From contig DAOULB010000006.1 in assembly GCA_034420695.1 (NCBI GenBank), positions 2,615-66,614 of the forward strand: a stretch of 64,000 nucleotides of DNA. Reading direction: 5' to 3'. Positions within the stretch are counted from its first letter, which is position 1. Every line of letters begins with the position of its first letter. A program made the position numbers and the translations under genes. The notes below the pieces were generated by a model. That model was not told the DNA's origin. It did not search any database and saw nothing but the letters and a program-made list of their open reading frames with translations. The stretch comes from Dehalococcoidia bacterium (lineage in GTDB: Bacteria; Chloroflexota; Dehalococcoidia; Lucifugimonadales; UBA3495). Positions 1 through 64,000 of the stretch are shown one piece after another.

Positions 1-1
1 C

Positions 2-370
2 ATCGCCTCTTTGCCGCTGGACGTGTTCGTCCTGCGTGTGCCGGGCCTGGGGGACACTTGGCGTTTGGAAGACTTGGCTTCGGTGGCCATGGTAGGGCGC
101 CGGACTGACAAGTACGTCCTGGTGGAGGTCTCCAAGGCGCCCACGGCCAAGGACTTGGAAGCGCTGCGGAACGTGGGAGTGAATGGCTTGGTCGTCGACA
201 TGGCGGCAATGGGCGTGGAGGCTGCGGCAGAGCTGAAGACGGCCTGCTTGAACATGCCCCGCCCCCGGCCGGAGCGCCGGGGCGTAACACCCATCATCCC
301 GTCTTCCGTGTTCCCCTCGGGCTCGGGGCCGGCCCCGGAGCCCGAACCGGATGACGATGACGACGAGTGA
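2..370 (+). CDS. 3' part of a CDS entering from upstream of the window; hypothetical protein
   Basis: The frame is open from nt 2 and is the same frame as track ORF 11..370. It ends at TGA 368-370. The tail is Pro-rich then poly-Asp (PEPEPDDDDDE). No family recognised by eye. Confidence 0.4.
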   Translation: MASLPLDVFVLRVPGLGDTWRLEDLASVAMVGRRTDKYVLVEVSKAPTAKDLEALRNVGVNGLVVDMAAMGVEAAAELKTACLNMPRPRPERRGVTPIIPSSVFPSGSGPAPEPEPDDDDDE

Positions 371-474
371 GGAGTTGGCGGGTCCAAAAATCCTGTATGC
401 CTGTCTTCTCGCAGCGGGGCCTCGGCTGACGCAGGCCATTTGTTCCTGATGCTTCAGCGGGACACCGGACGGCG

Positions 475-1176
475 ATGCTGCTGAGTTCGTACCAGTTGCT
501 GTTTGACGACCCCGCAGGCTTCATCAGGCTTGCGGTGCTGGTGGTCGTCTCACTGGTGGTCGCAATCACCGTCCACGAGTTCAGCCACGCCGCAGTCGCC
601 ACCGGCTTGGGGGACCACACCGCCCGCCGCCTGGGAAGGCTCAGCCTCAATCCGAAAAGACACTTGGACCCCGCGGGCACTGCAATGATTCTGGTGGCCG
701 GCTTCGGCTGGGGCAAGCCGGTGCCGGTGAACCATAGGAATCTCCTACACGCCCACGCTGGCATGGGCTTGGTGGCTGCGGCTGGCCCCCTTTCCAACTT
801 GGCGGTGGCTTTCCTGCTGGCCCTGCCGGTGAAGATTGGCTTGCTGGACTGGAGCAGCCCGTCGTTGGGGCGGGTGGCTTATGGAACACCCGGGGGGATT
901 TTGCAGGGCGTGGCCGACATCGTCGGCCTGATGATACTGATGAACGTTCTGCTGGCGGTGTTCAACCTGATCCCTCTTTCGCCATTAGACGGCTCAAGGG
1001 TGCTGGGGGGCCTGTTGCCACGGCAGTGGGCCGAGCCCTATGCCCGTTTGGAGAGGCTGGGCCCGGTGGTGCTGATTGGAGTAATCGTCATTGACTACGT
1101 ATCAGGGTTGGGACTGCTGTGGAAGGTCATCGGGCCGCCGGTGGTGTTTCTAACCAAGCTGGCAATAGGGTATTAG
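475..1176 (+). CDS. site-2 protease family (peptidase M50) membrane metalloprotease
   Basis: HEFSH (HExxH) lies in a hydrophobic segment. The second M50 motif is FNLIPLSPLDGS. There are several predicted TM helices. Confidence 0.8.
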   Translation: MLLSSYQLLFDDPAGFIRLAVLVVVSLVVAITVHEFSHAAVATGLGDHTARRLGRLSLNPKRHLDPAGTAMILVAGFGWGKPVPVNHRNLLHAHAGMGLVAAAGPLSNLAVAFLLALPVKIGLLDWSSPSLGRVAYGTPGGILQGVADIVGLMILMNVLLAVFNLIPLSPLDGSRVLGGLLPRQWAEPYARLERLGPVVLIGVIVIDYVSGLGLLWKVIGPPVVFLTKLAIGY

Positions 1177-1188
1177 GGATGCCGGAAA

Positions 1189-1695
1189 TTGGAACAGGCC
1201 CGGTCTCCTGCAAACACCCCGTGGAGGACGAGCGGCCCTCTGATGGTTGAAGACGACCGCCTTGGGCAAGAACCGGAATACTTGGATGTGGTCCTTCCGG
1301 AAGAAGGTATCGTCGACCTGACCGACCAGCTCACCGGCTACATGACGGAAATTGAGCTTGGCGGTCTTCCCGACATTATCGGCCAGGTCTTGGACGATTT
1401 TCTGGATCAGTGCGGCAGCATGCCGGAGGACCTGAACGACGAAGCGGCATTCGAAACGATTACCCGCAACCAACTGTCGGTGACCCTTGCCTACCAACTG
1501 GGGCGGCTGGAAGGGCGTTCGCCCCAAGTGGTGCGGCTGATGATAGAGCAGGCGGTGAGGAAGTGGGGCGGGCGCCCGGTGGGTGAGTCGGACCAAATCT
1601 CTGGTCCGGACTTGGCCAACCCCAAGGAGCTGGTGTATCCCCGTCTGCGGCGGCTGCAGTACCCCGAGCAGATGGAGGAGGAACAGGACGGATGA
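1189..1695 (+). CDS. hypothetical acidic protein
   Basis: 168-aa ORF whose stop overlaps the next start (ATGA). No recognisable motif. The start is uncertain: TTG 1189 or ATG 1243 (MVEDDR). Confidence 0.5.
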   Translation: MEQARSPANTPWRTSGPLMVEDDRLGQEPEYLDVVLPEEGIVDLTDQLTGYMTEIELGGLPDIIGQVLDDFLDQCGSMPEDLNDEAAFETITRNQLSVTLAYQLGRLEGRSPQVVRLMIEQAVRKWGGRPVGESDQISGPDLANPKELVYPRLRRLQYPEQMEEEQDG

Positions 1696-2873
1696 CTGTT
1701 TCGACAGAGACCTACGACTTGTTGCTGGCCGGAGGCACGCTGTTGGACCCGGCCCAGGGAATCCACTCCAGGCAGGACGTGGCCTTCAAGGACGGCTTGG
1801 TAGCAGATGTCTCCCCCAGCATCGACTCGGCCAAGGCGGCGGCAGTGGTTGACGTTGCCGGAAAGCTGGTCACACCGGGGCTCATCGACCTGCACGGCCA
1901 CTTCTACCACGGGGGCAACGGCAGTTCGGTGCATGCCGACCAAGCCTGCCTGTCCTCTGGAACCACCACCGGGGTGGATGCGGGCAGCGCCGGTTTCCTG
2001 AACTATTCCGCCATGCGAGACTACGTATTTCCCGCCCACCGCACCCGTCTGCTGGCGTTCCTGCACATAGGCGCCGGAGGTCTGACGCTGAACCGGGTAC
2101 TGGGGGGCGGGTTGCACGACCTGCGGGTAATCGATGTTGACCAGACCGCTGACGCCATAAAGGCCAACCCCGGTCTGCTGTTCGGCGTCAAGGTGAGGAT
2201 GCACGTGAATGCCGTGGCGGCTTGGGACGCCCACGAGGCCATGAAGAAAGCCCGCGCCGCGGCGGACCAGGCCAACGCCAAGCTGATGGTCCACGTCAGC
2301 GGCACCCCCATTCCATTACCGGACATCCTGGAGTTCTTGGGACCTGGGGACATCTGCACCCACGCTTACAACGGCAACCACGAATCCATTCTGGACGCTA
2401 ACAGCAAGGTGAGGTCCCAAGTCAGGGCGGCGGCGGATCGGGGAGTCGTTATGGACGTGGCCCACGCCGGGGTCCACTGCGACGTTCAGGTAGTGAAGGC
2501 AGCCTTGGAACAGGGCCTTCCACCCACCACCATCAGCACGGATATCCACATAGCTCCCCCGGAACGCACCGTTTATTTGATGAACGACCTGATGAGCCAG
2601 TTCCATGCCTTGGGCATGTCGCTGGAAGAAACGGTGTCAGCCAGCACTGCCAAACCTGCCGAGGTATTGGGGCTGCAGGAAAACATAGGCTCGCTCCGGC
2701 CGGGCATGTCCGGCGATGCCGCTGTGTTCGACATGAGAGAGGGCAGGTTTGTGTGGCACGACATGGCCCGCAACAACGTAGAGGGCAAGGTGCGCTTTGA
2801 CACCTACCTCACGGTGAGGGACGGCCAAGTGGTCTGGAGAGAAGGTCGTCTGTTGCAGATGGGAGAATGCTGA
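1692..2873 (+). CDS. amidohydrolase/deacetylase-family metallohydrolase (dihydroorotase-like)
   Basis: The N-terminus YDLLLAGGTLLDP...GKLVTPGLIDLHGHFYHGG carries the HxH metal site. It also has GTTTGVDAGSAG, which is typical of the amidohydrolase superfamily. Confidence 0.75.
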   Translation: MTVSTETYDLLLAGGTLLDPAQGIHSRQDVAFKDGLVADVSPSIDSAKAAAVVDVAGKLVTPGLIDLHGHFYHGGNGSSVHADQACLSSGTTTGVDAGSAGFLNYSAMRDYVFPAHRTRLLAFLHIGAGGLTLNRVLGGGLHDLRVIDVDQTADAIKANPGLLFGVKVRMHVNAVAAWDAHEAMKKARAAADQANAKLMVHVSGTPIPLPDILEFLGPGDICTHAYNGNHESILDANSKVRSQVRAAADRGVVMDVAHAGVHCDVQVVKAALEQGLPPTTISTDIHIAPPERTVYLMNDLMSQFHALGMSLEETVSASTAKPAEVLGLQENIGSLRPGMSGDAAVFDMREGRFVWHDMARNNVEGKVRFDTYLTVRDGQVVWREGRLLQMGEC

Positions 2874-3308
2874 GGCAGGCAGGGAACCGCTGCGGTCACC
2901 TGTGCCGCCGGTTCCCCGTTTAGCAGGAACCGGAACTCCCTCGGCTTCCCGACGGGGAACAGACCCCTGTCCGCAGCCACCATCGTCATGGGCGCCACCA
3001 ATTAGGGATATAGCTTGCCTCGGGGCGATCCTTCCAGCTTCAATCCCACTGAAACTTGGTTCCCGTCCACGGCGAGGGCCACCACCGATGGCGGGTGGCC
3101 TTGCGGGGGCCGCCACAAGCAGCAGGCCGCCAGCAGGATGGAACGCAGGATGGACACGGGATAAGTCAACCCGTCCCAGGCTTGTGGACGCGCCCTTGGC
3201 CCGCCGCCGTAGAAGTCCAAGTCCAAGTGAAGACCCCCTGTCCAACACTGGCCGTGGGCCGCACTCCCAGCCCTTGTAAATCACCAGAGGGAATGTCAAA
3301 CTGAAAAA

Positions 3309-4205
3309 ATGCGCTTGGGAGATTTCGAAGTCACTGAGCCGCTTCCTGAACTCAAGAACCCCCATGTGCTGGCGGTGCTGAAGCCCTGGATTGACGTTGG
3401 CAGCGTGGGGAGTCTTGGTCTGGCCAGGATAGAGAGGCACCTGAGGGCCGTGGAGTTGGGCCGGCTGGCGCGTCCCGGCCGCTTCTACGATTTCACCCGC
3501 TACCGCCCCAGGACCTTCCGTAACCGGGGTGTGCGTGAATATTCCATTCCGAACACTATCGTGCGTTATGGGATCCGTGAAGAAGGTCCCGACTTGGTGC
3601 TCTTGCACCTGATGGAGCCCCACTGTTACGGCGAGGAATACATCGAGTCGGTGCTGGAGGTCCTGAAGACACTGAATGTGGCCAGGTACTCTTTGGTGGG
3701 CGGAATGTACGACATGGTGCCCCATACCCGGCCCCTGCTGGTGACCGGAGGAACCCAGAATCCGGACAACCAGGAAGAGTACCGGATGGTCCGCGCCAAG
3801 CCCAGCAATTACGAGGGCCCCACCTCCATCACCTACTTGATTACACAGGAAGCGGAGAAGTTGGGGATAGACACACGCACCTACGTGGTGCACCTGCCGC
3901 AATACTTTCAGGTGGAAGAGGACTTCACCGGGGTCGCACGGCTGATGGAGATTCTGTGCCAGCTTTATCATCTTCCCAGCCGGTTGATGGACCGGCAGAG
4001 GGGCACACAGCAGTACGAGGCCCTGCAGGACATTGTCAAGGATACAACCGAAGTCTCTTCGCTCCTGAACCGGCTGGAAGAAAGGTACGACAGGGAGCAG
4101 ATGGAAGAAGGCGAAGAAGGAGCCTCTCCCATGCCTTTATCCCCGGATATAGAATCTTTCCTCAGGGAGTTGAACGAAGGAGCAGGAACCGAGGACGACT
4201 GCTAG
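3309..4205 (+). CDS. PAC2 (proteasome assembly chaperone 2-like) family protein
   Basis: The N-terminus LPELKNPHVLAVLKPWIDVGSVGSLGL matches my memory of PAC2-family proteins. The tail is acidic. Confidence 0.6.
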   Translation: MRLGDFEVTEPLPELKNPHVLAVLKPWIDVGSVGSLGLARIERHLRAVELGRLARPGRFYDFTRYRPRTFRNRGVREYSIPNTIVRYGIREEGPDLVLLHLMEPHCYGEEYIESVLEVLKTLNVARYSLVGGMYDMVPHTRPLLVTGGTQNPDNQEEYRMVRAKPSNYEGPTSITYLITQEAEKLGIDTRTYVVHLPQYFQVEEDFTGVARLMEILCQLYHLPSRLMDRQRGTQQYEALQDIVKDTTEVSSLLNRLEERYDREQMEEGEEGASPMPLSPDIESFLRELNEGAGTEDDC

Positions 4206-4210
4206 CCGGA

Positions 4211-4239
4211 TTGACCCGCTGGGAGCCTTGTGATAGAGT
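4211..4239 (+). promoter_or_regulatory. sigma70-type promoter candidate for infC-rpmI-rplT
   Basis: TTGACC-17 nt-TAGAGT with TGA immediately upstream of the -10 (extended -10 TGn). It lies about 55 nt upstream of the infC start. Confidence 0.45.
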
Positions 4240-4293
4240 ATCAAGACTTATTCACGCCTGAAAACCCCTTATTTTTGGCGGAGGTGGCATAGT

Positions 4294-4857
4294 ATAGCTA
4301 GGCAGTATCGGGTAAACGAGCGGATTAACTCTCCCCAAGTTCGAGTTATTGGCGAAAATGGAGAGCAGCTTGGCGTAATGACGGTCGCTGATGCTCTTCG
4401 CGCCGCGAGAGCCGCCGACGTGGACCTGGTAGAGGTGGCGCCGAACTCCGACCCTCCGGTGTGCCGCCTGCTTGACTATGGAAAGCTTCGGTACCTCTCT
4501 TCCAAGAAGGATAGGGAGTCCAAGAAAGGGCAGAAGAGCACGGAACTGCGGGAGGTCCGCTTCAGGCCTAACATAGGGGCCCACGACTTGGACGCCAAGA
4601 CTCGCAAGGTTAAGGAACTGATTGAGGACGGCGCCAAGGTTAAGCTGACCGTACGGTTCCGCGGCCGTGAAGCCACCCACCAGCAGATAGGGTTGTCGGT
4701 GCTCAAGCGGGTTGCCGACGACCTGAAGGAAATTGTGCGTTTGGAGAAGCCTCCAGCAATGGAAGGAAGGGCCCTTTCCATGATTCTGATCCCCAGCGGG
4801 CAGAAGGTGGAACGGACCGATAAACAGGTAGAAGAACTGACCGATGCCAAAGCTTAA
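4294..4857 (+). CDS. infC: translation initiation factor IF-3, non-AUG (ATA) start
   Basis: Track ORF 4378..4857 begins mid-protein. The same frame is open upstream and encodes (I)ARQYRVNERINSPQVRVIGENGEQLGV, the conserved IF-3 N-domain. GGAGGTG at 4280-4286 lies 7 nt before ATA 4294. The exact start is inferred. Confidence 0.85.
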   Translation: MARQYRVNERINSPQVRVIGENGEQLGVMTVADALRAARAADVDLVEVAPNSDPPVCRLLDYGKLRYLSSKKDRESKKGQKSTELREVRFRPNIGAHDLDAKTRKVKELIEDGAKVKLTVRFRGREATHQQIGLSVLKRVADDLKEIVRLEKPPAMEGRALSMILIPSGQKVERTDKQVEELTDAKA

Positions 4858-5041
4858 GACCCACAAGGGCGCTAAGGCCCGAATACACGTCACCGGTTCG
4901 GGTAAGTTGATGCGCCGCAAACGTATGAGTAGCCACCTCAGGCGCAAAAAGCCCACTAAAGTGACCCGCAAGTATTCAGACAAATTGACAGTGGACCCAA
5001 AGGACGTCCGTCGGCTGAGCCGCCTTCTTCCTTACGGTTAG
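4844..5041 (+). CDS. rpmI: 50S ribosomal protein L35
   Basis: [21 protein letters not shown]... is the classic L35 sequence. It overlaps the infC end. Confidence 0.95.
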
Positions 5042-5109
5042 AACCCGGTCCTGCGGTTAGAACGCAGGCGATTCCAGCAATCTTCTTTTTCGCACCAGGG
5101 AGTCTTGTT

Positions 5110-5469
5110 TTGCCCAGAGTAAAGAGGGGCGTTACCAAACATCGCCGCCACAAGAAAGTCCTGCTGGCAGCCAGGGGATTCCAGGGTTCTTCCCACCGCA
5201 ATTACAAGTGGGCTAAAGAAGCCTTGATGCATGCTTGGAGCCACGCCTATCGTCACCGCAAACAGCGCAAGGGCGATTTCAGAAGGCTGTGGATAATCCG
5301 TATTGGGGCTGCCTGCCGGGAAGCCGGGACCACCTACAGCCAGTTCATCCACGGTCTGAAGCTGGCCGGAGTGGAGCTTGACCGGAAGATCTTGGCGGAT
5401 ATGGCAGTTAACGACCCGCCCGCTTTCAAGAAACTCACTGAGCTGGCCGCTACCCAGACTTCTTCTTAA
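5110..5469 (+). CDS. rplT: 50S ribosomal protein L20
   Basis: [18 protein letters not shown]...[18 protein letters not shown] is the classic L20 sequence. TTG start. Confidence 0.95.
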
Positions 5470-5471
5470 CG

Positions 5472-5490
5472 GGAAACCCTTCGGTTTTCC
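5472..5490 (+). terminator. weak hairpin after rplT, between convergent genes
   Basis: GGAAACC-cttc-GGTTTTCC followed by TTCC. The U-tract is short, so this is only a candidate. Confidence 0.3.
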
Positions 5491-5556
5491 TTCCCGCCAA
5501 CTTGCGTTGTCCGCAGGACGCGCCGGGGATGGTGCGGGGACAGGGATCGCGCCGAG

Positions 5557-6078
5557 CTATTCCCTGGCGAAGCCGTAGTAGGTGTCGCTCTCCATAATCT
5601 TCTGCAGGCCTGTTTCGGTGACTGTTATAGGGCGCACCGGGGTTGCCCAACGGTCGGTGATTTCGTGGTGCAGTTCCAGCAGGCTGATGGGTTCGTTCTT
5701 CCGTGACAGCAAGATTCGAAAAACCATCTCCATCACGGGCATGTCGGTGCGGATAAAGTCCTCGTCGTCCTGGTAGTGCTGGGCAATCTCGTTGATGAGC
5801 GCCTGGGGATCAGCGAGTTCGGAATCCGGCCGTGACAGGGAAGGGCAGCTTGGTACCCGCCGGGAGGCGATCAGAACCACCGGTGAGCGCCGCAATTCTT
5901 CCAGCCGCTGCAGGCTGATGTAATACTTGGGCGGTTCCTCTCCTTCAGGTTCCTGCACTACTTCCGCAGCAGGCTCTGGAGCGTCCTCCAATTCTTCAAC
6001 TGTTTCTTCCGTGGCGTCCTCTTCTGCTTGTTCAGTCACCGCTGCGGAGAAATCGTCCTCGCGCTCCGGGGTGGTCAT
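5557..6078 (-). CDS. hypothetical protein with strongly acidic N-terminal third
   Basis: 173-aa ORF. Its start overlaps the moeA stop by 4 nt. No motif recognised. Confidence 0.55.
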   Translation of the reverse strand: MTTPEREDDFSAAVTEQAEEDATEETVEELEDAPEPAAEVVQEPEGEEPPKYYISLQRLEELRRSPVVLIASRRVPSCPSLSRPDSELADPQALINEIAQHYQDDEDFIRTDMPVMEMVFRILLSRKNEPISLLELHHEITDRWATPVRPITVTETGLQKIMESDTYYGFARE

Positions 6079-7451
6079 ATATCAACCTCTTCGTTCCAGT
6101 CCAGCATGATGATTTGCACCGTTTGACCCTTCTCTTTGCCGGGAAGGTCCTCCGGGCAAATGGCAAGTCCATTGGCTCGAGACATAGATGTCAAGACGTT
6201 CGATCCTTGGGGCCCGGTTGGAGTGGCGTAGTACACCCCGTCCTGCCGGGCAACTTCAACCCTGGCGTACACCCTCCTGCCGTCGTAGTTGTGAATGGGG
6301 CCGGTCAACACGCCCTGCACTGATGGGCGGCCCAACCGCTTTAGGCCCATCATACGGCGAATGGCCGGGCGGGCGAACATTTCAAAGGCAACCATGGCGC
6401 TCACCGGGTTGCCGGGCAGTCCCAACAGGGGTGTTACCTTCCCCCCTGAATCGTTGAGGTGGCCAAATGCCAGCGGTTTCGCGGGACGCATCCTCACCGA
6501 CCAGAAGTTCATCTCCCCCCGCTGGGTCAGCACGTCTTTGACTATGTCGTAATCCCCCTTGGAAACACCCGCCGATGTGATTACGAAATCGGAACCGTCG
6601 GCCTCGTACAGCTTCCCGTGGAGGTCTTCGAGATTGTCGCGGGCCACGCCCAGCAGCCGGGGAATGCCTCCCGAGGCAACCACAGAGGCGGCGATGCTGA
6701 AGCTGTTGCTGTCGTAGATTTTCCCCGGGGCCAGATGCTCGGCAACTGAAAGCAACTCGTCGCCGGTAGCCAGGATGGAGACCACCGGCCGGCGCACCAC
6801 GCTGACTTTCTCCAGCCCCAGGGAGGCCATCACACCCACCTCGGCGGCCCGAACCAAGGTGCCGGACTCCAGGACCAGTTCGCCCCGTTGCACGTCCTCG
6901 CCGGCAGGCCTGACGTTGCTGCCCAGCGGCAGATTGGCCAGGATGGCAATCTGGTCCAGGCTCTGGCCGGAGCGGCGGCGCTTGACTTCATCGGTCTGCT
7001 CGAAGGGTACGACGGTGTCGGCGCCTGCAGGAATGGGAGCGCCGGTCATTATCCTGATGCCCGTCCCGCTGATGACCTGCTGGGTCGAAACCTGCCCGGC
7101 GGCAACCAGCCCGATGACCGAAAGCTGAACCGGAGAGTCTTCTCCGGCTCCCTCAATGTCCCGGGACAGCACAGCATAGCCGTCCATTGCCGAATTGGCC
7201 AAGGGCGGCAAGTCTAAGGGAGAGTAGACTTCCTGGGCAAGGGCTTGACCCAAGGCTTGCACCAAGGACTTTTCCTCCACCTCCAAGGGAGAGAAACAGG
7301 ACAGCACCCGCTCGTAGGCGTCTTCCACGCTGAGCATGTCTTCATCAACGTGGGTGTGAATATGCTCCGGGGCTGGTTGCCGGCCATGATCATGATGACG
7401 ATGGCCTCTATGTCCCTCTTGATGCCCGTGGCCGTGTTCTCTGTTTTGCAC
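6075..7451 (-). CDS. moeA: molybdopterin molybdenumtransferase MoeA with His-rich N-terminal extension
   Basis: LSVEDAYERVL, NSAMDGYAV, TGAPIPAGADTVV, ILATGDEL, KIYDSNS, TSAGVSKGDYD and GLPGNPVSA are all MoeA hallmarks. Confidence 0.9.
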   Translation of the reverse strand: MQNREHGHGHQEGHRGHRHHDHGRQPAPEHIHTHVDEDMLSVEDAYERVLSCFSPLEVEEKSLVQALGQALAQEVYSPLDLPPLANSAMDGYAVLSRDIEGAGEDSPVQLSVIGLVAAGQVSTQQVISGTGIRIMTGAPIPAGADTVVPFEQTDEVKRRRSGQSLDQIAILANLPLGSNVRPAGEDVQRGELVLESGTLVRAAEVGVMASLGLEKVSVVRRPVVSILATGDELLSVAEHLAPGKIYDSNSFSIAASVVASGGIPRLLGVARDNLEDLHGKLYEADGSDFVITSAGVSKGDYDIVKDVLTQRGEMNFWSVRMRPAKPLAFGHLNDSGGKVTPLLGLPGNPVSAMVAFEMFARPAIRRMMGLKRLGRPSVQGVLTGPIHNYDGRRVYARVEVARQDGVYYATPTGPQGSNVLTSMSRANGLAICPEDLPGKEKGQTVQIIMLDWNEEVDI

Positions 7452-7539
7452 TGACTACTCCCGACAGTGGGCTGATTTGGCAGGGACCGGTATACGGTTT
7501 GAGGCCAAGGTCTCGACGGGAATATTCGCTTGGAACAAG

Positions 7540-9954
7540 TTAACTCCTCAGGGATGCCCCGACTTGCCGCTCCAAGGCTTTGACCAGTCCCTCCAGGGAG
7601 CGGCTGACCTCCTGGGCAGTCAAAGTCCTGTCGTGGGACTGGAAGTCTACGTGAAAGGCCAAGGACTTCGTTCCCTTGGCCACGTTTTCCCCGGTGTAAA
7701 TGTCGAACAGGTCAACCCGCTGCACCAAACGGTGCCCGGAGATGATTTCCTGCACCCGGCCCGCCGGCACGTCTTCCGGGACCACCAAGGCCAAGTCCCG
7801 GTTTGCGGCAGGGTAACGGGAAAGGCTTTTGAAATTGCGCTGGTTTTCAGGCAGGGACTGGGAAATTTCGCTCAGCCGCAGCTCTACAAAGGACACAACG
7901 GGCGTCTTCAGGTCAAAGGCCTCTTTAATGCTGGGGTGTACGTCGCCCATCACCCCCAACTGCTTTCCGTGGGCCAGGACTGCAGCGCATCGCCCCGGTT
8001 GGAAGAACGGGTCTTCTGCAGGCTCGAATAACGGTTCAATCCCCAGCTTTCCCAACACCGATGAAACCATTCCCTTGGCGTCGAAGAATCCCAGGAGTTC
8101 GTCGTCGGCCAGCCATGAATAGTCCCAGCGGCGGCCGGCCAGCAGGGCGCAGAGCATCTCCCGCTCCTCGGGAAGGTCATCCTTGCGTGGGAGAAAGGCC
8201 CGGCCCACCTCGAACAAGCGGAAGGGTCCGCCGCCTCTGCCCTCGTCCCGGTCTTCATTTGAACCCAGGGTAGCCAACATGCTGGCCCGCAGGGTGGGTC
8301 TGAGAAATCCTTGCTCGGCGTTCATGGGGTTGGCGACCCTCAAAAGGGGAAGCCCGTCCTGCCGGTGCCCCACCCTTTCCAGCTCCTGCTGGCCCACCAA
8401 GGGATAGCTGATTACTTCCTGCATGCCGGCGGCGGCCATGGCGTCCTTAACCCGGGGCGCCAGCCCGGTCATGGGAGTAGTGTTGCGGTAGGGTATGGGG
8501 GCCGACAACATGGTGGTGGGGACGCTGTCATAGCCGATGGTACGCACCACCTCTTCGATCAAGTCTTCCTCTATGGAAATGTCGTTTCGCCAGTAGGGTA
8601 CGGTTGCCTCCAAGGTGTCGGGTCCCAGTTCCTCGGTGGCGAACCCCAGGGAATTCAGAACTCCTTTCACGGTCGCCAGGTCCAGTTCCATCCCGAGAAC
8701 CTGCTTCAACCGCTCCAGGGTTAATCGGACCTTGGGATAGGGTTCGCCGCGACCGGGATAGATATCGATGATACCCTGGGCTATTTCACCCCCGGCCAAC
8801 TCCTGGATGAGCTGTGTGGCGCGCCTCAGGGCAATAGGGGCCAGTTCCGGGCGAAGCCCCTTTTCGAACCTCTGGCTGGCGTCAGTGCGGAGCCTGTAGG
8901 TCTCGGCGGTCCGCCGGTTATTCTGGCTGTCGAAGGTAGCGGACTCCAGCAAGACCCTTGCAGTGTCCGGGCTTATTTCGCTGTTGCCCCCGCCTATGAC
9001 GCCTCCCATTCCAACCGGGTCCCGGGAGTCGGCTATGACTACTACCTCGGGACTCAGTTCCCGGTCCACCCCGTCCAGGGCCTGCAGGGTTTCTCCGGGC
9101 TTGGCCCTTCGCACGATGATGGTTTGGTCCCTCACCCGGTCCAAGTCGAAGGCGTGGAGGGGCTGGTTGAATTCCAGCATCACGAAGTTGGTGGCGTCCA
9201 CCACATTGTTTATGGGACGCAACCCTGCCTTTGAAAGCCTGTCCTGCAGCCATTGGGGAGAATCCTTGACGGTCAGCCCCTGGATGACGCTGCAGGTGTA
9301 TCGAGGCACCAAGTCAGGGTCGGCCACCGATACATTGGCCAACTCGTTCACCGGCGGGCCCTCTTCAGCATAGGAAACCTCCGGCTCCCGTACCGGCTTG
9401 CCGGTAATGGCGCCAACTTCGTGGGCCACACCCAGAATGGACAGGCAGTCCACCCGGTTGGGGGTGATTTCCAGTTCGATGATCGAGTCACCCAAGTAGC
9501 CGTCCAAGGCGGCGCCCACGGGGGCGTCTTCCGGCAGGACCACTATGCCCTCGTGGCCCTCTCCCAAGCCCAGTTCCAGCTCGGAGCAAATCATTCCTTC
9601 CGACACGACCCCGCGAATCCGGGCCGGTTTCAGGCTCTCGTGCTTGCCGCTATGGGTGTTGTAGAGAAAGGCCCCAACCTTGGCGAAGCATATTTTTTGG
9701 CCCGCTGCCACGTTGGGCGCGCCGCATACGACCCGAGCTTGTTCGGCCCCGATGTCCACCAGGCACAGGGACAACCGGTCGGCGTTGGGGTGTGGCTCCA
9801 CGGCCAGCACCGCGCCCACAAAGCATTCGGTCCACCCACCGTGTTGGATGACGTTTCCGGCCTCCACCCCGGCCATGGTCAGCCGGTGGGCTAACTCCTC
9901 TGGGGAGAGGTCAACGTCAACGTAATCTTTCAGCCAGCTAAGGGGGACCCGCAT
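7540..9954 (-). CDS. pheT: phenylalanine--tRNA ligase beta subunit
   Basis: MRVPLSWLKDYVDV N-terminus, 804 aa, tRNA-binding, B3/4 and FDX-ACB-like regions. Confidence 0.95.
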   Translation of the reverse strand: MRVPLSWLKDYVDVDLSPEELAHRLTMAGVEAGNVIQHGGWTECFVGAVLAVEPHPNADRLSLCLVDIGAEQARVVCGAPNVAAGQKICFAKVGAFLYNTHSGKHESLKPARIRGVVSEGMICSELELGLGEGHEGIVVLPEDAPVGAALDGYLGDSIIELEITPNRVDCLSILGVAHEVGAITGKPVREPEVSYAEEGPPVNELANVSVADPDLVPRYTCSVIQGLTVKDSPQWLQDRLSKAGLRPINNVVDATNFVMLEFNQPLHAFDLDRVRDQTIIVRRAKPGETLQALDGVDRELSPEVVVIADSRDPVGMGGVIGGGNSEISPDTARVLLESATFDSQNNRRTAETYRLRTDASQRFEKGLRPELAPIALRRATQLIQELAGGEIAQGIIDIYPGRGEPYPKVRLTLERLKQVLGMELDLATVKGVLNSLGFATEELGPDTLEATVPYWRNDISIEEDLIEEVVRTIGYDSVPTTMLSAPIPYRNTTPMTGLAPRVKDAMAAAGMQEVISYPLVGQQELERVGHRQDGLPLLRVANPMNAEQGFLRPTLRASMLATLGSNEDRDEGRGGGPFRLFEVGRAFLPRKDDLPEEREMLCALLAGRRWDYSWLADDELLGFFDAKGMVSSVLGKLGIEPLFEPAEDPFFQPGRCAAVLAHGKQLGVMGDVHPSIKEAFDLKTPVVSFVELRLSEISQSLPENQRNFKSLSRYPAANRDLALVVPEDVPAGRVQEIISGHRLVQRVDLFDIYTGENVAKGTKSLAFHVDFQSHDRTLTAQEVSRSLEGLVKALERQVGASLRS

Positions 9955-10062
9955 TCACTTATTTCTATTTGGATATCGTCCGGGAGGACTCTGCATCCGT
10001 TGCTCTTTCTTTATCCAAACGCCCCAGTTTCAACTTCCGGGAAGGAGAGCCTATTGCCTAGC

Positions 10063-10446
10063 CTAGGCCGCTATGGACGCGATGAAATCGTCCAACTCAT
10101 CGAGATAGAACGGCATGTCGTCGAAATCTACCACGCCCCCGTAATATCCCTCGACGTGGAAGATTTGCCGCATGTCGTTGAATTGCCTCCTTCTGGTGGG
10201 GTCCAAGACCCTGGTGAGGCTCCGCCACCCCCGGTCGGTCCGGGGCAACTCCTGCTCCGGCGTCCCGTGGAGCAGGAAGTAGGCTTGGGAGGCTTCCAAC
10301 ACTGCCAGCCAACCCTCGCCGCTGGCGTTCTGCAGCCCTATAACCGCCTCCCGGCCCTTGGCCTCTTCGGCCCGGGCGAATTCGTCGCGGGCTGCTTGGG
10401 CCAGTTCCCGGGCGCGGGTGAGGCGGTCCGTTGCTGTAGTTGTCAT
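10063..10446 (-). CDS. small all-helical hypothetical protein (PaREP1/HEPN-like architecture, no canonical Rx4-6H)
   Basis: 127-aa ORF lying between pheS and pheT on the same strand. It shows the pattern ...GEGWLAVLEASQAYFLLHG...RQIFHVEGYYGG... Family assignment is from memory only. Confidence 0.55.
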   Translation of the reverse strand: MTTTATDRLTRARELAQAARDEFARAEEAKGREAVIGLQNASGEGWLAVLEASQAYFLLHGTPEQELPRTDRGWRSLTRVLDPTRRRQFNDMRQIFHVEGYYGGVVDFDDMPFYLDELDDFIASIAA

Positions 10447-10516
10447 GGTTCACGCCTCAAACGTTCCCCGGAACCTGCTGAGGATTGGCTCTGGCGGGAG
10501 AGCGCAAGTGATTGTA

Positions 10517-11575
10517 TCAAAATTGGCGCAAGAATCGCAGGTCGTTGGAAAAGAAGTGGCGGATGTCGTCGATGCCATACTTCAGCATGGCCACCCGCTC
10601 CGGACCGACCCCGAAGGCGAAACCGGTGTATCTTTTGGTGTCATACCCCACGTTGGCCAGCACCTTGGGATGGACCATTCCGGCACCCATTATCTCGATC
10701 CAGCCGCTGTCCCGGCAGATCCGGCAGCCGGTTCCCTCTCCTTCACAGGCGAAACAGTCGATGGAAACGTCCACCCCGGGCTCAACGAATGGGAAGTAGT
10801 CACAGCGGAAACGCACTTGCCGCTGTCCGCCAAACAGCCGGCGGGCAAACTCATACAGTGTCCCCTTCAGGTCGGCAAAAGTGATTCCTTCGTCCACCGC
10901 CAGTCCTTCTATCTGGTGGAAGTGCCACTCGTGGGTGGCGTCGGTGGCCTCGTAACGGTATACCTTGCCGGGCACAACCACCCGGACCGGGGGCTGCATG
11001 CTCTCCATGACCCGTGCCTGCATCGGGGAAGTATGAGTGCGGAGAAGCATTGGATACTCCCCTGCCTCGTTCCGTTGGTCAACCCATAGAGAGTTGAACA
11101 TGTCTCGGGCGGGATGACCGGCGGGGATGTTCAACAACTCGAAGTTGTAGCGGTCCCACTCCACCTCGGGGCCTTCCACCAAGCTGAAGCCCATGCCCAC
11201 AAAGGCATCAGTTATCTCCCGCATTATCTGGGTGGAGGGGTGCAGCCTGCCGGTGAGGGGAGGTCTTCCCGGAAGGGTGATGTCCAAACGGTCCTGGACG
11301 AAGGACTCCTCCATCCGAGCCTGGGAGACCGTCTGCTGCCGTTGTTCCAAGGCCTCTTCCAGCGCCTGCTTGGCCCGGTTTCCCGAGGCGCCTATGGAAC
11401 GGCGTTCCTCCGGTTCCAACTGAGGAATCCCGCGGAGCACCAAGGTGAGCCGGCCCCGGCGTCCCAAGTACTCGACGCGCCACTGTTCCAAGTCCTGGGG
11501 GCTGTCGATGGTTTCCAGTTCTCCGGTTGCTGCCCGGACCAACTCCTCAATGGCTTGCTCAGTGGGTCCATTCAC
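10517..11575 (-). CDS. pheS: phenylalanine--tRNA ligase alpha subunit
   Basis: HPARDM, FRCDYFPFVEPG and GAGMVHPKVL are class II aaRS PheS motifs. GTG start. Confidence 0.95.
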   Translation of the reverse strand: MNGPTEQAIEELVRAATGELETIDSPQDLEQWRVEYLGRRGRLTLVLRGIPQLEPEERRSIGASGNRAKQALEEALEQRQQTVSQARMEESFVQDRLDITLPGRPPLTGRLHPSTQIMREITDAFVGMGFSLVEGPEVEWDRYNFELLNIPAGHPARDMFNSLWVDQRNEAGEYPMLLRTHTSPMQARVMESMQPPVRVVVPGKVYRYEATDATHEWHFHQIEGLAVDEGITFADLKGTLYEFARRLFGGQRQVRFRCDYFPFVEPGVDVSIDCFACEGEGTGCRICRDSGWIEIMGAGMVHPKVLANVGYDTKRYTGFAFGVGPERVAMLKYGIDDIRHFFSNDLRFLRQF

Positions 11576-11636
11576 CTGGGAAGCGCCTCGCGTTCTGGGT
11601 TATAAGAAGTCCATGTGCGTCGATTTCCGTTAGGCC

Positions 11637-11665
11637 ATTATAGAAATGGCGCATCTAGGGGTCAA
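11637..11665 (-). promoter_or_regulatory. near-consensus sigma70 promoter for pheS
   Basis: The minus strand reads TTGACC-17 nt-TATAAT, about 60 nt upstream of the pheS GTG. Confidence 0.55.
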
Positions 11666-11975
11666 GGATACCAGCGGCATCCGAGGCTGCATTAGGGGCG
11701 GATTGGCCTTAATCGGCGCGGCCATCTTAAGGGTCGGACGGCTCGCGCTCTTCTTCCGCCTTCCCTCGCGGGCCAGCAGAGGACGCAACGGAAGCCGGAT
11801 CAGAGCCCCCAAAAGCCCATAAATGAGCACCATCCCTGACCGGTGGAAATTGAAATAGTACAAATGTTCTGATACATTATTGGCAGGGCCGGCTGCTAAG
11901 GCAGTCAATGCTGCCCGGTGTAAATCCAGCCTGTGCTGTTGGACTGCACGCCAATAGTACATTGGGGGGTGACCC

Positions 11976-12308
11976 TTGCTTCACTTGAACCAATTTGCGC
12001 TGAAGGGATGTCCCAAGTGCGGCGGTGACTTGGCGATGGACCAAGGCGACTGGCTGTGCCTGAACTGCGGTTCCTACTACTACTCTAAGCTGTACCGGAA
12101 CATTGTGACTTCAGAGCCGCGCAAGGAATTTCCGGCTTTGGCTGACGACGGGGAAAACGATACAAAAGCCTGGGCACTGGGCCCTGAAACGTCCTTCCGG
12201 TCCTGGACCGAAACGCGTGGCAACGGGCCTGCTATATCCGGGCTTCCTGGGCCAGGTACTTCCTGGGTCATTGGATTATCTCTTCCTGGGACCGCCGTCT
12301 CCTGGTAA
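11976..12308 (+). CDS. small zinc-ribbon protein
   Basis: CPKCGG...17 aa...CLNCG, i.e. two CxxC knuckles near the N-terminus. The stop overlaps the next start (TAATG). The C-terminal two thirds are low complexity. Confidence 0.5.
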   Translation: MLHLNQFALKGCPKCGGDLAMDQGDWLCLNCGSYYYSKLYRNIVTSEPRKEFPALADDGENDTKAWALGPETSFRSWTETRGNGPAISGLPGPGTSWVIGLSLPGTAVSW

Positions 12309-12805
12309 TGGGATCGGCTAATGGCAACTACATGCTGGCCTTGGACGCCGGTCTCGTTGAAACGGGTTGGGCCGTGCTGGACCCGTCCCATGGAGGACTT
12401 CCCCTGGCCACCGGGATAATCAAGGTTCCTTCGTCCCGCAAGTCCTGTGCGAAATACCGGATCAAGGCCCTCTTGCTGGAGTTGGATGAGCTGTCCGAGC
12501 AGTGGATGCCCGGGGTCCTGGTGCACACCCGTCCCACCCGGATCAGATGGCCGGTGCCGGCATTGAATCTTTTGGAAGAACGGCTTCGACATTGGGCCAA
12601 TGCCCGGGGCATAGACCTGTGCGCCTATCCCGCCCAACAGGTCTGGACTGCCATTGGCGGCAGTCCAAGCTCCTCCAAGAATGACTTGGCCTATGCGGTT
12701 ATGGAGCGGCTGGAGCTGATCGGACGGAGCAAGTCGTCCCGCGAGTGGGAAGCCGTGGCGGTGGGATATTTCCACTTGCTACAGGGGGCGCCGGTCCAGC
12801 CGTAA
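12308..12805 (+). CDS. RuvC-like (RNase H fold) protein with non-canonical catalytic positions
   Basis: MLALDAGLVETGWAVL aligns with the RuvC IxGIDPGxxxxG motif, and the length and spacing are RuvC-like. The expected Glu (VEEQF) reads VHTRPT. The C-terminal H/DxxD region reads REWEAVAVGY. Confidence 0.55.
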   Translation: MGSANGNYMLALDAGLVETGWAVLDPSHGGLPLATGIIKVPSSRKSCAKYRIKALLLELDELSEQWMPGVLVHTRPTRIRWPVPALNLLEERLRHWANARGIDLCAYPAQQVWTAIGGSPSSSKNDLAYAVMERLELIGRSKSSREWEAVAVGYFHLLQGAPVQP

Positions 12806-12937
12806 TTACCCTGGAACCACGGTCCGGCTCGCCGTGTATAATGACGGAGTCACGGTCGTGACCCGGGGCTCCCCGCGTACCATCCCATCTCCCAACTCAA
12901 TCCGGCCAGAACGGCCTCCCCGCAAAAAGGATGTTCC

Positions 12938-13294
12938 ATGCCTATTATCCAGCGGCCCTACGTGCCACCCGAAGACCAAGTACCCCAAGAGGAAAGCTAC
13001 CACAATCCCGGAGACACCCAGGGCGGCGAGGACCGCTCCGGCGACCCTATCACCTTCTATTGCGATTCCATGCACATATTCAGCAGCCTCTATTCCGCCG
13101 TCCTGTTTTTCGGTGAACAGATGGAGGAGCGGGAGCCCATCCTCCGGGCCCGGATCAAGGTCAGCCCCCAGATGCTCAAGGCAATTGCCCTGTTGACCAG
13201 CAAGCACGTGCGGGAGTACGAGGAAGCCGTGGGCCCCATCACCCTTCCGGAGCAGGTATATGCCGCTTGGGAATTGGACGATAAGGCGGAGTAG
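12938..13294 (+). CDS. DUF3467-like protein
   Basis: The C-terminal half ...SAVLFFGEQ...ILRARIKVSPQMLKAIALLTSKHVREYEEAVGPI matches the DUF3467 pattern (hVRVvhSPxhAKxLxxxLxxNlxxYExxFGxI) as I remember it. The start is uncertain. Confidence 0.55.
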   Translation: MPIIQRPYVPPEDQVPQEESYHNPGDTQGGEDRSGDPITFYCDSMHIFSSLYSAVLFFGEQMEEREPILRARIKVSPQMLKAIALLTSKHVREYEEAVGPITLPEQVYAAWELDDKAE

Positions 13295-13299
13295 CCGAA

Positions 13300-13803
13300 A
13301 TGGCCGCGAATGAAGATCGTACGTTGGCTGAAGACCTAGCCTGCCCGGTGGAGATTCAGCCGGGGATGGACGAGGCCACTCCCCCAGGCTGGCAGTGGCG
13401 TCGCATCAGTACCAGCCTGCCCAACAAGGCCACCTTCCACATCAACCACAGCGACGTGGGCCGGGTGCTGGTAGACGCCCTGCGCCCCTCCGATTCGGCC
13501 CCCGACGCTCCTTTCGGCGTGGCCAAGGATATACCCATCATCATCCTGGACAGCCTGGACCTGTATTGGGCCGGGGAGTCCCGCACCAAGCTCCCCTTGG
13601 AGGGCACCAGGGTACCCGTCTCCGACGAGACTATAGCCGGCTCAAAGCGGGCCCTAGCCAGGGACCTGGCCGCACAGCTCCGCCTGCTGTTGCTGCTGTC
13701 AAGTTCCCGCGAGGGAAGAATAGCCCCCCAACTCCGCGCCAACCTGGAATACCTGCAGTCGGTCCTCGGCCCCAAGGAGGAGGAGGCGAGGGAAGGGCAG
13801 TAG
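13300..13803 (+). CDS. hypothetical protein
   Basis: 167-aa ORF starting 6 nt after the previous gene. No motif recognised. Confidence 0.45.
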   Translation: MAANEDRTLAEDLACPVEIQPGMDEATPPGWQWRRISTSLPNKATFHINHSDVGRVLVDALRPSDSAPDAPFGVAKDIPIIILDSLDLYWAGESRTKLPLEGTRVPVSDETIAGSKRALARDLAAQLRLLLLLSSSREGRIAPQLRANLEYLQSVLGPKEEEAREGQ

Positions 13804-13875
13804 GGGAACGGAACCGGGTTCCCTAAGACACTTCGGATCTGGAGTGCGAATTTGAACAGAGGGATGAAGGCGTAG

Positions 13876-14082
13876 ATGTCCACCGGAGACCGGTTAAATG
13901 CAGTCGAAGAGAGCCTGCAACTCGTCATAGAAGGCGTGCGAGCCTTGAACGAGCACCAAAGGGTAACGGCAGAAGCCTTCAGGGAGTCGGTTCGACTGAT
14001 TTCAGTGCAGATGGAGCGCCTGGAAGAACATCAAGCGGAAACCGATGAGGTTGTGAACAGGATACTCCGGCATCTTATGTAG
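13876..14082 (+). CDS. small coiled-coil hypothetical protein
   Basis: 68-aa ORF with heptad-like Glu/Leu/Arg-rich composition. Confidence 0.35.
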   Translation: MSTGDRLNAVEESLQLVIEGVRALNEHQRVTAEAFRESVRLISVQMERLEEHQAETDEVVNRILRHLM

Positions 14083-14236
14083 CGGAGCGACAACGGCAAC
14101 CGGGAATAGCCGCCGGAGTTGGTGGTGGTCATCACTACAGGAATGGAACTGCCCCAGCGCCGCAACTACTACGCGGGCTGGGATTCGCAAACGGAAAAAG
14201 CGTGGTGGGCCGAGCAGGCGACTAAAGGAAGCCCCT

Positions 14237-15955
14237 TCACGCGCCCAGCAGGCGCTGCACTTCCTTGGCCGCATCGGCAATCGGCGCCAGCGCGGCCTCG
14301 GCTTCCCGGCGGGCCTTGATTTCAACGGCGCCCTGACGCAGGTTCCGGGGGCTCATCACCAACCGTACAGGTATACCCAGCAGGTCGGCATCGTTCAGTT
14401 TGACGCCGGCGGTCTGGTCGGGGCGGTCGTCGTATAGGGTCTCAATCCCCTGGTCCCACAGCCCGGTATACAGTGCTTCAGCGGCTTGGGCAACCTCCGG
14501 TTGCGCCAAGTTCAGCCCCACCAAGTGAGCTTGGTAGGGGGCGATGGGCGCGGGGAAAACGATGCCCCTCTCGTCGTTGTTCTGCTCCACGGCCGCCGCC
14601 AGCAGCCTGCCGATGCCGATGCCATAGCACCCCATGATGATGGGCTGCTGCCGCCCTTCCTGGTCCAGGAAGTTGGCGCCCAGGGCTTCGCTGAAGAAGG
14701 TGCCCAGCTTGAAGATGTGACCCACCTCTATGCCCCGGGTGGACTCCAGCCCTTGGCCGCAGTTGGGGCAGAGCCCGCCGGGCTGGGCCAAAGCGATGTC
14801 GGCCATGACGTCCACCTGGAAGTCCCTGGGATAGTTGGCCCCCAGCAGGTGGGTATCCGGCTTGTTGGCCCCGACGACGAAGTTGGCCCCCTTGGTCACC
14901 GAGTTGTCCGCCACTCTCTGCATGTTGGTGATGCCAATTCCCGAGGCCGAGCCCGCCACCAAGCCGGCGGCGGCTACTTCCTCTTCGCTGGCAAACCGGA
15001 GTTCGTTCACGTGGAGAGTGTTCTTGAGCTTGACTTCGTTGACTTCCAAGTCTCCCCGGATGGTCACAAAGGTCATTTCGCCGTCGGCCATATAGAAGAC
15101 GGCCTTCAGGGTCTTCTCCGGTGGCACGTTCAGGAAATCGCACAGGTCGGCGATGGTCTTGAGCCCTGGAGTGCTGACTTCCTCGAGGGACTTTTCGTCC
15201 TCGGCGGGAACATCCGGGATCCGGGCCTCGGCCTTTTCCGAATTGGCGGTGTAGCCGCACCCGGGGCAGTGGATGACCGTGTCCTCCCCTGCGCTGGTGG
15301 GAAGCAGGAATTCGTGGGAGTCCTTGCCGCCGATGGCCCCGCTGTCGGCTTCGGCCATCAGGACGGGAAGGCCGCAGCGGCGGTAGATGTTGCGGTAGGC
15401 TTGGGCCATGGCTTGGTAGGTGCGGTCCAAAGACTCCTCATCACTGTCAAAGCTGTAGGCGTCCTTCATTGTGAATTCCCGCACCCGGATGAGCCCGGCC
15501 CGCGGCCTGGGCTCGTCGCGGAATTTGGTCTGGAACTGGTACAGGATTACGGGCAGGTCGCGGTAGCTCTGGACGTTGGCCCTAACGATGTTGGTAACCA
15601 CCTCTTCGTGGGTGGGGGCCAGCACCATGGGGCGGCCCCGGCGGTCCTGCAGCGAGAAAAGGTTCTCGCCGAAGGCGGCGGCGCGGCCGGTCTCGTCCCA
15701 CAGTTCCCGGGGATGCAGCGCCGGCATGGAGATTTCCTGCCCCCCGGCGGCGTCTATCTCTTCCCGGACGATGTTCTCTATCTTGCGCAGGGAGCGCCAA
15801 GCCAAGGGCAGCGAGGCATAGACCCCGGCGGCCACTTGGTGGATGAAGCCTGCCCGGAGCATCAGCCGGTGGCTGACGGCTTCGCTTTCTGCCTCACCTT
15901 CGGCGCCGGTCAAACCCTCCCTTAGGGTCCGGGTGGCGAGCTTGGTGAACTTCAT
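14237..15955 (-). CDS. proS: proline--tRNA ligase (bacterial type with INS domain)
   Basis: 572 aa with FRDEPRPRAGLIRVREFTMKDAYSF and HIFKLGTFFSE class II motifs. Confidence 0.95.
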   Translation of the reverse strand: MKFTKLATRTLREGLTGAEGEAESEAVSHRLMLRAGFIHQVAAGVYASLPLAWRSLRKIENIVREEIDAAGGQEISMPALHPRELWDETGRAAAFGENLFSLQDRRGRPMVLAPTHEEVVTNIVRANVQSYRDLPVILYQFQTKFRDEPRPRAGLIRVREFTMKDAYSFDSDEESLDRTYQAMAQAYRNIYRRCGLPVLMAEADSGAIGGKDSHEFLLPTSAGEDTVIHCPGCGYTANSEKAEARIPDVPAEDEKSLEEVSTPGLKTIADLCDFLNVPPEKTLKAVFYMADGEMTFVTIRGDLEVNEVKLKNTLHVNELRFASEEEVAAAGLVAGSASGIGITNMQRVADNSVTKGANFVVGANKPDTHLLGANYPRDFQVDVMADIALAQPGGLCPNCGQGLESTRGIEVGHIFKLGTFFSEALGANFLDQEGRQQPIIMGCYGIGIGRLLAAAVEQNNDERGIVFPAPIAPYQAHLVGLNLAQPEVAQAAEALYTGLWDQGIETLYDDRPDQTAGVKLNDADLLGIPVRLVMSPRNLRQGAVEIKARREAEAALAPIADAAKEVQRLLGA

Positions 15956-17085
15956 GCTACGGGAGTATTCTCCACCTCTTCCATCAGGGCCGGAAGCATC
16001 TCCTCCGCGGTTACCACCCGCACCTTTTCCCCTTTGCGGAATATCACCGCCCGGCCGGCTCCGGCGGCAATGCCAACGTCGGCGTCCTTGGCTTCCCCGG
16101 GGCCGTTGACCTCGCAGCCCATCACCGCCACCGACACCTCCTTGTCGTTCTTCTTCAGGAGGGCGTCCACTTGGTTGGCCAGCTTAACCACGTCCACGTC
16201 GGCCCTGCCGCAACTGGGGCAGGCCACCAGGATGGCCCCCTTGCGGCGCAGGTTCAGGGACTTGAGAATTTCGTAACCGGCGGCCACTTCGTCCAGCGAG
16301 TCGCCGCTGAGAGACACCCGGATGGTATCGCCAATGCCTTGGTACAGCAGCAGGGACAAGCCCACCGCGGTGCGAATCGAACCCGCCTGGAGGGTGCCCG
16401 CCTCGGTGATTCCCAAGTGCAGTGGGTAGGGGACCATTTCCGCCAAGCGGGAATAGGCATCTACGGTGGTGGGAACGTCGAAGGCTTTCATGGAAATCTT
16501 GATCTGGTCGAAGTCCTGGGCTTCCAGGAGGCTAATCTCCCAGAGGGCGGTGGCCACCATGTGGTCCACGACGCTGTAGTCGCCTTCCCCGGCCTCCCCG
16601 GCCTTCGGCAGCTTATTCACCAAGTCCATGTGCCGGGAGAAGCCCCGGGTGCGTCCAATGCCGCCCACGGGAGGGAGGCTGCCGAAATTCACGCCTATTC
16701 GTATCGGTATGTTCCTTTCCTTGGCGGCGGCCACAACCTGCTTGACCTGCTCCTCATCCCGCAGGTTGCCGGGGTTCAAGCGCAGGCAGTCCACTCCGCC
16801 TTTGGCGCACTCCAAGGCCAGTTGGTAGTGGAAGTGGATGTCTGCTACCAAAGGAATGCGAATCTGCTTCTTGATTTCGCCCATCGCCTTGGCGGCTTCC
16901 ATGTCGGGGACCGCACTGCGGATGATTTCGCAGCCGGCGTCTTCCAGTTCGTGTATCTGCCGGACTGTGGCTGCTACGTCCCGGGTGTCGGTCTTGGTCA
17001 TGGACTGCACCGTGATGTCGGCGCCGCCGCCTACCTTGACGTCACCCACGTACACCGGCTTGGTGGGCCTACGTTTGATGGTCAC
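15952..17085 (-). CDS. ispG: 4-hydroxy-3-methylbut-2-en-1-yl diphosphate synthase
   Basis: VTIKRRPTKPVYVGDVKVGG...VQSMTKTDT...CPSCGR. I place the start at GTG 17085, preceded by GAGAGGTG. The longer track ORF to 17322 would overlap rseP. Confidence 0.9.
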   Translation of the reverse strand: MTIKRRPTKPVYVGDVKVGGGADITVQSMTKTDTRDVAATVRQIHELEDAGCEIIRSAVPDMEAAKAMGEIKKQIRIPLVADIHFHYQLALECAKGGVDCLRLNPGNLRDEEQVKQVVAAAKERNIPIRIGVNFGSLPPVGGIGRTRGFSRHMDLVNKLPKAGEAGEGDYSVVDHMVATALWEISLLEAQDFDQIKISMKAFDVPTTVDAYSRLAEMVPYPLHLGITEAGTLQAGSIRTAVGLSLLLYQGIGDTIRVSLSGDSLDEVAAGYEILKSLNLRRKGAILVACPSCGRADVDVVKLANQVDALLKKNDKEVSVAVMGCEVNGPGEAKDADVGIAAGAGRAVIFRKGEKVRVVTAEEMLPALMEEVENTPVA

Positions 17086-17192
17086 TGTATAGCACCTCTC
17101 AACACCGGGTGTGGTATTGCTGGATATTATACGACACGGAGACAGAGGGGCCGGCAAGAAGGGACTTGCGATTGGGAAAGTCTTGCTCTGTA

Positions 17193-18791
17193 TCAGCCGG
17201 GCAGCAACTGGCGGATGTCGTTGGCCGTGATGAGCAGGATGCCGGCAATGAGCACCACGAACCCGATCAGATGCACCAGCCCTTCCCTTTCCGGGGGTAC
17301 CCGGCGCCCCCGCCTCAGCCATTCCAGCACCACGAACACCAAGCGGCCGCCGTCCAGCATGGGGATCGGCAGGATGTTGATGATGGCCAAGTTGACGCTC
17401 AGGAGGATCGTGATAACCAGCCAGCCGGTGAAGCCACCTTCCCGGGTGAATTCACCGGCCACCTTGGCGATGCCCACCGGCCCGGCAACTTGGGGGGCGT
17501 TGCCCGATGATATTGCCCCCATCAGGCCCTGCTTGACCAGCACCAGCAGTTCCCATGTGCTGACGAAGCTGGCGGGAACTGCCGACCAGAGGGGCTCGGA
17601 CCTGGTCTCCTCACGGGCGTTTACCAGCCTGGTGGTTGCCCCGGTGAGCCACTGTTGTGCATCCGGCTGCTCGAATGCCGGTGTGACCCGGACCGTCCGT
17701 TGCTGGCCGGACTGCTCCAGCACCCATTCCATTTCGGAGCCTTGGTTAAGGGCTATGGCCCCGGTCAATTGACCGATGGCCGAAATCGACCTTTCCCCGG
17801 CGGCAACCACCGAGTCCCCCTCCCGGATGCCGGCGGCTGACGCCGGGGAACCCGGGGCGACTTGGACGACTACCACCCGGCCCTCTTGCTCCACGATGTT
17901 GATTCCCACCAGCCAGCGCCCCTCGGGGACGCCGAACTCCGGCTCGATTATAGCCCGTTCCTGCACTCCGTTACGCAGCAGCAGCCATTCCATGGCCGAG
18001 CCGCCGTTCAGATTTACCAAGCGGGCCAAGTCGGGGACGGCTTCTATTTTTTCGCCGCTGGCCGACAGCACTATGTCCCCCGGCAACAGCCCGGCGGCCT
18101 CGGCCGGCGATGCTTGAGAAACTTCCGTGACCTGCACCTGCCCCACCACGACGCTCTGGGGGACCATGAACAGGATGGTGAAGATGACCAGCGGGAGAAT
18201 GGCGTTCATCAGGGAGCCTGCTGCCAAGACTACGATCCTGGTGCCGGCGCCCTTGCCGGCCAGGCTGCGGGGAACGTTGGGATTGTTCTCACCGGCCAAC
18301 CGGACGAACCCGCCCAAGGGCGCCCAGTTTAGAGAGTAGAGCAAATCGGCCAAGATAAACGACCCGCCGTCCATGTCCCGGATCTTGCCTTCGTGCCTGA
18401 GCAGGTCTTCCGATCCGGCGTTTTCTTCTATGGAAGCGGGCTGTTCCTGGGGTTCCTGGCGGTTGCGCTTCAACAGGGAACGGGAAGGCACAACCTCCAC
18501 GTAGCGGGCCACCAAGTTTCCGTGAATGTCTTCACTGGAACTGACCCGGACCAGCTGTCCTTTGGCCAACTCCAAGCTGCTGGAAACACCGCTGAAGCTG
18601 GTGGAAGGGTCCAGCAGCACCCTGGTACGTCCGGTGTAAAGCACCAGGGCCCTGGGCGGAAAGCCAATTCCGAACTCCAGGACCTTGACGCCCATGGCCC
18701 GGGCCGTGGCAAAGTGGCCCAACTCGTGCACCACCACCAGGAACACGAGCATGGGGACAATTGCGCCGATGGCTATCAGGACGGTTTCCAT
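17193..18791 (-). CDS. rseP: RIP metalloprotease RseP (M50 with PDZ domains)
   Basis: It has HELGHFATA near the N-terminus, central PDZ-like repeats and NLAIINILPIPMLDGG near the C-terminus. Confidence 0.9.
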   Translation of the reverse strand: METVLIAIGAIVPMLVFLVVVHELGHFATARAMGVKVLEFGIGFPPRALVLYTGRTRVLLDPSTSFSGVSSSLELAKGQLVRVSSSEDIHGNLVARYVEVVPSRSLLKRNRQEPQEQPASIEENAGSEDLLRHEGKIRDMDGGSFILADLLYSLNWAPLGGFVRLAGENNPNVPRSLAGKGAGTRIVVLAAGSLMNAILPLVIFTILFMVPQSVVVGQVQVTEVSQASPAEAAGLLPGDIVLSASGEKIEAVPDLARLVNLNGGSAMEWLLLRNGVQERAIIEPEFGVPEGRWLVGINIVEQEGRVVVVQVAPGSPASAAGIREGDSVVAAGERSISAIGQLTGAIALNQGSEMEWVLEQSGQQRTVRVTPAFEQPDAQQWLTGATTRLVNAREETRSEPLWSAVPASFVSTWELLVLVKQGLMGAISSGNAPQVAGPVGIAKVAGEFTREGGFTGWLVITILLSVNLAIINILPIPMLDGGRLVFVVLEWLRRGRRVPPEREGLVHLIGFVVLIAGILLITANDIRQLLPG

Positions 18792-18830
18792 GTTTAGTCA
18801 AGCTGCGGCCGGGCCGTTGAACGGCGGCTG

Positions 18831-19949
18831 CTAGCTTTTCACCAGTTCTTGGGCCCGGCGCGTGGCCCAGCGGTCAACTTCCATCAACTCTTCGGCGTCC
18901 ATGCCTGGAGATGAGTCGTGCTCCGACAGCACCCGGTCCACCAGCTTTGGGATGTCGGTGAACCCTATCTTGTTGTCCAGGAAAGCGTGGACTGCCACCT
19001 CATCGGCGGCGCTCAACACGGCAGGGTAGGTCCCGCCCTGCCGCCCTGCCGACACTGCCAGGCTGAAACAGGGGTACCGTTCTTCTTCCAAGGGCTGAAA
19101 AGTCAAGGAGTGGGGAATTCCGGTGTCCAGCCTGGGTATCATGTCGTTGGGCAGGCGCTGGGGATAGAAGAGGGAGTACTGGATGGGCAGCCTCATGTCG
19201 GGCGGTCCCATCTGGGCCTTCACCGAACCGTCGGCGAACTCCACCATGGAGTGAATGGTGCTCTGAGGGTGCACCACTACCTCTATCTGGTCCCAAGGCA
19301 CTCCGAACAGCCAGTGGGACTCGATCACCTCGAAGGCCTTATTCATCAGCGTGGCCGAATCTATGGTGATCTTGTTCCCCATCTGCCATGTTGGGTGCTT
19401 CAGGGCTTCGGCGGGTGAAACCCGTTCCAGTTCTTCCAAGGGCGTGGACCGGAAAGGGCCGCCGGAAGCGGTTATCATCAGCCGCCGTATTTCGTTGTCC
19501 TCCCCTTGGAGGCATTGCCAGATAGCGCTTGGTTCGCTGTCAACCGGGAGGACGGCGCCGCCGTAACGCCTTTCCTGCTCCTTGATGAGGGAGCCTGCCA
19601 TAACGATGGGCTCTTTGTTGGAAAGGGCCACCCGCTTGCCCAGCTTGAGGGCGTTCAGGGTGGGAACCAAGCCCACGCTGCCGATAGTGGCCACCATCAC
19701 TAAGTCTACCTCATCAAGGCAGACCATCTCCGGCATGGACAGGATGAAGGCTCCCGGAGGCAGGGATTCCAGGGGATTGAGGCTGTATACGTACCGGGGG
19801 CTGAATTCCTGGACCTGCTGCTGGAACAAGCCGGAGTTGTTTCCGGCGGCCAGACCGACCACCTCGAACTCTTCGGGGAAGGCCCTTACAACATCCAGGG
19901 TCTGCGTGCCGATAGAGCCCGTAGAGCCCAGGACGACTATTCTCTTCAT
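18831..19949 (-). CDS. dxr: 1-deoxy-D-xylulose 5-phosphate reductoisomerase
   Basis: MKRIVVLGSTGSIGTQTLDV, LANKE-like SNKEPIVMAG, NKAFEVIE. Confidence 0.95.
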   Translation of the reverse strand: MKRIVVLGSTGSIGTQTLDVVRAFPEEFEVVGLAAGNNSGLFQQQVQEFSPRYVYSLNPLESLPPGAFILSMPEMVCLDEVDLVMVATIGSVGLVPTLNALKLGKRVALSNKEPIVMAGSLIKEQERRYGGAVLPVDSEPSAIWQCLQGEDNEIRRLMITASGGPFRSTPLEELERVSPAEALKHPTWQMGNKITIDSATLMNKAFEVIESHWLFGVPWDQIEVVVHPQSTIHSMVEFADGSVKAQMGPPDMRLPIQYSLFYPQRLPNDMIPRLDTGIPHSLTFQPLEEERYPCFSLAVSAGRQGGTYPAVLSAADEVAVHAFLDNKIGFTDIPKLVDRVLSEHDSSPGMDAEELMEVDRWATRRAQELVKS

Positions 19950-20782
19950 GGCCTCACCACCACAGCGACTAGATAATACAATGTGGGAATTGACACCACA
20001 ATGCTGTCCAACCGGTCTAGGATGCCGCCGTGTCCTGGGATTATACTACCGGCGTCCTTGACCCTGGAAATGCGTTTCAGCTTGGATTCGGCTAAATCCC
20101 CCACTTGGGCGGCAACGCCGACAGCGATTCCGAGCAATGCCTGCACCCATACCGGTGTTCCCAGTTCTAGGATCTGCCCCAAGGCCACGGCCGCGGCTAC
20201 CGCAGCCGCCATCCCCCCGGCGGCGCCCTCCCAAGTCTTCCCAGGACTGATGGCGGGCGCCATGGGGCGCCTGCCGAGGGAGCGGCCGACCAGGAATGCC
20301 CCGGTGTCGGTTGCGAATGTGGCCAGAAGGGCAAACAGCAGGTAATTCCTGCCCAGTTCGCCGGGTTCCCCCCATTCCCGCAGCGCGGCGGCATGGGCCA
20401 AGAGGAACCCGGCGTAGATTCCCCCCGCCAGCACAAATGCCAAGGTCTGAATGCCCTGCCTGCCGGTATGGAAGGCCACAGTCCACAGCATGGCCGCAAA
20501 GCCGCCGGCGGCGAGAATTCCCCCGGAAATTACTAGGAAGTTTTCTAACCCCGATGCTGCCTGCGCACCGAGAACCAAGGCGGCCGCCCACATTGCTCCG
20601 AGAAGCAGCGGAGGCCGTCCCCCGGACGCGGCCACAGAGACGGTGGGAATGAGCCGGTAAAATTCCCGTATCGCCAGCACCGCAACGGCCAGCACCAGCA
20701 GGGTAAGCCAAGGCGCCCCCCACCATACCGCGGCCAGCAGGACGGGAAGCCCCACCGCAGCGGAGGCAGCCCGGGGCAGCAA
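19946..20782 (-). CDS. cdsA: phosphatidate cytidylyltransferase
   Basis: Polytopic membrane protein with the C-terminal SKLKRISRVKDAGSIIPGHGGILDRLDS CdsA signature. Confidence 0.9.
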   Translation of the reverse strand: MLPRAASAAVGLPVLLAAVWWGAPWLTLLVLAVAVLAIREFYRLIPTVSVAASGGRPPLLLGAMWAAALVLGAQAASGLENFLVISGGILAAGGFAAMLWTVAFHTGRQGIQTLAFVLAGGIYAGFLLAHAAALREWGEPGELGRNYLLFALLATFATDTGAFLVGRSLGRRPMAPAISPGKTWEGAAGGMAAAVAAAVALGQILELGTPVWVQALLGIAVGVAAQVGDLAESKLKRISRVKDAGSIIPGHGGILDRLDSIVVSIPTLYYLVAVVVRP

Positions 20783-20785
20783 GGG

Positions 20786-21529
20786 TCAGTTTCCCGACTT
20801 AACTCTGCCGAAGCGCCTTTCGCGGTTCCCGAAGTCCTCCAGGACCCGCTCCAATTCGGCCGAGTCCAAGTCGGGCCAGAGCGTGGGGGTGTGGTAGTAC
20901 TCGCTGTAGGCGGACTGCCACAGGAGGAAATTGCTGATGCGCATCTCCCCGCCTGTGCGGACTATCAGGTCCGGGTCGGGGCAATGGGCGGTGAAAAGGT
21001 AGGAGTTGAACCTTTCTTCCGTCAGATCTTCCGCGGGAATGCCGTCCCGGATCACCCTTTGCACCGCGTCCAATATCTCGTCCCGTCCGCCATAATCGAA
21101 TGCTACGTTCAGGGTGATGCCGGTGTTGCCTGCGGTCTGCTCCTGTACCCTGAGCACCTCTTGTTGTACTTCTGGGCTTAACCGGTGCATCTTGCCAATG
21201 TGGATCACTCGGACCCCGGCTTCGTGGAGGGCTTGCGCCTGCTCCTTCAAGGCTGCGTAGAGCACCTCCAAGATGCCCTGCACCTCGGCCTCGGGGCGGT
21301 TCCAGTTCTCGGTGGAGAAAGCGAAAAGGGTGACGAAGCTCACGCCCTTGGAGGACAGGCATTCCAGGATGCTCTGAATAGAACCGGCGCCTACTTTATG
21401 CCCGGCCAGCCTGGGCAAACCCTGCTTCCGGGCCCAGCGCCCGTTGCCGTCCATGATTATCGCCACATGCGACGGAACTTTGGGGTTGGGAGGGTTTTTT
21501 CTGGGAGTGGGCTCGGCACGGACTTGCAT
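20786..21529 (-). CDS. uppS: isoprenyl (undecaprenyl-type) diphosphate synthase
   Basis: HVAIIMDGNGRWA, TLFAFSTENWNRP, RTGGEMRISNFLLWQSAYSE. Confidence 0.95.
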   Translation of the reverse strand: MQVRAEPTPRKNPPNPKVPSHVAIIMDGNGRWARKQGLPRLAGHKVGAGSIQSILECLSSKGVSFVTLFAFSTENWNRPEAEVQGILEVLYAALKEQAQALHEAGVRVIHIGKMHRLSPEVQQEVLRVQEQTAGNTGITLNVAFDYGGRDEILDAVQRVIRDGIPAEDLTEERFNSYLFTAHCPDPDLIVRTGGEMRISNFLLWQSAYSEYYHTPTLWPDLDSAELERVLEDFGNRERRFGRVKSGN

Positions 21530-21532
21530 CGG

Positions 21533-22851
<1,319 letters not shown>

Positions 22852-22866
22852 CTATTCGGCCGGAGG

Positions 22867-23376
22867 CTACTCTCCCAAGGCCAGACGGGTAAACCGGCGC
22901 ACCCTGACGTTCTCTCCCACCTTGGCTGCCACTTCCCGGATGGTGTCTTCTACCGAAGACCCGCTTCCCTTAATGAAGGGCTGCTTCATCAGGCTAACCT
23001 GGGCGGCCGGTCGAGTGTCCCCTTCCTCCATGTCATCAACGTCGACGCATGCCGGGGCCATGGCCGCCACCTGCATCGCAAGGTCGTGGGCCAAGCTGCG
23101 GAATTCGGGGGTTCGGGCTACAAAGTCGGTCTCGCAGCCCAATTCCACCATGGCTGCCACCCTTCCGCCGGTGTGTACGTAGGCCTCGATCACACCCTCG
23201 GAGGTAGCCCGGTCAGCCCTTTTGGCGACTTGGGCCAACCCCTTTTGGCGCAACAGCTCCGTGGCCTTTTCCAAGTCCCCTGCGCTGTCTTCCAGCGCTT
23301 GTTTGCATTCCATCACTCCGGCCCCGGTCTGCTCGCGCAGAGTCCGGACCAGTTCCACGGTGACCACCAGATGCAT
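22867..23376 (-). CDS. tsf: elongation factor Ts (short ~170-aa form)
   Basis: VELVRTLREQTGAGVMECKQALE, GRVAAMVELGCETDFVART. Confidence 0.9.
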   Translation of the reverse strand: MHLVVTVELVRTLREQTGAGVMECKQALEDSAGDLEKATELLRQKGLAQVAKRADRATSEGVIEAYVHTGGRVAAMVELGCETDFVARTPEFRSLAHDLAMQVAAMAPACVDVDDMEEGDTRPAAQVSLMKQPFIKGSGSSVEDTIREVAAKVGENVRVRRFTRLALGE

Positions 23377-23432
23377 CCTCCTGCCCGCCGAAGTGACGGG
23401 GGAACTAGCTTGTCGAAAGAATTAACGCAGGA

Positions 23433-24467
23433 CTAAGGGGCGGGTTCCCCACTGGTCGCCGGCAAGGCTGGGTCCGCCGGTTCCTCGGCCGCGGGGGCTC
23501 GCGCCTCCATTTCCGCCAGCAGCGCTTCGGAGGCCCCTCCCACGGGGTAAGCCTCATCCCCGGTGCCCACCGAGGCGTCCAAGGCGTCCTCTTCCTGCTG
23601 GGTAAGGGCCAAGGCTTCCTGCTCGGCCAAAGCAAGCTCTTCCCGTTCCGCTTCCAGCCGTGCCTCCCGTAGCGCCAACCCTTCCAGGGCGGCGTTGGCC
23701 AGCTTTCCGGTAATCAGCCGGATGGACCGCACCGCATCGTCGTTCCCCGGTATGGTGTGGGTCACCTTGCCGGGGTCGCAATCGGTGTCAACGATAGCGA
23801 ATATGTCTATTCCCATCCGCCTGGCTTCGGCGATGCAAATATCCTCTCTGCCTATGTCGATAACGAACAGGGCCTTGGGGAGCTGGTTCATCTCCCGGAG
23901 GCCGGTGAAGTACTTTTCCAGGCGGTTGAGGGTGTCCCGGAGCTTGACTGCTTCCTTCTTGGGCAATACCCGGAAGTAACCCTGGTCCCGCTTTTGCTGG
24001 AGTTCCAGCATGTAGTTGATGCGGGTCTTGATGGTCTGGAAATTGGTAAGAGTGCCCCCCAGCCAGCGCTGGTTGACGTACCACATTCCGCAGCGGTCGG
24101 CTTCGCTCTGCACCACCTCTTGGGCTTGGCGTTTGGTCCCCACGAACAGCACTTTTCCGCCGTCGGCAACCACTTGGGTCATCGCCCGGCAGGCCTCGTT
24201 GATCATTCCCAGGGTCTGCTGCAAGTCAATGATGTGAATGCCGTTGCGCTGGGTGAAGATGTACCGCTTCATCTGCGGGTTCCACCGCCGCGTCTGGTGC
24301 CCGAAGTGCACTCCCGCTTCCAAGAGCGACTTCATCGTCACCGGTTCCCGTGAGGGCACCGGAGGGGCTGGCGGAGCTGCCGGAACTACCGGAGCAGCCG
24401 GCTGGGGTGGTTCCGCTACTGCTTGCGGTTGCGCTGGGGCGAGCGAGGGTTCTACCGCTTCTACCAT
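23433..24467 (-). CDS. rpsB: 30S ribosomal protein S2 with Pro/Ala-rich N-terminal and acidic C-terminal extensions
   Basis: The core is MKSLLEAGVHFGHQTRRWNPQMKRYIF.... The start may instead be the internal ATG about 45 codons downstream of 24467. Confidence 0.9.
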   Translation of the reverse strand: MVEAVEPSLAPAQPQAVAEPPQPAAPVVPAAPPAPPVPSREPVTMKSLLEAGVHFGHQTRRWNPQMKRYIFTQRNGIHIIDLQQTLGMINEACRAMTQVVADGGKVLFVGTKRQAQEVVQSEADRCGMWYVNQRWLGGTLTNFQTIKTRINYMLELQQKRDQGYFRVLPKKEAVKLRDTLNRLEKYFTGLREMNQLPKALFVIDIGREDICIAEARRMGIDIFAIVDTDCDPGKVTHTIPGNDDAVRSIRLITGKLANAALEGLALREARLEAEREELALAEQEALALTQQEEDALDASVGTGDEAYPVGGASEALLAEMEARAPAAEEPADPALPATSGEPAP

Positions 24468-24564
24468 TCAGACCTGCCTTTCTGATTTGCTTTTGGGAGT
24501 CTGTTTGAGCCTGCTCACGTCGCAAGGTATGATAGTACGGCGGGAGCTTGCTACCGTAACCGGC

Positions 24565-24593
24565 AGTATAGCACAGCGTCACTTGGCGGGCAA
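24565..24593 (-). promoter_or_regulatory. sigma70-type promoter candidate for rpsB-tsf
   Basis: The minus strand reads TTGCCC-17 nt-TATACT, about 95 nt upstream of the first in-frame ATG. Confidence 0.45.
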
Positions 24594-24719
24594 TTAAGAT
24601 GGTCTTTTCCTTATAATCATTGTTACCTGGCACCTTTGGCATAGAGTGGCGCCCTGTCACGATTCCTGTTGAACTGCGCACCGAGGGAAAGACTCAGGCT
24701 GCGGCCTGTCGGAAACTGC

Positions 24720-24747
24720 GGAAATCCGGGGTAGGAAATCCGGGGTA
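24720..24747 (+). repeat. perfect tandem direct repeat 2 x 14 nt (GGAAATCCGGGGTA)
   Basis: Read directly. A degenerate third copy (GGAAACTGCG) precedes it. The repeat ends 4 nt before the ATG at 24752. Confidence 0.9.
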
Positions 24748-24751
24748 TTGA

Positions 24752-25021
24752 ATGAATGACCTGGAAGGGGAACTATTGGTCCGTCCCGTGGAAGTCAAGG
24801 CCCGGGAAGGATTTCGGATATGGCTCAGGTACTCCGACGAAGCTGCCGGAGAGGTTGATCTTTCGTATCTCGCCGGAAGGGGGGTGTTCCAAGCCTGGGA
24901 TGATTCACTCTTCTTTCACGAGGTGTGCATATCCCAGGAAGGTGGGATCGCCTGGGGTGAGGATATTGAATTGTGCCCTGATGCCCTCTATATGCAGCTC
25001 ACTGGTAAGACCACTAGCTGA
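24752..25021 (+). CDS. DUF2442 domain protein
   Basis: ...VKAREGFRIWLRYSDEAAGEVDL...GVFQAWDD..FFHEV.I...GGIAWGEDIELCPDALY matches the DUF2442 pattern from memory. Confidence 0.65.
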   Translation: MNDLEGELLVRPVEVKAREGFRIWLRYSDEAAGEVDLSYLAGRGVFQAWDDSLFFHEVCISQEGGIAWGEDIELCPDALYMQLTGKTTS

Positions 25022-25036
25022 AGATAGGTCAGCCCT

Positions 25037-25525
25037 CTAGAAGAACACCACCCGCACCACGTTCAGGCCCGCTGCCCCCACTAACCCGGCGGCCACGTCG
25101 TCGGCCATGATTCCCCAGCCCTTGGGCAGCCGTTCCAGCCGGTTCAGTGGAAAGGGCTTGAGTATGTCCAGGGCCCTGAAGCAGAGGAACGCCGCCACCA
25201 TCCAGGGAAGGGCCTTGGGCAGCCAGAGGCAAGTTATCCACATGCCGACGACCTCATCCCATACGGCTTGAGGCGGGTCCAGCAGGGTTGGCTTCACCAG
25301 CGTGCCGGTGGCCCAGACTCCCAGTGGCAGACCCAGTCCCACAAGCAGGTAGAGGGCCAATGAGTCGCCGGAGATGGGGGCTGCGAAATAGCAGGCCAGC
25401 GCCAGAAAGCTGGCCACCGTCGCCGGGGCTATGGGGGCCAGTCCCGACCCCAGGCCGGTGCCAACCAGCCACCCAATCCGGGCCCCAATGTTGGTTGTGA
25501 GAGCGCCGGGCAGGCCGCTAGCCAT
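25037..25525 (-). CDS. pgpA: phosphatidylglycerophosphatase A
   Basis: GLGSGLAP.APATVAS, WDEVVGMW, FRALDILKPFP, GWGIMADDVAAG. Confidence 0.85.
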   Translation of the reverse strand: MASGLPGALTTNIGARIGWLVGTGLGSGLAPIAPATVASFLALACYFAAPISGDSLALYLLVGLGLPLGVWATGTLVKPTLLDPPQAVWDEVVGMWITCLWLPKALPWMVAAFLCFRALDILKPFPLNRLERLPKGWGIMADDVAAGLVGAAGLNVVRVVFF

Positions 25526-25907
25526 ATCCCAAGCGTTCCAAGTCCTGCTCGTCCATCCCCAAGTAATGGCCCAGTTCGTGCCAGAGGGTTATGCGGATTT
25601 CCTTCTCGGCCTGGGCCCGGGTGGAACAACTCCTCAGAATCGGCTGCCGGTAGATGGTTATCCGTTCCGGCGTGCCCGAAGCGCCCAGCCCTCCTTCCCG
25701 CAGGGTAAGAGGCACGCCGGTGTACAAGCCGAACAAGGTGCCAGACTCGTCATCGAGCAGTTGCAAGTCGTCTTCGCTGGGCCATTCTTCGACTACGATG
25801 TCGACGCCTTCGAGGGCTTCTTGCAGTTTGGAGGGCGCCCGGTTATATGCCTGGTTGTAGGCCCGGCGCACCAAGCGTATGAACTCGCTGCGTGAAAGGC
25901 GAATCAA
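25518..25907 (-). CDS. metallopeptidase family protein (Zincin_1/DUF1025-like)
   Basis: C-terminal TLWHELGHYLGMDEQDLERLGY (HExxH). About 130 aa, with an acidic middle. Confidence 0.7.
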   Translation of the reverse strand: MIRLSRSEFIRLVRRAYNQAYNRAPSKLQEALEGVDIVVEEWPSEDDLQLLDDESGTLFGLYTGVPLTLREGGLGASGTPERITIYRQPILRSCSTRAQAEKEIRITLWHELGHYLGMDEQDLERLGYG

Positions 25908-26761
25908 GAAGAAGCGCAGACCTTCTGACGGATGTCCTTGAGGATCTGGACGTTCTCCGCGTCGGGCCCTTTGCCCTCGAACCCCGGCACTTCCAGGAAG
26001 AAGGGCACCTTGTGGAACGCCGGATGGCTCATTATCGTCTCGAAACCGGATGTCCCGATGAACCCCTCGCCTATGTTGTCATGCCGGTCCACCCCGGAAC
26101 CCAAGGGCCTCTTGGAATCGTTGGCGTGGACTGCCACCAAGTTCTCCAGCCCTATCTCTTGGTCGAACTCGGCAATCATGGAGTTGATGCCTGCTTCGGA
26201 AGTGAGGTCATATCCTGCGGCAAAGCTGTGCTGGGTGTCCAGGCAAATTCCCACCCTGGGGCTGTCTACCTCCTTCAGGATACGGCCCAAGTCCTCGAAC
26301 TTGGCCCCTATGTGTTGTCCCATTCCCGCCATGTTTTCCAAGGTCAGCCGTGGGCCTTCGGGAGACTGGTCCAGCACCTGCCGTATGGCGTCCACCGCCT
26401 GTCCGAAAACTGCTTCGTATCCCTTTCCCCCGTGGCTGCCCGGGTGGACAATTACCCCGCCGCCTCCAATATCTGCCGCCAGCCGCATGTAATTCACCAA
26501 GGACTCTATGCCCTTGTTCAAATTCGCCTTGTTCGGCGTGCCCAAGTTGATCAGGTAGATGGCGTGGAGAAAGACCGGTCCCATTCCGGCTTCGGCGGCT
26601 CCTTGCCGGAACAGTTCCAACTCCGGTCCCGGTATGGGCTTGAAGGCCCATCCCTGGGGTGAAGAGCCGAAAATCTGCAAAGCTTCACAGCCGATTTCCA
26701 CTCCCCGGCCGACGGCCTTGCTGATGCCTCCCGCCGTGGACATGTGAGCCCCTATATGCAT
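25904..26761 (-). CDS. nfo: deoxyribonuclease IV (endonuclease IV, AP endonuclease family 2)
   Basis: MHIGAHMSTAGGISKAV.., VHPGSH, CLDTQHSFAAGYD, HANDSK. I place the start at ATG 26761 (SD GAGGCGAGG). The track ORF extends 15 codons further. Confidence 0.85.
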   Translation of the reverse strand: MHIGAHMSTAGGISKAVGRGVEIGCEALQIFGSSPQGWAFKPIPGPELELFRQGAAEAGMGPVFLHAIYLINLGTPNKANLNKGIESLVNYMRLAADIGGGGVIVHPGSHGGKGYEAVFGQAVDAIRQVLDQSPEGPRLTLENMAGMGQHIGAKFEDLGRILKEVDSPRVGICLDTQHSFAAGYDLTSEAGINSMIAEFDQEIGLENLVAVHANDSKRPLGSGVDRHDNIGEGFIGTSGFETIMSHPAFHKVPFFLEVPGFEGKGPDAENVQILKDIRQKVCASS

Positions 26762-26869
26762 AGCCGCCTCGCCTCGTCGGATCCCTTTTTGGTTTGATGG
26801 TCGCAAGACCCATTATAACGGACGTCCGGTGTCCGGGAGCCCGTACGGCTGCGATACAATGCATGGGTT

Positions 26870-27910
26870 ATGCGCGCCCTGTTCTTGGACCGGCCCGGAC
26901 GCCCGCCCGGCCTGTCGGTAAGAGACATAGCCGTCCCGGAGCCAAAGCCCGGCGAAGTTCTGGTGAAGGTGGAGGCCTGCGGCTTCTGCCACCACGACCT
27001 GTCGGTCATGGCGGGAGTGCTGCGCCGGGGGGTGGAACCGGGGCTCATCCTTGGTCACGAAATCTCCGGCACGGTCGCCGCCCTCGGAGATGGTATCGAA
27101 CAGGTCAAATTGGGCGACCATGTGGTCAGCATCCTCACCGCGGCTTGCGGCCGCTGCGACCGCTGCCTGAACGGCTTGGAGCACCGCTGCCGGGTGGGCC
27201 GGGGCATCGGCCACGGGCGGCAGGGCGGTTTTGCCGAATACTGCGCCCTGCCCGAGTTTGGCCTGGTAGTTCTTCCGGAAGACATGGACATGGACATGGA
27301 CTTGGCTGCCCTGTTGGCTTGCCCCATCGGCGTCTCGCTGCAGGCTGTCCAGGAATCAGCCCAGACCAAGCCGGGAGAAACCGTCGTGGTCACGGGAGCC
27401 GGAGGCGGGCTGGGAGTACACGCCATTCAAGTTGCGGCGGCCTTGGGGGCGCGGCCGCTGGGGATAACTTCTTCGCCGGAGAAGCTGGGCAGCCTGGCCT
27501 CCCTGGGGGCGGAAGAAGTCCTGCATACCGCGGAACTGCCCTTCAGCGAAATGGTCTTGGCCTTGACCGAAGACCAAGGAGCCCCTGTGGTCATCGACAC
27601 GGTGGGTTCTCCCCTTTTCCCCGAGACTTGGGCCAGCTTGGCCCAGTACGGCCGTCTGGCGTTGCTGGGGGAGGTGGGAGGCAGGGCGGTAAAGTTGAGT
27701 CTGGCCGAGATTATCTTCCGTGACGCCCGGATAGTGGGCTGCTCCGGAGTGTCCAAGGCGTTGGTCAGCCAGGCGGCGGCAATGGTCTCCATGCAGAAAG
27801 TCCGCCCGGTGGTCAGCGGGAAGTACGCGCTGGAGGAGGCTGGGGATGCCTTCGAGCTATTGGCCGGCCGATCGGTTTTGGGCCGCTTGGTGTTCAAACC
27901 GGGAGGATGA
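26870..27910 (+). CDS. zinc-binding alcohol dehydrogenase family (MDR) oxidoreductase
   Basis: CGFCHHD, GHEISGTV, CGRCDRCLNG (structural Zn), VVVTGAGGGLG Rossmann motif. Confidence 0.85.
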   Translation: MRALFLDRPGRPPGLSVRDIAVPEPKPGEVLVKVEACGFCHHDLSVMAGVLRRGVEPGLILGHEISGTVAALGDGIEQVKLGDHVVSILTAACGRCDRCLNGLEHRCRVGRGIGHGRQGGFAEYCALPEFGLVVLPEDMDMDMDLAALLACPIGVSLQAVQESAQTKPGETVVVTGAGGGLGVHAIQVAAALGARPLGITSSPEKLGSLASLGAEEVLHTAELPFSEMVLALTEDQGAPVVIDTVGSPLFPETWASLAQYGRLALLGEVGGRAVKLSLAEIIFRDARIVGCSGVSKALVSQAAAMVSMQKVRPVVSGKYALEEAGDAFELLAGRSVLGRLVFKPGG

Positions 27911-27967
27911 TTGGCCCCGCAGGACTCTTGACGCCCCGTCCTGGGGCGGTCCCGCCTCGGAGCGCCC

Positions 27968-28960
27968 TTACCGGCCCAGCAGGCTGAGTAGCGCCGACCC
28001 CGCTGCTGCGGGAGCCCGCCGCCCCATCCGGAACAGCCAGCCTATCTCACCACGGTCCCAAATCACCAAGAATTGGCTGGCGATGAAAATCGAGCTGTAG
28101 GTTCCCGAAATCGCCCCTATGGCCACCGCCAGCAGCAACTCACGGATGCTGGGGCCCCCCAAAAGGAGCATGGCAAGCAGGACGAACATGGTCGTGCAAC
28201 TGGTGTTCAAAGAGCGGCCAATGGTTTCCATCACGCTGAGGTTCACCACGGTCTGCAGGGGCCGCTCCGGGTGGCGGACTACGTTCTCCCGGATCCGGTC
28301 GAACACGACTATGGTGTCGTTCACGCTGTAACCGGCCACGATGAGTATGCCGACGATAAACATGGAATTTACTTCCATGTTTATGACCCTGCCCAGGATG
28401 GAAAACACCCCCAGGACTATCACCACGTCGTGGACCAAGGCCAGGATGGCGCTTACCCCATATCGATAGGCCTTGGGCACCCGGCGGAAGGCGTACCAGA
28501 TGTAGGCCAGGATGAACACCGATGCGGCGAGCACTGCAAAGAAGGCGTTCCGCACGGTTTCCGCTGCGACGATTGGCGAAACCGACCCGAAGTCCACCTT
28601 GTCGCGTTCCAGCCCCAGGGTCTCTTCCAAGTCGCTGACGATAATTTCCCGTTCCGATTCACCCCCGGCCACGGCCTCTTCCAACTGCACGGTGCGGATA
28701 AAGGCGGACTGGCCGCCGATCTTTTGGATCAGCGCCTCGGGATGCCCCAACTGCTCCATGCGCTCCAGTATCTGCTCTTCCGTGACCGGACGGTCAAAAG
28801 AGACCTGCATTACTGAGCCGCTGGTGAAGTCGATCCCGGGATTGAGCCCCGAATCGAGGGTTGCCCATCCGGGAGGAGCAATCATGGAAATGAGGCCTGG
28901 GAGGATCAAAAGCGCGGAGAACAGGAAGTACCAGCCCCGCTTGCCCACAACGTCTATCAT
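27968..28960 (-). CDS. secF: protein translocase subunit SecF
   Basis: GIDFTSG, AGYSVNDTIVVFDRIRE, six TM pattern. It lies directly downstream of secD. Confidence 0.9.
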   Translation of the reverse strand: MIDVVGKRGWYFLFSALLILPGLISMIAPPGWATLDSGLNPGIDFTSGSVMQVSFDRPVTEEQILERMEQLGHPEALIQKIGGQSAFIRTVQLEEAVAGGESEREIIVSDLEETLGLERDKVDFGSVSPIVAAETVRNAFFAVLAASVFILAYIWYAFRRVPKAYRYGVSAILALVHDVVIVLGVFSILGRVINMEVNSMFIVGILIVAGYSVNDTIVVFDRIRENVVRHPERPLQTVVNLSVMETIGRSLNTSCTTMFVLLAMLLLGGPSIRELLLAVAIGAISGTYSSIFIASQFLVIWDRGEIGWLFRMGRRAPAAAGSALLSLLGR

Positions 28961-28962
28961 CG

Positions 28963-30897
28963 CTAGCTTCCTGCACCCGCCGCGGGAGCGGTGCGCCTTA
29001 TCTTTTCCGGGGTGAACAGGCTTACCCGCCGGGCCAAGCCAAGCCAGGCAGTGAGCTGCAGCAGGTTACGGCTGACCACCACGGCGGTGAACATGCTGGC
29101 GGCCACTCCCAGGAATAGGCTGATGGCAAAGCCGGTTACCAGCCCGCCGCCCAGCCGGTCGCCGAACCACAACAGCACCAGGCAGGTAATCATGGTGGAA
29201 ACGTTGCTGTCCCGGATGGCAGGCCACGCCCGGTTGAATCCCACTTCCATGGAGGAGGCCAAGGTGCGGCCTATGCGCATCTCCTCCTTCATCCGTTCAA
29301 ATATGAGGATGTTCGCGTCCACCGCCATACCGATGGACAGGATGAACCCGCCAATGTGGGAAAGGGTCAAAGTAATGGGTATCAGCTTGAACATGGCCAG
29401 AACAACTACTGCATAAAAGACCAAGGCCAAGGAAGCCACCACCCCGGCCATGCGGTAGTAGGCGATCATGAACACCATCACCACGCCAAGGCCCACCAGC
29501 CCTGCCAGCAGGCTGTTCCGCAGCGACTCGGACCCCAGGCGGGCATCCACGTCCCTTTCCTGGATGAGCTTTAGGGGCACCGGCAGACGCCCGGACTCCA
29601 GTTGAATCGACAGCGTCCTGGCCTCTTCCCGGCTGAAATTGCCGGTTATCTGGCTCCGCCCGTCCCTTATCCAAGCCCGGGCTACCGGGGCAATGATCTC
29701 CTCTTCATCCAGGAAAATTGCAATTCTGCCGGTGTCTTGGCGTTGGAAAAGCCGCCTCGTCAGATCGCCGAATACCTCTGAGCCCCGGTCATCGAACTGG
29801 ATGTTTACGGCCCAGCCCACGCCCGAAGGGTCGGCGGAAACGTCGGCCCCAGCCAGGTCGTCTCCGGTGAGGCCAATGTCAGCGTCGGTAAAAGTGAAGC
29901 AACTGATGTCGGCGCAGGTGCGCTCCTTGAACTCCAGTTGCGCGGTCTGCCCGATAAGGGCCTTGGCCTCGTCGATTCCGCTGGTCACCGCGTAGGACGC
30001 CAAGGCCCCGAACTGGGTTTCCAGGCTCTGGGACAGCTCATCCCTGGCGTCCTGGCTCAGGGTGTCGGTATTAATCTGGAACTCCCGGTTACTCTCCTTT
30101 ACGACCCTGTAGTCTTCTACCCCCATCCTGGTAAGAATGTTCTCAATGGCCTCCACTCCGGTGTCAGCCGATACGTCCTCCTGGAACTCGGCCCGGATCA
30201 GGGAGCCGGTGGCGCCGGGCAACTGCACAATGACCCGGTCGTCTCCGAAAAGCTGGATGATCGGTTCCTCGGTGCCGAAGCGGTTCACCCGGCGGTTGAT
30301 AATGTCCAGAACGCCTTCCATCTGGTCGCCGGTAGGTTCGTTGATCCGGTCCACTTGGAAGTCGGCTATGTCTCCGATTCCCTCCTCTAGCGCCTCCCGT
30401 ATCCCCTGCACTCCCTGGTCGCCCAGGGCTCCGGCGGCGACGCGGAAAGTGTTGAGACCCCGTTCCTCCACCGAATAACCCGGCGGCATGGTGTCTGCCA
30501 GCGCCTCTTCAACTTGGGAAGCGGTTACCGGTTGCGGTTCTCCCTGGGCAGTGGCCGAGGTTGAGCCAGCCTCAGTTGAGGCCTGTTCTCCGGCAGTTTC
30601 GCTGGCCCCGCCTTCCTCTGAAGCCTGCTCGCCTTCCTGGGAAGATTCTGCGGCAGCATCGGGAAACACTGGGGCAAACACGACGTCCACCCTTGTCCCC
30701 GTGTCGGCTTGGTAGACCAAGTGGCCCCCGCCGCGCAGGTCCAAGCCCAGCTTCAAGCCCAGGGGCCCGTTGCCGCCCCGTTCCAATGCCGGAAATCCGG
30801 GAAGGTCAATGTTGATATTGCTGAATCCCAGGGCCGCCAAGGCAAGCCCCAAGACAAGAATGATTAGAATTGAAAGCCGGACACTCCGGGCCCGCAT
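28963..30897 (-). CDS. secD: protein translocase subunit SecD (with long acidic/Ser-Thr-rich periplasmic insertion)
   Basis: LGLDLRGG, GMAVDANILIFERMKEE, and the C-terminal TM bundle. Confidence 0.9.
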   Translation of the reverse strand: MRARSVRLSILIILVLGLALAALGFSNINIDLPGFPALERGGNGPLGLKLGLDLRGGGHLVYQADTGTRVDVVFAPVFPDAAAESSQEGEQASEEGGASETAGEQASTEAGSTSATAQGEPQPVTASQVEEALADTMPPGYSVEERGLNTFRVAAGALGDQGVQGIREALEEGIGDIADFQVDRINEPTGDQMEGVLDIINRRVNRFGTEEPIIQLFGDDRVIVQLPGATGSLIRAEFQEDVSADTGVEAIENILTRMGVEDYRVVKESNREFQINTDTLSQDARDELSQSLETQFGALASYAVTSGIDEAKALIGQTAQLEFKERTCADISCFTFTDADIGLTGDDLAGADVSADPSGVGWAVNIQFDDRGSEVFGDLTRRLFQRQDTGRIAIFLDEEEIIAPVARAWIRDGRSQITGNFSREEARTLSIQLESGRLPVPLKLIQERDVDARLGSESLRNSLLAGLVGLGVVMVFMIAYYRMAGVVASLALVFYAVVVLAMFKLIPITLTLSHIGGFILSIGMAVDANILIFERMKEEMRIGRTLASSMEVGFNRAWPAIRDSNVSTMITCLVLLWFGDRLGGGLVTGFAISLFLGVAASMFTAVVVSRNLLQLTAWLGLARRVSLFTPEKIRRTAPAAGAGS

Positions 30898-30900
30898 TGA

Positions 30901-32424
30901 CTACTCCCCCACCTGCCGGCCCGGCATGGACTGCTCCGCCAAGGCCAGCGCTTCCTCTCGAGTGTGAATCTTCCCGGAGGCTTGGGCTTCTACTAAAGTT
31001 TCCAATATTTCACCGACCGCAGGCCCCGGCCCCATGGCCAAGTGCTTCATCACGTCGTGGCCGGTGACCAACCGGTCGGGGCCGGAAGCCTTGGGTTGTT
31101 GCTTCCCGCCCTCCAAAATGCACCCAATCATTCTAGCATGGGCTGACCAGTGCTCCAGTGTCAAATTGGGGCCCTTGGCCGCCAAGTAGTCGGCCAAGGC
31201 AAGGAACAGGGTGTCTACCGCCGCCTCGCCAACGTCGCGGTAATAGCGGTAAATTGCCTTGGGCGTGGGGATTTCGGTTCCCTTGCTCATGTTCGATGGT
31301 CTTAAATGGTGCTCCACCATTCTTGCCACCAAGCCAATGGCCCGGCTCCCCAGCCGCAACTGCCTCAGCCGCTGCTGGGCCACGGAAGCGCCAAGCTCCG
31401 AGTGGCCCAAGAACCGGGTGCGCCCATTCTCATCCACCGCCTTGGTCTGGGGCTTGGCAATGTCGTGGAACAGTGCTCCAAGCTTCAAAATGGTGCGGCG
31501 GGAATGACCGTCTCCGATGCTCTCCCCGAAGTAGCCGTCGGCCTCCGGTGTCCAGGGCGCCAGCATGAAAACCGGCGAGTTCTGGTGCCCCAGGGTGATG
31601 CGCTCTGCCGCCTCCACGCAGTGAAGGGTATGCCCCCAAACATCCCAGTAATGGACCACCGGCTGTTCCACTCCCTTGGTGGCTTCCAGCTCCGGGATGA
31701 CCCGGCACAGCAGCCCCAAGCGGTCCAGGATGTCCAGGTAGCCCTTGGTATTGGCCATCGCGAAAATGGCCATAAGTTCGTCCCTTACCCGCTCCGGTGA
31801 GACCTGTTCCACCCGGTGCGCTTCGGAGCGGACCAGTTGCGACGTGTCCGGATTCAGGGCAAAACCAAGCTGCGAGCAAAGCCGCACCGACCGCAGCAGC
31901 CTCCCCGGGTCCGATTGAAAGACCGAAGGGGAGACTGCCCGTACCCGCTTTTGCAACAGGTCGGTCTGCCCCCCATACGGGTCAATCACCCGGGATGGCC
32001 AGTCAGCTGTGCCCATGTCCTTCAAATCCAGGGCCATGGCGTCAATGGTGAAGTCGCGGCGGGCCAGGTCCTCTTCTATGGGTCCGGAGAACCCGGTTAC
32101 GTCAATGACCCAAGACCGGCCGTCGTCCCCATTAACTCGTCCGGGGACAACAATTCGATAGATGCCGCGAGAAGGGTCGAGGGGCGCCAGGGAGCCGCCC
32201 AAGTCCGCAGCCAAGCCCCTGGCTATTCCGTTCGAATCGCCTTGTACGGCGATATCCACGTCGCCGCCATGGATTCTTGAGCCATGGATTCTTGAAGAAG
32301 GGAGAAAAGCGTCCCGGACACAGCCGCCCACCAAGAAGGCCGGGGTGCCGGTAGCAGAAAGCAGACTGCCAACCCGGTCAAGGACCGGGGAGCCCGGCCC
32401 AATGCCGTGTCTTTCCAGCGCCAT
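30901..32424 (-). CDS. cca: CCA tRNA nucleotidyltransferase / poly(A) polymerase family protein with HD domain
   Basis: FLVGGCVRD...DVDIAV (class II NTase), RDFTIDAM, and HD region LFHDIAKP...GHSELG. Confidence 0.75.
   Translation of the reverse strand: MALERHGIGPGSPVLDRVGSLLSATGTPAFLVGGCVRDAFLPSSRIHGSRIHGGDVDIAVQGDSNGIARGLAADLGGSLAPLDPSRGIYRIVVPGRVNGDDGRSWVIDVTGFSGPIEEDLARRDFTIDAMALDLKDMGTADWPSRVIDPYGGQTDLLQKRVRAVSPSVFQSDPGRLLRSVRLCSQLGFALNPDTSQLVRSEAHRVEQVSPERVRDELMAIFAMANTKGYLDILDRLGLLCRVIPELEATKGVEQPVVHYWDVWGHTLHCVEAAERITLGHQNSPVFMLAPWTPEADGYFGESIGDGHSRRTILKLGALFHDIAKPQTKAVDENGRTRFLGHSELGASVAQQRLRQLRLGSRAIGLVARMVEHHLRPSNMSKGTEIPTPKAIYRYYRDVGEAAVDTLFLALADYLAAKGPNLTLEHWSAHARMIGCILEGGKQQPKASGPDRLVTGHDVMKHLAMGPGPAVGEILETLVEAQASGKIHTREEALALAEQSMPGRQVGE
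32266..32295 (+). repeat. perfect 15-bp tandem duplication inside cca
   Basis: GCCATGGATTCTTGA occurs twice back to back. It encodes SRIHG-SRIHG between the GGxVRD and DxD motifs. Confidence 0.9.
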
Positions 32425-32452
32425 GACAGCCTAAGCCCTGACGGGCCTGGGC

Positions 32453-33073
32453 CTAGGCCCCGCTGCCCGGCTGGTCAACCGGGTCGGTTGCCTGAGAAGT
32501 GGCCTGAGAAGTGGCTTGATGAGATGTGTCCTGGGATCTGGCTTGGGAGGTGGACTGGGTTGCTTCTTCGGTTTCGTCCTCCTCCTCGTCGTCCTGGGGT
32601 TCGTCGGATATCTTCCACAGGCTGTCGGGAGAAACCAAGTGGTCAATGAACAGAACGCCGTTCAGGTGGTCCGTCTCATGCTCCAAGGCCTGTGCCAGCA
32701 GTTCTTCGGCGTTCAGGCGTATCACTTTGCCGTCCAGCCCCAGCGCCCTGGCCCTGACCTGGACCGAGCGTTTGACCATCCCGCGGTATCCGGGCAGGCT
32801 GAGGCACCCTTCCACCACCTCCCTCTCACCCTCCCTGCGGGTTATCTCGGGGTTCACCAGCACCAGTGGTTCGTCCATGTCCGGCGTCTGAATCACCACG
32901 ACCTTCTGCAACGAACCCACTTGGTTGGCCGCCAGCCCCACGCCGTGGTGGCTGTGCATCGTATCCACCATGTCCGCTGCCAGCTTCTTCAGGCCGGGCA
33001 GGATCTTGCCGATCTTCTTGGCCTGGCGGCGCAGAATAGGGTCGGGAACTAGCCGCATGTTCAGAATCGCCAA
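32453..33073 (-). CDS. def: peptide deformylase with acidic/Ser-Thr-Gln-rich C-terminal extension
   Basis: GVGLAANQVG, EGCLSLPG and HETDHLNG, the three Def motifs. Confidence 0.95.
   Translation of the reverse strand: MAILNMRLVPDPILRRQAKKIGKILPGLKKLAADMVDTMHSHHGVGLAANQVGSLQKVVVIQTPDMDEPLVLVNPEITRREGEREVVEGCLSLPGYRGMVKRSVQVRARALGLDGKVIRLNAEELLAQALEHETDHLNGVLFIDHLVSPDSLWKISDEPQDDEEEDETEEATQSTSQARSQDTSHQATSQATSQATDPVDQPGSGA
32491..32526 (+). repeat. 12-nt tandem repeat (2 perfect + 1 degenerate) in the def tail
   Basis: CCTGAGAAGTGG x2 then CTTGATGAGATG. It encodes the ATSQ repeats of the tail. Confidence 0.85.
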
Positions 33074-33232
33074 TTTGAGTCTCCTTTGTCCTTTGGCCTG
33101 CCTTCCACCGGTCTACGCGGAGACGACAAACGGTTGTGCGGCCAAAGGCTGGAATGCTCGATTTTGGAGTCGGTAGGACCGAATTTGGTTCCGGCCATTA
33201 TATTTGCGCCGCAAGAGGGGTGTAAAGGCAAC

Positions 33233-35659
33233 TCAGAGGACGTGGACCGGGTCTACGTCCACGATGCAACCGGGCCCGGGGTTCACTCCCTCCATGAAGC
33301 GGTGGAGGTCCCGTCCCCGCAGCAGCAGATGCCAGCGATGGCGCCCCCTGAGCCGGGATGGTATGCCCGGCGCAGGGCCGATGACCTGAATGCTGGAAAG
33401 TCCTTGGTTGTCCACCTGCCTCCGGAACTCCCGGGCCGTTTCCACGGCGGCGCGCTGGCAGGCGCCTTGGTTGGTGTCCTGCCACACCATGTGGACCAAC
33501 TGGTTGAATGGAGGATTGCCCATCTGGCGCCGGTAGTTGATTTCCTGCTGGTAGAGCAGTCCGTAGTCCTGGCCGGCTGCGGCAGCTATGGCATAGTGGT
33601 CGGGACGGTAGGTCTGTATGACCACCCTTCCGGGATGGACTCCCCGGCCGGCCCGTCCAGCCACTTGGCAAAGCAGTCCGAAATTTCGCTCCCCGGCCCT
33701 GAAGTCCGGCAGGAAGAGCCCCACGTCGGCCAGTATCACCCCTACCAAGGTGACGTTGGGCACGTCCAGTCCCTTCGCAACCAACTGGGTGCCCACCAGG
33801 ACCTGGGTCTGGCCGCTGCTGAACCGCTGCATGATTTCTTCCGGGCCGCTTCCCGTGCGGTTGGCGTCGGCGTCCCACCGCTCCACCGAGGCCCCTGGGA
33901 ACCGTTCCAAAACGGCGTCCACCACCCTCTGGGTGCCAATCCCCATTTGCCTGATGTGCTCACCTTCGCACTGCGGGCACCGGCGGGGGAACCGGGTGCG
34001 GCGGTTGCAGCGGTGGCAGAGCAAGCGGGAATTCAAGGAGTGATAAGTCAGTGAAACGCTGCATGAACGGCACACCGCCACGTAACCGCAGTCCCGGCAC
34101 TGCACGAAAGGGGCGCTGCCCCGGCGGTTAAGGAACAGGATAGTCTGCTGCCCTAAGCTGATGCGTTCCTCCATTGCCGCAGCTAGGGAACGGCTGAAAA
34201 TGCTTCGGTTCCCCTCCTTGAGCTCCTCGCGCATGTCACAGACTTCCACTTGGGCAAGCCGTGAGCCGCCGGGGCTGCCCGGCCCCGGGATGCGCCGGGG
34301 CATTTCCAGCAGCCGGTGGTGGCCGTTCAAGGCTTGATGGTAGGTCTCAACGTCGGGGGTTGCGCTGCCCATCACCACCACCGCCCCGGTTAACTTGGAC
34401 AGTTCCAAGGCAGCGGTCCGGGTGTGATAGAAGGGCTGGGACTCAACCTGCTTGTAGGTCCATTCGTGCTCTTCGTCGATTACCACCATCCCCAGCCGCG
34501 GCACCGGGGCGAACAGGCAACTTCGTGGTCCAACAACCACGTCATAGACCCCGTCTCGAATTTCCCACCAGCGGTCGAACTTCTGCCGTTCCGTCAACCC
34601 GCTGTGCAGCACCGCCACCCTGCCAGGGAAGCGGGAGTTGACCCGGGCCAGGGTCTGGGGAGTCAGGGAAATTTCAGGCACCAAGAAAATAGCTTGGTCT
34701 CCCCGGTCCACCACCTTCTTTATGGCCCGCAGGTACACTTCGGTCTTGCCGCTGCCGGTCACCCCGTGCAGCAGAATGCTCCGGGGCGTTGATTCGAGGT
34801 GATGCAGCAGGTCGGTGATGCGTTCCAGGGCGTCATCCTGTTCCGGGGTCAAGAACAGCGGCTCCTCTTCCGGACCCGTCTCGGTGGCGGTGTTGGGTGA
34901 TTCATGGCGGACCCAGTCCAAGGCCGCCACTCCCCGGTTCACCAGGCTCTGGCCTGTGCCCTGGCCAAATGTCTTGTTCGCCAGTGTCACGGGAAACCCG
35001 CCGTATTCCGTCGAAACCGCCTCGGCCAGCATCCGCTGGCGGCCGCTGAGCTCCTCCACGGCCCCAGCGTCCGGGGTCCCGGCCAATCGGAGGTAACAAT
35101 CGTATCTGGGGGAAATTCTCGGTCGGGGTATGTCCACCCGGCGTTCCACCAACCCCAGGTCAACCAGCTTGGTCAGCTCCCGTTCCCCCGACCGCCCCAA
35201 AAGGTCCAGGAATTGCTTCTCTTCCAAGCTGGGCTTCCCGGCCAGTTGTTCCAGCGCCTCCAGGCTCTGGGGACGCAGTCGCTCCGGTGCCTGTTTTTCT
35301 TTGGAGTCCTGATGAACTCGAGCGGAAATCCGGGAGCGAACGCGGCTCTCGAAGCCCGGCGGCAACATCAGGGCCAGTGATGCGAACAGCGGACAGAGAT
35401 AGTAGCTGCTCATCCAGCGGCCCAAGGCCAGATGGTGATGGTCAACGACCGGCGACGGCTCTACCGCGTCCAGCACGTCCCGGGTTTCCGGTACTTGCGG
35501 CGACTCGGACAACTCCATGACTATCCCTTGGAGCGTCCGGCGTCCAAATGGGACCCAGACCAATTGGCCGGGCTCTAAGGTCATTCGGGAGGGTATATGG
35601 TAGGAAAAGGTGCGGCCTGGGCTTACGGGAGCATCCACCGCCACTTCTGCGTAGTCCAT
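33233..35659 (-). CDS. priA: primosomal protein N' (replication restart helicase PriA)
   Basis: 808 aa with LLHGVTGSGKTEVY (Walker A), VIDEEHE, Cys-rich zinc region CRDCG...CRSC...CHRC...CPQC, GTQLVAKGLD. Confidence 0.95.
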   Translation of the reverse strand: MDYAEVAVDAPVSPGRTFSYHIPSRMTLEPGQLVWVPFGRRTLQGIVMELSESPQVPETRDVLDAVEPSPVVDHHHLALGRWMSSYYLCPLFASLALMLPPGFESRVRSRISARVHQDSKEKQAPERLRPQSLEALEQLAGKPSLEEKQFLDLLGRSGERELTKLVDLGLVERRVDIPRPRISPRYDCYLRLAGTPDAGAVEELSGRQRMLAEAVSTEYGGFPVTLANKTFGQGTGQSLVNRGVAALDWVRHESPNTATETGPEEEPLFLTPEQDDALERITDLLHHLESTPRSILLHGVTGSGKTEVYLRAIKKVVDRGDQAIFLVPEISLTPQTLARVNSRFPGRVAVLHSGLTERQKFDRWWEIRDGVYDVVVGPRSCLFAPVPRLGMVVIDEEHEWTYKQVESQPFYHTRTAALELSKLTGAVVVMGSATPDVETYHQALNGHHRLLEMPRRIPGPGSPGGSRLAQVEVCDMREELKEGNRSIFSRSLAAAMEERISLGQQTILFLNRRGSAPFVQCRDCGYVAVCRSCSVSLTYHSLNSRLLCHRCNRRTRFPRRCPQCEGEHIRQMGIGTQRVVDAVLERFPGASVERWDADANRTGSGPEEIMQRFSSGQTQVLVGTQLVAKGLDVPNVTLVGVILADVGLFLPDFRAGERNFGLLCQVAGRAGRGVHPGRVVIQTYRPDHYAIAAAAGQDYGLLYQQEINYRRQMGNPPFNQLVHMVWQDTNQGACQRAAVETAREFRRQVDNQGLSSIQVIGPAPGIPSRLRGRHRWHLLLRGRDLHRFMEGVNPGPGCIVDVDPVHVL

Positions 35660-35825
35660 GAGGTAAACGCCCGCAATGCGAAATCAGTGGCCTCGGGCAG
35701 CGCCAAACCCTTCCGCTGTCTGTGGGCTGCTGGCTCCTGTAATGCCTGGATTCAGGCTGGACTGCCCGGCTGGCGCCGGATAGCGGAATGGGCCCAATCG
35801 TAGAAACCGTAGAATAGGAAGGAAG

Positions 35826-36188
35826 CTAACCCCGGTTCCTGCGGGGAACGGTCTTTTCCTTGATGCGCGCCGCCCTGCCTTGGAGCCCCCGGAGGTAGTA
35901 GAGCTTGGCCCGCCGCACCGAACCGCGGCGGGTCACTTCCAAGGACTCGATCAGTGGGGAATAAAGCGGGAAGATGCGCTCTATGCCTATCCCCCCGGAG
36001 ATTCGGCGGACGGTGAAGTTGGCAGCAGGCCCATTGCCGTTCTGCAGCCGGATAACCACTCCTTGGAAGGCTTGAATCCGCTCGCGTTCCCCTTCCCTGA
36101 TTCGGAAGTTCACTTTTACGCTGTCGCCGGGCCCGAATGCCGGGATTTCCGGGTTTGAATCGGTCTTCAATAGCTGGGTTGCATCCAT
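35826..36188 (-). CDS. rplS: 50S ribosomal protein L19
   Basis: [29 protein letters not shown]...RRAKLYYLR. Start is at ATG 36188. The longer track ORF (to 36275) would run into the tRNA. Confidence 0.9.
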
Positions 36189-36248
36189 AAAAGGCAGCCT
36201 GCTTCTTTCAGTTATCTGGTTTGGAGGCGCGATGCGGTTTTCAACCGG

Positions 36249-36325
36249 TGGTGGGCGGTAGTGGACTCGAACCACTGACCTCTTGCGTGTCGAGCAAGTA
36301 CTCTAACCAACTGAGCTAACCGCCC
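36249..36325 (-). tRNA. tRNA-Val (anticodon GAC), CCA encoded
   Basis: The minus strand folds by hand into a 77-nt cloverleaf: acceptor GGGCGGT/ACCGCCC, D arm GCTC..GAGT, anticodon stem CTTGC/GCAAG with loop TCGACAC, T arm AGTGG-TTCGAGT-CCACT, then A-CCA. Confidence 0.9.
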
Positions 36326-36345
36326 GGGCGCCGTTGGTGAAATCT

Positions 36346-36375
36346 AGTCTATCAAGGCGTCAACCGGCGGGTCAA
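36346..36375 (-). promoter_or_regulatory. promoter candidate for tRNA-Val/rplS
   Basis: The minus strand reads TTGACC-18 nt-TAGACT, about 20 nt upstream of the tRNA 5' end. Confidence 0.4.
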
Positions 36376-36493
36376 CTGATGCGAAGGCTTCTCTCGGCAG
36401 GGTCGCGCGTCCCATCGCCGCCGAATCCAACCACGAACAAGCCTGCGCCGGCCCACAAAGTCGATGTAGCACAGGGTGCCTTGAGAGGAAGGC

Positions 36494-38002
36494 CTAACCC
36501 CTGGACAGTCTCCGGGAAAGTGAAAGCTTGGGAATCCTTGCCAGTACAAACACCACGCCGCCCAAGGCAGCCACGCTGGCCCCTATTCGAAATACGTCTT
36601 GGAAAGCCAGGACGAAGGACCGGGTCTCCAGTGCTCTTTCGCCGAGACCCTCGGAGGCGAGTTTAGCCAAGTGATGGTCCTGGCTGAATGCTAGCACGCC
36701 CCCCAGGACGGCTATGGAAAACACTGTTCCGCTGGCTTGGGCCAAGGAAAGGGCGGCCGAACCGGTGCCCATTCGTTCTCTGGGCACGCTCCTCATCATC
36801 AGGGCATAGGCGGCCGATTGAAACAGGCCCAAGCCGGATCCCACCACTGCCATGCCCAGAGCCACTCGCAACAGGCTGGTCTCCTGGTCGCAAAGGCTCA
36901 CGAAAAACAGCCCGCCAGTCAGCACAGCCAGCCCCGTCACGCCCACTGTACCCATTTCCATACGGTCACACACCCATCCCCCTATCCAGGACAGGCCGGT
37001 ATAAAAGAAAGCCATGGTTGCCAGCATCAGACCCAGGGTCCCGGCCCCTTTGGCCAAGCCAATGTCGATAAAGAACGGAAAGGCAAACCACACCACGAAC
37101 ACGCCGAAATGGGCCAGGAACATGCTGCTGCAGGAGACCATGAACCCCCGGTTCCTGAGTAGTTGTTCCGGCAGCACCGGCCAGCGGGCCCGGCGCTCCG
37201 AATTCCAGAACCCCCAGACCAGGATTGGAGAAAGGAACAGCAGGGTCAAAACCACCGAGTAAGTCCAGCCTTCCGAACGGCCCAAGCGCAGGCCGATAAC
37301 CAGGCAGACCAAGGCGCCCATCAGGGTTGCGGCTCCAAGCGCGTCAAATGGATGGCTATCCGAGTCTTGGTCTGCCGCGCCGCCCCGGCGGGTTAGACTG
37401 GGAACGGACATGAACTTCACTGCTAGGAGCAGGGCGGCCAGCGCAAATGGCACCCGGCCCATGAATACTGCCTCCCAGCCGAGCAAATTCACCAATGCCC
37501 CGGCCCCCAGGGTTCCCGCCATCATTCCTAGGGCTTGGCTGGCGGTGGCGAAACCCATGGCCAAGCCGCTCCGGTCCATCGGGAAAACCCTGGCTGCCAG
37601 CGCCGGGGACACCGCAAAGAAGGACCCGGTGCCCAACCCCTGCAGCACCCGGAACCCAACCACCGTTTCAAGGTTCGGCGACAGGGCTATGGCGAAGACG
37701 GCCGCCAAGTAGCATACGGCTCCGAAGATGAACACCCGGCGCAGGCCAAACTGGTCGGCAAAGCTGCCGGCTCCCATAACCAGCCCGGCCCGGGTCGCAA
37801 TGAAGGCGATAATGACCCACTGCACGCTCTGTGGGTCGACCTCCAGGCCCCGGGCGATAGCGGGCATTGCCACGTTGACCGAGATGTCCAGCGCCGCCAG
37901 GAACATCCCCAGGCCCGCCGCGGCGGCCACCAGACGTTCGCTCCAAGTCGGTAATACCGAGGCGGCGTAGGGGTTCAGCAACCTGCGGGCCGAAGAACGC
38001 AT
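36494..38002 (-). CDS. MFS transporter, DHA2/EmrB-like (about 14 TM)
   Basis: 502 aa, hydrophobic throughout, with MFS motif-like GSFADQFGLRRVF and many Gly-rich TM segments. Confidence 0.8.
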   Translation of the reverse strand: MRSSARRLLNPYAASVLPTWSERLVAAAAGLGMFLAALDISVNVAMPAIARGLEVDPQSVQWVIIAFIATRAGLVMGAGSFADQFGLRRVFIFGAVCYLAAVFAIALSPNLETVVGFRVLQGLGTGSFFAVSPALAARVFPMDRSGLAMGFATASQALGMMAGTLGAGALVNLLGWEAVFMGRVPFALAALLLAVKFMSVPSLTRRGGAADQDSDSHPFDALGAATLMGALVCLVIGLRLGRSEGWTYSVVLTLLFLSPILVWGFWNSERRARWPVLPEQLLRNRGFMVSCSSMFLAHFGVFVVWFAFPFFIDIGLAKGAGTLGLMLATMAFFYTGLSWIGGWVCDRMEMGTVGVTGLAVLTGGLFFVSLCDQETSLLRVALGMAVVGSGLGLFQSAAYALMMRSVPRERMGTGSAALSLAQASGTVFSIAVLGGVLAFSQDHHLAKLASEGLGERALETRSFVLAFQDVFRIGASVAALGGVVFVLARIPKLSLSRRLSRG

Positions 38003-38116
38003 GTTGACGATTTTACGCCCCCGGGCAAGTGAGCCAGCTATGAACCCCGGAGCAGGGTTCGCCTCTTCGGACCCGGTTGGGGAAGCAGGAGGCTGAGTAG
38101 GCTATAATAAGGCCGC

Positions 38117-38175
38117 AAAAAAGAAAAACCCCGGCGTCATCACCGGTATGAAAACCGGGAGAGGACGACCCGGGG
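38117..38175 (-). terminator. strong intrinsic terminator on the minus strand with no upstream minus-strand gene
   Basis: The minus strand reads CCCCGGGTCGTC-(25 nt with an inner CCGG/CCGG stem)-GACGCCGGGG then TTTTTCTTTTTT. The stem is 10 bp with a 2-nt bulge. Confidence 0.6.
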
Positions 38176-38187
38176 ACTGCATGAACT

Positions 38188-38217
38188 ATTGTATCAAATC
38201 ACAAAGCAGATGTTCAA
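38188..38217 (-). promoter_or_regulatory. sigma70-like promoter candidate directly upstream of the orphan terminator
   Basis: The minus strand reads TTGAAC-18 nt-TACAAT. The -35 abuts the GTG start (38218) of the Abi-like gene on the other strand. Confidence 0.4.
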
Positions 38218-38889
38218 GTGGACCTGAAACGTCTATGTGAAGCCATATCAGAACCTAGGATCGAACCGTATCGACAAGAGCCTAGTGCCAGCGATTCACT
38301 GGCATGCGGAATATACGCATGGAACATTGCAGTATGCGAGAGTCTCTATCCAGCATTAAACTGTCTGGAGATTGTACTGCGGAACAGCATCCATCAGTCC
38401 GCTTTGTCCGCTATTGGGGATGAATTCTGGTTTGATGGCCTCTCGTTGAAGAAGTCCAGAGATTCCGTAAACCGGGCGCGGAAGGATTTGGAAGCAGTGC
38501 ACTCGGAGATGCAGATATCGGCGGGGGATATAGTGGCGAGGCTCAGTTTTGGGTTCTGGGCCGGATTGTTCGATAGCCAATATGAGCAAGAGCTTTGGCC
38601 AATGTTGATTAGGCCTGTATTTCCCAATCTTCCCCGAAAAACTCGCACACGGAGTCTCTTGGCAGGACGCCTCCATAATATCCGGTTGCTGAGGAATCGG
38701 ATATTCCATCATGAACCCATATGGAATAGAGATAATCTTGACAAGCAGCACGGGCAGATTCTGGACACAATTGGCTGGGTTAGCTCAGACATGAGAGACT
38801 TTGTCCAGATTCTAGACCGTTTCCCGCAAACGTATGCCAGAGGAGCTAAGGAATACGAACGTAATCTCCTCGGAAGCATTCAGACCTAA
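38218..38889 (+). CDS. Abi_2 (AbiD/AbiF-like) abortive-infection family protein, HEPN-type RNase motif
   Basis: ISEPRIEPY, IYAWNIAV...LEIVLRNSIH, LSFGFWAGLF and NIRLLRNRIFHHEPIW (Rx4H). It is AT-richer than its neighbours (one 60-nt line counted at 43% GC). GTG start with no obvious SD. Confidence 0.7.
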   Translation: MDLKRLCEAISEPRIEPYRQEPSASDSLACGIYAWNIAVCESLYPALNCLEIVLRNSIHQSALSAIGDEFWFDGLSLKKSRDSVNRARKDLEAVHSEMQISAGDIVARLSFGFWAGLFDSQYEQELWPMLIRPVFPNLPRKTRTRSLLAGRLHNIRLLRNRIFHHEPIWNRDNLDKQHGQILDTIGWVSSDMRDFVQILDRFPQTYARGAKEYERNLLGSIQT

Positions 38890-38923
38890 GAGATGAGCCA
38901 GAATCCTGCCAGGAGGATAGCCA

Positions 38924-40876
38924 ATGGTTGAGAACTCGGGAGCATTGGAAGCTCTGCTTCATGAAGACCGGACTTTCCCCCCTAGCGACGATTTTCGCGC
39001 CAACGCCAACATCTCAGACCCCGACATCTACCGCAGGGCGCTGGAAGACCCCGAGGGGTTCTGGGCCGGTTTCGCCGGGGAGTTGGAGTGGTTCGAAAAG
39101 TGGGACCAGGTCCTCGACTGGAAGCCGCCCTTCGCCCAATGGTTCCTGGGCGGTAAGACCAACGTGTCCTACAATTGCATCGACCGTCACCTCAAGGCCG
39201 GCCGCCGCAACAAGGCCGCCCTCATCTGGGAAGGCGAACCCGGCGATTGGAAAGTCTACACCTATTGGGACCTGTACCGCGAGGTGTGCCGCTTTGCCAA
39301 CGGGCTGAAGAGCCTTGGGGTGGAGAAGGGCGACCGGATCACAATTTACCTTCCCATGGTCCCCGAGCTTCCCATTGCCATGCTGGCTTGTGCCCGCATC
39401 GGCGCCCCCCATAGCGTCATATTCGGCGGGTTCAGTCCCGAGTCTATCCGCGACCGCATCAACGATTCCCAGTCCAAGTTGATAATTACCGCCGACGGGG
39501 GATTCCGGCGGGGCGGTATCGTTCCCCTGAAACAGAATGCCGACGAATCCCTCGACGGTTCGCCCAGCATTGAAAAAATGGTGGTGGTGCGCCGCACCGG
39601 CCAGGCCGACGAGCGCATGGTGGAAGGCCGCGACGTCTGGTGGCACGACTTGGTGGAGGGCCAAGCCCAGACCTGCCCGCCGGAGCCCATGGATAGCGAG
39701 GACATGCTCTATGTCCTCTACACCAGCGGCACCACCGGCAAACCCAAGGGAATAGTACACACCACCGGCGGTTACATGGTGGGCACTTATGCCACCGCCA
39801 AGTGGATTTTCGACCTCAAGGACGACGATGTTTACTGGTGCACTGCCGACATAGGCTGGGTTACCGGGCATAGCTACATCGTCTATGGCCCCTTGGCCAA
39901 CGGCGCAACTTCGGTGATGTACGAGGGCTCCCCCGACTATCCCGACCGGGACCGCTTCTGGGCCATCGTAGCCAAGTACGGAGTGACCATCTGCTACACT
40001 GCTCCCACGGCCATCCGCACCTTCATGCGGTGGGGTGAGGAATATCCCCAGCGGCACGACATGTCCACCCTGCGGCTGCTGGGGTCGGTGGGAGAACCCA
40101 TCAATCCCGAGGCGTGGGTCTGGTACTGGCAACACATTGGCGGCGGGCGGTGCCCGGTGGTCGACACTTGGTGGCAGACCGAGACCGGCCAGATTCTCAT
40201 TGCTCCGCTGCCCGGCATCACCACCCTGAAGCCGGGCTCGGCCACCCACCCCTTCCCCGGCATCCACGCCGAGGTGGTGGATGAAGCCGGCAACGCGGTG
40301 GGGCCCGGAGGTGGCGGCTATCTAACCATCAAGAAGCCCTGGCCGGGTATGCTTCGTACTATCTACGGGGACCCCGACCGCTACGTGGAACAGTACTGGT
40401 CCCGCTACCAGGACACCTACTTCACTGCCGACGGCGCCAAGCTGGACGAGGACGGCTACTTCTGGCTTCTGGGAAGGGTGGACGACGTCATCAACGTTTC
40501 GGCCCACCGCATCAGCACTATGGAAGTAGAAAGCGCCTTGGTGGACAATTCCAAGGTCGCCGAGGCCGCTTGCATCGGCAAAGCCCACGAGGTCAAGGGC
40601 CAGGCCATCGTCGGCTTCGTAACCCTGAAGGACCAAATTGAGGCCTCCGATGCCGTCATCACTGAGCTGAAGCAGCACGTGGCCACCAAGATAGGCCCCA
40701 TGGCCCGGCCCGACGACATTTATTTCGCCGCCGAACTGCCTAAGACCCGCAGCGGCAAGATAATGCGCCGGCTGCTCCGGGACGTAGCCGAGGGCCGCGC
40801 CTTGGGCGACACCACCACCCTGGCCGACCCGGCGGTCGTTGAAGCCCTGAAGAGCCAGTACGACGACGAGGAATAG
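38924..40876 (+). CDS. acs: acetyl-CoA synthetase (AMP-forming)
   Basis: 650 aa with [49 protein letters not shown]. Confidence 0.95.
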
Positions 40877-40882
40877 GGCTTA

Positions 40883-42619
40883 GTGGAGGCTATCGACAGG
40901 ACGTTCAAGCAAATAATAGATACAAGCATCCAATACGTCGTTCCTGTCTTTCAACGGGACTACAAATGGGACAAGGAGCAGTGGCAGCGGCTTTGGGATG
41001 ACGTTAATCGGGTGAGCGTCAAAAATGGTACCGCTGGGCACTTCCTCGGTTCGCTCGTCCAAATTGATACTGGCCGGACCACGCCCTCTCTCAGTAGTTG
41101 GCTAGTGGTCGACGGTCAACAGCGACTGGCTACGTTGACGATACTGGTGGCAGCACTAAGGGACCATTTGGAGGATACTGGTTGGCCCGAGGATGAAGAT
41201 GGTCCAACTAAAGAATCCTTGGAGGACATGTTCCTCAAAAACCGGAATGCCAGCGGTGATAGAAAGTACAAATTGAGTCTCAGACGGGCCGATAACGCTA
41301 CCCTGCATGAAATCATTGACTACAGGCCCTCAAACACGGTAGAAGGCAACCCGTCTGGTCAGATAAAGAGCTGTTACACGTTTTTCAGGGAACGACTAAA
41401 TGCCCCGGGTTGTGACCCTTTAGCACTTTACAATAGTGTAGCATCCCTACGGATTGTGGAAGTTACCTTGAAACGGGAAGTTGATGACCCTCAGTTCGTC
41501 TTCGAAAGCATGAATCACACTGGGGTTGACCTCTCACAAGCCGATCTAATCCGCAATTACCTTTTGATGAACCTTGAAGAGCAGGAACAGACAAGACTTT
41601 ATTCAGACTACTGGAGAGTAACGGAACAATACTTCAGAGAACCGAATGGGGCGCTAAACGATGAGATGTTTGACACGTTCCTGCAAGATTACCTGGCTTT
41701 GAAATTGAACAGAAATCAACGGGAACCACGACGTCAAATTTATGACGAATTCAAGCTGGGTAGGGAGAGATTGCAGGGCGGGAGAACCCTTGAGGAGTTG
41801 CTCGAAGAGATTAGACGTTTTGCCGGATATTATTCGGCTTTTAATGGTCGTAATGCTGCGCACACAGAGCAATTGGCCGATGCGATGAGAAACGTGCGAA
41901 GACGCGGTACCACCCCGGCAGTTCTCGTCTTGCGATTGTACGATTGCTTTGACCGAGAAAAAAGCCTTCATGAAGTGGAATTTGTCAGAGCATTGGACCT
42001 TGTCCAGAGTTACCTCATCCGTCGGACGGTGATGGGATATCAAACCAGATGGGGCAGCTATTATGGAATCTTTAGTGGAATGGCCCGAGACATTCACAAT
42101 ATGGTGGACCCGACCCCCATGGAAACCGTAGAACGGGTCCTGATGAGCTGGGAAGAGTGGTACTGGCACTGGCGTTTCCCACGGGACGGTGAATTCATCC
42201 AAGAGTTGCAAAAGCGCGACCTGTATTCCCTCGGCGGAGTGTGCAAACACCTGCTCGACCGGCTGGAAAACTACGACACCAAGGAACCGTCACCAGTTTC
42301 TGAATACACAATTGAACACATAATGCCGCAGAGTCCCGGACCGGAGTGGCAGGAGATGATCGGAGAGGGTTGGGAACAGGTCCATGCTGACTGGCTCCAT
42401 CGACTGGGGAATCTGACCCTCACGGGATACAATTCAGAGATGTCCAATCGTTCCTTCGAGGAGAAGAAAGCCATCAAAGGCGGATTCAACGAATCCGCCG
42501 TGCGACTCAACAAGTTCGTGCTGGAACATCCGAAGTGGACAGCAACTGAGATGGAAGAACGGGGCCGGCAGTTGGCTGATCAGGCGCTGAAAATCTGGCC
42601 CTATCCCCAGCCAAGCTAG
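40883..42619 (+). CDS. GmrSD-like DUF262 + DUF1524 protein (candidate type IV modification-dependent restriction enzyme)
   Basis: The N-terminus has PVFQRDYKW and VVDGQQRLATL (DUF262/ParB-like). The C-terminus has TIEHIMPQ...WLHRLGNLTLTGYNSEMSN (DUF1524 His-Me finger). One 60-nt line counted at 48% GC. GTG start 6 nt after the acs stop. Confidence 0.8.
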   Translation: MEAIDRTFKQIIDTSIQYVVPVFQRDYKWDKEQWQRLWDDVNRVSVKNGTAGHFLGSLVQIDTGRTTPSLSSWLVVDGQQRLATLTILVAALRDHLEDTGWPEDEDGPTKESLEDMFLKNRNASGDRKYKLSLRRADNATLHEIIDYRPSNTVEGNPSGQIKSCYTFFRERLNAPGCDPLALYNSVASLRIVEVTLKREVDDPQFVFESMNHTGVDLSQADLIRNYLLMNLEEQEQTRLYSDYWRVTEQYFREPNGALNDEMFDTFLQDYLALKLNRNQREPRRQIYDEFKLGRERLQGGRTLEELLEEIRRFAGYYSAFNGRNAAHTEQLADAMRNVRRRGTTPAVLVLRLYDCFDREKSLHEVEFVRALDLVQSYLIRRTVMGYQTRWGSYYGIFSGMARDIHNMVDPTPMETVERVLMSWEEWYWHWRFPRDGEFIQELQKRDLYSLGGVCKHLLDRLENYDTKEPSPVSEYTIEHIMPQSPGPEWQEMIGEGWEQVHADWLHRLGNLTLTGYNSEMSNRSFEEKKAIKGGFNESAVRLNKFVLEHPKWTATEMEERGRQLADQALKIWPYPQPS

Positions 42620-42702
42620 ACGCAAGCGGCTAGATGCGCACGGCGGTGCGTGCTTGCCCGAAACAAGAACACGGACAAACGGATTTAGCGGAGATTTCAT
42701 CA

Positions 42703-43110
42703 ATGGCAACAGTACCCGCTCCCGACCGGGAGGCCGCAGGGAATCACCTCTTGCATTGCCGCCAATACATGGACAATGCACTAGACGCCCTGCGGAATCA
42801 AGAGCCTGCCAAGGCCGGGGAAATGCTTTGGGGCAGCGTAAGTCAAGCCGTCCATGCCGTGGACGCTTGGCGGGGGCCCATGATTGAGTCGCATCGAGAC
42901 TTGTTAAACTTCGCCTACGCCCTCGGCCGGGAAATCGGAGACCCGGCTTTCACCTACGTTTTCCGGGCTGCAAGGAGCCTCCACAACAACTTCTACGTCC
43001 CGGTGGAAACTATGGAAGAAGTTGAAGGGTTACTGCCGGGCATACAAACGGTGGTCAACCAGATTCTGGCCCTCTTGCCCGAGGAGGCGCGCAGCGGAAC
43101 CACCATGTAG
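42703..43110 (+). CDS. small helical HEPN/PaREP1-like protein with Rx5H motif
   Basis: ...AGEMLWGSVSQAVHAVDAWRG...SHRDLLNFAYALGREIGDP...FRAARSLHNNFY. The alternative upstream start at 42634 is in the track. Family assignment is from memory. Confidence 0.55.
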   Translation: MATVPAPDREAAGNHLLHCRQYMDNALDALRNQEPAKAGEMLWGSVSQAVHAVDAWRGPMIESHRDLLNFAYALGREIGDPAFTYVFRAARSLHNNFYVPVETMEEVEGLLPGIQTVVNQILALLPEEARSGTTM

Positions 43111-43212
43111 TAGGCTGGGTCAGTTCCTAGTTGATTGCGGAGTGAAAATCTGTGCGCAGCCGCTTGGCTTGGGCGGCCGGTCAAATGGCTAGTCTTGAAG
43201 GAGTCTTAGAGA

Positions 43213-45231
43213 ATGGCAAACTACACCAAGGACGAAGCGCAAGAATGGGCATGGGAGAGTCTGAAAGGCCAGTGGACTACCCTGATTACTCCCTTTACGC
43301 CCGACAACAAGTACGACAGGGAAGGGATGAAGCGCAACATCCGCCACATTCGCAGCCTGGGCACTGCCGGCGCCGGCTGCACTTGGGGAATGGGCGAGTT
43401 CTGGAGCCTGACCCATGACGAACGCATCGACGTGATGGACTCGGTAGCTGAAGAGGCGGCGGGCAGTTGGCCCATCGGCGCCCACGTCACCCACTCTTCG
43501 GCGCCGGAAATGCTATCCCTTGCCCGGCATGCCGAGGACCGGGGGTTCGACCTGCTCATCGTGGCTCCGCCCTTCATGGTGACCAAGACCGAGGACCAAG
43601 TTGTCGAGTATGTCCGCCTGCTGGCGGAAAACACCAACCTGGCGATCATGTTCTACAACTCGCCCCAATTCGGCATCGTAATGAGCACCCACGGGCTGGA
43701 GAGGCTCTGCCGGATTCCCAACGTGGTTGGCGTAAAAGAGGCTAGCTTCAACCAGCAAATTTCAATCGAAGCCCACCTGACCCTGGGCAAAGAATTCGTC
43801 ATCAGCACCCCAGACGAGTGGATATTCTTCAAGGCTCAAGAACTGGGATTCCAGCAGCAGGTGATGTTTTCCAATACTTCCGACTGGCGGTTCGACATCC
43901 CGGGGGCCAATTACTACGTTCAGTTTATTGACCGGGCTACCAAGGGTGACTTGGACGAGGCTTTCTACGACAAGCATATTCGCAGGTTGAATGAACTGTC
44001 CGACACTTGGTGGACCAGGACCATGGACAAGTACAACGGGGCCCTTCCGGTCTCCATGGTCAAGCATTGGGCCCAGCTCATGGGCCTGGCCGCCGGCCCG
44101 CCCCGCCTGCCCCTCATCGACCTCACCCCCCAAGAAAAATCCCAACTGCGGGAGGAACTGGAGCCGCTCAAGCCCCAAGTTCCAGCTCCTGCCGTGGCGG
44201 CCCAACCCCGGGCGGCCTGGCTGGACGGCAACAATAACTTCGCCACCGGCATGCTGCTTATGGTCAGCGTGCAAGACGTCGAAGAAGCATTGGAGGCCGA
44301 GCAGGGCGGCGCCGACGTGGTTGACGTGAAGAACCTGCAGGAAGCCCTGGTTGGCTCAGGGCATCCCTCCATTGTCAGGCAGGTCCGGGGCATCATCCCG
44401 GTAGAGAAGCACGTCAGCGTCACCTTGGGCGTGGTGCCCAACCAGCCCGGCACGGTGGCCATGGCCGTGTACGCCGCGGCGCACATGGATGCCACCTCGG
44501 TGAAGGTGGGTTTCCAGCGGGGCGACTACGACTCCGCCGTGGAGGTGCTGCGGGAGGCGCGCCGAGCCCTGGAGGGGTTCAACACCAAGCTCATCGGCTC
44601 GGTTTTTGCCGACAACGAGCTGTACGAGGACGGCCTCGACCCCCACTGCATGGTTCAACTGGCCAAAGACGGTGAATGTGACGGCTTCCTGATCGACACC
44701 TTGACCAAGGATGGAAGGAACCTGTTCGATTTCATGCCCGAGCACGTATTGCGGAACATTGTTCTGCAGGGCAAGGAGCTGGGCATGAGCACGGCGCTCT
44801 CCGGCCACCTGAAGATAAGCGACTTGGATGAACTCGCCCGCATCAACCCCGACATAGTTGGAGTCCGGGGCGCCGTGTGTTCCAACGGGGACCGGGGCCG
44901 GGCGGTGGCTTGGGAGGCGGTGTCCGAGTTCAAACGGCAGCTTGACCTGCGCAAAAGCGGGGCAATCAGCGTCCACGGCGACGCCGCTCCCGTTGTCAGC
45001 AACGCCGACAGCGGCTGGGTCATCATCGACGGGCGAGGCAAGAGCTGCGCCGGCGTCATCGCTGCCATGGCCTACCAGATGGAGCACGACCGGCAGTCCT
45101 TCGTCGAAGCCATTCTCGCCGACGCCCTGAATATCTACGACGTAATAGTCTGGACGGAAAAAGCGGGGCACCAGCTGTTGACCCAGCGCCACGACTCCGA
45201 CGGCTCGGTCCGGGTGCTCATCAAGCCCTGA
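43213..45231 (+). CDS. three-domain fusion: DapA/DHDPS-family class I aldolase + MfnB(DUF556)-like aldolase + TusA-like domain
   Basis: aa 1-~320: LITPFT, MFYNSP and VVGVKEAS (Schiff-base Lys175). aa ~320-346: a Pro/Ala linker. aa 347-~580: MLLMVSVQDVEEALEAEQGGADVVDVKN, SVKVGF, LIDTLTKDGRNLFD and DIVGVRGAVCSNGDR, close to M. jannaschii MfnB as I remember it. aa ~602-672: IIDGRGKSCAGV...VIVWTEKAGHQLL...VRVLIKP (TusA fold, with CPxP replaced by CAGV). SD is GAAGGAG. Confidence 0.75.
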   Translation: MANYTKDEAQEWAWESLKGQWTTLITPFTPDNKYDREGMKRNIRHIRSLGTAGAGCTWGMGEFWSLTHDERIDVMDSVAEEAAGSWPIGAHVTHSSAPEMLSLARHAEDRGFDLLIVAPPFMVTKTEDQVVEYVRLLAENTNLAIMFYNSPQFGIVMSTHGLERLCRIPNVVGVKEASFNQQISIEAHLTLGKEFVISTPDEWIFFKAQELGFQQQVMFSNTSDWRFDIPGANYYVQFIDRATKGDLDEAFYDKHIRRLNELSDTWWTRTMDKYNGALPVSMVKHWAQLMGLAAGPPRLPLIDLTPQEKSQLREELEPLKPQVPAPAVAAQPRAAWLDGNNNFATGMLLMVSVQDVEEALEAEQGGADVVDVKNLQEALVGSGHPSIVRQVRGIIPVEKHVSVTLGVVPNQPGTVAMAVYAAAHMDATSVKVGFQRGDYDSAVEVLREARRALEGFNTKLIGSVFADNELYEDGLDPHCMVQLAKDGECDGFLIDTLTKDGRNLFDFMPEHVLRNIVLQGKELGMSTALSGHLKISDLDELARINPDIVGVRGAVCSNGDRGRAVAWEAVSEFKRQLDLRKSGAISVHGDAAPVVSNADSGWVIIDGRGKSCAGVIAAMAYQMEHDRQSFVEAILADALNIYDVIVWTEKAGHQLLTQRHDSDGSVRVLIKP

Positions 45232-45283
45232 CTAGCGGCGGCAAAATCAAAACAAACACGCGCCGCGCGCCGTAAGGTCCCTT

Positions 45284-45838
45284 ATGATCACCCCAAAACC
45301 GAAAACCAAGCTCACCTTCCAGGACTACCTTAAGACGTCCGACGATGAACGCTACGAACTCCTGGATGGCGAGTTGATTATGCTGCTCAGCCCAAACGAG
45401 GCCCACCAAATTACCTGCCTCAACCTCGGTTCCAGACTTTTGCTCTATGTCGAATAAAACGGCTTGGGCCAGGTCCTACTGGCCCCCTACGACGTGAAAC
45501 TGTCAGACACCGATGTGGTGCAGCCGGACATCCTCTTTGTATCCAACGAGAGGTCAGGAGTCAGGACCACCGACAACATCCAGGGCGCACCGGACTTGGT
45601 GGTGGAGATTCAGTCTCCTTCAACCGCCCGCCGCGACTGGAACGACAAACTCCGCCTCTATGCCCGGCGCGGGGTGAGTGAATACTGGATAATCAACCCG
45701 GAAGCCCACACGGTTGCCGTTCTTCTGCTGGAGGAAGGTGAATTTCGGCCCGCGGGGATCTATGGCGAAGGAAGCGCACTATCTTGCGCTTCAATAGAAG
45801 GCTTCAGCATCGAGGTGGACGAGATTTTCCCGTCATAG
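45284..45838 (+). pseudogene. Uma2-family (DUF820) endonuclease gene with one in-frame TAA
   Basis: ATG 45284 is followed by 57 codons (MITPKPKTKLTFQDYLKTSDDERYELLDGELIM...LLLYVE). TAA lies at 45455-45457, in the same frame as track ORF 45464..45838 (...QPDILFV...APDLVVEIQSPST...YARRGVSEYWIINP). Confidence 0.75.
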
Positions 45839-45968
45839 GGCAATCCATCAAAATCTGACGCCCAGGAAAACTCGCGTCGGAACAAAGGCGGGGAACTCGT
45901 GGTTGAAACAGGGGAACAAGTGGTTCGGGGGCGCCGGTGTATGGCGGGAGAACCGGGCAGTTGAATCC

Positions 45969-46880
45969 CTAGACCATGAAGACCGGGTCGGCGTCCCGGT
46001 TGATGCGGCTCTCTTCCCCGATTCCTTTGCGGAGAAACTTGGGCAGGGCCGTCATGTTGCGGTGGGTCTCGCCGTCGTAGAATCCCAGTTCCCTGGAAAT
46101 GCGCTGCGACACCAATTCATCGATTCGGCTGCCGATGCCCGAATCAAACGTGGTGTCGCTGGCCAAGCTGAACCCCCACAGGGTCTGGAACGCCGGAACG
46201 TGGGCTTGCATGGCCATAGTGTGGTTGAACACTTCGCCCAGCGTATTGAAGATTGTGGTGAAGCACTCCTGGTAACTGAGCAGCCCCGCGGGACCGGACT
46301 GGGTAACTAGGATTCCGCCGGGGTTCAACCGGGATTTCACGATGTTGTAATACTCTTCGGTATAAAGCAGGTAGGCTGGCCCCCCTTCCATGGGGTCCAC
46401 CAAGTCCATGATCATCACGTCGAAGCCCGGCCCGCCGGACGCCAGGTACTCCCTCGCATCCTGGTGCACCAAGGTCAACTTGGGGTCTTCAAAGCTTCCC
46501 CGGTTATGGTGGGGCAGGAACTCCCGGCAAAGTTCAACCACCTGCCGGTCCAAGTCCAGCATTACGGCCTTTTCCACCGTTCGGTGGGCCAAGACTTCCC
46601 GAAGGGTCCCACCTTCACCGCCTCCACCAATAAAAACGGACTGCGGGTTTGGGTGAAGCAGCATTGCTGGGTGCACCAAGGCCTCGTGATAAACAAACTC
46701 GTCCCGCTCGGTTGACTGGGTCTTGCCATCTAGAACCAGGCTGCGTCCGAATGTCTCCGACTCCAGCACCTCTACCTTTTGGTATTTGGTCTGGCCGGAA
46801 AAGTGCACTTTCCGCACTTGGAGCATGACAGCCAAGTCGGGAAAGACGGTCTCTAGGAACCATTTGCCGGAGATGTCCAC
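45969..46880 (-). CDS. speE: polyamine aminopropyltransferase (spermidine synthase)
   Basis: LVLDG..Q..ERDEFVYHEAL, VFIGGGGEGGTLREVL, DVMIMDLVDP. Confidence 0.9.
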   Translation of the reverse strand: MDISGKWFLETVFPDLAVMLQVRKVHFSGQTKYQKVEVLESETFGRSLVLDGKTQSTERDEFVYHEALVHPAMLLHPNPQSVFIGGGGEGGTLREVLAHRTVEKAVMLDLDRQVVELCREFLPHHNRGSFEDPKLTLVHQDAREYLASGGPGFDVMIMDLVDPMEGGPAYLLYTEEYYNIVKSRLNPGGILVTQSGPAGLLSYQECFTTIFNTLGEVFNHTMAMQAHVPAFQTLWGFSLASDTTFDSGIGSRIDELVSQRISRELGFYDGETHRNMTALPKFLRKGIGEESRINRDADPVFMV

Positions 46881-46902
46881 AGGCCTCGCAGGGCAGACGG
46901 GT

Positions 46903-47268
46903 TCAGGCGGTGATCGGCTCTTGGATCATTCCCCGCTGCACCTCTTGGATCGAGGGCTCCTGACATTCAAACTGCTCGATCAACAAGTCGGCAACAGCTT
47001 GGGGATGAAAGGAGGTACCGCAGGAAAAGACGTCGGCCGCGGCGTAGTTGTACTCAGGCCACGTATGAATCGATATGTGGGATTCAGCGATGGCTAGAAT
47101 TCCGGTGACGCCTTGAGGACTGAACCTGTGAAATGACTCGCCTACTACGTGGGCGCCTACCGAATCTGCAGCTTGGAGTAATGATTTGCGGATGTGGGCC
47201 AGGTCGTTGAGCAGTTTGGGGTTACAGTCTCTCAGTTCCAGCAGAAGATGGATGCCTAGTACATTCAA
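46903..47268 (-). CDS. speH: S-adenosylmethionine decarboxylase proenzyme (small pyruvoyl type)
   Basis: LGIHLLLELRDC and GILAIAESHISIHTWPE (ES cleavage site). TTG start preceded by AAGGAGG. Confidence 0.9.
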   Translation of the reverse strand: MNVLGIHLLLELRDCNPKLLNDLAHIRKSLLQAADSVGAHVVGESFHRFSPQGVTGILAIAESHISIHTWPEYNYAAADVFSCGTSFHPQAVADLLIEQFECQEPSIQEVQRGMIQEPITA

Positions 47269-47396
47269 TCATCTGTCCTCCTTTTTCCGGGTGGCGCGGG
47301 CACAGGTCTCCCACCGCGCAGCGAAGAAGTATTTTACTTGCATAGCTTGGGGTAGGCAATACCTCAGACCAAGCCGCTTTGCACTCTTCAATCTCC

Positions 47397-47423
47397 CTTC
47401 TATTCGTCCTTTCGTCATGTCAG
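47397..47423 (-). promoter_or_regulatory. promoter-like element upstream of speH (shared motif copy A)
   Basis: The minus strand reads CTGACA-15 nt-TAGAAG, preceded by GGAATGCCCGGCGCGCAC. The short spacer lowers confidence. Confidence 0.3.
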
Positions 47424-47737
47424 GTGCGCGCCGGGCATTCCGATCAGGACTCAGGCGCCTTCCCGTGTTTCAGCCGGTTTGTTCCCATCCGGCAACGCTT
47501 GAGCGTCGGCAAACTCTGCCTGGCCGGTGCGCCGCGGCACCCCGGACGCACCCGGCAAAACTGAAAGGTAAGGCTCAAGCCGTAGTTGGGACAAATGGAA
47601 ATGCTAAGGGAGTCCCAAAACGCTGGTGTAACGCCGCGATGATGGGCGAAACGCTTCACCTTGCGACGCCGCAGGGAGACAGTGCGGGCCGACACTCGAA
47701 AGGTCTATTGAATGAGAATAGTCAGTCTCTTGGAAGA

Positions 47738-48571
47738 CTACTCTCCGTCGTTCCACCCGGTGTCCATGGCTTCTTCGTCGATAGCCGGTTCGTCATCGTC
47801 TTCCAGGCTGTCGCCGCCGATGTACTGGACCAAGTTGCCGCCCAAGTACACCCGGTGTTCGTCGCTGGTCCTGCTGGGAAAGGAGCATACCTCGTTCATC
47901 GTCCGGTCCCGGTAGGTCTCCCGCACGATAATGGAGACGCCCCGCTCATTGATGCCCAGAATGGCGGCGTCATACTTGTTGCCGCCGTACATCAACCTGA
48001 TCAGCCTCCGGGCCAGCTTTGGCTCAATTTGCCCCAAGTAATCGCCCTCGCTGTTTTGGACGGTGATTGAGTTCTCTTCTACTACTAGGTTGGCCGGGTC
48101 GCTGGGCGTCAGCCGGGCAATCACCTGGCGGTCGGCCGGCTTCCGCAACAGGGTGGTGCCGGACTTGCCGCTTTCCTCGATGAACAACTGGGGGGCCGCT
48201 CCGCCCTTTCTCGCCTGCTTGGTGGCCAGAGGGGTCGACTCCAGTTGTTCCAAGCGGGCCGCGTTCTTCTTGGCGATGTTGTTGTAAGGGGCAATGTGCA
48301 CCACCCGGTCGAAGACCTTTTTGGCGGCGCTATAGTCCCCTAGTTCCATCAAAGCCTTTCCCAGCCGGTTCATGGCTTCGACGTCGTCCTCGAATCTATC
48401 GAGTATGGCGCGATTTACTTCGGTGGCCCTTTCCCACTTGCCCTTGAGGGCCATCGAAACTGCTTCACGGGTAAGGTTGCGCTTTAACTTGGCTGCTTCT
48501 GCAGACATCTCCAGGTTCCTGCCTGTCCTTTCCTCTACGGATATATTGCTTTCGTAAGTACGGTTTTCCAT
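47738..48571 (-). CDS. TPR-repeat protein with uncharacterised C-terminal domain and acidic tail
   Basis: One or two TPR-like helices (AMNRLGKALMELGDYSAAKKVFDRVVHIAPYN). Start is at ATG 48571 with GGGAG 8 nt upstream. The track ORF starts 5 codons earlier at TTG. Confidence 0.6.
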   Translation of the reverse strand: MENRTYESNISVEERTGRNLEMSAEAAKLKRNLTREAVSMALKGKWERATEVNRAILDRFEDDVEAMNRLGKALMELGDYSAAKKVFDRVVHIAPYNNIAKKNAARLEQLESTPLATKQARKGGAAPQLFIEESGKSGTTLLRKPADRQVIARLTPSDPANLVVEENSITVQNSEGDYLGQIEPKLARRLIRLMYGGNKYDAAILGINERGVSIIVRETYRDRTMNEVCSFPSRTSDEHRVYLGGNLVQYIGGDSLEDDDEPAIDEEAMDTGWNDGE

Positions 48572-48777
48572 ATCACTCGCTCCCAAAGCACACCTGCAAA
48601 GGGTAAGGCTGTGCGCAGGGATGGTTGAGGACTATGCTCAGCGGCTGGCGCGTTTAAGAACGGATAGAAATCACGTCTAGCTTTGCGGGGTTAGCGCCAC
48701 CGTGGTCATCCATTCCCCAGTCTCCCTCCTCCCTCCAGACCTCCCAGGGGTGGATTCTCTAGTAGATTGGACTGAAG

Positions 48778-48804
48778 CTTATATTGGTTGACTCATCGTG
48801 TCAG
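48778..48804 (-). promoter_or_regulatory. promoter-like element upstream of the TPR gene (shared motif copy B)
   Basis: The minus strand reads CTGACA-15 nt-TATAAG, preceded by GGAATCCCGCCCGGCGC. Confidence 0.3.
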
Positions 48805-49047
48805 GCGCCGGGCGGGATTCCCCCCAAATCGGAACCGGGGAAATTGCCCCTCGGCTGCCCGTGCAACAGTTGATTTCAATTTTGCGCATAGTAAATACAA
48901 CATCGTGAGACTGGAGGTCAAGGCTTTTTCGGTGGCTTTACGAACCAATTATGCAAAGTGGATTCTTCTGTAGCGCCCTTATACTGGTCCCCGGGCTGAA
49001 GGAAACCCGGCCCCTGTTTTTGCCGTAGGCCACATTCGGCGGCCGCT

Positions 49048-49794
49048 CTATTCCGAACCCTCTATGGAATCTTCGGAATTGCGCCGGGAGAAATGTCTCC
49101 AGCGCATCCTTAACAGGTCGCCGGCCATTGCCAGCGAGTCCCTGAATGGCCGCACCTTGCTCCCCTCGCCGTAATGCCAGTCCACGGCCACTTCCTGCAC
49201 TGTCAACCCTCTCTTCCGGGCCAGGAACAGCACTTCGGTATCGAAAGTGAATCCCTCCGCCACTTGGCGTTGAAATAGCTGGGGAACGATAGCCCCTCTG
49301 AAGCATTTGAACCCGCACTGCGTATCCCGAAACCCGGGAAGGGCCAGCAGGCGCACCAGCAGGTTGTAAACGCGCCCCATTAACCGCCGCAGCACCGGTT
49401 CTCCAAAGCGCCGGGAGCCGGGAACGTCCCGCGAACCCACAGCAATGTCTACGCCGGACAGTATAGGAGGCAGAAACCTCTCCATCTGCTCCAAAGGCAC
49501 TGGAAGGTCGGCGTCGCAGACCAAGCGGTATTCGCCGGAAGCGGCAAGAATGGCGTTCTTTACGGCCCATCCCTTGCCCCGGTGCTCCAAGCTCAACAGC
49601 CGGATTCCGGGGCCTTCGGAAGCTGCTTGCTCGACCAGTCGGGCGGTGCCGTCGGTGGAACCGTCGTCTCCCACCACAACTTCCCAAGGATAGTCCCGTG
49701 TGGAAAGGTACCTGGTGACCTGCTCCAACGCCCGCTCAATGCGGGACTCTTCGTTGTAGGCCGGTATCACCACTGATAGAAACGGCGGGGCCAA
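49048..49794 (-). CDS. family 2 glycosyltransferase (polyprenyl-phosphate glycosyltransferase-like)
   Basis: LSVVIPAYNEE, GDDGSTDGT, DADL (DxD). Confidence 0.8.
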   Translation of the reverse strand: MAPPFLSVVIPAYNEESRIERALEQVTRYLSTRDYPWEVVVGDDGSTDGTARLVEQAASEGPGIRLLSLEHRGKGWAVKNAILAASGEYRLVCDADLPVPLEQMERFLPPILSGVDIAVGSRDVPGSRRFGEPVLRRLMGRVYNLLVRLLALPGFRDTQCGFKCFRGAIVPQLFQRQVAEGFTFDTEVLFLARKRGLTVQEVAVDWHYGEGSKVRPFRDSLAMAGDLLRMRWRHFSRRNSEDSIEGSE

Positions 49795-49832
49795 GAGGAT
49801 TTTCCCTCAGACGCGCAGGCGGCTGGCGGCGT

Positions 49833-51074
49833 TCAATTGTCCCGGTCCAGTTGAAAACCCCGGTGGAGCATCCGCACAGCCTCGTCGACTTGGTTCTCGC
49901 TGATTACGCAGGAAATCCTGATCTCCGAGGTCGTTATCATGTCGATGTTGACGTTGCCCTCTGCAAGAATGCGAAACATCCGGGAAGCATAGCCCGGGGT
50001 GTTCTGCATACCGGACCCCACCACGCTCACCGAGCCCAGGGTGGCATCGCTGATGACCTCCTTGGCCCCTAACTCTGGAAGCATCTTTTCCACTTCCGGC
50101 AGGGCTGTCGCCAAGTCGTTGCGGCTGACAGTAAAGCTGATGTCGGTGGTTCTCTCTACGCTGGTGTTCTGCACTATCGTGTCAACGCTGATGCCGACTT
50201 GGGTCAGGGGTTCGAAGAGGGCCGCCGCTATGCCAGGGCGGTCCGGAACCTGCCTTACCGTGATCTTGGCAACGTTGGAATTGCCCAGTATCCCAGTAAC
50301 CTTGATTCTGTCTTCCATGGAACTGTCGTCCCCCGGCGGATCGTCGGGTATATGGTGAATTAGTGTCCCCGGAGCATCGCTGAAGGTGGAAGCCACGTAG
50401 ATGGGCACGTTGTACACTGCTCCCAGCTCTATCGACCTGGGATGCATCTTGGCCCCGTAGTTGGCCATCTCCAGCATTTCCAAATAGCTGATTTCGTCCA
50501 GCTTTCGGGCTAAGGGCGCCACCCGCGGGTCCGCAGTGTAGATGCCCTCCACGTCGGTGTAAATTTCGCAGCGCCAAGCTCCCAAGGCCGCCGCCAAGGC
50601 CACCGCGGTGGTGTCCGAACCGCCCCGCCCCAGCGTCGTAATGTCCTGTTCGTCGGTGATGCCCTGGAATCCTGCCACCACCACCAGCCGCCCCTTTTTC
50701 AGCTCGCTTTGTATCCGGCTCGGGTCGATCTTGTTTATCCGCGCCCTTCCGTAGGTGGTGTCGGTCTGGATGCCGGCCTGGGGCCCGCTCAAGCTGACCG
50801 CCGGGCACCCCATGCTTCGCAAGGCCATGGTCAACAGTGTGCAGGACACCAACTCGCCGGTGGAAAGGAGCAGGTCCAGCTCCCTGGGGTCCGGCTCCGG
50901 GCTGACGGTTCGGGCCAAACGGAGCAGGTCGTCGGTGGTGTCACCCATGGCCGAAACTACCGCTACTATTTCCTGGCCCGACGCCTTGGCCAAGCCGATG
51001 CGGCGGGCCACGTCCAGTATCTTCTGGGCGTCAGCCACCGATGATCCGCCGTATTTCTGGACTACCAGGGTCAA
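49833..51074 (-). CDS. lysC: aspartate kinase
   Basis: VVQKYGGSSV, GRGGSDTTAVALAAAL, two C-terminal ACT-like regions. Confidence 0.95.
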   Translation of the reverse strand: MTLVVQKYGGSSVADAQKILDVARRIGLAKASGQEIVAVVSAMGDTTDDLLRLARTVSPEPDPRELDLLLSTGELVSCTLLTMALRSMGCPAVSLSGPQAGIQTDTTYGRARINKIDPSRIQSELKKGRLVVVAGFQGITDEQDITTLGRGGSDTTAVALAAALGAWRCEIYTDVEGIYTADPRVAPLARKLDEISYLEMLEMANYGAKMHPRSIELGAVYNVPIYVASTFSDAPGTLIHHIPDDPPGDDSSMEDRIKVTGILGNSNVAKITVRQVPDRPGIAAALFEPLTQVGISVDTIVQNTSVERTTDISFTVSRNDLATALPEVEKMLPELGAKEVISDATLGSVSVVGSGMQNTPGYASRMFRILAEGNVNIDMITTSEIRISCVISENQVDEAVRMLHRGFQLDRDN

Positions 51075-51096
51075 GGCTTGAAGCTCTTAGTGATGA

Positions 51097-52050
51097 TTAC
51101 CTGGGTGCGCCGTCCTGGGCTGAAACCAAGTGAGCGCCCCGCAGGCTGGGCTGGGTTACCCTGAGCTGGCCGTTCACTCCGGCCTGCTTCGCCGCCTCGG
51201 CCATTTCGTACGCCACCGTCATCTCGCGGCCCTGGGTGAGGGCCATCACCGTCGAGCCGCTCCCCGACAGGAAAACCCCCAGTGCCCCGGCATCCCTGGC
51301 CGCCTGGAAAAGTAATTTCATGGCAGGAAAGAGCTGCTGGCGGAACGGCTGGTGCAGGCTGTCCTTGGTGGCCTCCAGCAAATACTCGGGATGGTTGGTG
51401 GCCATCCCGGCCACCAGCAATGAAGCCCGGCTCATATTGTATACCGCCTCGGCCCGGGTGACGGACTGGGGCAGGACTTCCCGGGCGTCCGAGGTAGCGA
51501 TGCGCAGGTCCGGCACGAACAGCACTCCGTGAATCTCCGGTGGGATGCTGATCGGGGCAGTCCATATATGGTCGTCTTCCGCCACAACCAGTTGCAGCCC
51601 CCCCAGCACCGCCGCCGCGACGTTGTCCGGGTGGCCCTCGATTGTGACCGCCATTTCCAGGAGGTCGCTGCTGGAAAAAGTGGTGGAAGCTATCGCATTG
51701 GCCGCCACCAAGCCCCCGGCTATGGCAGCGGCGCTGCTGCCCAAGCCCCGCTTCAACGGTATCTCGTTGTGGCACTCCAGCCGGAGTGGCGGTATTTCCT
51801 CTCCGGCTTCCTTGAACAGGAATTCCATGGCCTGGTAGACCAAGTTGTCCCGCTGGACGCTAAGCTCTCCGGCGCCCTCCCCTGCTATATCTACGCTCCC
51901 GGCCTTGGTCCCTTCGTCGCCCGGCGCGTCGGGTTCCAAGTAAACGTCCAAGCGGTTCCAGATGTCCAAGGCCATACCGAGACAGTCGAAACCCGGACCC
52001 AGGTTCGCAGTGGTAGCAGGGGCCAAAACCGTAATGCGGCTATTGGTCAT
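51097..52050 (-). CDS. thrB: homoserine kinase
   Basis: APATTANLGPGFDCLG, PLKRGLGSSAAAI (GHMP kinase motif). Confidence 0.9.
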   Translation of the reverse strand: MTNSRITVLAPATTANLGPGFDCLGMALDIWNRLDVYLEPDAPGDEGTKAGSVDIAGEGAGELSVQRDNLVYQAMEFLFKEAGEEIPPLRLECHNEIPLKRGLGSSAAAIAGGLVAANAIASTTFSSSDLLEMAVTIEGHPDNVAAAVLGGLQLVVAEDDHIWTAPISIPPEIHGVLFVPDLRIATSDAREVLPQSVTRAEAVYNMSRASLLVAGMATNHPEYLLEATKDSLHQPFRQQLFPAMKLLFQAARDAGALGVFLSGSGSTVMALTQGREMTVAYEMAEAAKQAGVNGQLRVTQPSLRGAHLVSAQDGAPR

Positions 52051-52145
52051 ATCAGTGCAGGCAGGACCTTTTCCTTTGGTTGCCGTGCCGGTTGTATTTA
52101 TGGTTGGTGTGACGGCTGCTGTGAAAGGCGGGGCCCTGCGCCGGT

Positions 52146-53246
52146 CTATACCAGGACCCGCTCCAGGACGTAGCGGCCCAAGTCGATGTTTTCGTTGAAC
52201 TGGTGTCCGTCGAAGGAATCGCCGTACCCGATTATAGGCACTGCAGCTTCGTGGAGCGAGCCGTGGGAACGCAGGGTTTGGGGCATGTCCACCTCCGCCG
52301 GGTTCCCAAAGACCACGTCACCGGCGCCCATTACCATTATGTCCCCGATACGCTCCGGCATCAGGTTGAAGCTCTCCGCCGCTTGCGCCCGTGACAGGGC
52401 CTCATCGACCCCCTCGGTCATCGACAAGACCTCCAGCGCCTCTTGCACCCGGTCATCTTGCAAGTACAGGTAAATGCATCCCCCCAAGTTGGAATGGTGC
52501 ACCGTGTACCTGTCCTTGATGATCGGGACTGCTTGCGCTTGAATGCCGTGGGCAGCGAGCTCCCGGGGCAAGTGAATCATCCTTTTCTTTGCCGACATCC
52601 CGTGGTCCGCCGTGATCAACACCCGGCACCCGGTCATCCCGTCCACCAGCCTGCCGATGGCCCCGTCCAATAGCTCCATGTGCTGTAGGGACTCGGCTTC
52701 CTGTGGTGCGTACATGTGCATGCCATAGTCGGTGGTGGTGACGTATGCCAGGTCGTAGTGTTGTTGACCCAGTATGAACCGTGCGGCGTCAATCACCCAG
52801 CGGTTGACTTCCAAGGAGTAAATCGGGGGAGGTGGGCCCACCCCTTGGACCACCCAGTCCGGAGGCTGTTCCGAAGATACGCTCAGGGAGGCCCCGCCGC
52901 CCAGCAGGTTCCGGAGCTTGTCCTTTGCCGTCACCAGCAGCGACCGCGCTCCAAGTTTCTCGGCCCTCTGGAAGATGGTCTCCCCTTCGATGTATTCCCC
53001 GGACTCCATGTACACTTCCCGGCCCGATTGCCGGTCCTGCCAGTAATTGGAAGTGATTCCATGGGTCTGTGGATAGGAACCGGTGACCAGCGAAACGTTG
53101 TTCACGTTGGTCACGGTAGGCATCACTGCCGTTGCCTCCGACCGAAAGCCCTCTTCGGCCAGTTGCCGTAAATTGGGAGTTGGCGAGGCGTCCAAGTATT
53201 CGGGGTCCAGGCCGTCAATCATCATCAGGATTGTAGTCGCTTGCAT
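52146..53246 (-). CDS. alkaline phosphatase superfamily protein (nucleotide pyrophosphatase / phosphonoacetate hydrolase-like)
   Basis: MIDGLDPEYL, MPTVTNVNNVSLVTGSYPQTHGITSNYW, ITADHGM. Confidence 0.7.
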   Translation of the reverse strand: MQATTILMMIDGLDPEYLDASPTPNLRQLAEEGFRSEATAVMPTVTNVNNVSLVTGSYPQTHGITSNYWQDRQSGREVYMESGEYIEGETIFQRAEKLGARSLLVTAKDKLRNLLGGGASLSVSSEQPPDWVVQGVGPPPPIYSLEVNRWVIDAARFILGQQHYDLAYVTTTDYGMHMYAPQEAESLQHMELLDGAIGRLVDGMTGCRVLITADHGMSAKKRMIHLPRELAAHGIQAQAVPIIKDRYTVHHSNLGGCIYLYLQDDRVQEALEVLSMTEGVDEALSRAQAAESFNLMPERIGDIMVMGAGDVVFGNPAEVDMPQTLRSHGSLHEAAVPIIGYGDSFDGHQFNENIDLGRYVLERVLV

Positions 53247-53309
53247 AAGCCCATCACTCTGCCGGCCCGCTGTTCGGACCCTTACGGTGGAACGCCTTGG
53301 ACGGCCCGG

Positions 53310-54620
53310 CTAGAAGTCCTTTTCTGGTGAGTGGCCGTTCCTGTGCCCGTTCATTCGGGAGAGCACTTTCACCCCTCTCGCCGCCCTGAGGTAGTCCAGG
53401 GTCAGCCGGGGCAAAAGGAATTTCTGGCGTACCGACTCTCTGGCCGCCCTTCCAATCCGGTCTTGCAGTTCCTTGTCGCTGACCAGTTGCACTATGCGCT
53501 CCGCGCATTCCCTGGGGGAATTCACTAGAAAGCCTGTGACGCCGTTTTCAATCTGCACCCGAATGCCGCCCACGTTTCCGCCGATGACTGCCTTGCCCTT
53601 CCACATGGCCTCGGCAACGGTGAGTCCAAACCCTTCACGGGTTGACTTCTGCAACACTACGTCGGAAGCAACCTGGAAGGCATTGACTATTTCGTCGATT
53701 GAAGCGGGCAGGCCATCCGGATAGAAATACAGGTGCACGTCCGGGTCGCCGGCGGCGTACTCCTCCACTTGGCTAACCACGCTCGCCGCTTCCGGGTCGT
53801 CAATGGCCTGGCTGATGCCCAGCAATGCCAGTTGCAGGCCGGGAATCCGCTGCCTGGCTTGGCGGTACGCCTCCACCACGCCGATGGGGTCCTTCCACAG
53901 GTCGAAGCGGGAAACCTGGGTGACCAGCGGCCGGCCTGGGTCTACGCCCATTGCGGCTGTAATCGCCGTGGCCTCCGACGGGCTGAGCGCCATGTTCTTG
54001 GCAGTGAAAGGGTCAATAGCCGGCGGGGCGATGTGCACCGGCGCTTCCCCCAGTCCACCCGGGACGTAGTTCTCCAGGGAAAAGAATAGGTTGTGATAGT
54101 GCCGGGTGTAAGGCAGCAGGGAGTTCAGCGTCGACTCGCTGGGCGCGGTGAGGTCAATGTGGCAGACCCAGTTTTTCAGTGCTGCCGGGCCCACGGCCAG
54201 CATGCCGGCCAAGGGCAGCACTTGGGGGTCGTGGAAGAACCAGCAGTCTGCCTCCAGGTTCCTCTGCTGAAACTCCTCGGCTATCCGCCGGTTGGTTTCG
54301 ACGTAGGCCTCGCGTTCGCTCTCCGACAGGGTACCCTCGGCCCCTTGAAGAAGGTTGTGAATCCGCTTGGTGGCCTGAAAAAAATCGGGATTGCCGTTTA
54401 CTACCACTCGCTCTGTGGGCAGTCCTAGGGAATTCATGAACGGGACCATGGACTGGAGTATTTCGGCTACACCCCCTCCGGTGGCTGTGCTGTTCACGTG
54501 CACCACCCTTAGCCCCTTGAGTTCCTCTGCCAGGGTGGTGATCTCGGTCCTCTGCTCCTCGCATGCTATGTTCAGGTACTCTTCCTTGGCTGTGGGCGGA
54601 TGCTCCAACTTAACGAACAT
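53310..54620 (-). CDS. treT: trehalose glycosyltransferring synthase TreT-like GT4 glycosyltransferase
   Basis: VVHVNSTATGGGVAEILQSMVPF, FFQATKRIHNLLQG, VTQVSRFDLWKD and REGFGLTVAEAMWKGKAVIG are very close to archaeal TreT as I remember it. Confidence 0.75.
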   Translation of the reverse strand: MFVKLEHPPTAKEEYLNIACEEQRTEITTLAEELKGLRVVHVNSTATGGGVAEILQSMVPFMNSLGLPTERVVVNGNPDFFQATKRIHNLLQGAEGTLSESEREAYVETNRRIAEEFQQRNLEADCWFFHDPQVLPLAGMLAVGPAALKNWVCHIDLTAPSESTLNSLLPYTRHYHNLFFSLENYVPGGLGEAPVHIAPPAIDPFTAKNMALSPSEATAITAAMGVDPGRPLVTQVSRFDLWKDPIGVVEAYRQARQRIPGLQLALLGISQAIDDPEAASVVSQVEEYAAGDPDVHLYFYPDGLPASIDEIVNAFQVASDVVLQKSTREGFGLTVAEAMWKGKAVIGGNVGGIRVQIENGVTGFLVNSPRECAERIVQLVSDKELQDRIGRAARESVRQKFLLPRLTLDYLRAARGVKVLSRMNGHRNGHSPEKDF

Positions 54621-54828
54621 TAGGTGAAATACTCTCTACTCTCAGGTCCGGAAAGGAACGGCAAGGAAGCCGCCGCGAACCCCATCCTCTCTTCCAATTT
54701 TGAAATCCCGCTGCATGATTACACCATTCGGCGTCAATTTCAAGATAATCGGCCATCATTCGATGCCATGTTTTCGAATTACTGCCAAAGGGCGGGCTGC
54801 GCTTGGGGGCCGGGAACGCGCGGGTGCG

Positions 54829-54852
54829 AAAAAGGGCGGTTGTCATTCGCCC
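54829..54852 (-). terminator. candidate intrinsic terminator after glmS
   Basis: The minus strand reads GGGCG-aatgacaac-CGCCC-TTTTT, about 70 nt after the glmS stop. The stem is short. Confidence 0.35.
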
Positions 54853-54919
54853 GGTACCGCGGCGAACATGACGCTTTCCCGGGGCTTGCGTCCGAGGGAG
54901 ATGGGTCCAGCCAGCGGCG

Positions 54920-56806
54920 CTATTCCACCGTGACCGACTTCGCCAAGTTGCGAGGCTGGTCCACGTCGCAACCCCGTAGGACTGCGATGTGATAGGCCAA
55001 GAGCTGGAGTGGCACCGAAGCAATGATCGGGGTCAGGTTCTCCGGAGTCTGGGGAATGTAGATGGCGTGGTCAACTTCTTCCGACAACTCGGTGTCCCCT
55101 TGGCTGAGCACCGCCAGGACAACCCCGTCCCTCGCCTTGACCTCTTTCACGTTGTTGGCGACCTTTTCGTACAGCCGGTCCTTGGGAGCGACTGCCAGCA
55201 CGGCCATCCCTGGGTCAACCAGGGCGATGGGGCCGTGCTTCATTTCGCCTGCGGGAAAACCCTCGGCGTGGATGTAGCTTACTTCCTTCAGTTTCAGCGC
55301 CCCTTCCAAGGCAACCGCAGTATGGATTCCCCTGCCCAGGAACAAGAAGTTGTTGTAGCCCGAGAAGCTGCGGGCTAAATGCTGGTATTGAGAGATGTCA
55401 GACAGCAAGTCGCCGATCAGCCGGGGGCATTGGGCCAGCCCGTCCACCAGTTGCCGCCCCTGCTCTGCCGTCAGGAACCCCCGTGCCTGTCCCAAGTACC
55501 CCGCCAGCAGGTTCAGAATTATCAGGGAAGCTATGAACGTCTTGGTGCTGGCCACCGCGGTCTCGATGCCCGCTCCCATGTACAGGCTGGCGTCGGCCAA
55601 GCGGGAGGCTTGGCTGCCCTCCGAATTGCAGATGGTGATGAGAGTGGCCTTTTTCTTCTTCACCATCTGCATCGCGGCTACCGTGTCCGCCGTTTCTCCT
55701 GATTGTCCTATGGCCACTACCAAGGTGTGGTCGTCGATATAGGGGTTCCGGTACCGGTACTCGGAGGAGCTGTCCACTTCCGCCGGCAGGCCGCCCAGCA
55801 TTTCCACCAAGTGGCGGCCTATCATCGCTGCATGCATGCTCGTCCCGCAGCCCAAGAGCACCACCCGGCGGATGTCCCTTAGCTGCTCCTTGGTGAGTGG
55901 CACTTCCGGCAGGAGCACTTCGCCCGAAGGGAAGTCCACCCTTCCCCCCAGGGCGCTGGCAACCGTCTGGGGTTGTTCCAGTATCTCCTTCAGCATGAAG
56001 TGGCGGTGCCCGCCCTTGTCTATTACCACCTCTTCAGGGGAAACCGGCCGCAGGCACTTGGTCAGAGGCTTGCCGTCGATGTTCCGGTACTCCACTCCCT
56101 CCCGGGTCACCACCGCCATTTCACCGGCGTCCAGGAAGCCCACCGGAAATCCCGGCGACAACCCCCGCAGGCTGCCGTTGGAGGCTTGGCGCATCAGGGG
56201 AAGGACTACGGGAAGGTCGCTTCCCACAATACCTTGGTCGTCCTTGTGGGCAACCACGATGCCGCCGGCATAGCCCAAGCGCACCGCACAAATTTTGCCC
56301 TCCGTTCCCAGCAGGGTGGCGGTGATTGCTTGCGAACCCTGCACCTCCTGGGCCATCTTCAAGACGGCGTCTTCGAAGCTGAGTCCCTTCTCCATCCCCG
56401 CTTCTATCAGGTGGGTGATAACCTCGGTGTCGGTGTCTGAGGAAAACTGGTGGCCGTCGGCCTGCAGCGCCCGCTTCAGTTCCAGGAAGTTCTCCACTAT
56501 GCCGTTGTGGACCACCGCCACCCGGTGGTGGCAGTCGGTCTGGGGGTGGGCGTTGGTGTAAGACGGCCTCCCGTGGGTGGCCCAGCGTGTATGGCCCAAC
56601 CCTACGGTCCCCTTGAAGTGGCCGTTGCCGTTGAGCGCCCCCAGGCCGCTCACCTTGCCGACGGTCTTCTTGAACTGGAACTCGCCGTCGTCGTTGACTA
56701 TGACGATGCCCGCGCTGTCGTATCCTCGGTATTCCAGCCTTTGCAGGCCCTCCAGGATTATGGGCCAGGCCGGCTGGTTACCAACGTATCCGACTATTCC
56801 GCACAC
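54920..56806 (-). CDS. glmS: glutamine--fructose-6-phosphate aminotransferase
   Basis: (V->fM)CGIVGYVG with catalytic Cys directly after the GTG at 56806. It also has two SIS domains and the C-terminal RNLAKSVTVE. Confidence 0.95.
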   Translation of the reverse strand: MCGIVGYVGNQPAWPIILEGLQRLEYRGYDSAGIVIVNDDGEFQFKKTVGKVSGLGALNGNGHFKGTVGLGHTRWATHGRPSYTNAHPQTDCHHRVAVVHNGIVENFLELKRALQADGHQFSSDTDTEVITHLIEAGMEKGLSFEDAVLKMAQEVQGSQAITATLLGTEGKICAVRLGYAGGIVVAHKDDQGIVGSDLPVVLPLMRQASNGSLRGLSPGFPVGFLDAGEMAVVTREGVEYRNIDGKPLTKCLRPVSPEEVVIDKGGHRHFMLKEILEQPQTVASALGGRVDFPSGEVLLPEVPLTKEQLRDIRRVVLLGCGTSMHAAMIGRHLVEMLGGLPAEVDSSSEYRYRNPYIDDHTLVVAIGQSGETADTVAAMQMVKKKKATLITICNSEGSQASRLADASLYMGAGIETAVASTKTFIASLIILNLLAGYLGQARGFLTAEQGRQLVDGLAQCPRLIGDLLSDISQYQHLARSFSGYNNFLFLGRGIHTAVALEGALKLKEVSYIHAEGFPAGEMKHGPIALVDPGMAVLAVAPKDRLYEKVANNVKEVKARDGVVLAVLSQGDTELSEEVDHAIYIPQTPENLTPIIASVPLQLLAYHIAVLRGCDVDQPRNLAKSVTVE

Positions 56807-56861
56807 GTACTGCTCCAAGCAGACTGGAATTTGTCCCGGTTGGGCGACACTACTGCAAGCG

Positions 56862-57323
56862 TCACCCGGAGGAAGGCTCCTCGATCATGCGGGCCAAGTT
56901 CTTGGCAAACTCTTCCACGGTGGACCTTGCCTTCCGGTGCATCAGGGGCTGGCCCAACTCCCCCAGCTTTCCCATGAAGGCGGTCTCGGTGACTATCGAA
57001 AGCTGCGTTTGATTATCCGACGCCTCCTTAAGAGCGACCGACATGTCAGCCCTTATGGAGCCCCCCACCCTCCGGTCTGCCGCTTCCACCTGCACCCTGG
57101 CCTCGCGCCGGTCCTCATCGGCTTCCAGGACGGCAACCGTCCCGGTGAAGTTCATGCCCATTGGGCCCACCCGCGCCTGCAACGAGGCCGAATACCGGCC
57201 CTCTCCCTGGGAGGATATCTCCTGTAGGCCTGGAACACAGGCGGCGGCCTTGGGGATGTCCATTATCAAGTCCCAGGCGGTGCCGGGGTCGGTGGGTATG
57301 ATGCAGGAATTCTCGAATCTCAT
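56862..57323 (-). CDS. CoxG-like SRPBCC family protein
   Basis: 153 aa starting from the internal ATG MRFENSCIIP.... The pattern ...GMNFTGTVAVLE...MGKLGELGQPLM.. is typical of carbon monoxide dehydrogenase subunit G family proteins. The longer track ORF upstream of this ATG is junk-like. Confidence 0.65.
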   Translation of the reverse strand: MRFENSCIIPTDPGTAWDLIMDIPKAAACVPGLQEISSQGEGRYSASLQARVGPMGMNFTGTVAVLEADEDRREARVQVEAADRRVGGSIRADMSVALKEASDNQTQLSIVTETAFMGKLGELGQPLMHRKARSTVEEFAKNLARMIEEPSSG

Positions 57324-57340
57324 TGACAGGCTGGCAGGGG

Positions 57341-58216
57341 CTAGGAGACCTGGGCGAGAGCTTGTTGAATGGCCCTTCTGGTGAACACCTCGGCCATCTC
57401 CCTCTTGTAGTCGGCAGAGCCCCGAAAGTCGTCCAAGGGGTCCACGGCGTCCCTGGCTGCTGCGGCGCAGCCTGCGATGGTCTCGTCGTTCAGGGGCTGG
57501 CCCCGGAGAACATCTTCCGCCGCGGTGGCGTGGATGGGCGTCATGCCCGCCGACCCCAGCACTATCCTCACGTCTTGGCAGGTGTTGTTCGCACCCGGGG
57601 TGACAATCGCCGCCACCGACACCGTAGCGTAATCGTCTGCGGTCTTGGGCAGGAACTTGATATAGGCCCCGCCGGCGCCCTGGGGCATCGGGGGAATCGT
57701 TACCTTGGTCAGGATCTCTCCGGGCCTCACGTCCGTTTCGTAGTAGTCCAGGAACAGGTCCTCCACCGCGGTTACCCTGGAGCCTCCGGAAGAAGCCAGC
57801 TCTGCGGTGGCTCCCAAGGCTATCAGGGTGGGAGGCGGGTCCTCGTTGGGGTCGCCGTGCACCAGTCCGCCGCCGACGGTGGCCATGGAGCGTATCCTGG
57901 TGGTGGCCACCCGGCTGTAGGTGTAAGAAACCAGAGGTATCCGCTCTTGCAGCAGGGGACTGTTTTCCATTCGCCGGTGGGTGCAAAGGGCTCCCACTTC
58001 CACGGAGCCGCCGTTGCTTCCTGCCCCGTTGACTATGGAGTCCAAGCCGGGAATCTTCTTCAGGCCGATTACGTGCCCCGGCTGGGACAGGCGCTGCTTC
58101 ATCTGCAACACCACCCCGGTTCCCCCGGCCATCAGCCTGCCGTCGTCTCCGTAGCGGTCCAGAAGTTCAAAGGCCTCATCCAGGCTGGCGGGGCTGTGAA
58201 ACTCGAAGTCGATCAT
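57341..58216 (-). CDS. xanthine dehydrogenase/CO dehydrogenase family FAD-binding subunit (CoxM-like)
   Basis: MIDFEFHSPASLDEAFELL....RLMAGGTGVV and ATVGGGLVHGDP. Start is at ATG 58216, 3 nt after the coxS-like stop. Confidence 0.85.
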   Translation of the reverse strand: MIDFEFHSPASLDEAFELLDRYGDDGRLMAGGTGVVLQMKQRLSQPGHVIGLKKIPGLDSIVNGAGSNGGSVEVGALCTHRRMENSPLLQERIPLVSYTYSRVATTRIRSMATVGGGLVHGDPNEDPPPTLIALGATAELASSGGSRVTAVEDLFLDYYETDVRPGEILTKVTIPPMPQGAGGAYIKFLPKTADDYATVSVAAIVTPGANNTCQDVRIVLGSAGMTPIHATAAEDVLRGQPLNDETIAGCAAAARDAVDPLDDFRGSADYKREMAEVFTRRAIQQALAQVS

Positions 58217-58218
58217 TT

Positions 58219-58695
58219 TCAGCCCCCTTTCATGTCCCGTGCGGCTGCCAGCACCGAGTTCAGTATCCCGTAGTATCCGGTGCACCGGCAGAGGTTCCCC
58301 ATCATCCAGGCCTTGACCTCGTCCTCGCTGGGGTCGGGGTTGTTGTCCAGCAGCGTCTTGGCTGCGACTATCTGCCCCGGTGTGCAGATTCCGCATTGGA
58401 ACCCACCATTGTCTATGAAGGCCTGTTGCACCGGGTGCAACTCCCCGTCCTGGGCAATTCCCTCGATGGTCGTTATTTCCGAACCGTCCACCGCCGCCGC
58501 CAAAGTGATGCAGGAGGCGTTCAACTCGCCGTCCACCAGCACAGTGCAAGCCCCGCAGACCCCGACGCTGCACCCTTCCTTGGTGCCGGTCAGTCCAAGA
58601 TCAAACCTCAGACAGTCCACCAGCAGGCGCCGGGCGGGAATATCCAGTTCGTGGTCGGCGCCGTTGACTTTCAAGCTGACCTTTTGATTCATCAT
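58219..58695 (-). CDS. (2Fe-2S)-binding small subunit (CoxS-like)
   Basis: GTKEGCSVGVCGACTV and QCGICTPG...LCRCTGY, i.e. the two [2Fe-2S] Cys clusters. Confidence 0.9.
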   Translation of the reverse strand: MMNQKVSLKVNGADHELDIPARRLLVDCLRFDLGLTGTKEGCSVGVCGACTVLVDGELNASCITLAAAVDGSEITTIEGIAQDGELHPVQQAFIDNGGFQCGICTPGQIVAAKTLLDNNPDPSEDEVKAWMMGNLCRCTGYYGILNSVLAAARDMKGG

Positions 58696-58914
58696 TACCC
58701 CAGTGGTTGAGTTCTCTGCGTGCTCCGGACAACCCGCAGCCGGGTACTTTACCGGATTGCAAGGCAGTGCGTGGAGACTGCCCCGCGGATTTGCAATGTT
58801 ATACTACCGGCTACCTGCACACAAGCGTTTGGTTCGGCCCGGCACGCCTGCCCCGAGCCTGCGGGGTTTATTCCAGCGCCTGCCGGCCCCATTCCAGCGA
58901 AGGGAGGGCTTCCC

Positions 58915-59325
58915 ATGACCGCCACCGGGCGCCAGACCGGAGACAAGAACCCCACCCAGCACATCGGCGGAACGATCCTGGTGGTCATGATGGAGGTGGA
59001 CGAAGGCCACGAGGACGCCTTCAACCGCTGGTACAACGACGAACACCTGCCGGAGCGGCTGGAAATACCTGGCTACGTCAGCGCCCGCCGGTTCAAGCTG
59101 GAAGAAGGCGAGGGCGTCCTGAAGTTTCTATGCATCTGGGAGCTTGAGGACCCCAGCCCCCTGGAGAGCGAACTGTACAAATATCAGCGGGCCCGCCCCA
59201 GCAAGCTTAGGGACGCCGCTATGCCCCACGTCAGGCAGCGGGCCCGTGGCCTTTACACCCAGATTTTTCCGGAGACGGGTGCCTTCGAGGACCATTCCGG
59301 GAACTATCCGGACCCTGCCGGTTAA
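58915..59325 (+). CDS. hypothetical protein, ferredoxin-like (DUF4286/Dabb-like) by motif
   Basis: EDAFNRWYNDEHLPERLEIPGYVSARRF. ATG 58915 is preceded by GGAGGG. A TGtTATACT extended -10 lies at about 58797-58805. Confidence 0.5.
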   Translation: MTATGRQTGDKNPTQHIGGTILVVMMEVDEGHEDAFNRWYNDEHLPERLEIPGYVSARRFKLEEGEGVLKFLCIWELEDPSPLESELYKYQRARPSKLRDAAMPHVRQRARGLYTQIFPETGAFEDHSGNYPDPAG

Positions 59326-59418
59326 GCGGCGCAAGTCCCTCTAGTACGGCCGTCCCTGACCGGCGTCGATGCACCCCGCCTTCCCCCACCGGCGCCACGG
59401 TTCCGCTGGGGGCCTCCC

Positions 59419-60780
59419 CTATACCCTGGTAAGGCGCAGGACCTCGGGCATCTCTTCCATGGTCTCCAGCTTCCACAAGCGGTCCAACAGGGCGTTGATC
59501 CGGTTGTCGGGAAGCAGTCCCGCGCATTGGCGCCGGAACTTGTTGCTTACCTCGGCGTCGGTCAGTGGGTCCTTGTAGTGACCCTTGTGGTATTCCACTT
59601 CCGAAGAAAAACGCTCACCCGAGGCCATCGCTACCTCCACCCGGCATAGCATCGCCTCCGGCGCCCTGCGGTTGGCTTCGTCCCAGGGCCTGACCTTGAC
59701 CTTGGCGACCAGTTCCAACAGATCTTCGTCTTCCAAGCACGTCTGGTCGAAGTGCTGCTGCTCCACCGCTCCGTGGGTCAGCGCCACACCCACCGTATAG
59801 GGCATAGAGTGGTCTGCCGTCTCCCGGTTTGCCGGGCGCCACTTTTCCGGGTCGCCGGCCATAATGTTGACGGCTTGGTCCAAGGTCTCTACGGTCACCT
59901 CGGAGATGTCCTTCACGTCGCCCACCCTCGCCCGTACCTCCAACGCCGCTTGCACCACCGTCTGCGAGTACTGGCCCAAGGGATACCGCTTGATGCTGCA
60001 TTCCATAATTTTGAAAGGATATCCCTGGCCCCCGAAGGTTTCCAGTTCGAAGTCCGCTCCGCTCACCGCTTTGAAGTAGCCCCCCGCCCCCTCGAAGACC
60101 GGCGATGGGCCGGTCAACCCCCGGCGGGCCAGCATGGCGGCAAACACCGCATTGCGGCTGGCGTTGGCATAGGCGCACCCCTTCCACATGGAAACGTCGC
60201 CGATTCGGGTCTGGTACAGGGCCATGTTGGATGCCGTAGCCATATTTACCGCCTGGCAGGTCTGCTGTTCGGAAAGGCCCAGGGCCTTGGCCGCCCCCAC
60301 CGTGCTGGCGATGCAGCCCACCGACACGTGGTCGAAGCCCCGGGGCTTGAGGTCCACCGTGTCGCAGATGCGGCAGAAGACCTCGTAGGCGGCTACCGTG
60401 GACGCTATGAGGCGCTGGCCTCCTGCCCGGGCCACTTCCGTGGCCGCCAGGGTGGCCGCAATGCTGTCGCTGGGGTGGCCCGACTCCTTGCTGGTGTACC
60501 CGTCGTTGAAGTCCAAGTACCGGATCATCACCCCGTTGGCAAAGGCGGCCATGTCCGGGCTGGTGGTCAGGCCGCTGCCCAGGACCGTGGCCGGCTGGGT
60601 GCTCGTCACGGTCGCCGATATATCCCGGGCCAGCTTGCAGGGCTCCCCGGAATAGCCCCCGAAGGCGCATCCCAGCGAGTCTATGATCATCCGCTTGGCT
60701 TGGTGCACTACCTCTTCCGGAATGTCCTGGTAGCGCAGGTTTTCTGAAAACGAACTTAATCGCTCGGCAATGGTAGCCAT
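59419..60780 (-). CDS. MmgE/PrpD family protein (2-methylcitrate dehydratase-like)
   Basis: 453 aa with DSLGCAFGG, GHPSD and HSMPYTV patterns typical of PrpD-family proteins. Confidence 0.8.
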   Translation of the reverse strand: MATIAERLSSFSENLRYQDIPEEVVHQAKRMIIDSLGCAFGGYSGEPCKLARDISATVTSTQPATVLGSGLTTSPDMAAFANGVMIRYLDFNDGYTSKESGHPSDSIAATLAATEVARAGGQRLIASTVAAYEVFCRICDTVDLKPRGFDHVSVGCIASTVGAAKALGLSEQQTCQAVNMATASNMALYQTRIGDVSMWKGCAYANASRNAVFAAMLARRGLTGPSPVFEGAGGYFKAVSGADFELETFGGQGYPFKIMECSIKRYPLGQYSQTVVQAALEVRARVGDVKDISEVTVETLDQAVNIMAGDPEKWRPANRETADHSMPYTVGVALTHGAVEQQHFDQTCLEDEDLLELVAKVKVRPWDEANRRAPEAMLCRVEVAMASGERFSSEVEYHKGHYKDPLTDAEVSNKFRRQCAGLLPDNRINALLDRLWKLETMEEMPEVLRLTRV

Positions 60781-60882
60781 TGGTAGTCCTCAACCAGGCA
60801 GCCCAAGCGGGAACGGCGCATTGTTGGAATAACCGCCGCAACCCGGCGGGCCGGGAGTGGGGCAGGCAGTGATTGCTCCAAG

Positions 60883-60916
60883 GGTTCCCCGGCAGGGAGG
60901 GTTCCTCGGCAGGGAG
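60883..60916 (+). repeat. tandem direct repeat 2 x 17 nt (GGTTCC[C/T]CGGCAGGGAG)
   Basis: Read directly, with one mismatch. It lies in the 182-nt spacer upstream of the PrpD-family gene. Confidence 0.9.
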
Positions 60917-60962
60917 CGGTCCCCGCCGGTTGAACTCCAACCAAAGAATCTAGGTAAACAAC

Positions 60963-62003
60963 CTAGGTAAAGTGGGGCATCACCTCTTCGGCAAACAGCT
61001 TCATGGAGCGCAGCACGTTGCTTTGCTTCATGCCGCCGAATGAGAAGTTACACAGAAAATAGTCGATGCCCTGTTCTTGCACTTCCTTGATTTTGGCTAT
61101 GCACTGCTCCGGCGAACCGATGAACGCCCTTTTCTGGAACAGTTGCTCGTACTCCGGAGGTCTTTCGGTGCGGGCTTTCCGCCAGTCGTCCAAGCTGTGA
61201 TAGACCTCGCTGCCAACGTCGAAAGTGCGCCGGAACTGGTTCATGTCCATGGTCCAGTTCAGGGCCTCCTCCGAGTCCCGGCGGGCCTGTTCCTCCGTTT
61301 CCGCCACGTAGAAATACCTGGCGAAGGGAATCGCCGACATGGGCACGTTGTGACCCGCATCCTGCGATGCCGCCACGAACCGGTGGCACAGGTCGAAGGC
61401 GTCCCCGGTGTCCAGCACCACCCCCAACAGCAGGGGGTGGCCGGTGGAGACCACGTATTCCAGGGTGGCGGGAGTCCGGGTGGCGGCGATGTAAATCGGC
61501 GGGTGAGGTTCCTGCAACGGCATCGGCACCAAGTTGGTCTCTTCCAAGTCGAAATAATCGCCGTGGAAGGAAAAACCGGGAGTTGTCCAGAGCCCCTCTA
61601 CTATGCTGATGGTCTCCTGGAAACGCCCCTGGCTTTCCTCCCGGTCGATGCTGTAGCCCCGGTACTCGTAGCCCGATGCCCCCCGGCCGAACCCGGCGTC
61701 GAACCGCCCGCCGCTGAGCACGTCCAGCGTGGCGGCCTCTTCCGCCAGCCTGATGGGATGGTGCAGCGGCGGCACCAGCACTGCCGTCCCCAGCCGTATT
61801 GTCTTGGTCTTGGCCGCTATGTTGGAGGCGAACACCAAGGAAGATGAACCCAGCCCGTAGCGGGAGAAGTGGTGCTCCGCCAGCCAGGCGCCGCAGAAAC
61901 CCAACTCCTCCCCGGCAATGACCTCTTCCGTCGTCTGCTCCAGCACCTGTTTTGGCTCCACTCCCTCCGGCCAGGGGATGTGGGTGAAGAGTCCAAATTT
62001 CAT
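60963..62003 (-). CDS. LLM-class (luciferase-like) flavin-dependent oxidoreductase
   Basis: MKFGLFTHIPWP..., AWLAEHHFS, TIRLGTAV. ATG 62003 is preceded by GAAGGAAA. The track ORF begins 7 codons earlier. Confidence 0.85.
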   Translation of the reverse strand: MKFGLFTHIPWPEGVEPKQVLEQTTEEVIAGEELGFCGAWLAEHHFSRYGLGSSSLVFASNIAAKTKTIRLGTAVLVPPLHHPIRLAEEAATLDVLSGGRFDAGFGRGASGYEYRGYSIDREESQGRFQETISIVEGLWTTPGFSFHGDYFDLEETNLVPMPLQEPHPPIYIAATRTPATLEYVVSTGHPLLLGVVLDTGDAFDLCHRFVAASQDAGHNVPMSAIPFARYFYVAETEEQARRDSEEALNWTMDMNQFRRTFDVGSEVYHSLDDWRKARTERPPEYEQLFQKRAFIGSPEQCIAKIKEVQEQGIDYFLCNFSFGGMKQSNVLRSMKLFAEEVMPHFT

Positions 62004-62191
62004 GGAATTTCCTTCTCGCGGCACCGGCTCATACTTTGATGGGTCCTGCTTCAGCCGCTATTGGGACCCCAAACTAGCCAAGGAACATTATTCCATATAA
62101 GCCAGTTACCCGCTACCGCAATTCCCCTGGGGTATGTGTTCACATTTGGTGAGGCAGGTGCCCGTTCAGGACAAGAATGCCTCCTCACATG

Positions 62192-62217
62192 TAGTGGCGG
62201 GTTTCAAACCCGCCCTA
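62192..62217. repeat. GC-rich palindromic (REP-like) hairpin
   Basis: TAG-T-GGCGGGTTT-C-AAACCCGCC-CTA. This resembles the GGCGGGTTTCAAACCCGCC-type intergenic palindromes common in some high-GC genomes (from memory). Confidence 0.6.
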
Positions 62218-62419
62218 GCGTCCCCTGCCGTGGATGCTTCTTTCCGAGAGGACCTCACGAAGACTGTTCAGTTATCCCCTGGCGCCGCCCGGAGTCTCCT
62301 CGCTGCTACAGACCCCGTGGCTGCTGCGCAAAACGACAAGGTTCCTCACGCACTGGCGTTTGAGTTTGCTTCTGCAACATCACTTATAATCCCCGGCAAG
62401 GCTCGGTGCTATAATTCCG

Positions 62420-63535
62420 GTGGCCCGTTCCTCTGCCCCGTCAGCCACGGGCGCCTTCAAATACCCCCATCCGGTGAGTGACGCCTTGCCTGCCCACGTG
62501 CTCTGCGGCGACAGCTTCCTGGTGGCCCGGGAACTGCGAAAGCTGGAATCCGAAGCCGGAGGCGATGCCCTCCGGAGCGGCAATCTCCACAAGCTGTCCG
62601 GCGACGGCCTCACCTTGGCCGAGATCGTCGAATGTTGTGCCGCCGCTCCCTTCCTCCATGACGTCCGCATGGTTCTGGTGGAGGGACTTTTGGGCGCCGC
62701 CGAAGGCCGGGCGTCGGGCCGCCGGGGCAGGCGTCCAGCCGCCCAGAGGCGCAATTCCCCCCAGTCCGGGGATCGGGCCCAGCCGTCCTCCCGCTCTGCC
62801 GACCCTTGGGATGGACTGGGCCAGGCCGTCTCCGCCATCCCGCCGACCACCCTCCTGGTATTCGTCGATGGGCCGGTTTCCGAAAGCAACCAACTCCTCC
62901 AGTCCCTGAAGCCAGTGGCCCAAGTACACAACCTCCAGGCCCCCGCGGGAGAGGCCCTGGCCCGGTGGGTTAAGACGGCCGCCGAAGAAAAAGGCGCGGC
63001 CATCGGCCCCGCGGCCATCGCCGTCCTGACCAACCTGATAGGCAACGACCTGTGGGCCCTGGACCAAGAACTGGAGAAGCTTTCACTCTACTGCTGGGGC
63101 CGGCCCATAGAGGAGGCTGATATCTCGTCCATGGTGTCCCAAGCCAAGGAAGCCAGCATCTTCGCCGCCGTCGACGCAATGGTAGAAGGACGCCAAGGTC
63201 AGGCCCATCAGCTTCTGCAGCAATTGCGCCAGGACGGCCGCGACGCTTCCTACATCATTGCAATGCTGGAACGCCAACTGCGCCTGTTGGCTTTGGCCAA
63301 GGATGCCCTGGACCGCAAGATAGACCAGCGCAGCGCGGGGCAAATCCTGGGCACCTCTTCCCAGTTCGTCATACGCAAGACCATGGCCCAAGCCCGGAAC
63401 CACTCTTGGGACGATATAAAGTGGCGCTACCGGAGGCTGCTGGAGGCCGACCTTTCCATCAAGCAGGGACGCGTCGAGCCCGACGTGGCCTTGGAGATGC
63501 TGGTCGCGGACCAGTCATCCCTGGCCCGAAACTAG
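62420..63535 (+). CDS. holA: DNA polymerase III delta subunit
   Basis: HVLCGDSFLVARELRKLE, IFAAVDAMVEG, KQGRVEPDVALEMLV. The start is ambiguous: GTG 62420 or GTG 62474. It contains an Arg/Pro/Ser-rich insertion. Confidence 0.8.
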   Translation: MARSSAPSATGAFKYPHPVSDALPAHVLCGDSFLVARELRKLESEAGGDALRSGNLHKLSGDGLTLAEIVECCAAAPFLHDVRMVLVEGLLGAAEGRASGRRGRRPAAQRRNSPQSGDRAQPSSRSADPWDGLGQAVSAIPPTTLLVFVDGPVSESNQLLQSLKPVAQVHNLQAPAGEALARWVKTAAEEKGAAIGPAAIAVLTNLIGNDLWALDQELEKLSLYCWGRPIEEADISSMVSQAKEASIFAAVDAMVEGRQGQAHQLLQQLRQDGRDASYIIAMLERQLRLLALAKDALDRKIDQRSAGQILGTSSQFVIRKTMAQARNHSWDDIKWRYRRLLEADLSIKQGRVEPDVALEMLVADQSSLARN

Positions 63536-63630
63536 CCGGTCGTTGGAAATTAGCCGTCCATCAGCTTGTATTGATGTGACAAAGAGGCCAACCACAAGGG
63601 TTGCCCCTAACGATGTCGGACATCCCTGTA

Positions 63631-63656
63631 GGGGCGTCCCTTGTGGGCGCCCTTGT
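63631..63656. repeat. GC-rich REP-like hairpin / imperfect tandem GGGCG(T)CCCTTGT x2
   Basis: GGGCGTCC-cttgt-GGGCGCCC (8 bp including one G-U). Its reverse translation gives the GRPQGTPLQ-type peptide seen in spurious ORFs of such repeats. Confidence 0.55.
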
Positions 63657-63680
63657 CACCGCCGCCCCCCAACCCTGCCC

Positions 63681-64000
63681 TCAGGCCGCTTCCGGTTCCG
63701 CCATGGGGTTGTAACAGGCGACCAAGTGACCGGGGCTCACCTCGGCCATTTCCGGCATCGGTTCGACCCGGCAGCGGTTCAAGGCTTTGTTGCAACGGGG
63801 CATGAAGGGGCATTCGGGCGTAAGGTTGACCATGTCCGGGGGTGCGCCGGGGAGCGGCTGCAAGCCCTTGTCCACTCGGTCCAAACGCGGCAAAGACTGC
63901 AGCAATGACCAAGTGTAGGGGTGCCTGGGCTCCTTGAACATGGGGACCACTTCTGACGATTCCACCATGCTCCCGGCATAGATTACTCCCACGTTGCGGG
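63681..64000 (-). CDS. 3' part of an oligopeptide/dipeptide ABC transporter ATP-binding protein gene (continues beyond the window)
   Basis: IYAGSMVE...F..PRHPYTWSLLQSLPRLD...PLPGAPPDMVNLTPECPFMPRC is the conserved OppD/DppD C-terminal domain. Confidence 0.85.
   Translation of the reverse strand, partial: RNVGVIYAGSMVESSEVVPMFKEPRHPYTWSLLQSLPRLDRVDKGLQPLPGAPPDMVNLTPECPFMPRCNKALNRCRVEPMPEMAEVSPGHLVACYNPMAEPEAA

Follow-up and report, generated by a model that had tools for sequence, protein, structure and literature searches.

What does a gene that joins two class I aldolase-type domains and a TusA-like domain in one chain encode, and what might its product make? The question arises from a 64,000-nucleotide stretch of DNA from a Dehalococcoidia bacterium (here called the window), in which positions 43213 to 45231 of the plus strand hold a complete open reading frame (ORF) of 672 amino acids, stop codon included. 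Automatic annotations of this gene read "hypothetical," "DHDPS family" or, misleadingly, "MfnB." As a preliminary description, made from the sequence, had claimed, the ORF list and a direct reading of the sequence revealed a single frame, free of interruption and preceded by its own Shine-Dalgarno-like GAAGGAG (43197 to 43203, plus strand), 9 nt 5' of the ATG; in an alignment, the start methionine coincides with that of the homologues. The motifs and residues named in that description for the three domains, including TPF, FYNSP, K175, K373, K431 and LIDTLTKDG, are located where it had placed them and are invariant across 15 diverse homologues. Alignment places a Pro/Ala-rich linker (aa 319 to 346; 44167 to 44250, plus strand), which differs in length among homologues and carries insertions of up to ~80 aa, between the two aldolase-type parts, and a short, variable connector with low pLDDT (aa 581 to 600; 44953 to 45012, plus strand) between the second of these and the TusA-like part. 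A full-length AF2 model of the fusion, from a shallow alignment, reached a mean pLDDT of 52 and a pTM of 0.36, values too low for the model to be used. Each of the three parts retains its reactive residue or residues, namely, Lys175, Lys373 plus Lys431, and Cys612. Of the three Pfam profiles that the preliminary description had named, PF00701 and PF04476 matched above the cut-off, and PF01206 scored below it (15.7 versus 28.6).

The N-terminal part (aa 1 to 318; 43213 to 44166, plus strand) was assigned to the DHDPS/NAL-superfamily class I aldolase-type domains on the basis of PF00701, DapA structures and a tree. The PF00701 match covers aa 18 to 317 (E 5e-34; 117.8 bits versus a gathering score of 22.1), and the fold is that of the superfamily that includes DapA, NanA, KdgD, KDG aldolases and L-KDA dehydratase, with which the domain shares the Schiff-base residue K175 (nt 43735 to 43737), Tyr148 and the G-x-G-E motif region; TPF occupies aa 26 to 28 and FYNSP aa 147 to 151. 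In the comparison with DapA structures, the positions of Lys161 and Tyr133 (E. coli numbering) are taken by K175 and Y148. In DapA, Thr44 is part of the catalytic triad and Arg138 binds aspartate semialdehyde; here, the equivalents of both are lost, with GTTGE aligning with WGMGE (G59/M60) and Arg138 replaced by an invariant F153. The domain is equidistant from all solved members of the superfamily (best profile E 2.5e-25, a DapA), takes a separate subfamily position in the tree, with the subfamily motifs WGMGEFWSLT, FYNSPQFG and KEASFN, and stays under the cut-off of every NCBIfam model: the DapA equivalog TIGR00674 gave 82.6 bits versus 206.15, and the KdgD subfamily, which is the best NCBIfam match, gave 102.5 versus 278 (NF002958) and 82.5 versus 374 (TIGR03249). 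With both of these DapA residues replaced and the TIGR00674 score under its cut-off, the domain is a member of the DHDPS/NAL superfamily but not a DapA; the original label of a DapA-family domain thus stands at the level of the superfamily and falls at the level of the enzyme.

A comparable revision applies to the central part (aa 347 to 580; 44251 to 44952, plus strand), a class I aldolase barrel of the MfnB-like (4HFCP_synth) type as assigned from PF04476, PDB 4rc1 and a clade tree. It shares the TIM-barrel family of MfnB: PF04476 matches aa 349 to 573 (E 1.5e-54; 185.6 bits versus a gathering score of 22.4), and 4rc1, the structure of MJ1099/MfnB, is matched at E 2.7e-42. Asp25, Lys27, Lys85 and Asp151 of MJ1099 were reportedly found to be catalytic by Wang et al. 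in 2015. Together with K155 and R217, which have also been named (PMC11365854), and with C212, all of these residues have equivalents here: the set D371, K373 (nt 44329 to 44331), K431 (nt 44503 to 44505), D495, K499 and R561 is invariant, and C556 is likewise retained. LIDTLTKDG spans aa 493 to 501, and DIVGVRGAVCSNGDR spans aa 547 to 561. The domain and both lysines claimed at the outset were thus recovered, but membership of the canonical MfnB subfamily was not: the scores stayed below the cut-offs of both MfnB equivalog models (NF002573, 187.6 versus 341; NF002575, 179.5 versus 304), and the MfnB-like parts of the module form one separate, long-branch clade. Within this clade, four positions carry the replacements P29L, D61V, Y122F and A186S (MJ1099 numbering; L375, V407, F465 and S530 in the window protein); the replaced residues are 92 to 97% conserved among 63 other MfnB-like representatives, of which only 0 to 6% have the module residue. 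The domain therefore belongs to a separate subfamily, for which 4-HFC-P synthesis cannot be assumed, because the substitutions fall at otherwise near-invariant positions. Neither aldolase part, then, is a canonical DapA or MfnB. Furthermore, unlike MfnB, the domain is always coupled to TusA-like and DHDPS-like partners.

The C-terminal part (aa 601 to 672; 45013 to 45228, plus strand) was assigned to the TusA/SirA fold from a profile match, an AF2 model and Foldseek. While the protein itself matches PF01206 below the Pfam cut-off (E 0.013), a recorded PF01206 match is carried by standalone orthologues at two loci (L090 and L092), and a profile built from the domain and standalone orthologues matches the SirA/TusA-like structure 1PAV (E 3e-4) with the cysteines aligned. 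The AF2 model of the domain (pLDDT 88.5, with a low-pLDDT N-terminal tail) superposes on SirA-like 3hz7 (TM 0.74/0.81, rmsd 1.4 A), on E. coli TusA (3lvj_C; TM 0.70/0.74) and on YeeD (8k1r_B), supporting a predicted two-layer alpha/beta fold of the TusA/SirA type. The TusA-like pattern read at the outset is supported by both the 1PAV match and the superposition, and the cysteine is kept, with CAGV in place of CPxP. Cys612 (nt 45046 to 45048), at the start of helix 1, lies in DG-x-G-K-S-C-A-G-V; no fused, split or standalone form has lost it, although their overall identity drops to 19 to 32%. The fold and the helix-1 cysteine are common to TusA, SirA and YeeD (PF01206; 3lvj, 3hz7, 1pav, 8k1r), but there the motif is CPxP, whereas the clade of the window protein has C-[AKTS]-G-[VIA]; moreover, those proteins go with a sulfur-relay or transport partner, whereas this domain is joined to, or operonic with, an aldolase. 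Without CPxP, the domain may carry no sulfur at all.

The impression that this architecture is a rare oddity of one genome proved wrong. Among 504 homologous clusters, the best 120 all span the full length with both Pfam domains, and a match over the full length (1 to 672) is found in at least 80 species-representative Dehalococcoidia/SAR202 genomes, complete chromosomes among them, at 71 to 91% identity. At the same loci, the fusion gene (median identity, 79%) is conserved equally to the gene for acetyl-CoA synthetase (Acs; 81%) and above those for aspartokinase (69%) and spermidine synthase (67%), and strong purifying selection acts on all three parts. Other SAR202 lineages have a two-gene form, DHDPS-like followed by MfnB-TusA with a gap of 3 to 45 nt, which occurs in three unrelated SAR202 neighborhoods. 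In peat, soil and hot springs, the MfnB-like, TusA-like and DHDPS-like parts are encoded by separate adjacent genes. The loci of this type, at 60 to 70% GC, had their genes mapped by tblastn; both flanks were available for 43 metagenome loci, of which 34 have the MfnB-like gene next to the TusA-like gene, and over all 80 loci of this group the genes are arranged collinearly in 48 and convergently in 9, although many archaeal loci are interrelated and their counts do not represent independent events. We call this sister clade archaeal because neighboring genes gave Nep1/EMG1, ThermoDBP-RP_arch, YGR210-type GTPase and archaeal pilin matches, and its hosts are probably archaea. The three parts thus stay side by side whether they are encoded by one gene, two or three, which makes the gene in the window a Rosetta-stone fusion: a genuine single gene, in which the three proteins of a conserved enzyme system have been naturally joined.

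The defence-type genes first noted beside the ORF are indeed present, but they are strain-specific insertions and irrelevant as context; the conserved upstream neighbor is Acs, whose gene precedes the fusion gene in the same orientation at 63 of the 80 fused loci. In the window, the acetyl-CoA synthetase gene (38924 to 40876, plus strand; TIGR02188, 985 bits versus a cut-off of 725) is parted from the fusion gene by the inserted genes, and in another locus (L002) it lies 218 nt upstream. SAR202 neighbors vary by lineage (Acs with speDE; RecG with a prephenate dehydratase-family gene; the pyr operon), so the context names no pathway; the sole conserved partners in SAR202 are the three module parts themselves. 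Near the module, both clades repeatedly carry genes for an acyl-CoA synthetase and an MFS transporter. Consistent with the preliminary description, in which methanofuran and H4MPT genes were missing nearby, no mfn, fhc or other methanofuran- or H4MPT-dependent genes were present in the window or within 6 to 10 kb in any lineage examined. Rfam scans of the window and nine related loci returned tRNAs only and no riboswitch, and a promoter/terminator scan gave no informative signal.

A different set of neighbors, all outside the window protein, comprises late futalosine/menaquinone enzymes (MqnL/UbiD, MqnP or MenA/UbiA, and UbiX). One operon (L090) encodes MfnB, TusA, DHDPS, UbiD and UbiA, with UbiX 2.7 kb upstream. 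Eight of the 43 metagenome loci that have two available flanks, as well as L093, contain a MenA-like UbiA gene divergent from the DHDPS-like gene at a distance of 57 to 77 nt; in those eight loci, MfnB and TusA are absent within 8 kb. SAR202 split loci contain, starting 7.4 to 8.2 kb downstream, an MqnL equivalog (538 bits versus a cut-off of 496), the only one of these neighbors to pass an equivalog cut-off, followed by a UbiA-family gene, but opposite-strand Trk genes intervene and make the link loose. In the fused lineage, the UbiA/UbiD link was absent within 10 kb. The module is linked to UbiA, UbiD and UbiX, repeatedly so in the archaeal relatives, but by association only.

What might the module do? 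The reading we favor, at a probability of roughly 45%, is that it is a self-contained biosynthetic system that would turn triose phosphates and a 2-oxo acid into a heterocyclic precursor, which may contain sulfur. The chemistry that follows is taken from family membership alone. The MfnB-like barrel, with its two lysines and Asp371, Asp495, Lys499 and Arg561, would condense triose phosphates to a reactive C6 carbonyl or heterocyclic phosphate that may be related, but is probably not identical, to 4-HFC-P. The TusA-like domain, which always adjoins or is fused with the MfnB-like part, might use Cys612 either to deliver sulfane sulfur to the intermediate or to hold it covalently, and the DHDPS-like barrel might add (or remove) a pyruvate-type 2-oxo-acid unit via Lys175. 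The outcome would be a small molecule, heterocyclic or aromatic and possibly with sulfur in it, from which a housekeeping cofactor is built; among the archaeal relatives, a MenA/MqnP-like prenyltransferase and a UbiD/UbiX decarboxylase would probably process this molecule further, giving a quinone-like head group. A furan-type or sulfur-containing heterocyclic product, as already suggested in the preliminary description, would be consistent with all results. Searches of the literature on MfnB fusions, on UPF0264/DUF556, on SAR202 with methanofuran, quinones or TusA, and on caldariellaquinone genes found no description of the system, in agreement with the initial view that no described pathway accommodates the protein.

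Of the competing explanations, an artificial ORF, whether from a chimeric assembly or from a missed stop or frameshift, is effectively refuted by the occurrence of the same collinear architecture in more than 100 protein clusters and at least 80 independent genomes, several closed chromosomes included, and by conserved sequence flanking the variable linkers at both junctions. A role of the MfnB-like domain as a genuine 4-HFC-P synthase in methanofuran or methylofuran biosynthesis, with the other two domains as accessories, might be argued from its 185-bit PF04476 match, from the retention of every known MJ1099 catalytic residue and from the label "(5-formylfuran-3-yl)methyl phosphate synthase" that the NCBI pipeline gives to some split orthologues. 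We nevertheless consider this very unlikely. The methanofuran pathway is not known to involve any DHDPS-like or TusA-like partner; the score of 187 bits compares with equivalog cut-offs of 341 and 304, the domain sits in a separate long-branch clade, and the residues replaced in it are those that are 92 to 97% conserved in the 63 other representatives. Nor did any neighborhood contain mfn, fhc or H4MPT genes, in contrast to methylotrophs, in which mfnB clusters with mfnE, mfnF and fhc (PMC8141765), and a link between SAR202 and methanofuran was not found in the literature. Methanofuran synthesis and lysine synthesis are probably not the role of this protein.

The module could also be a catabolic or salvage system. 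Its DHDPS-like part would then act on a 2-keto-3-deoxy (sulfo)sugar acid or on a 2-oxo acid derived from an amino acid, by cleavage or dehydration; the triose-phosphate or sulfur-bearing fragment would go to the MfnB-like and TusA-like parts, and the neighboring acyl-CoA synthetase and MFS transporter would handle the released acid. The KdgD subfamily as best NCBIfam match of the N-terminal domain points this way, as do remoter members of the same DHDPS subfamily in catabolic-looking clusters, the acetate-type acyl-CoA synthetase encoded next to the module and on its strand (63 of 80 fused and 11 of 41 archaeal loci), the recurrence of MFS transporters nearby, and two peat loci (L133 and L115) in which genes for an aldehyde dehydrogenase and an opine-oxidase-like protein follow downstream. 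This explanation is nonetheless unlikely: the gene occurs across SAR202 and is conserved like Acs, which would be unusual for a peripheral catabolic enzyme, three SAR202 lineages place it among unrelated housekeeping genes without a regulator or a consistent transporter, none of the loci examined had a further copy within ~10 kb, and Acs is not needed in cis, because inserted genes separate it from the gene in the window. Finally, the two aldolases might cooperate toward a sulfur-free product, with the TusA-like domain serving only as a structural, oligomerization or regulatory appendage. We regard this as unlikely; the missing CPxP, the Pfam score below the cut-off and the lack of a cysteine desulfurase or other sulfur-relay gene in any neighborhood speak for it, but the helix-1 cysteine is invariant in fused, split and standalone forms despite 19 to 32% identity and is aligned with the active cysteine of TusA-family proteins.

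A more specific form of the preferred biosynthetic reading is rather improbable: the trio may be an unrecognized, self-contained synthase that uses two triose phosphates, pyruvate and protein-bound sulfur to make a furan/thiophene-type (possibly bicyclic) aromatic precursor, which MenA/MqnP-like enzymes would later prenylate and UbiD/UbiX would process, constituting a new quinone-like head-group route in SAR202 and some archaea. Since many Chloroflexota are without recognizable quinone pathways (PMC13386864), such a route could fill a real gap; the supplements of the same quinone survey contain no Dehalococcoidia or SAR202 rows (PMC13386864). The idea of a missing menaquinone pathway in Thaumarchaeota was dropped, as futalosine genes have been reported in that group. 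Thiamine-pyrimidine (HMP) synthesis, suggested by SAR202 without thiC and by one lineage's gene pair located after the pyr operon, found no support, and neither did PLP synthesis or early shikimate steps, which chemistry alone had suggested.

In the dark ocean, few groups of bacteria are as abundant as SAR202, and the gene described here, found clade-wide in SAR202 and as conserved as Acs, has nevertheless been without an informative annotation. Together, the fusion and its split arrangements, in two genes or three, delineate an enzyme system of three components outside any described pathway, correct automatic annotations that would wrongly imply lysine or methanofuran biosynthesis, and offer K175, K373, K431 and C612 as concrete residue targets for experiment. 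MfnB-type chemistry would here extend beyond its methanogen and methylotroph setting, and, should the association with UbiA, UbiD and UbiX prove sound, the system may represent a new way of making the head groups of respiratory or other prenylated cofactors.

The fusion gene is a single uninterrupted ORF of 672 aa in the ORF list (43213..45231, + strand), with GAAGGAG read in the sequence 9 nt ahead of its ATG. An hmmscan of its product returned a DHDPS domain (PF00701; aa 18 to 317; E 5e-34) and a 4HFCP_synth domain (PF04476; aa 349 to 573; E 1.5e-54), while the third domain stayed below the Pfam cutoff for TusA (15.7 versus 28.6 bits; E 0.013), so that this check bore out two of the three assignments. 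The solved MfnB structure MJ1099 (PDB 4rc1) aligned along the whole MfnB-like part (E 2.7e-42). For the C-terminal domain, a profile made from the window sequence and standalone orthologues matched the SirA/TusA-like protein Ta1170 (1PAV; E 3e-4), with cysteine on cysteine, and a confident AF2 model (pLDDT 88.5) superposed best on SirA-like 3hz7 (TM 0.74/0.81; rmsd 1.4 Å), with E. coli TusA (3lvj_C; TM 0.70/0.74) and YeeD also among the best. Profile match, predicted model, and superpositions together support the TusA call. The three-domain ORF of the preliminary description is thereby confirmed as an observation, and every residue that it listed was found in place and invariant in 15 diverse homologues.

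Its interpretation of the parts stood only partly: three domains with their reactive lysines and cysteine are there, but the first is not DapA. That domain keeps the Schiff-base lysine (K175) and a tyrosine (Y148), and G59/M60 and F153 replace the equivalents of E. coli DapA Thr44 and Arg138; it also falls under every NCBIfam cutoff (best, the KdgD subfamily, 102 versus 278 bits), and a DapA identity was ruled out on these grounds. Solved members of the DHDPS/NAL superfamily are all about equally far from it, and its sequence places it in that superfamily. In the MfnB-like domain, the equivalents of MJ1099 D25, K27, K85, D151, K155, R217, and C212 are all invariant. Nevertheless, although this catalytic core is shared with MfnB, the same chemistry should not be assumed: the domain scores 187 bits against a cutoff of 341 in the MfnB equivalog models, and the MfnB-like parts of fused, two-gene, and three-gene forms make up one long-branch clade, apart from MJ1099 and 63 other MfnB-like representatives. 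In this clade, P29, D61, Y122, and A186, conserved at 92 to 97% in other MfnB-like proteins, are exchanged for L375, V407, F465, and S530.

The fused architecture is neither an artifact nor rare. Among 5.8 billion proteins, 504 related clusters were found, the best 120 of which are all full length (671 to 740 aa), carry both Pfam domains, and show 75 to 100% identity. When a single genome from each species was scanned, 388 stretches encoding a relative came up; each of the best 80 matches residues 1 to 672 (71 to 91% identity), and they derive nearly all from Dehalococcoidia, SAR202, or Chloroflexota MAGs and include several closed chromosomes. The domain order is thus widespread in Dehalococcoidia and SAR202 rather than peculiar to this genome. 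Since the full-length form collapses to a single representative in an exhaustive 50%-identity library, the fusion is confined to one lineage. One contig carrying it at 77% identity (JADFOJ010000064.1) is labeled Planctomycetota; as the remaining fusion contigs are all Chloroflexota or Dehalococcoidia, it is probably misbinned. Alignment of the homologues limits length variation to the linker between domains 1 and 2, and within one genome set the median identity of the fusion protein (79%) compares with 81% for acetyl-CoA synthetase, with aspartokinase, spermidine synthase, and S-adenosylmethionine (SAM) decarboxylase less conserved (66 to 69%).

At 40883-43110 in the window, acs and the fusion gene are separated by a restriction gene of GmrSD type, which encodes 578 aa with GmrSD_N and GmrSD_C domains, and by a gene of the PaREP1 family (158 aa). 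Because acs lies just 218 nt upstream of the fusion gene in a close relative (L002) and 33 of 80 related loci have PaREP1-like ORFs in this interval, it resembles an insertion hot spot. Downstream, a Uma2-family gene (45284-45838) is apparently frameshifted: a typical N terminus (MITPKPKTKLTFQDYL...) starts at 45284, and the 124-aa ORF at 45464-45838 covers only profile positions 53 to 171. A 223-aa ORF just upstream of acs (38218-38889), with a weak, below-cutoff Abi_2 match (E 3.6e-4), is kept at the same position in 27 related loci. Rfam returned nothing over the whole 64-kb window besides a tRNA gene (36252-36325, - strand).

The same three parts also occur as separate genes. The exhaustive search recovered standalone halves at 61 to 63% identity, namely, the N-terminal domain alone (P0123) and an MfnB-like-TusA-like protein (P0124) of a type common in pelagic SAR202; in every locus examined, a DHDPS-like gene of 322 to 331 aa lies 3 to 45 nt upstream of the latter on the same strand. 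Counting the fused lineage as one, the pair is found in three unrelated neighborhoods: with aconitase, RecG, FakA, a prephenate dehydratase-family gene, and Trk genes; straight after a pyr operon (phosphoribosyltransferase gene, pyrB, pyrC, carA, and carB), in one SAR202-related lineage, where it sits 94 nt past carB on the same strand (L175/L176, 2506-11982); and, fused, with Acs upstream and speD and speE downstream. thiC has been reported missing from SAR202 genomes (PMC12236431).

In the DHDPS-like subfamily tree, the fused and split SAR202 sequences form one clade, whose sister clade encodes the parts as three genes and is probably archaeal, given neighbors such as Nep1/EMG1, ThermoDBP-RP_arch, a YGR210-type GTPase, and an archaeal pilin. 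Of 80 metagenome loci (peat, soil, and hot-spring samples) mapped by tblastn, 58 place both an MfnB-like and a TusA-like gene no more than ~450 nt from the DHDPS-like gene, the order being MfnB, TusA, DHDPS in 48 and convergent in 9. When at least 1.2 kb was required on both sides, 43 loci were left: 34 with the trio, 8 with a UbiA gene instead, and 1 with neither. The MfnB-like part is in all cases fused to the TusA-like part or encoded next to it, and the three parts therefore constitute one functional unit, coinherited with the reactive residue intact in each; the window gene, a Rosetta-stone fusion, packs this unit most tightly.

Associations with prenylation and acyl-CoA synthetase genes are suggestive as to function. 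In those 8 UbiA-bearing loci, from three sublineages, a divergent MenA-like UbiA gene lies 57 to 77 nt from the DHDPS-like gene, an arrangement also present in L093. Five such archaeal loci (e.g., L146, L109, and L100) have a DUF72 gene just past the DHDPS-like gene and an MFS transporter upstream. At L090, genes for HxlR, MfnB, TusA, DHDPS, UbiD, and UbiA are codirectional with short gaps, and UbiX lies 2.7 kb upstream; the HxlR-family regulator gene (4387-4812), directly ahead of this operon, was seen in a single lineage, and its family includes thiol switches sensing aldehydes and quinones. Rfam scans of the window and 9 related loci showed no riboswitch ahead of the module genes. From 7.4 to 8.2 kb downstream of the split SAR202 pair, an MqnL equivalog (538 bits; cutoff, 496) is followed by a UbiA-family gene; at L083 to L088 (~14200-16900), a TM_HPP protein comes before these two, as does a protein of 379 aa with weak CTP_transf_like and CinA matches only and no NCBIfam match. 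Aromatic prenylation genes are absent within 10 kb of the fused gene. In 63 of the 80 fused loci, a true AcsA gene precedes the fusion gene on the same strand, and an MbcS/ACS-like ligase gene lies downstream on the same strand in 11 of 41 archaeal loci, which are related to one another and do not count as independent events. According to a 2026 survey, recognizable quinone pathways are lacking in many Chloroflexota, and further types of quinone may exist (PMC13386864).

Could the MfnB-like part serve a true methanofuran role? The evidence argues against this: besides the separate clade and subcutoff scores, no mfn, fhc, or H4MPT gene occurs near the fusion gene, as first described, or in any related neighborhood examined, whereas mfnB clusters with mfnE, mfnF, and fhc in methylotrophs (PMC8141765). 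A catabolic role is a more serious rival, drawing on the KdgD-like best match of the N-terminal domain, on distant DHDPS-subfamily members in catabolic contexts, and on nearby ligase, MFS, and aldehyde dehydrogenase genes, but it sits poorly with the housekeeping-like conservation and with a gene context that changes between lineages. In two peat-metagenome three-gene loci (L133, 12103-15911; L115, 11550-16508), the downstream genes include one for an aldehyde dehydrogenase and others for flavoproteins of opine-oxidase/HcnABC-like type (Fer2_4, Pyr_redox_2, BFD, and DAO). The arrangement resembles clusters for the catabolism of hydroxyproline or 2-keto-3-deoxy acids, in which enzymes of the DHDPS family likewise take part. 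The TusA-like domain might also be purely structural; its cysteine is invariant across all forms despite identities down to 19 to 32%, although the CPxP of the TusA family reads C-[AKTS]-G-[VIA] in the module clade.

We found no published description of the three-part architecture or module in the literature, and database names are limited to "hypothetical," "DHDPS family," "UPF0264/TusA-related," and "MfnB." Although the component families are already known, they vary in new ways here: in a conserved combination, in two distinct subfamilies, and in the fusion. The favored reading is that of a biosynthetic unit, in which the MfnB-like barrel would condense triose phosphates to a reactive C6 carbonyl or heterocyclic phosphate, the tethered TusA-like domain could use its Cys612 either to donate sulfane sulfur or to hold the intermediate, and Lys175 of the DHDPS-like barrel might add or remove a pyruvate-type unit. 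With two trioses and pyruvate supplying nine carbons, the acceptor for prenylation could be a substituted furan or thiophene 2-oxo acid or else a bicyclic derivative.
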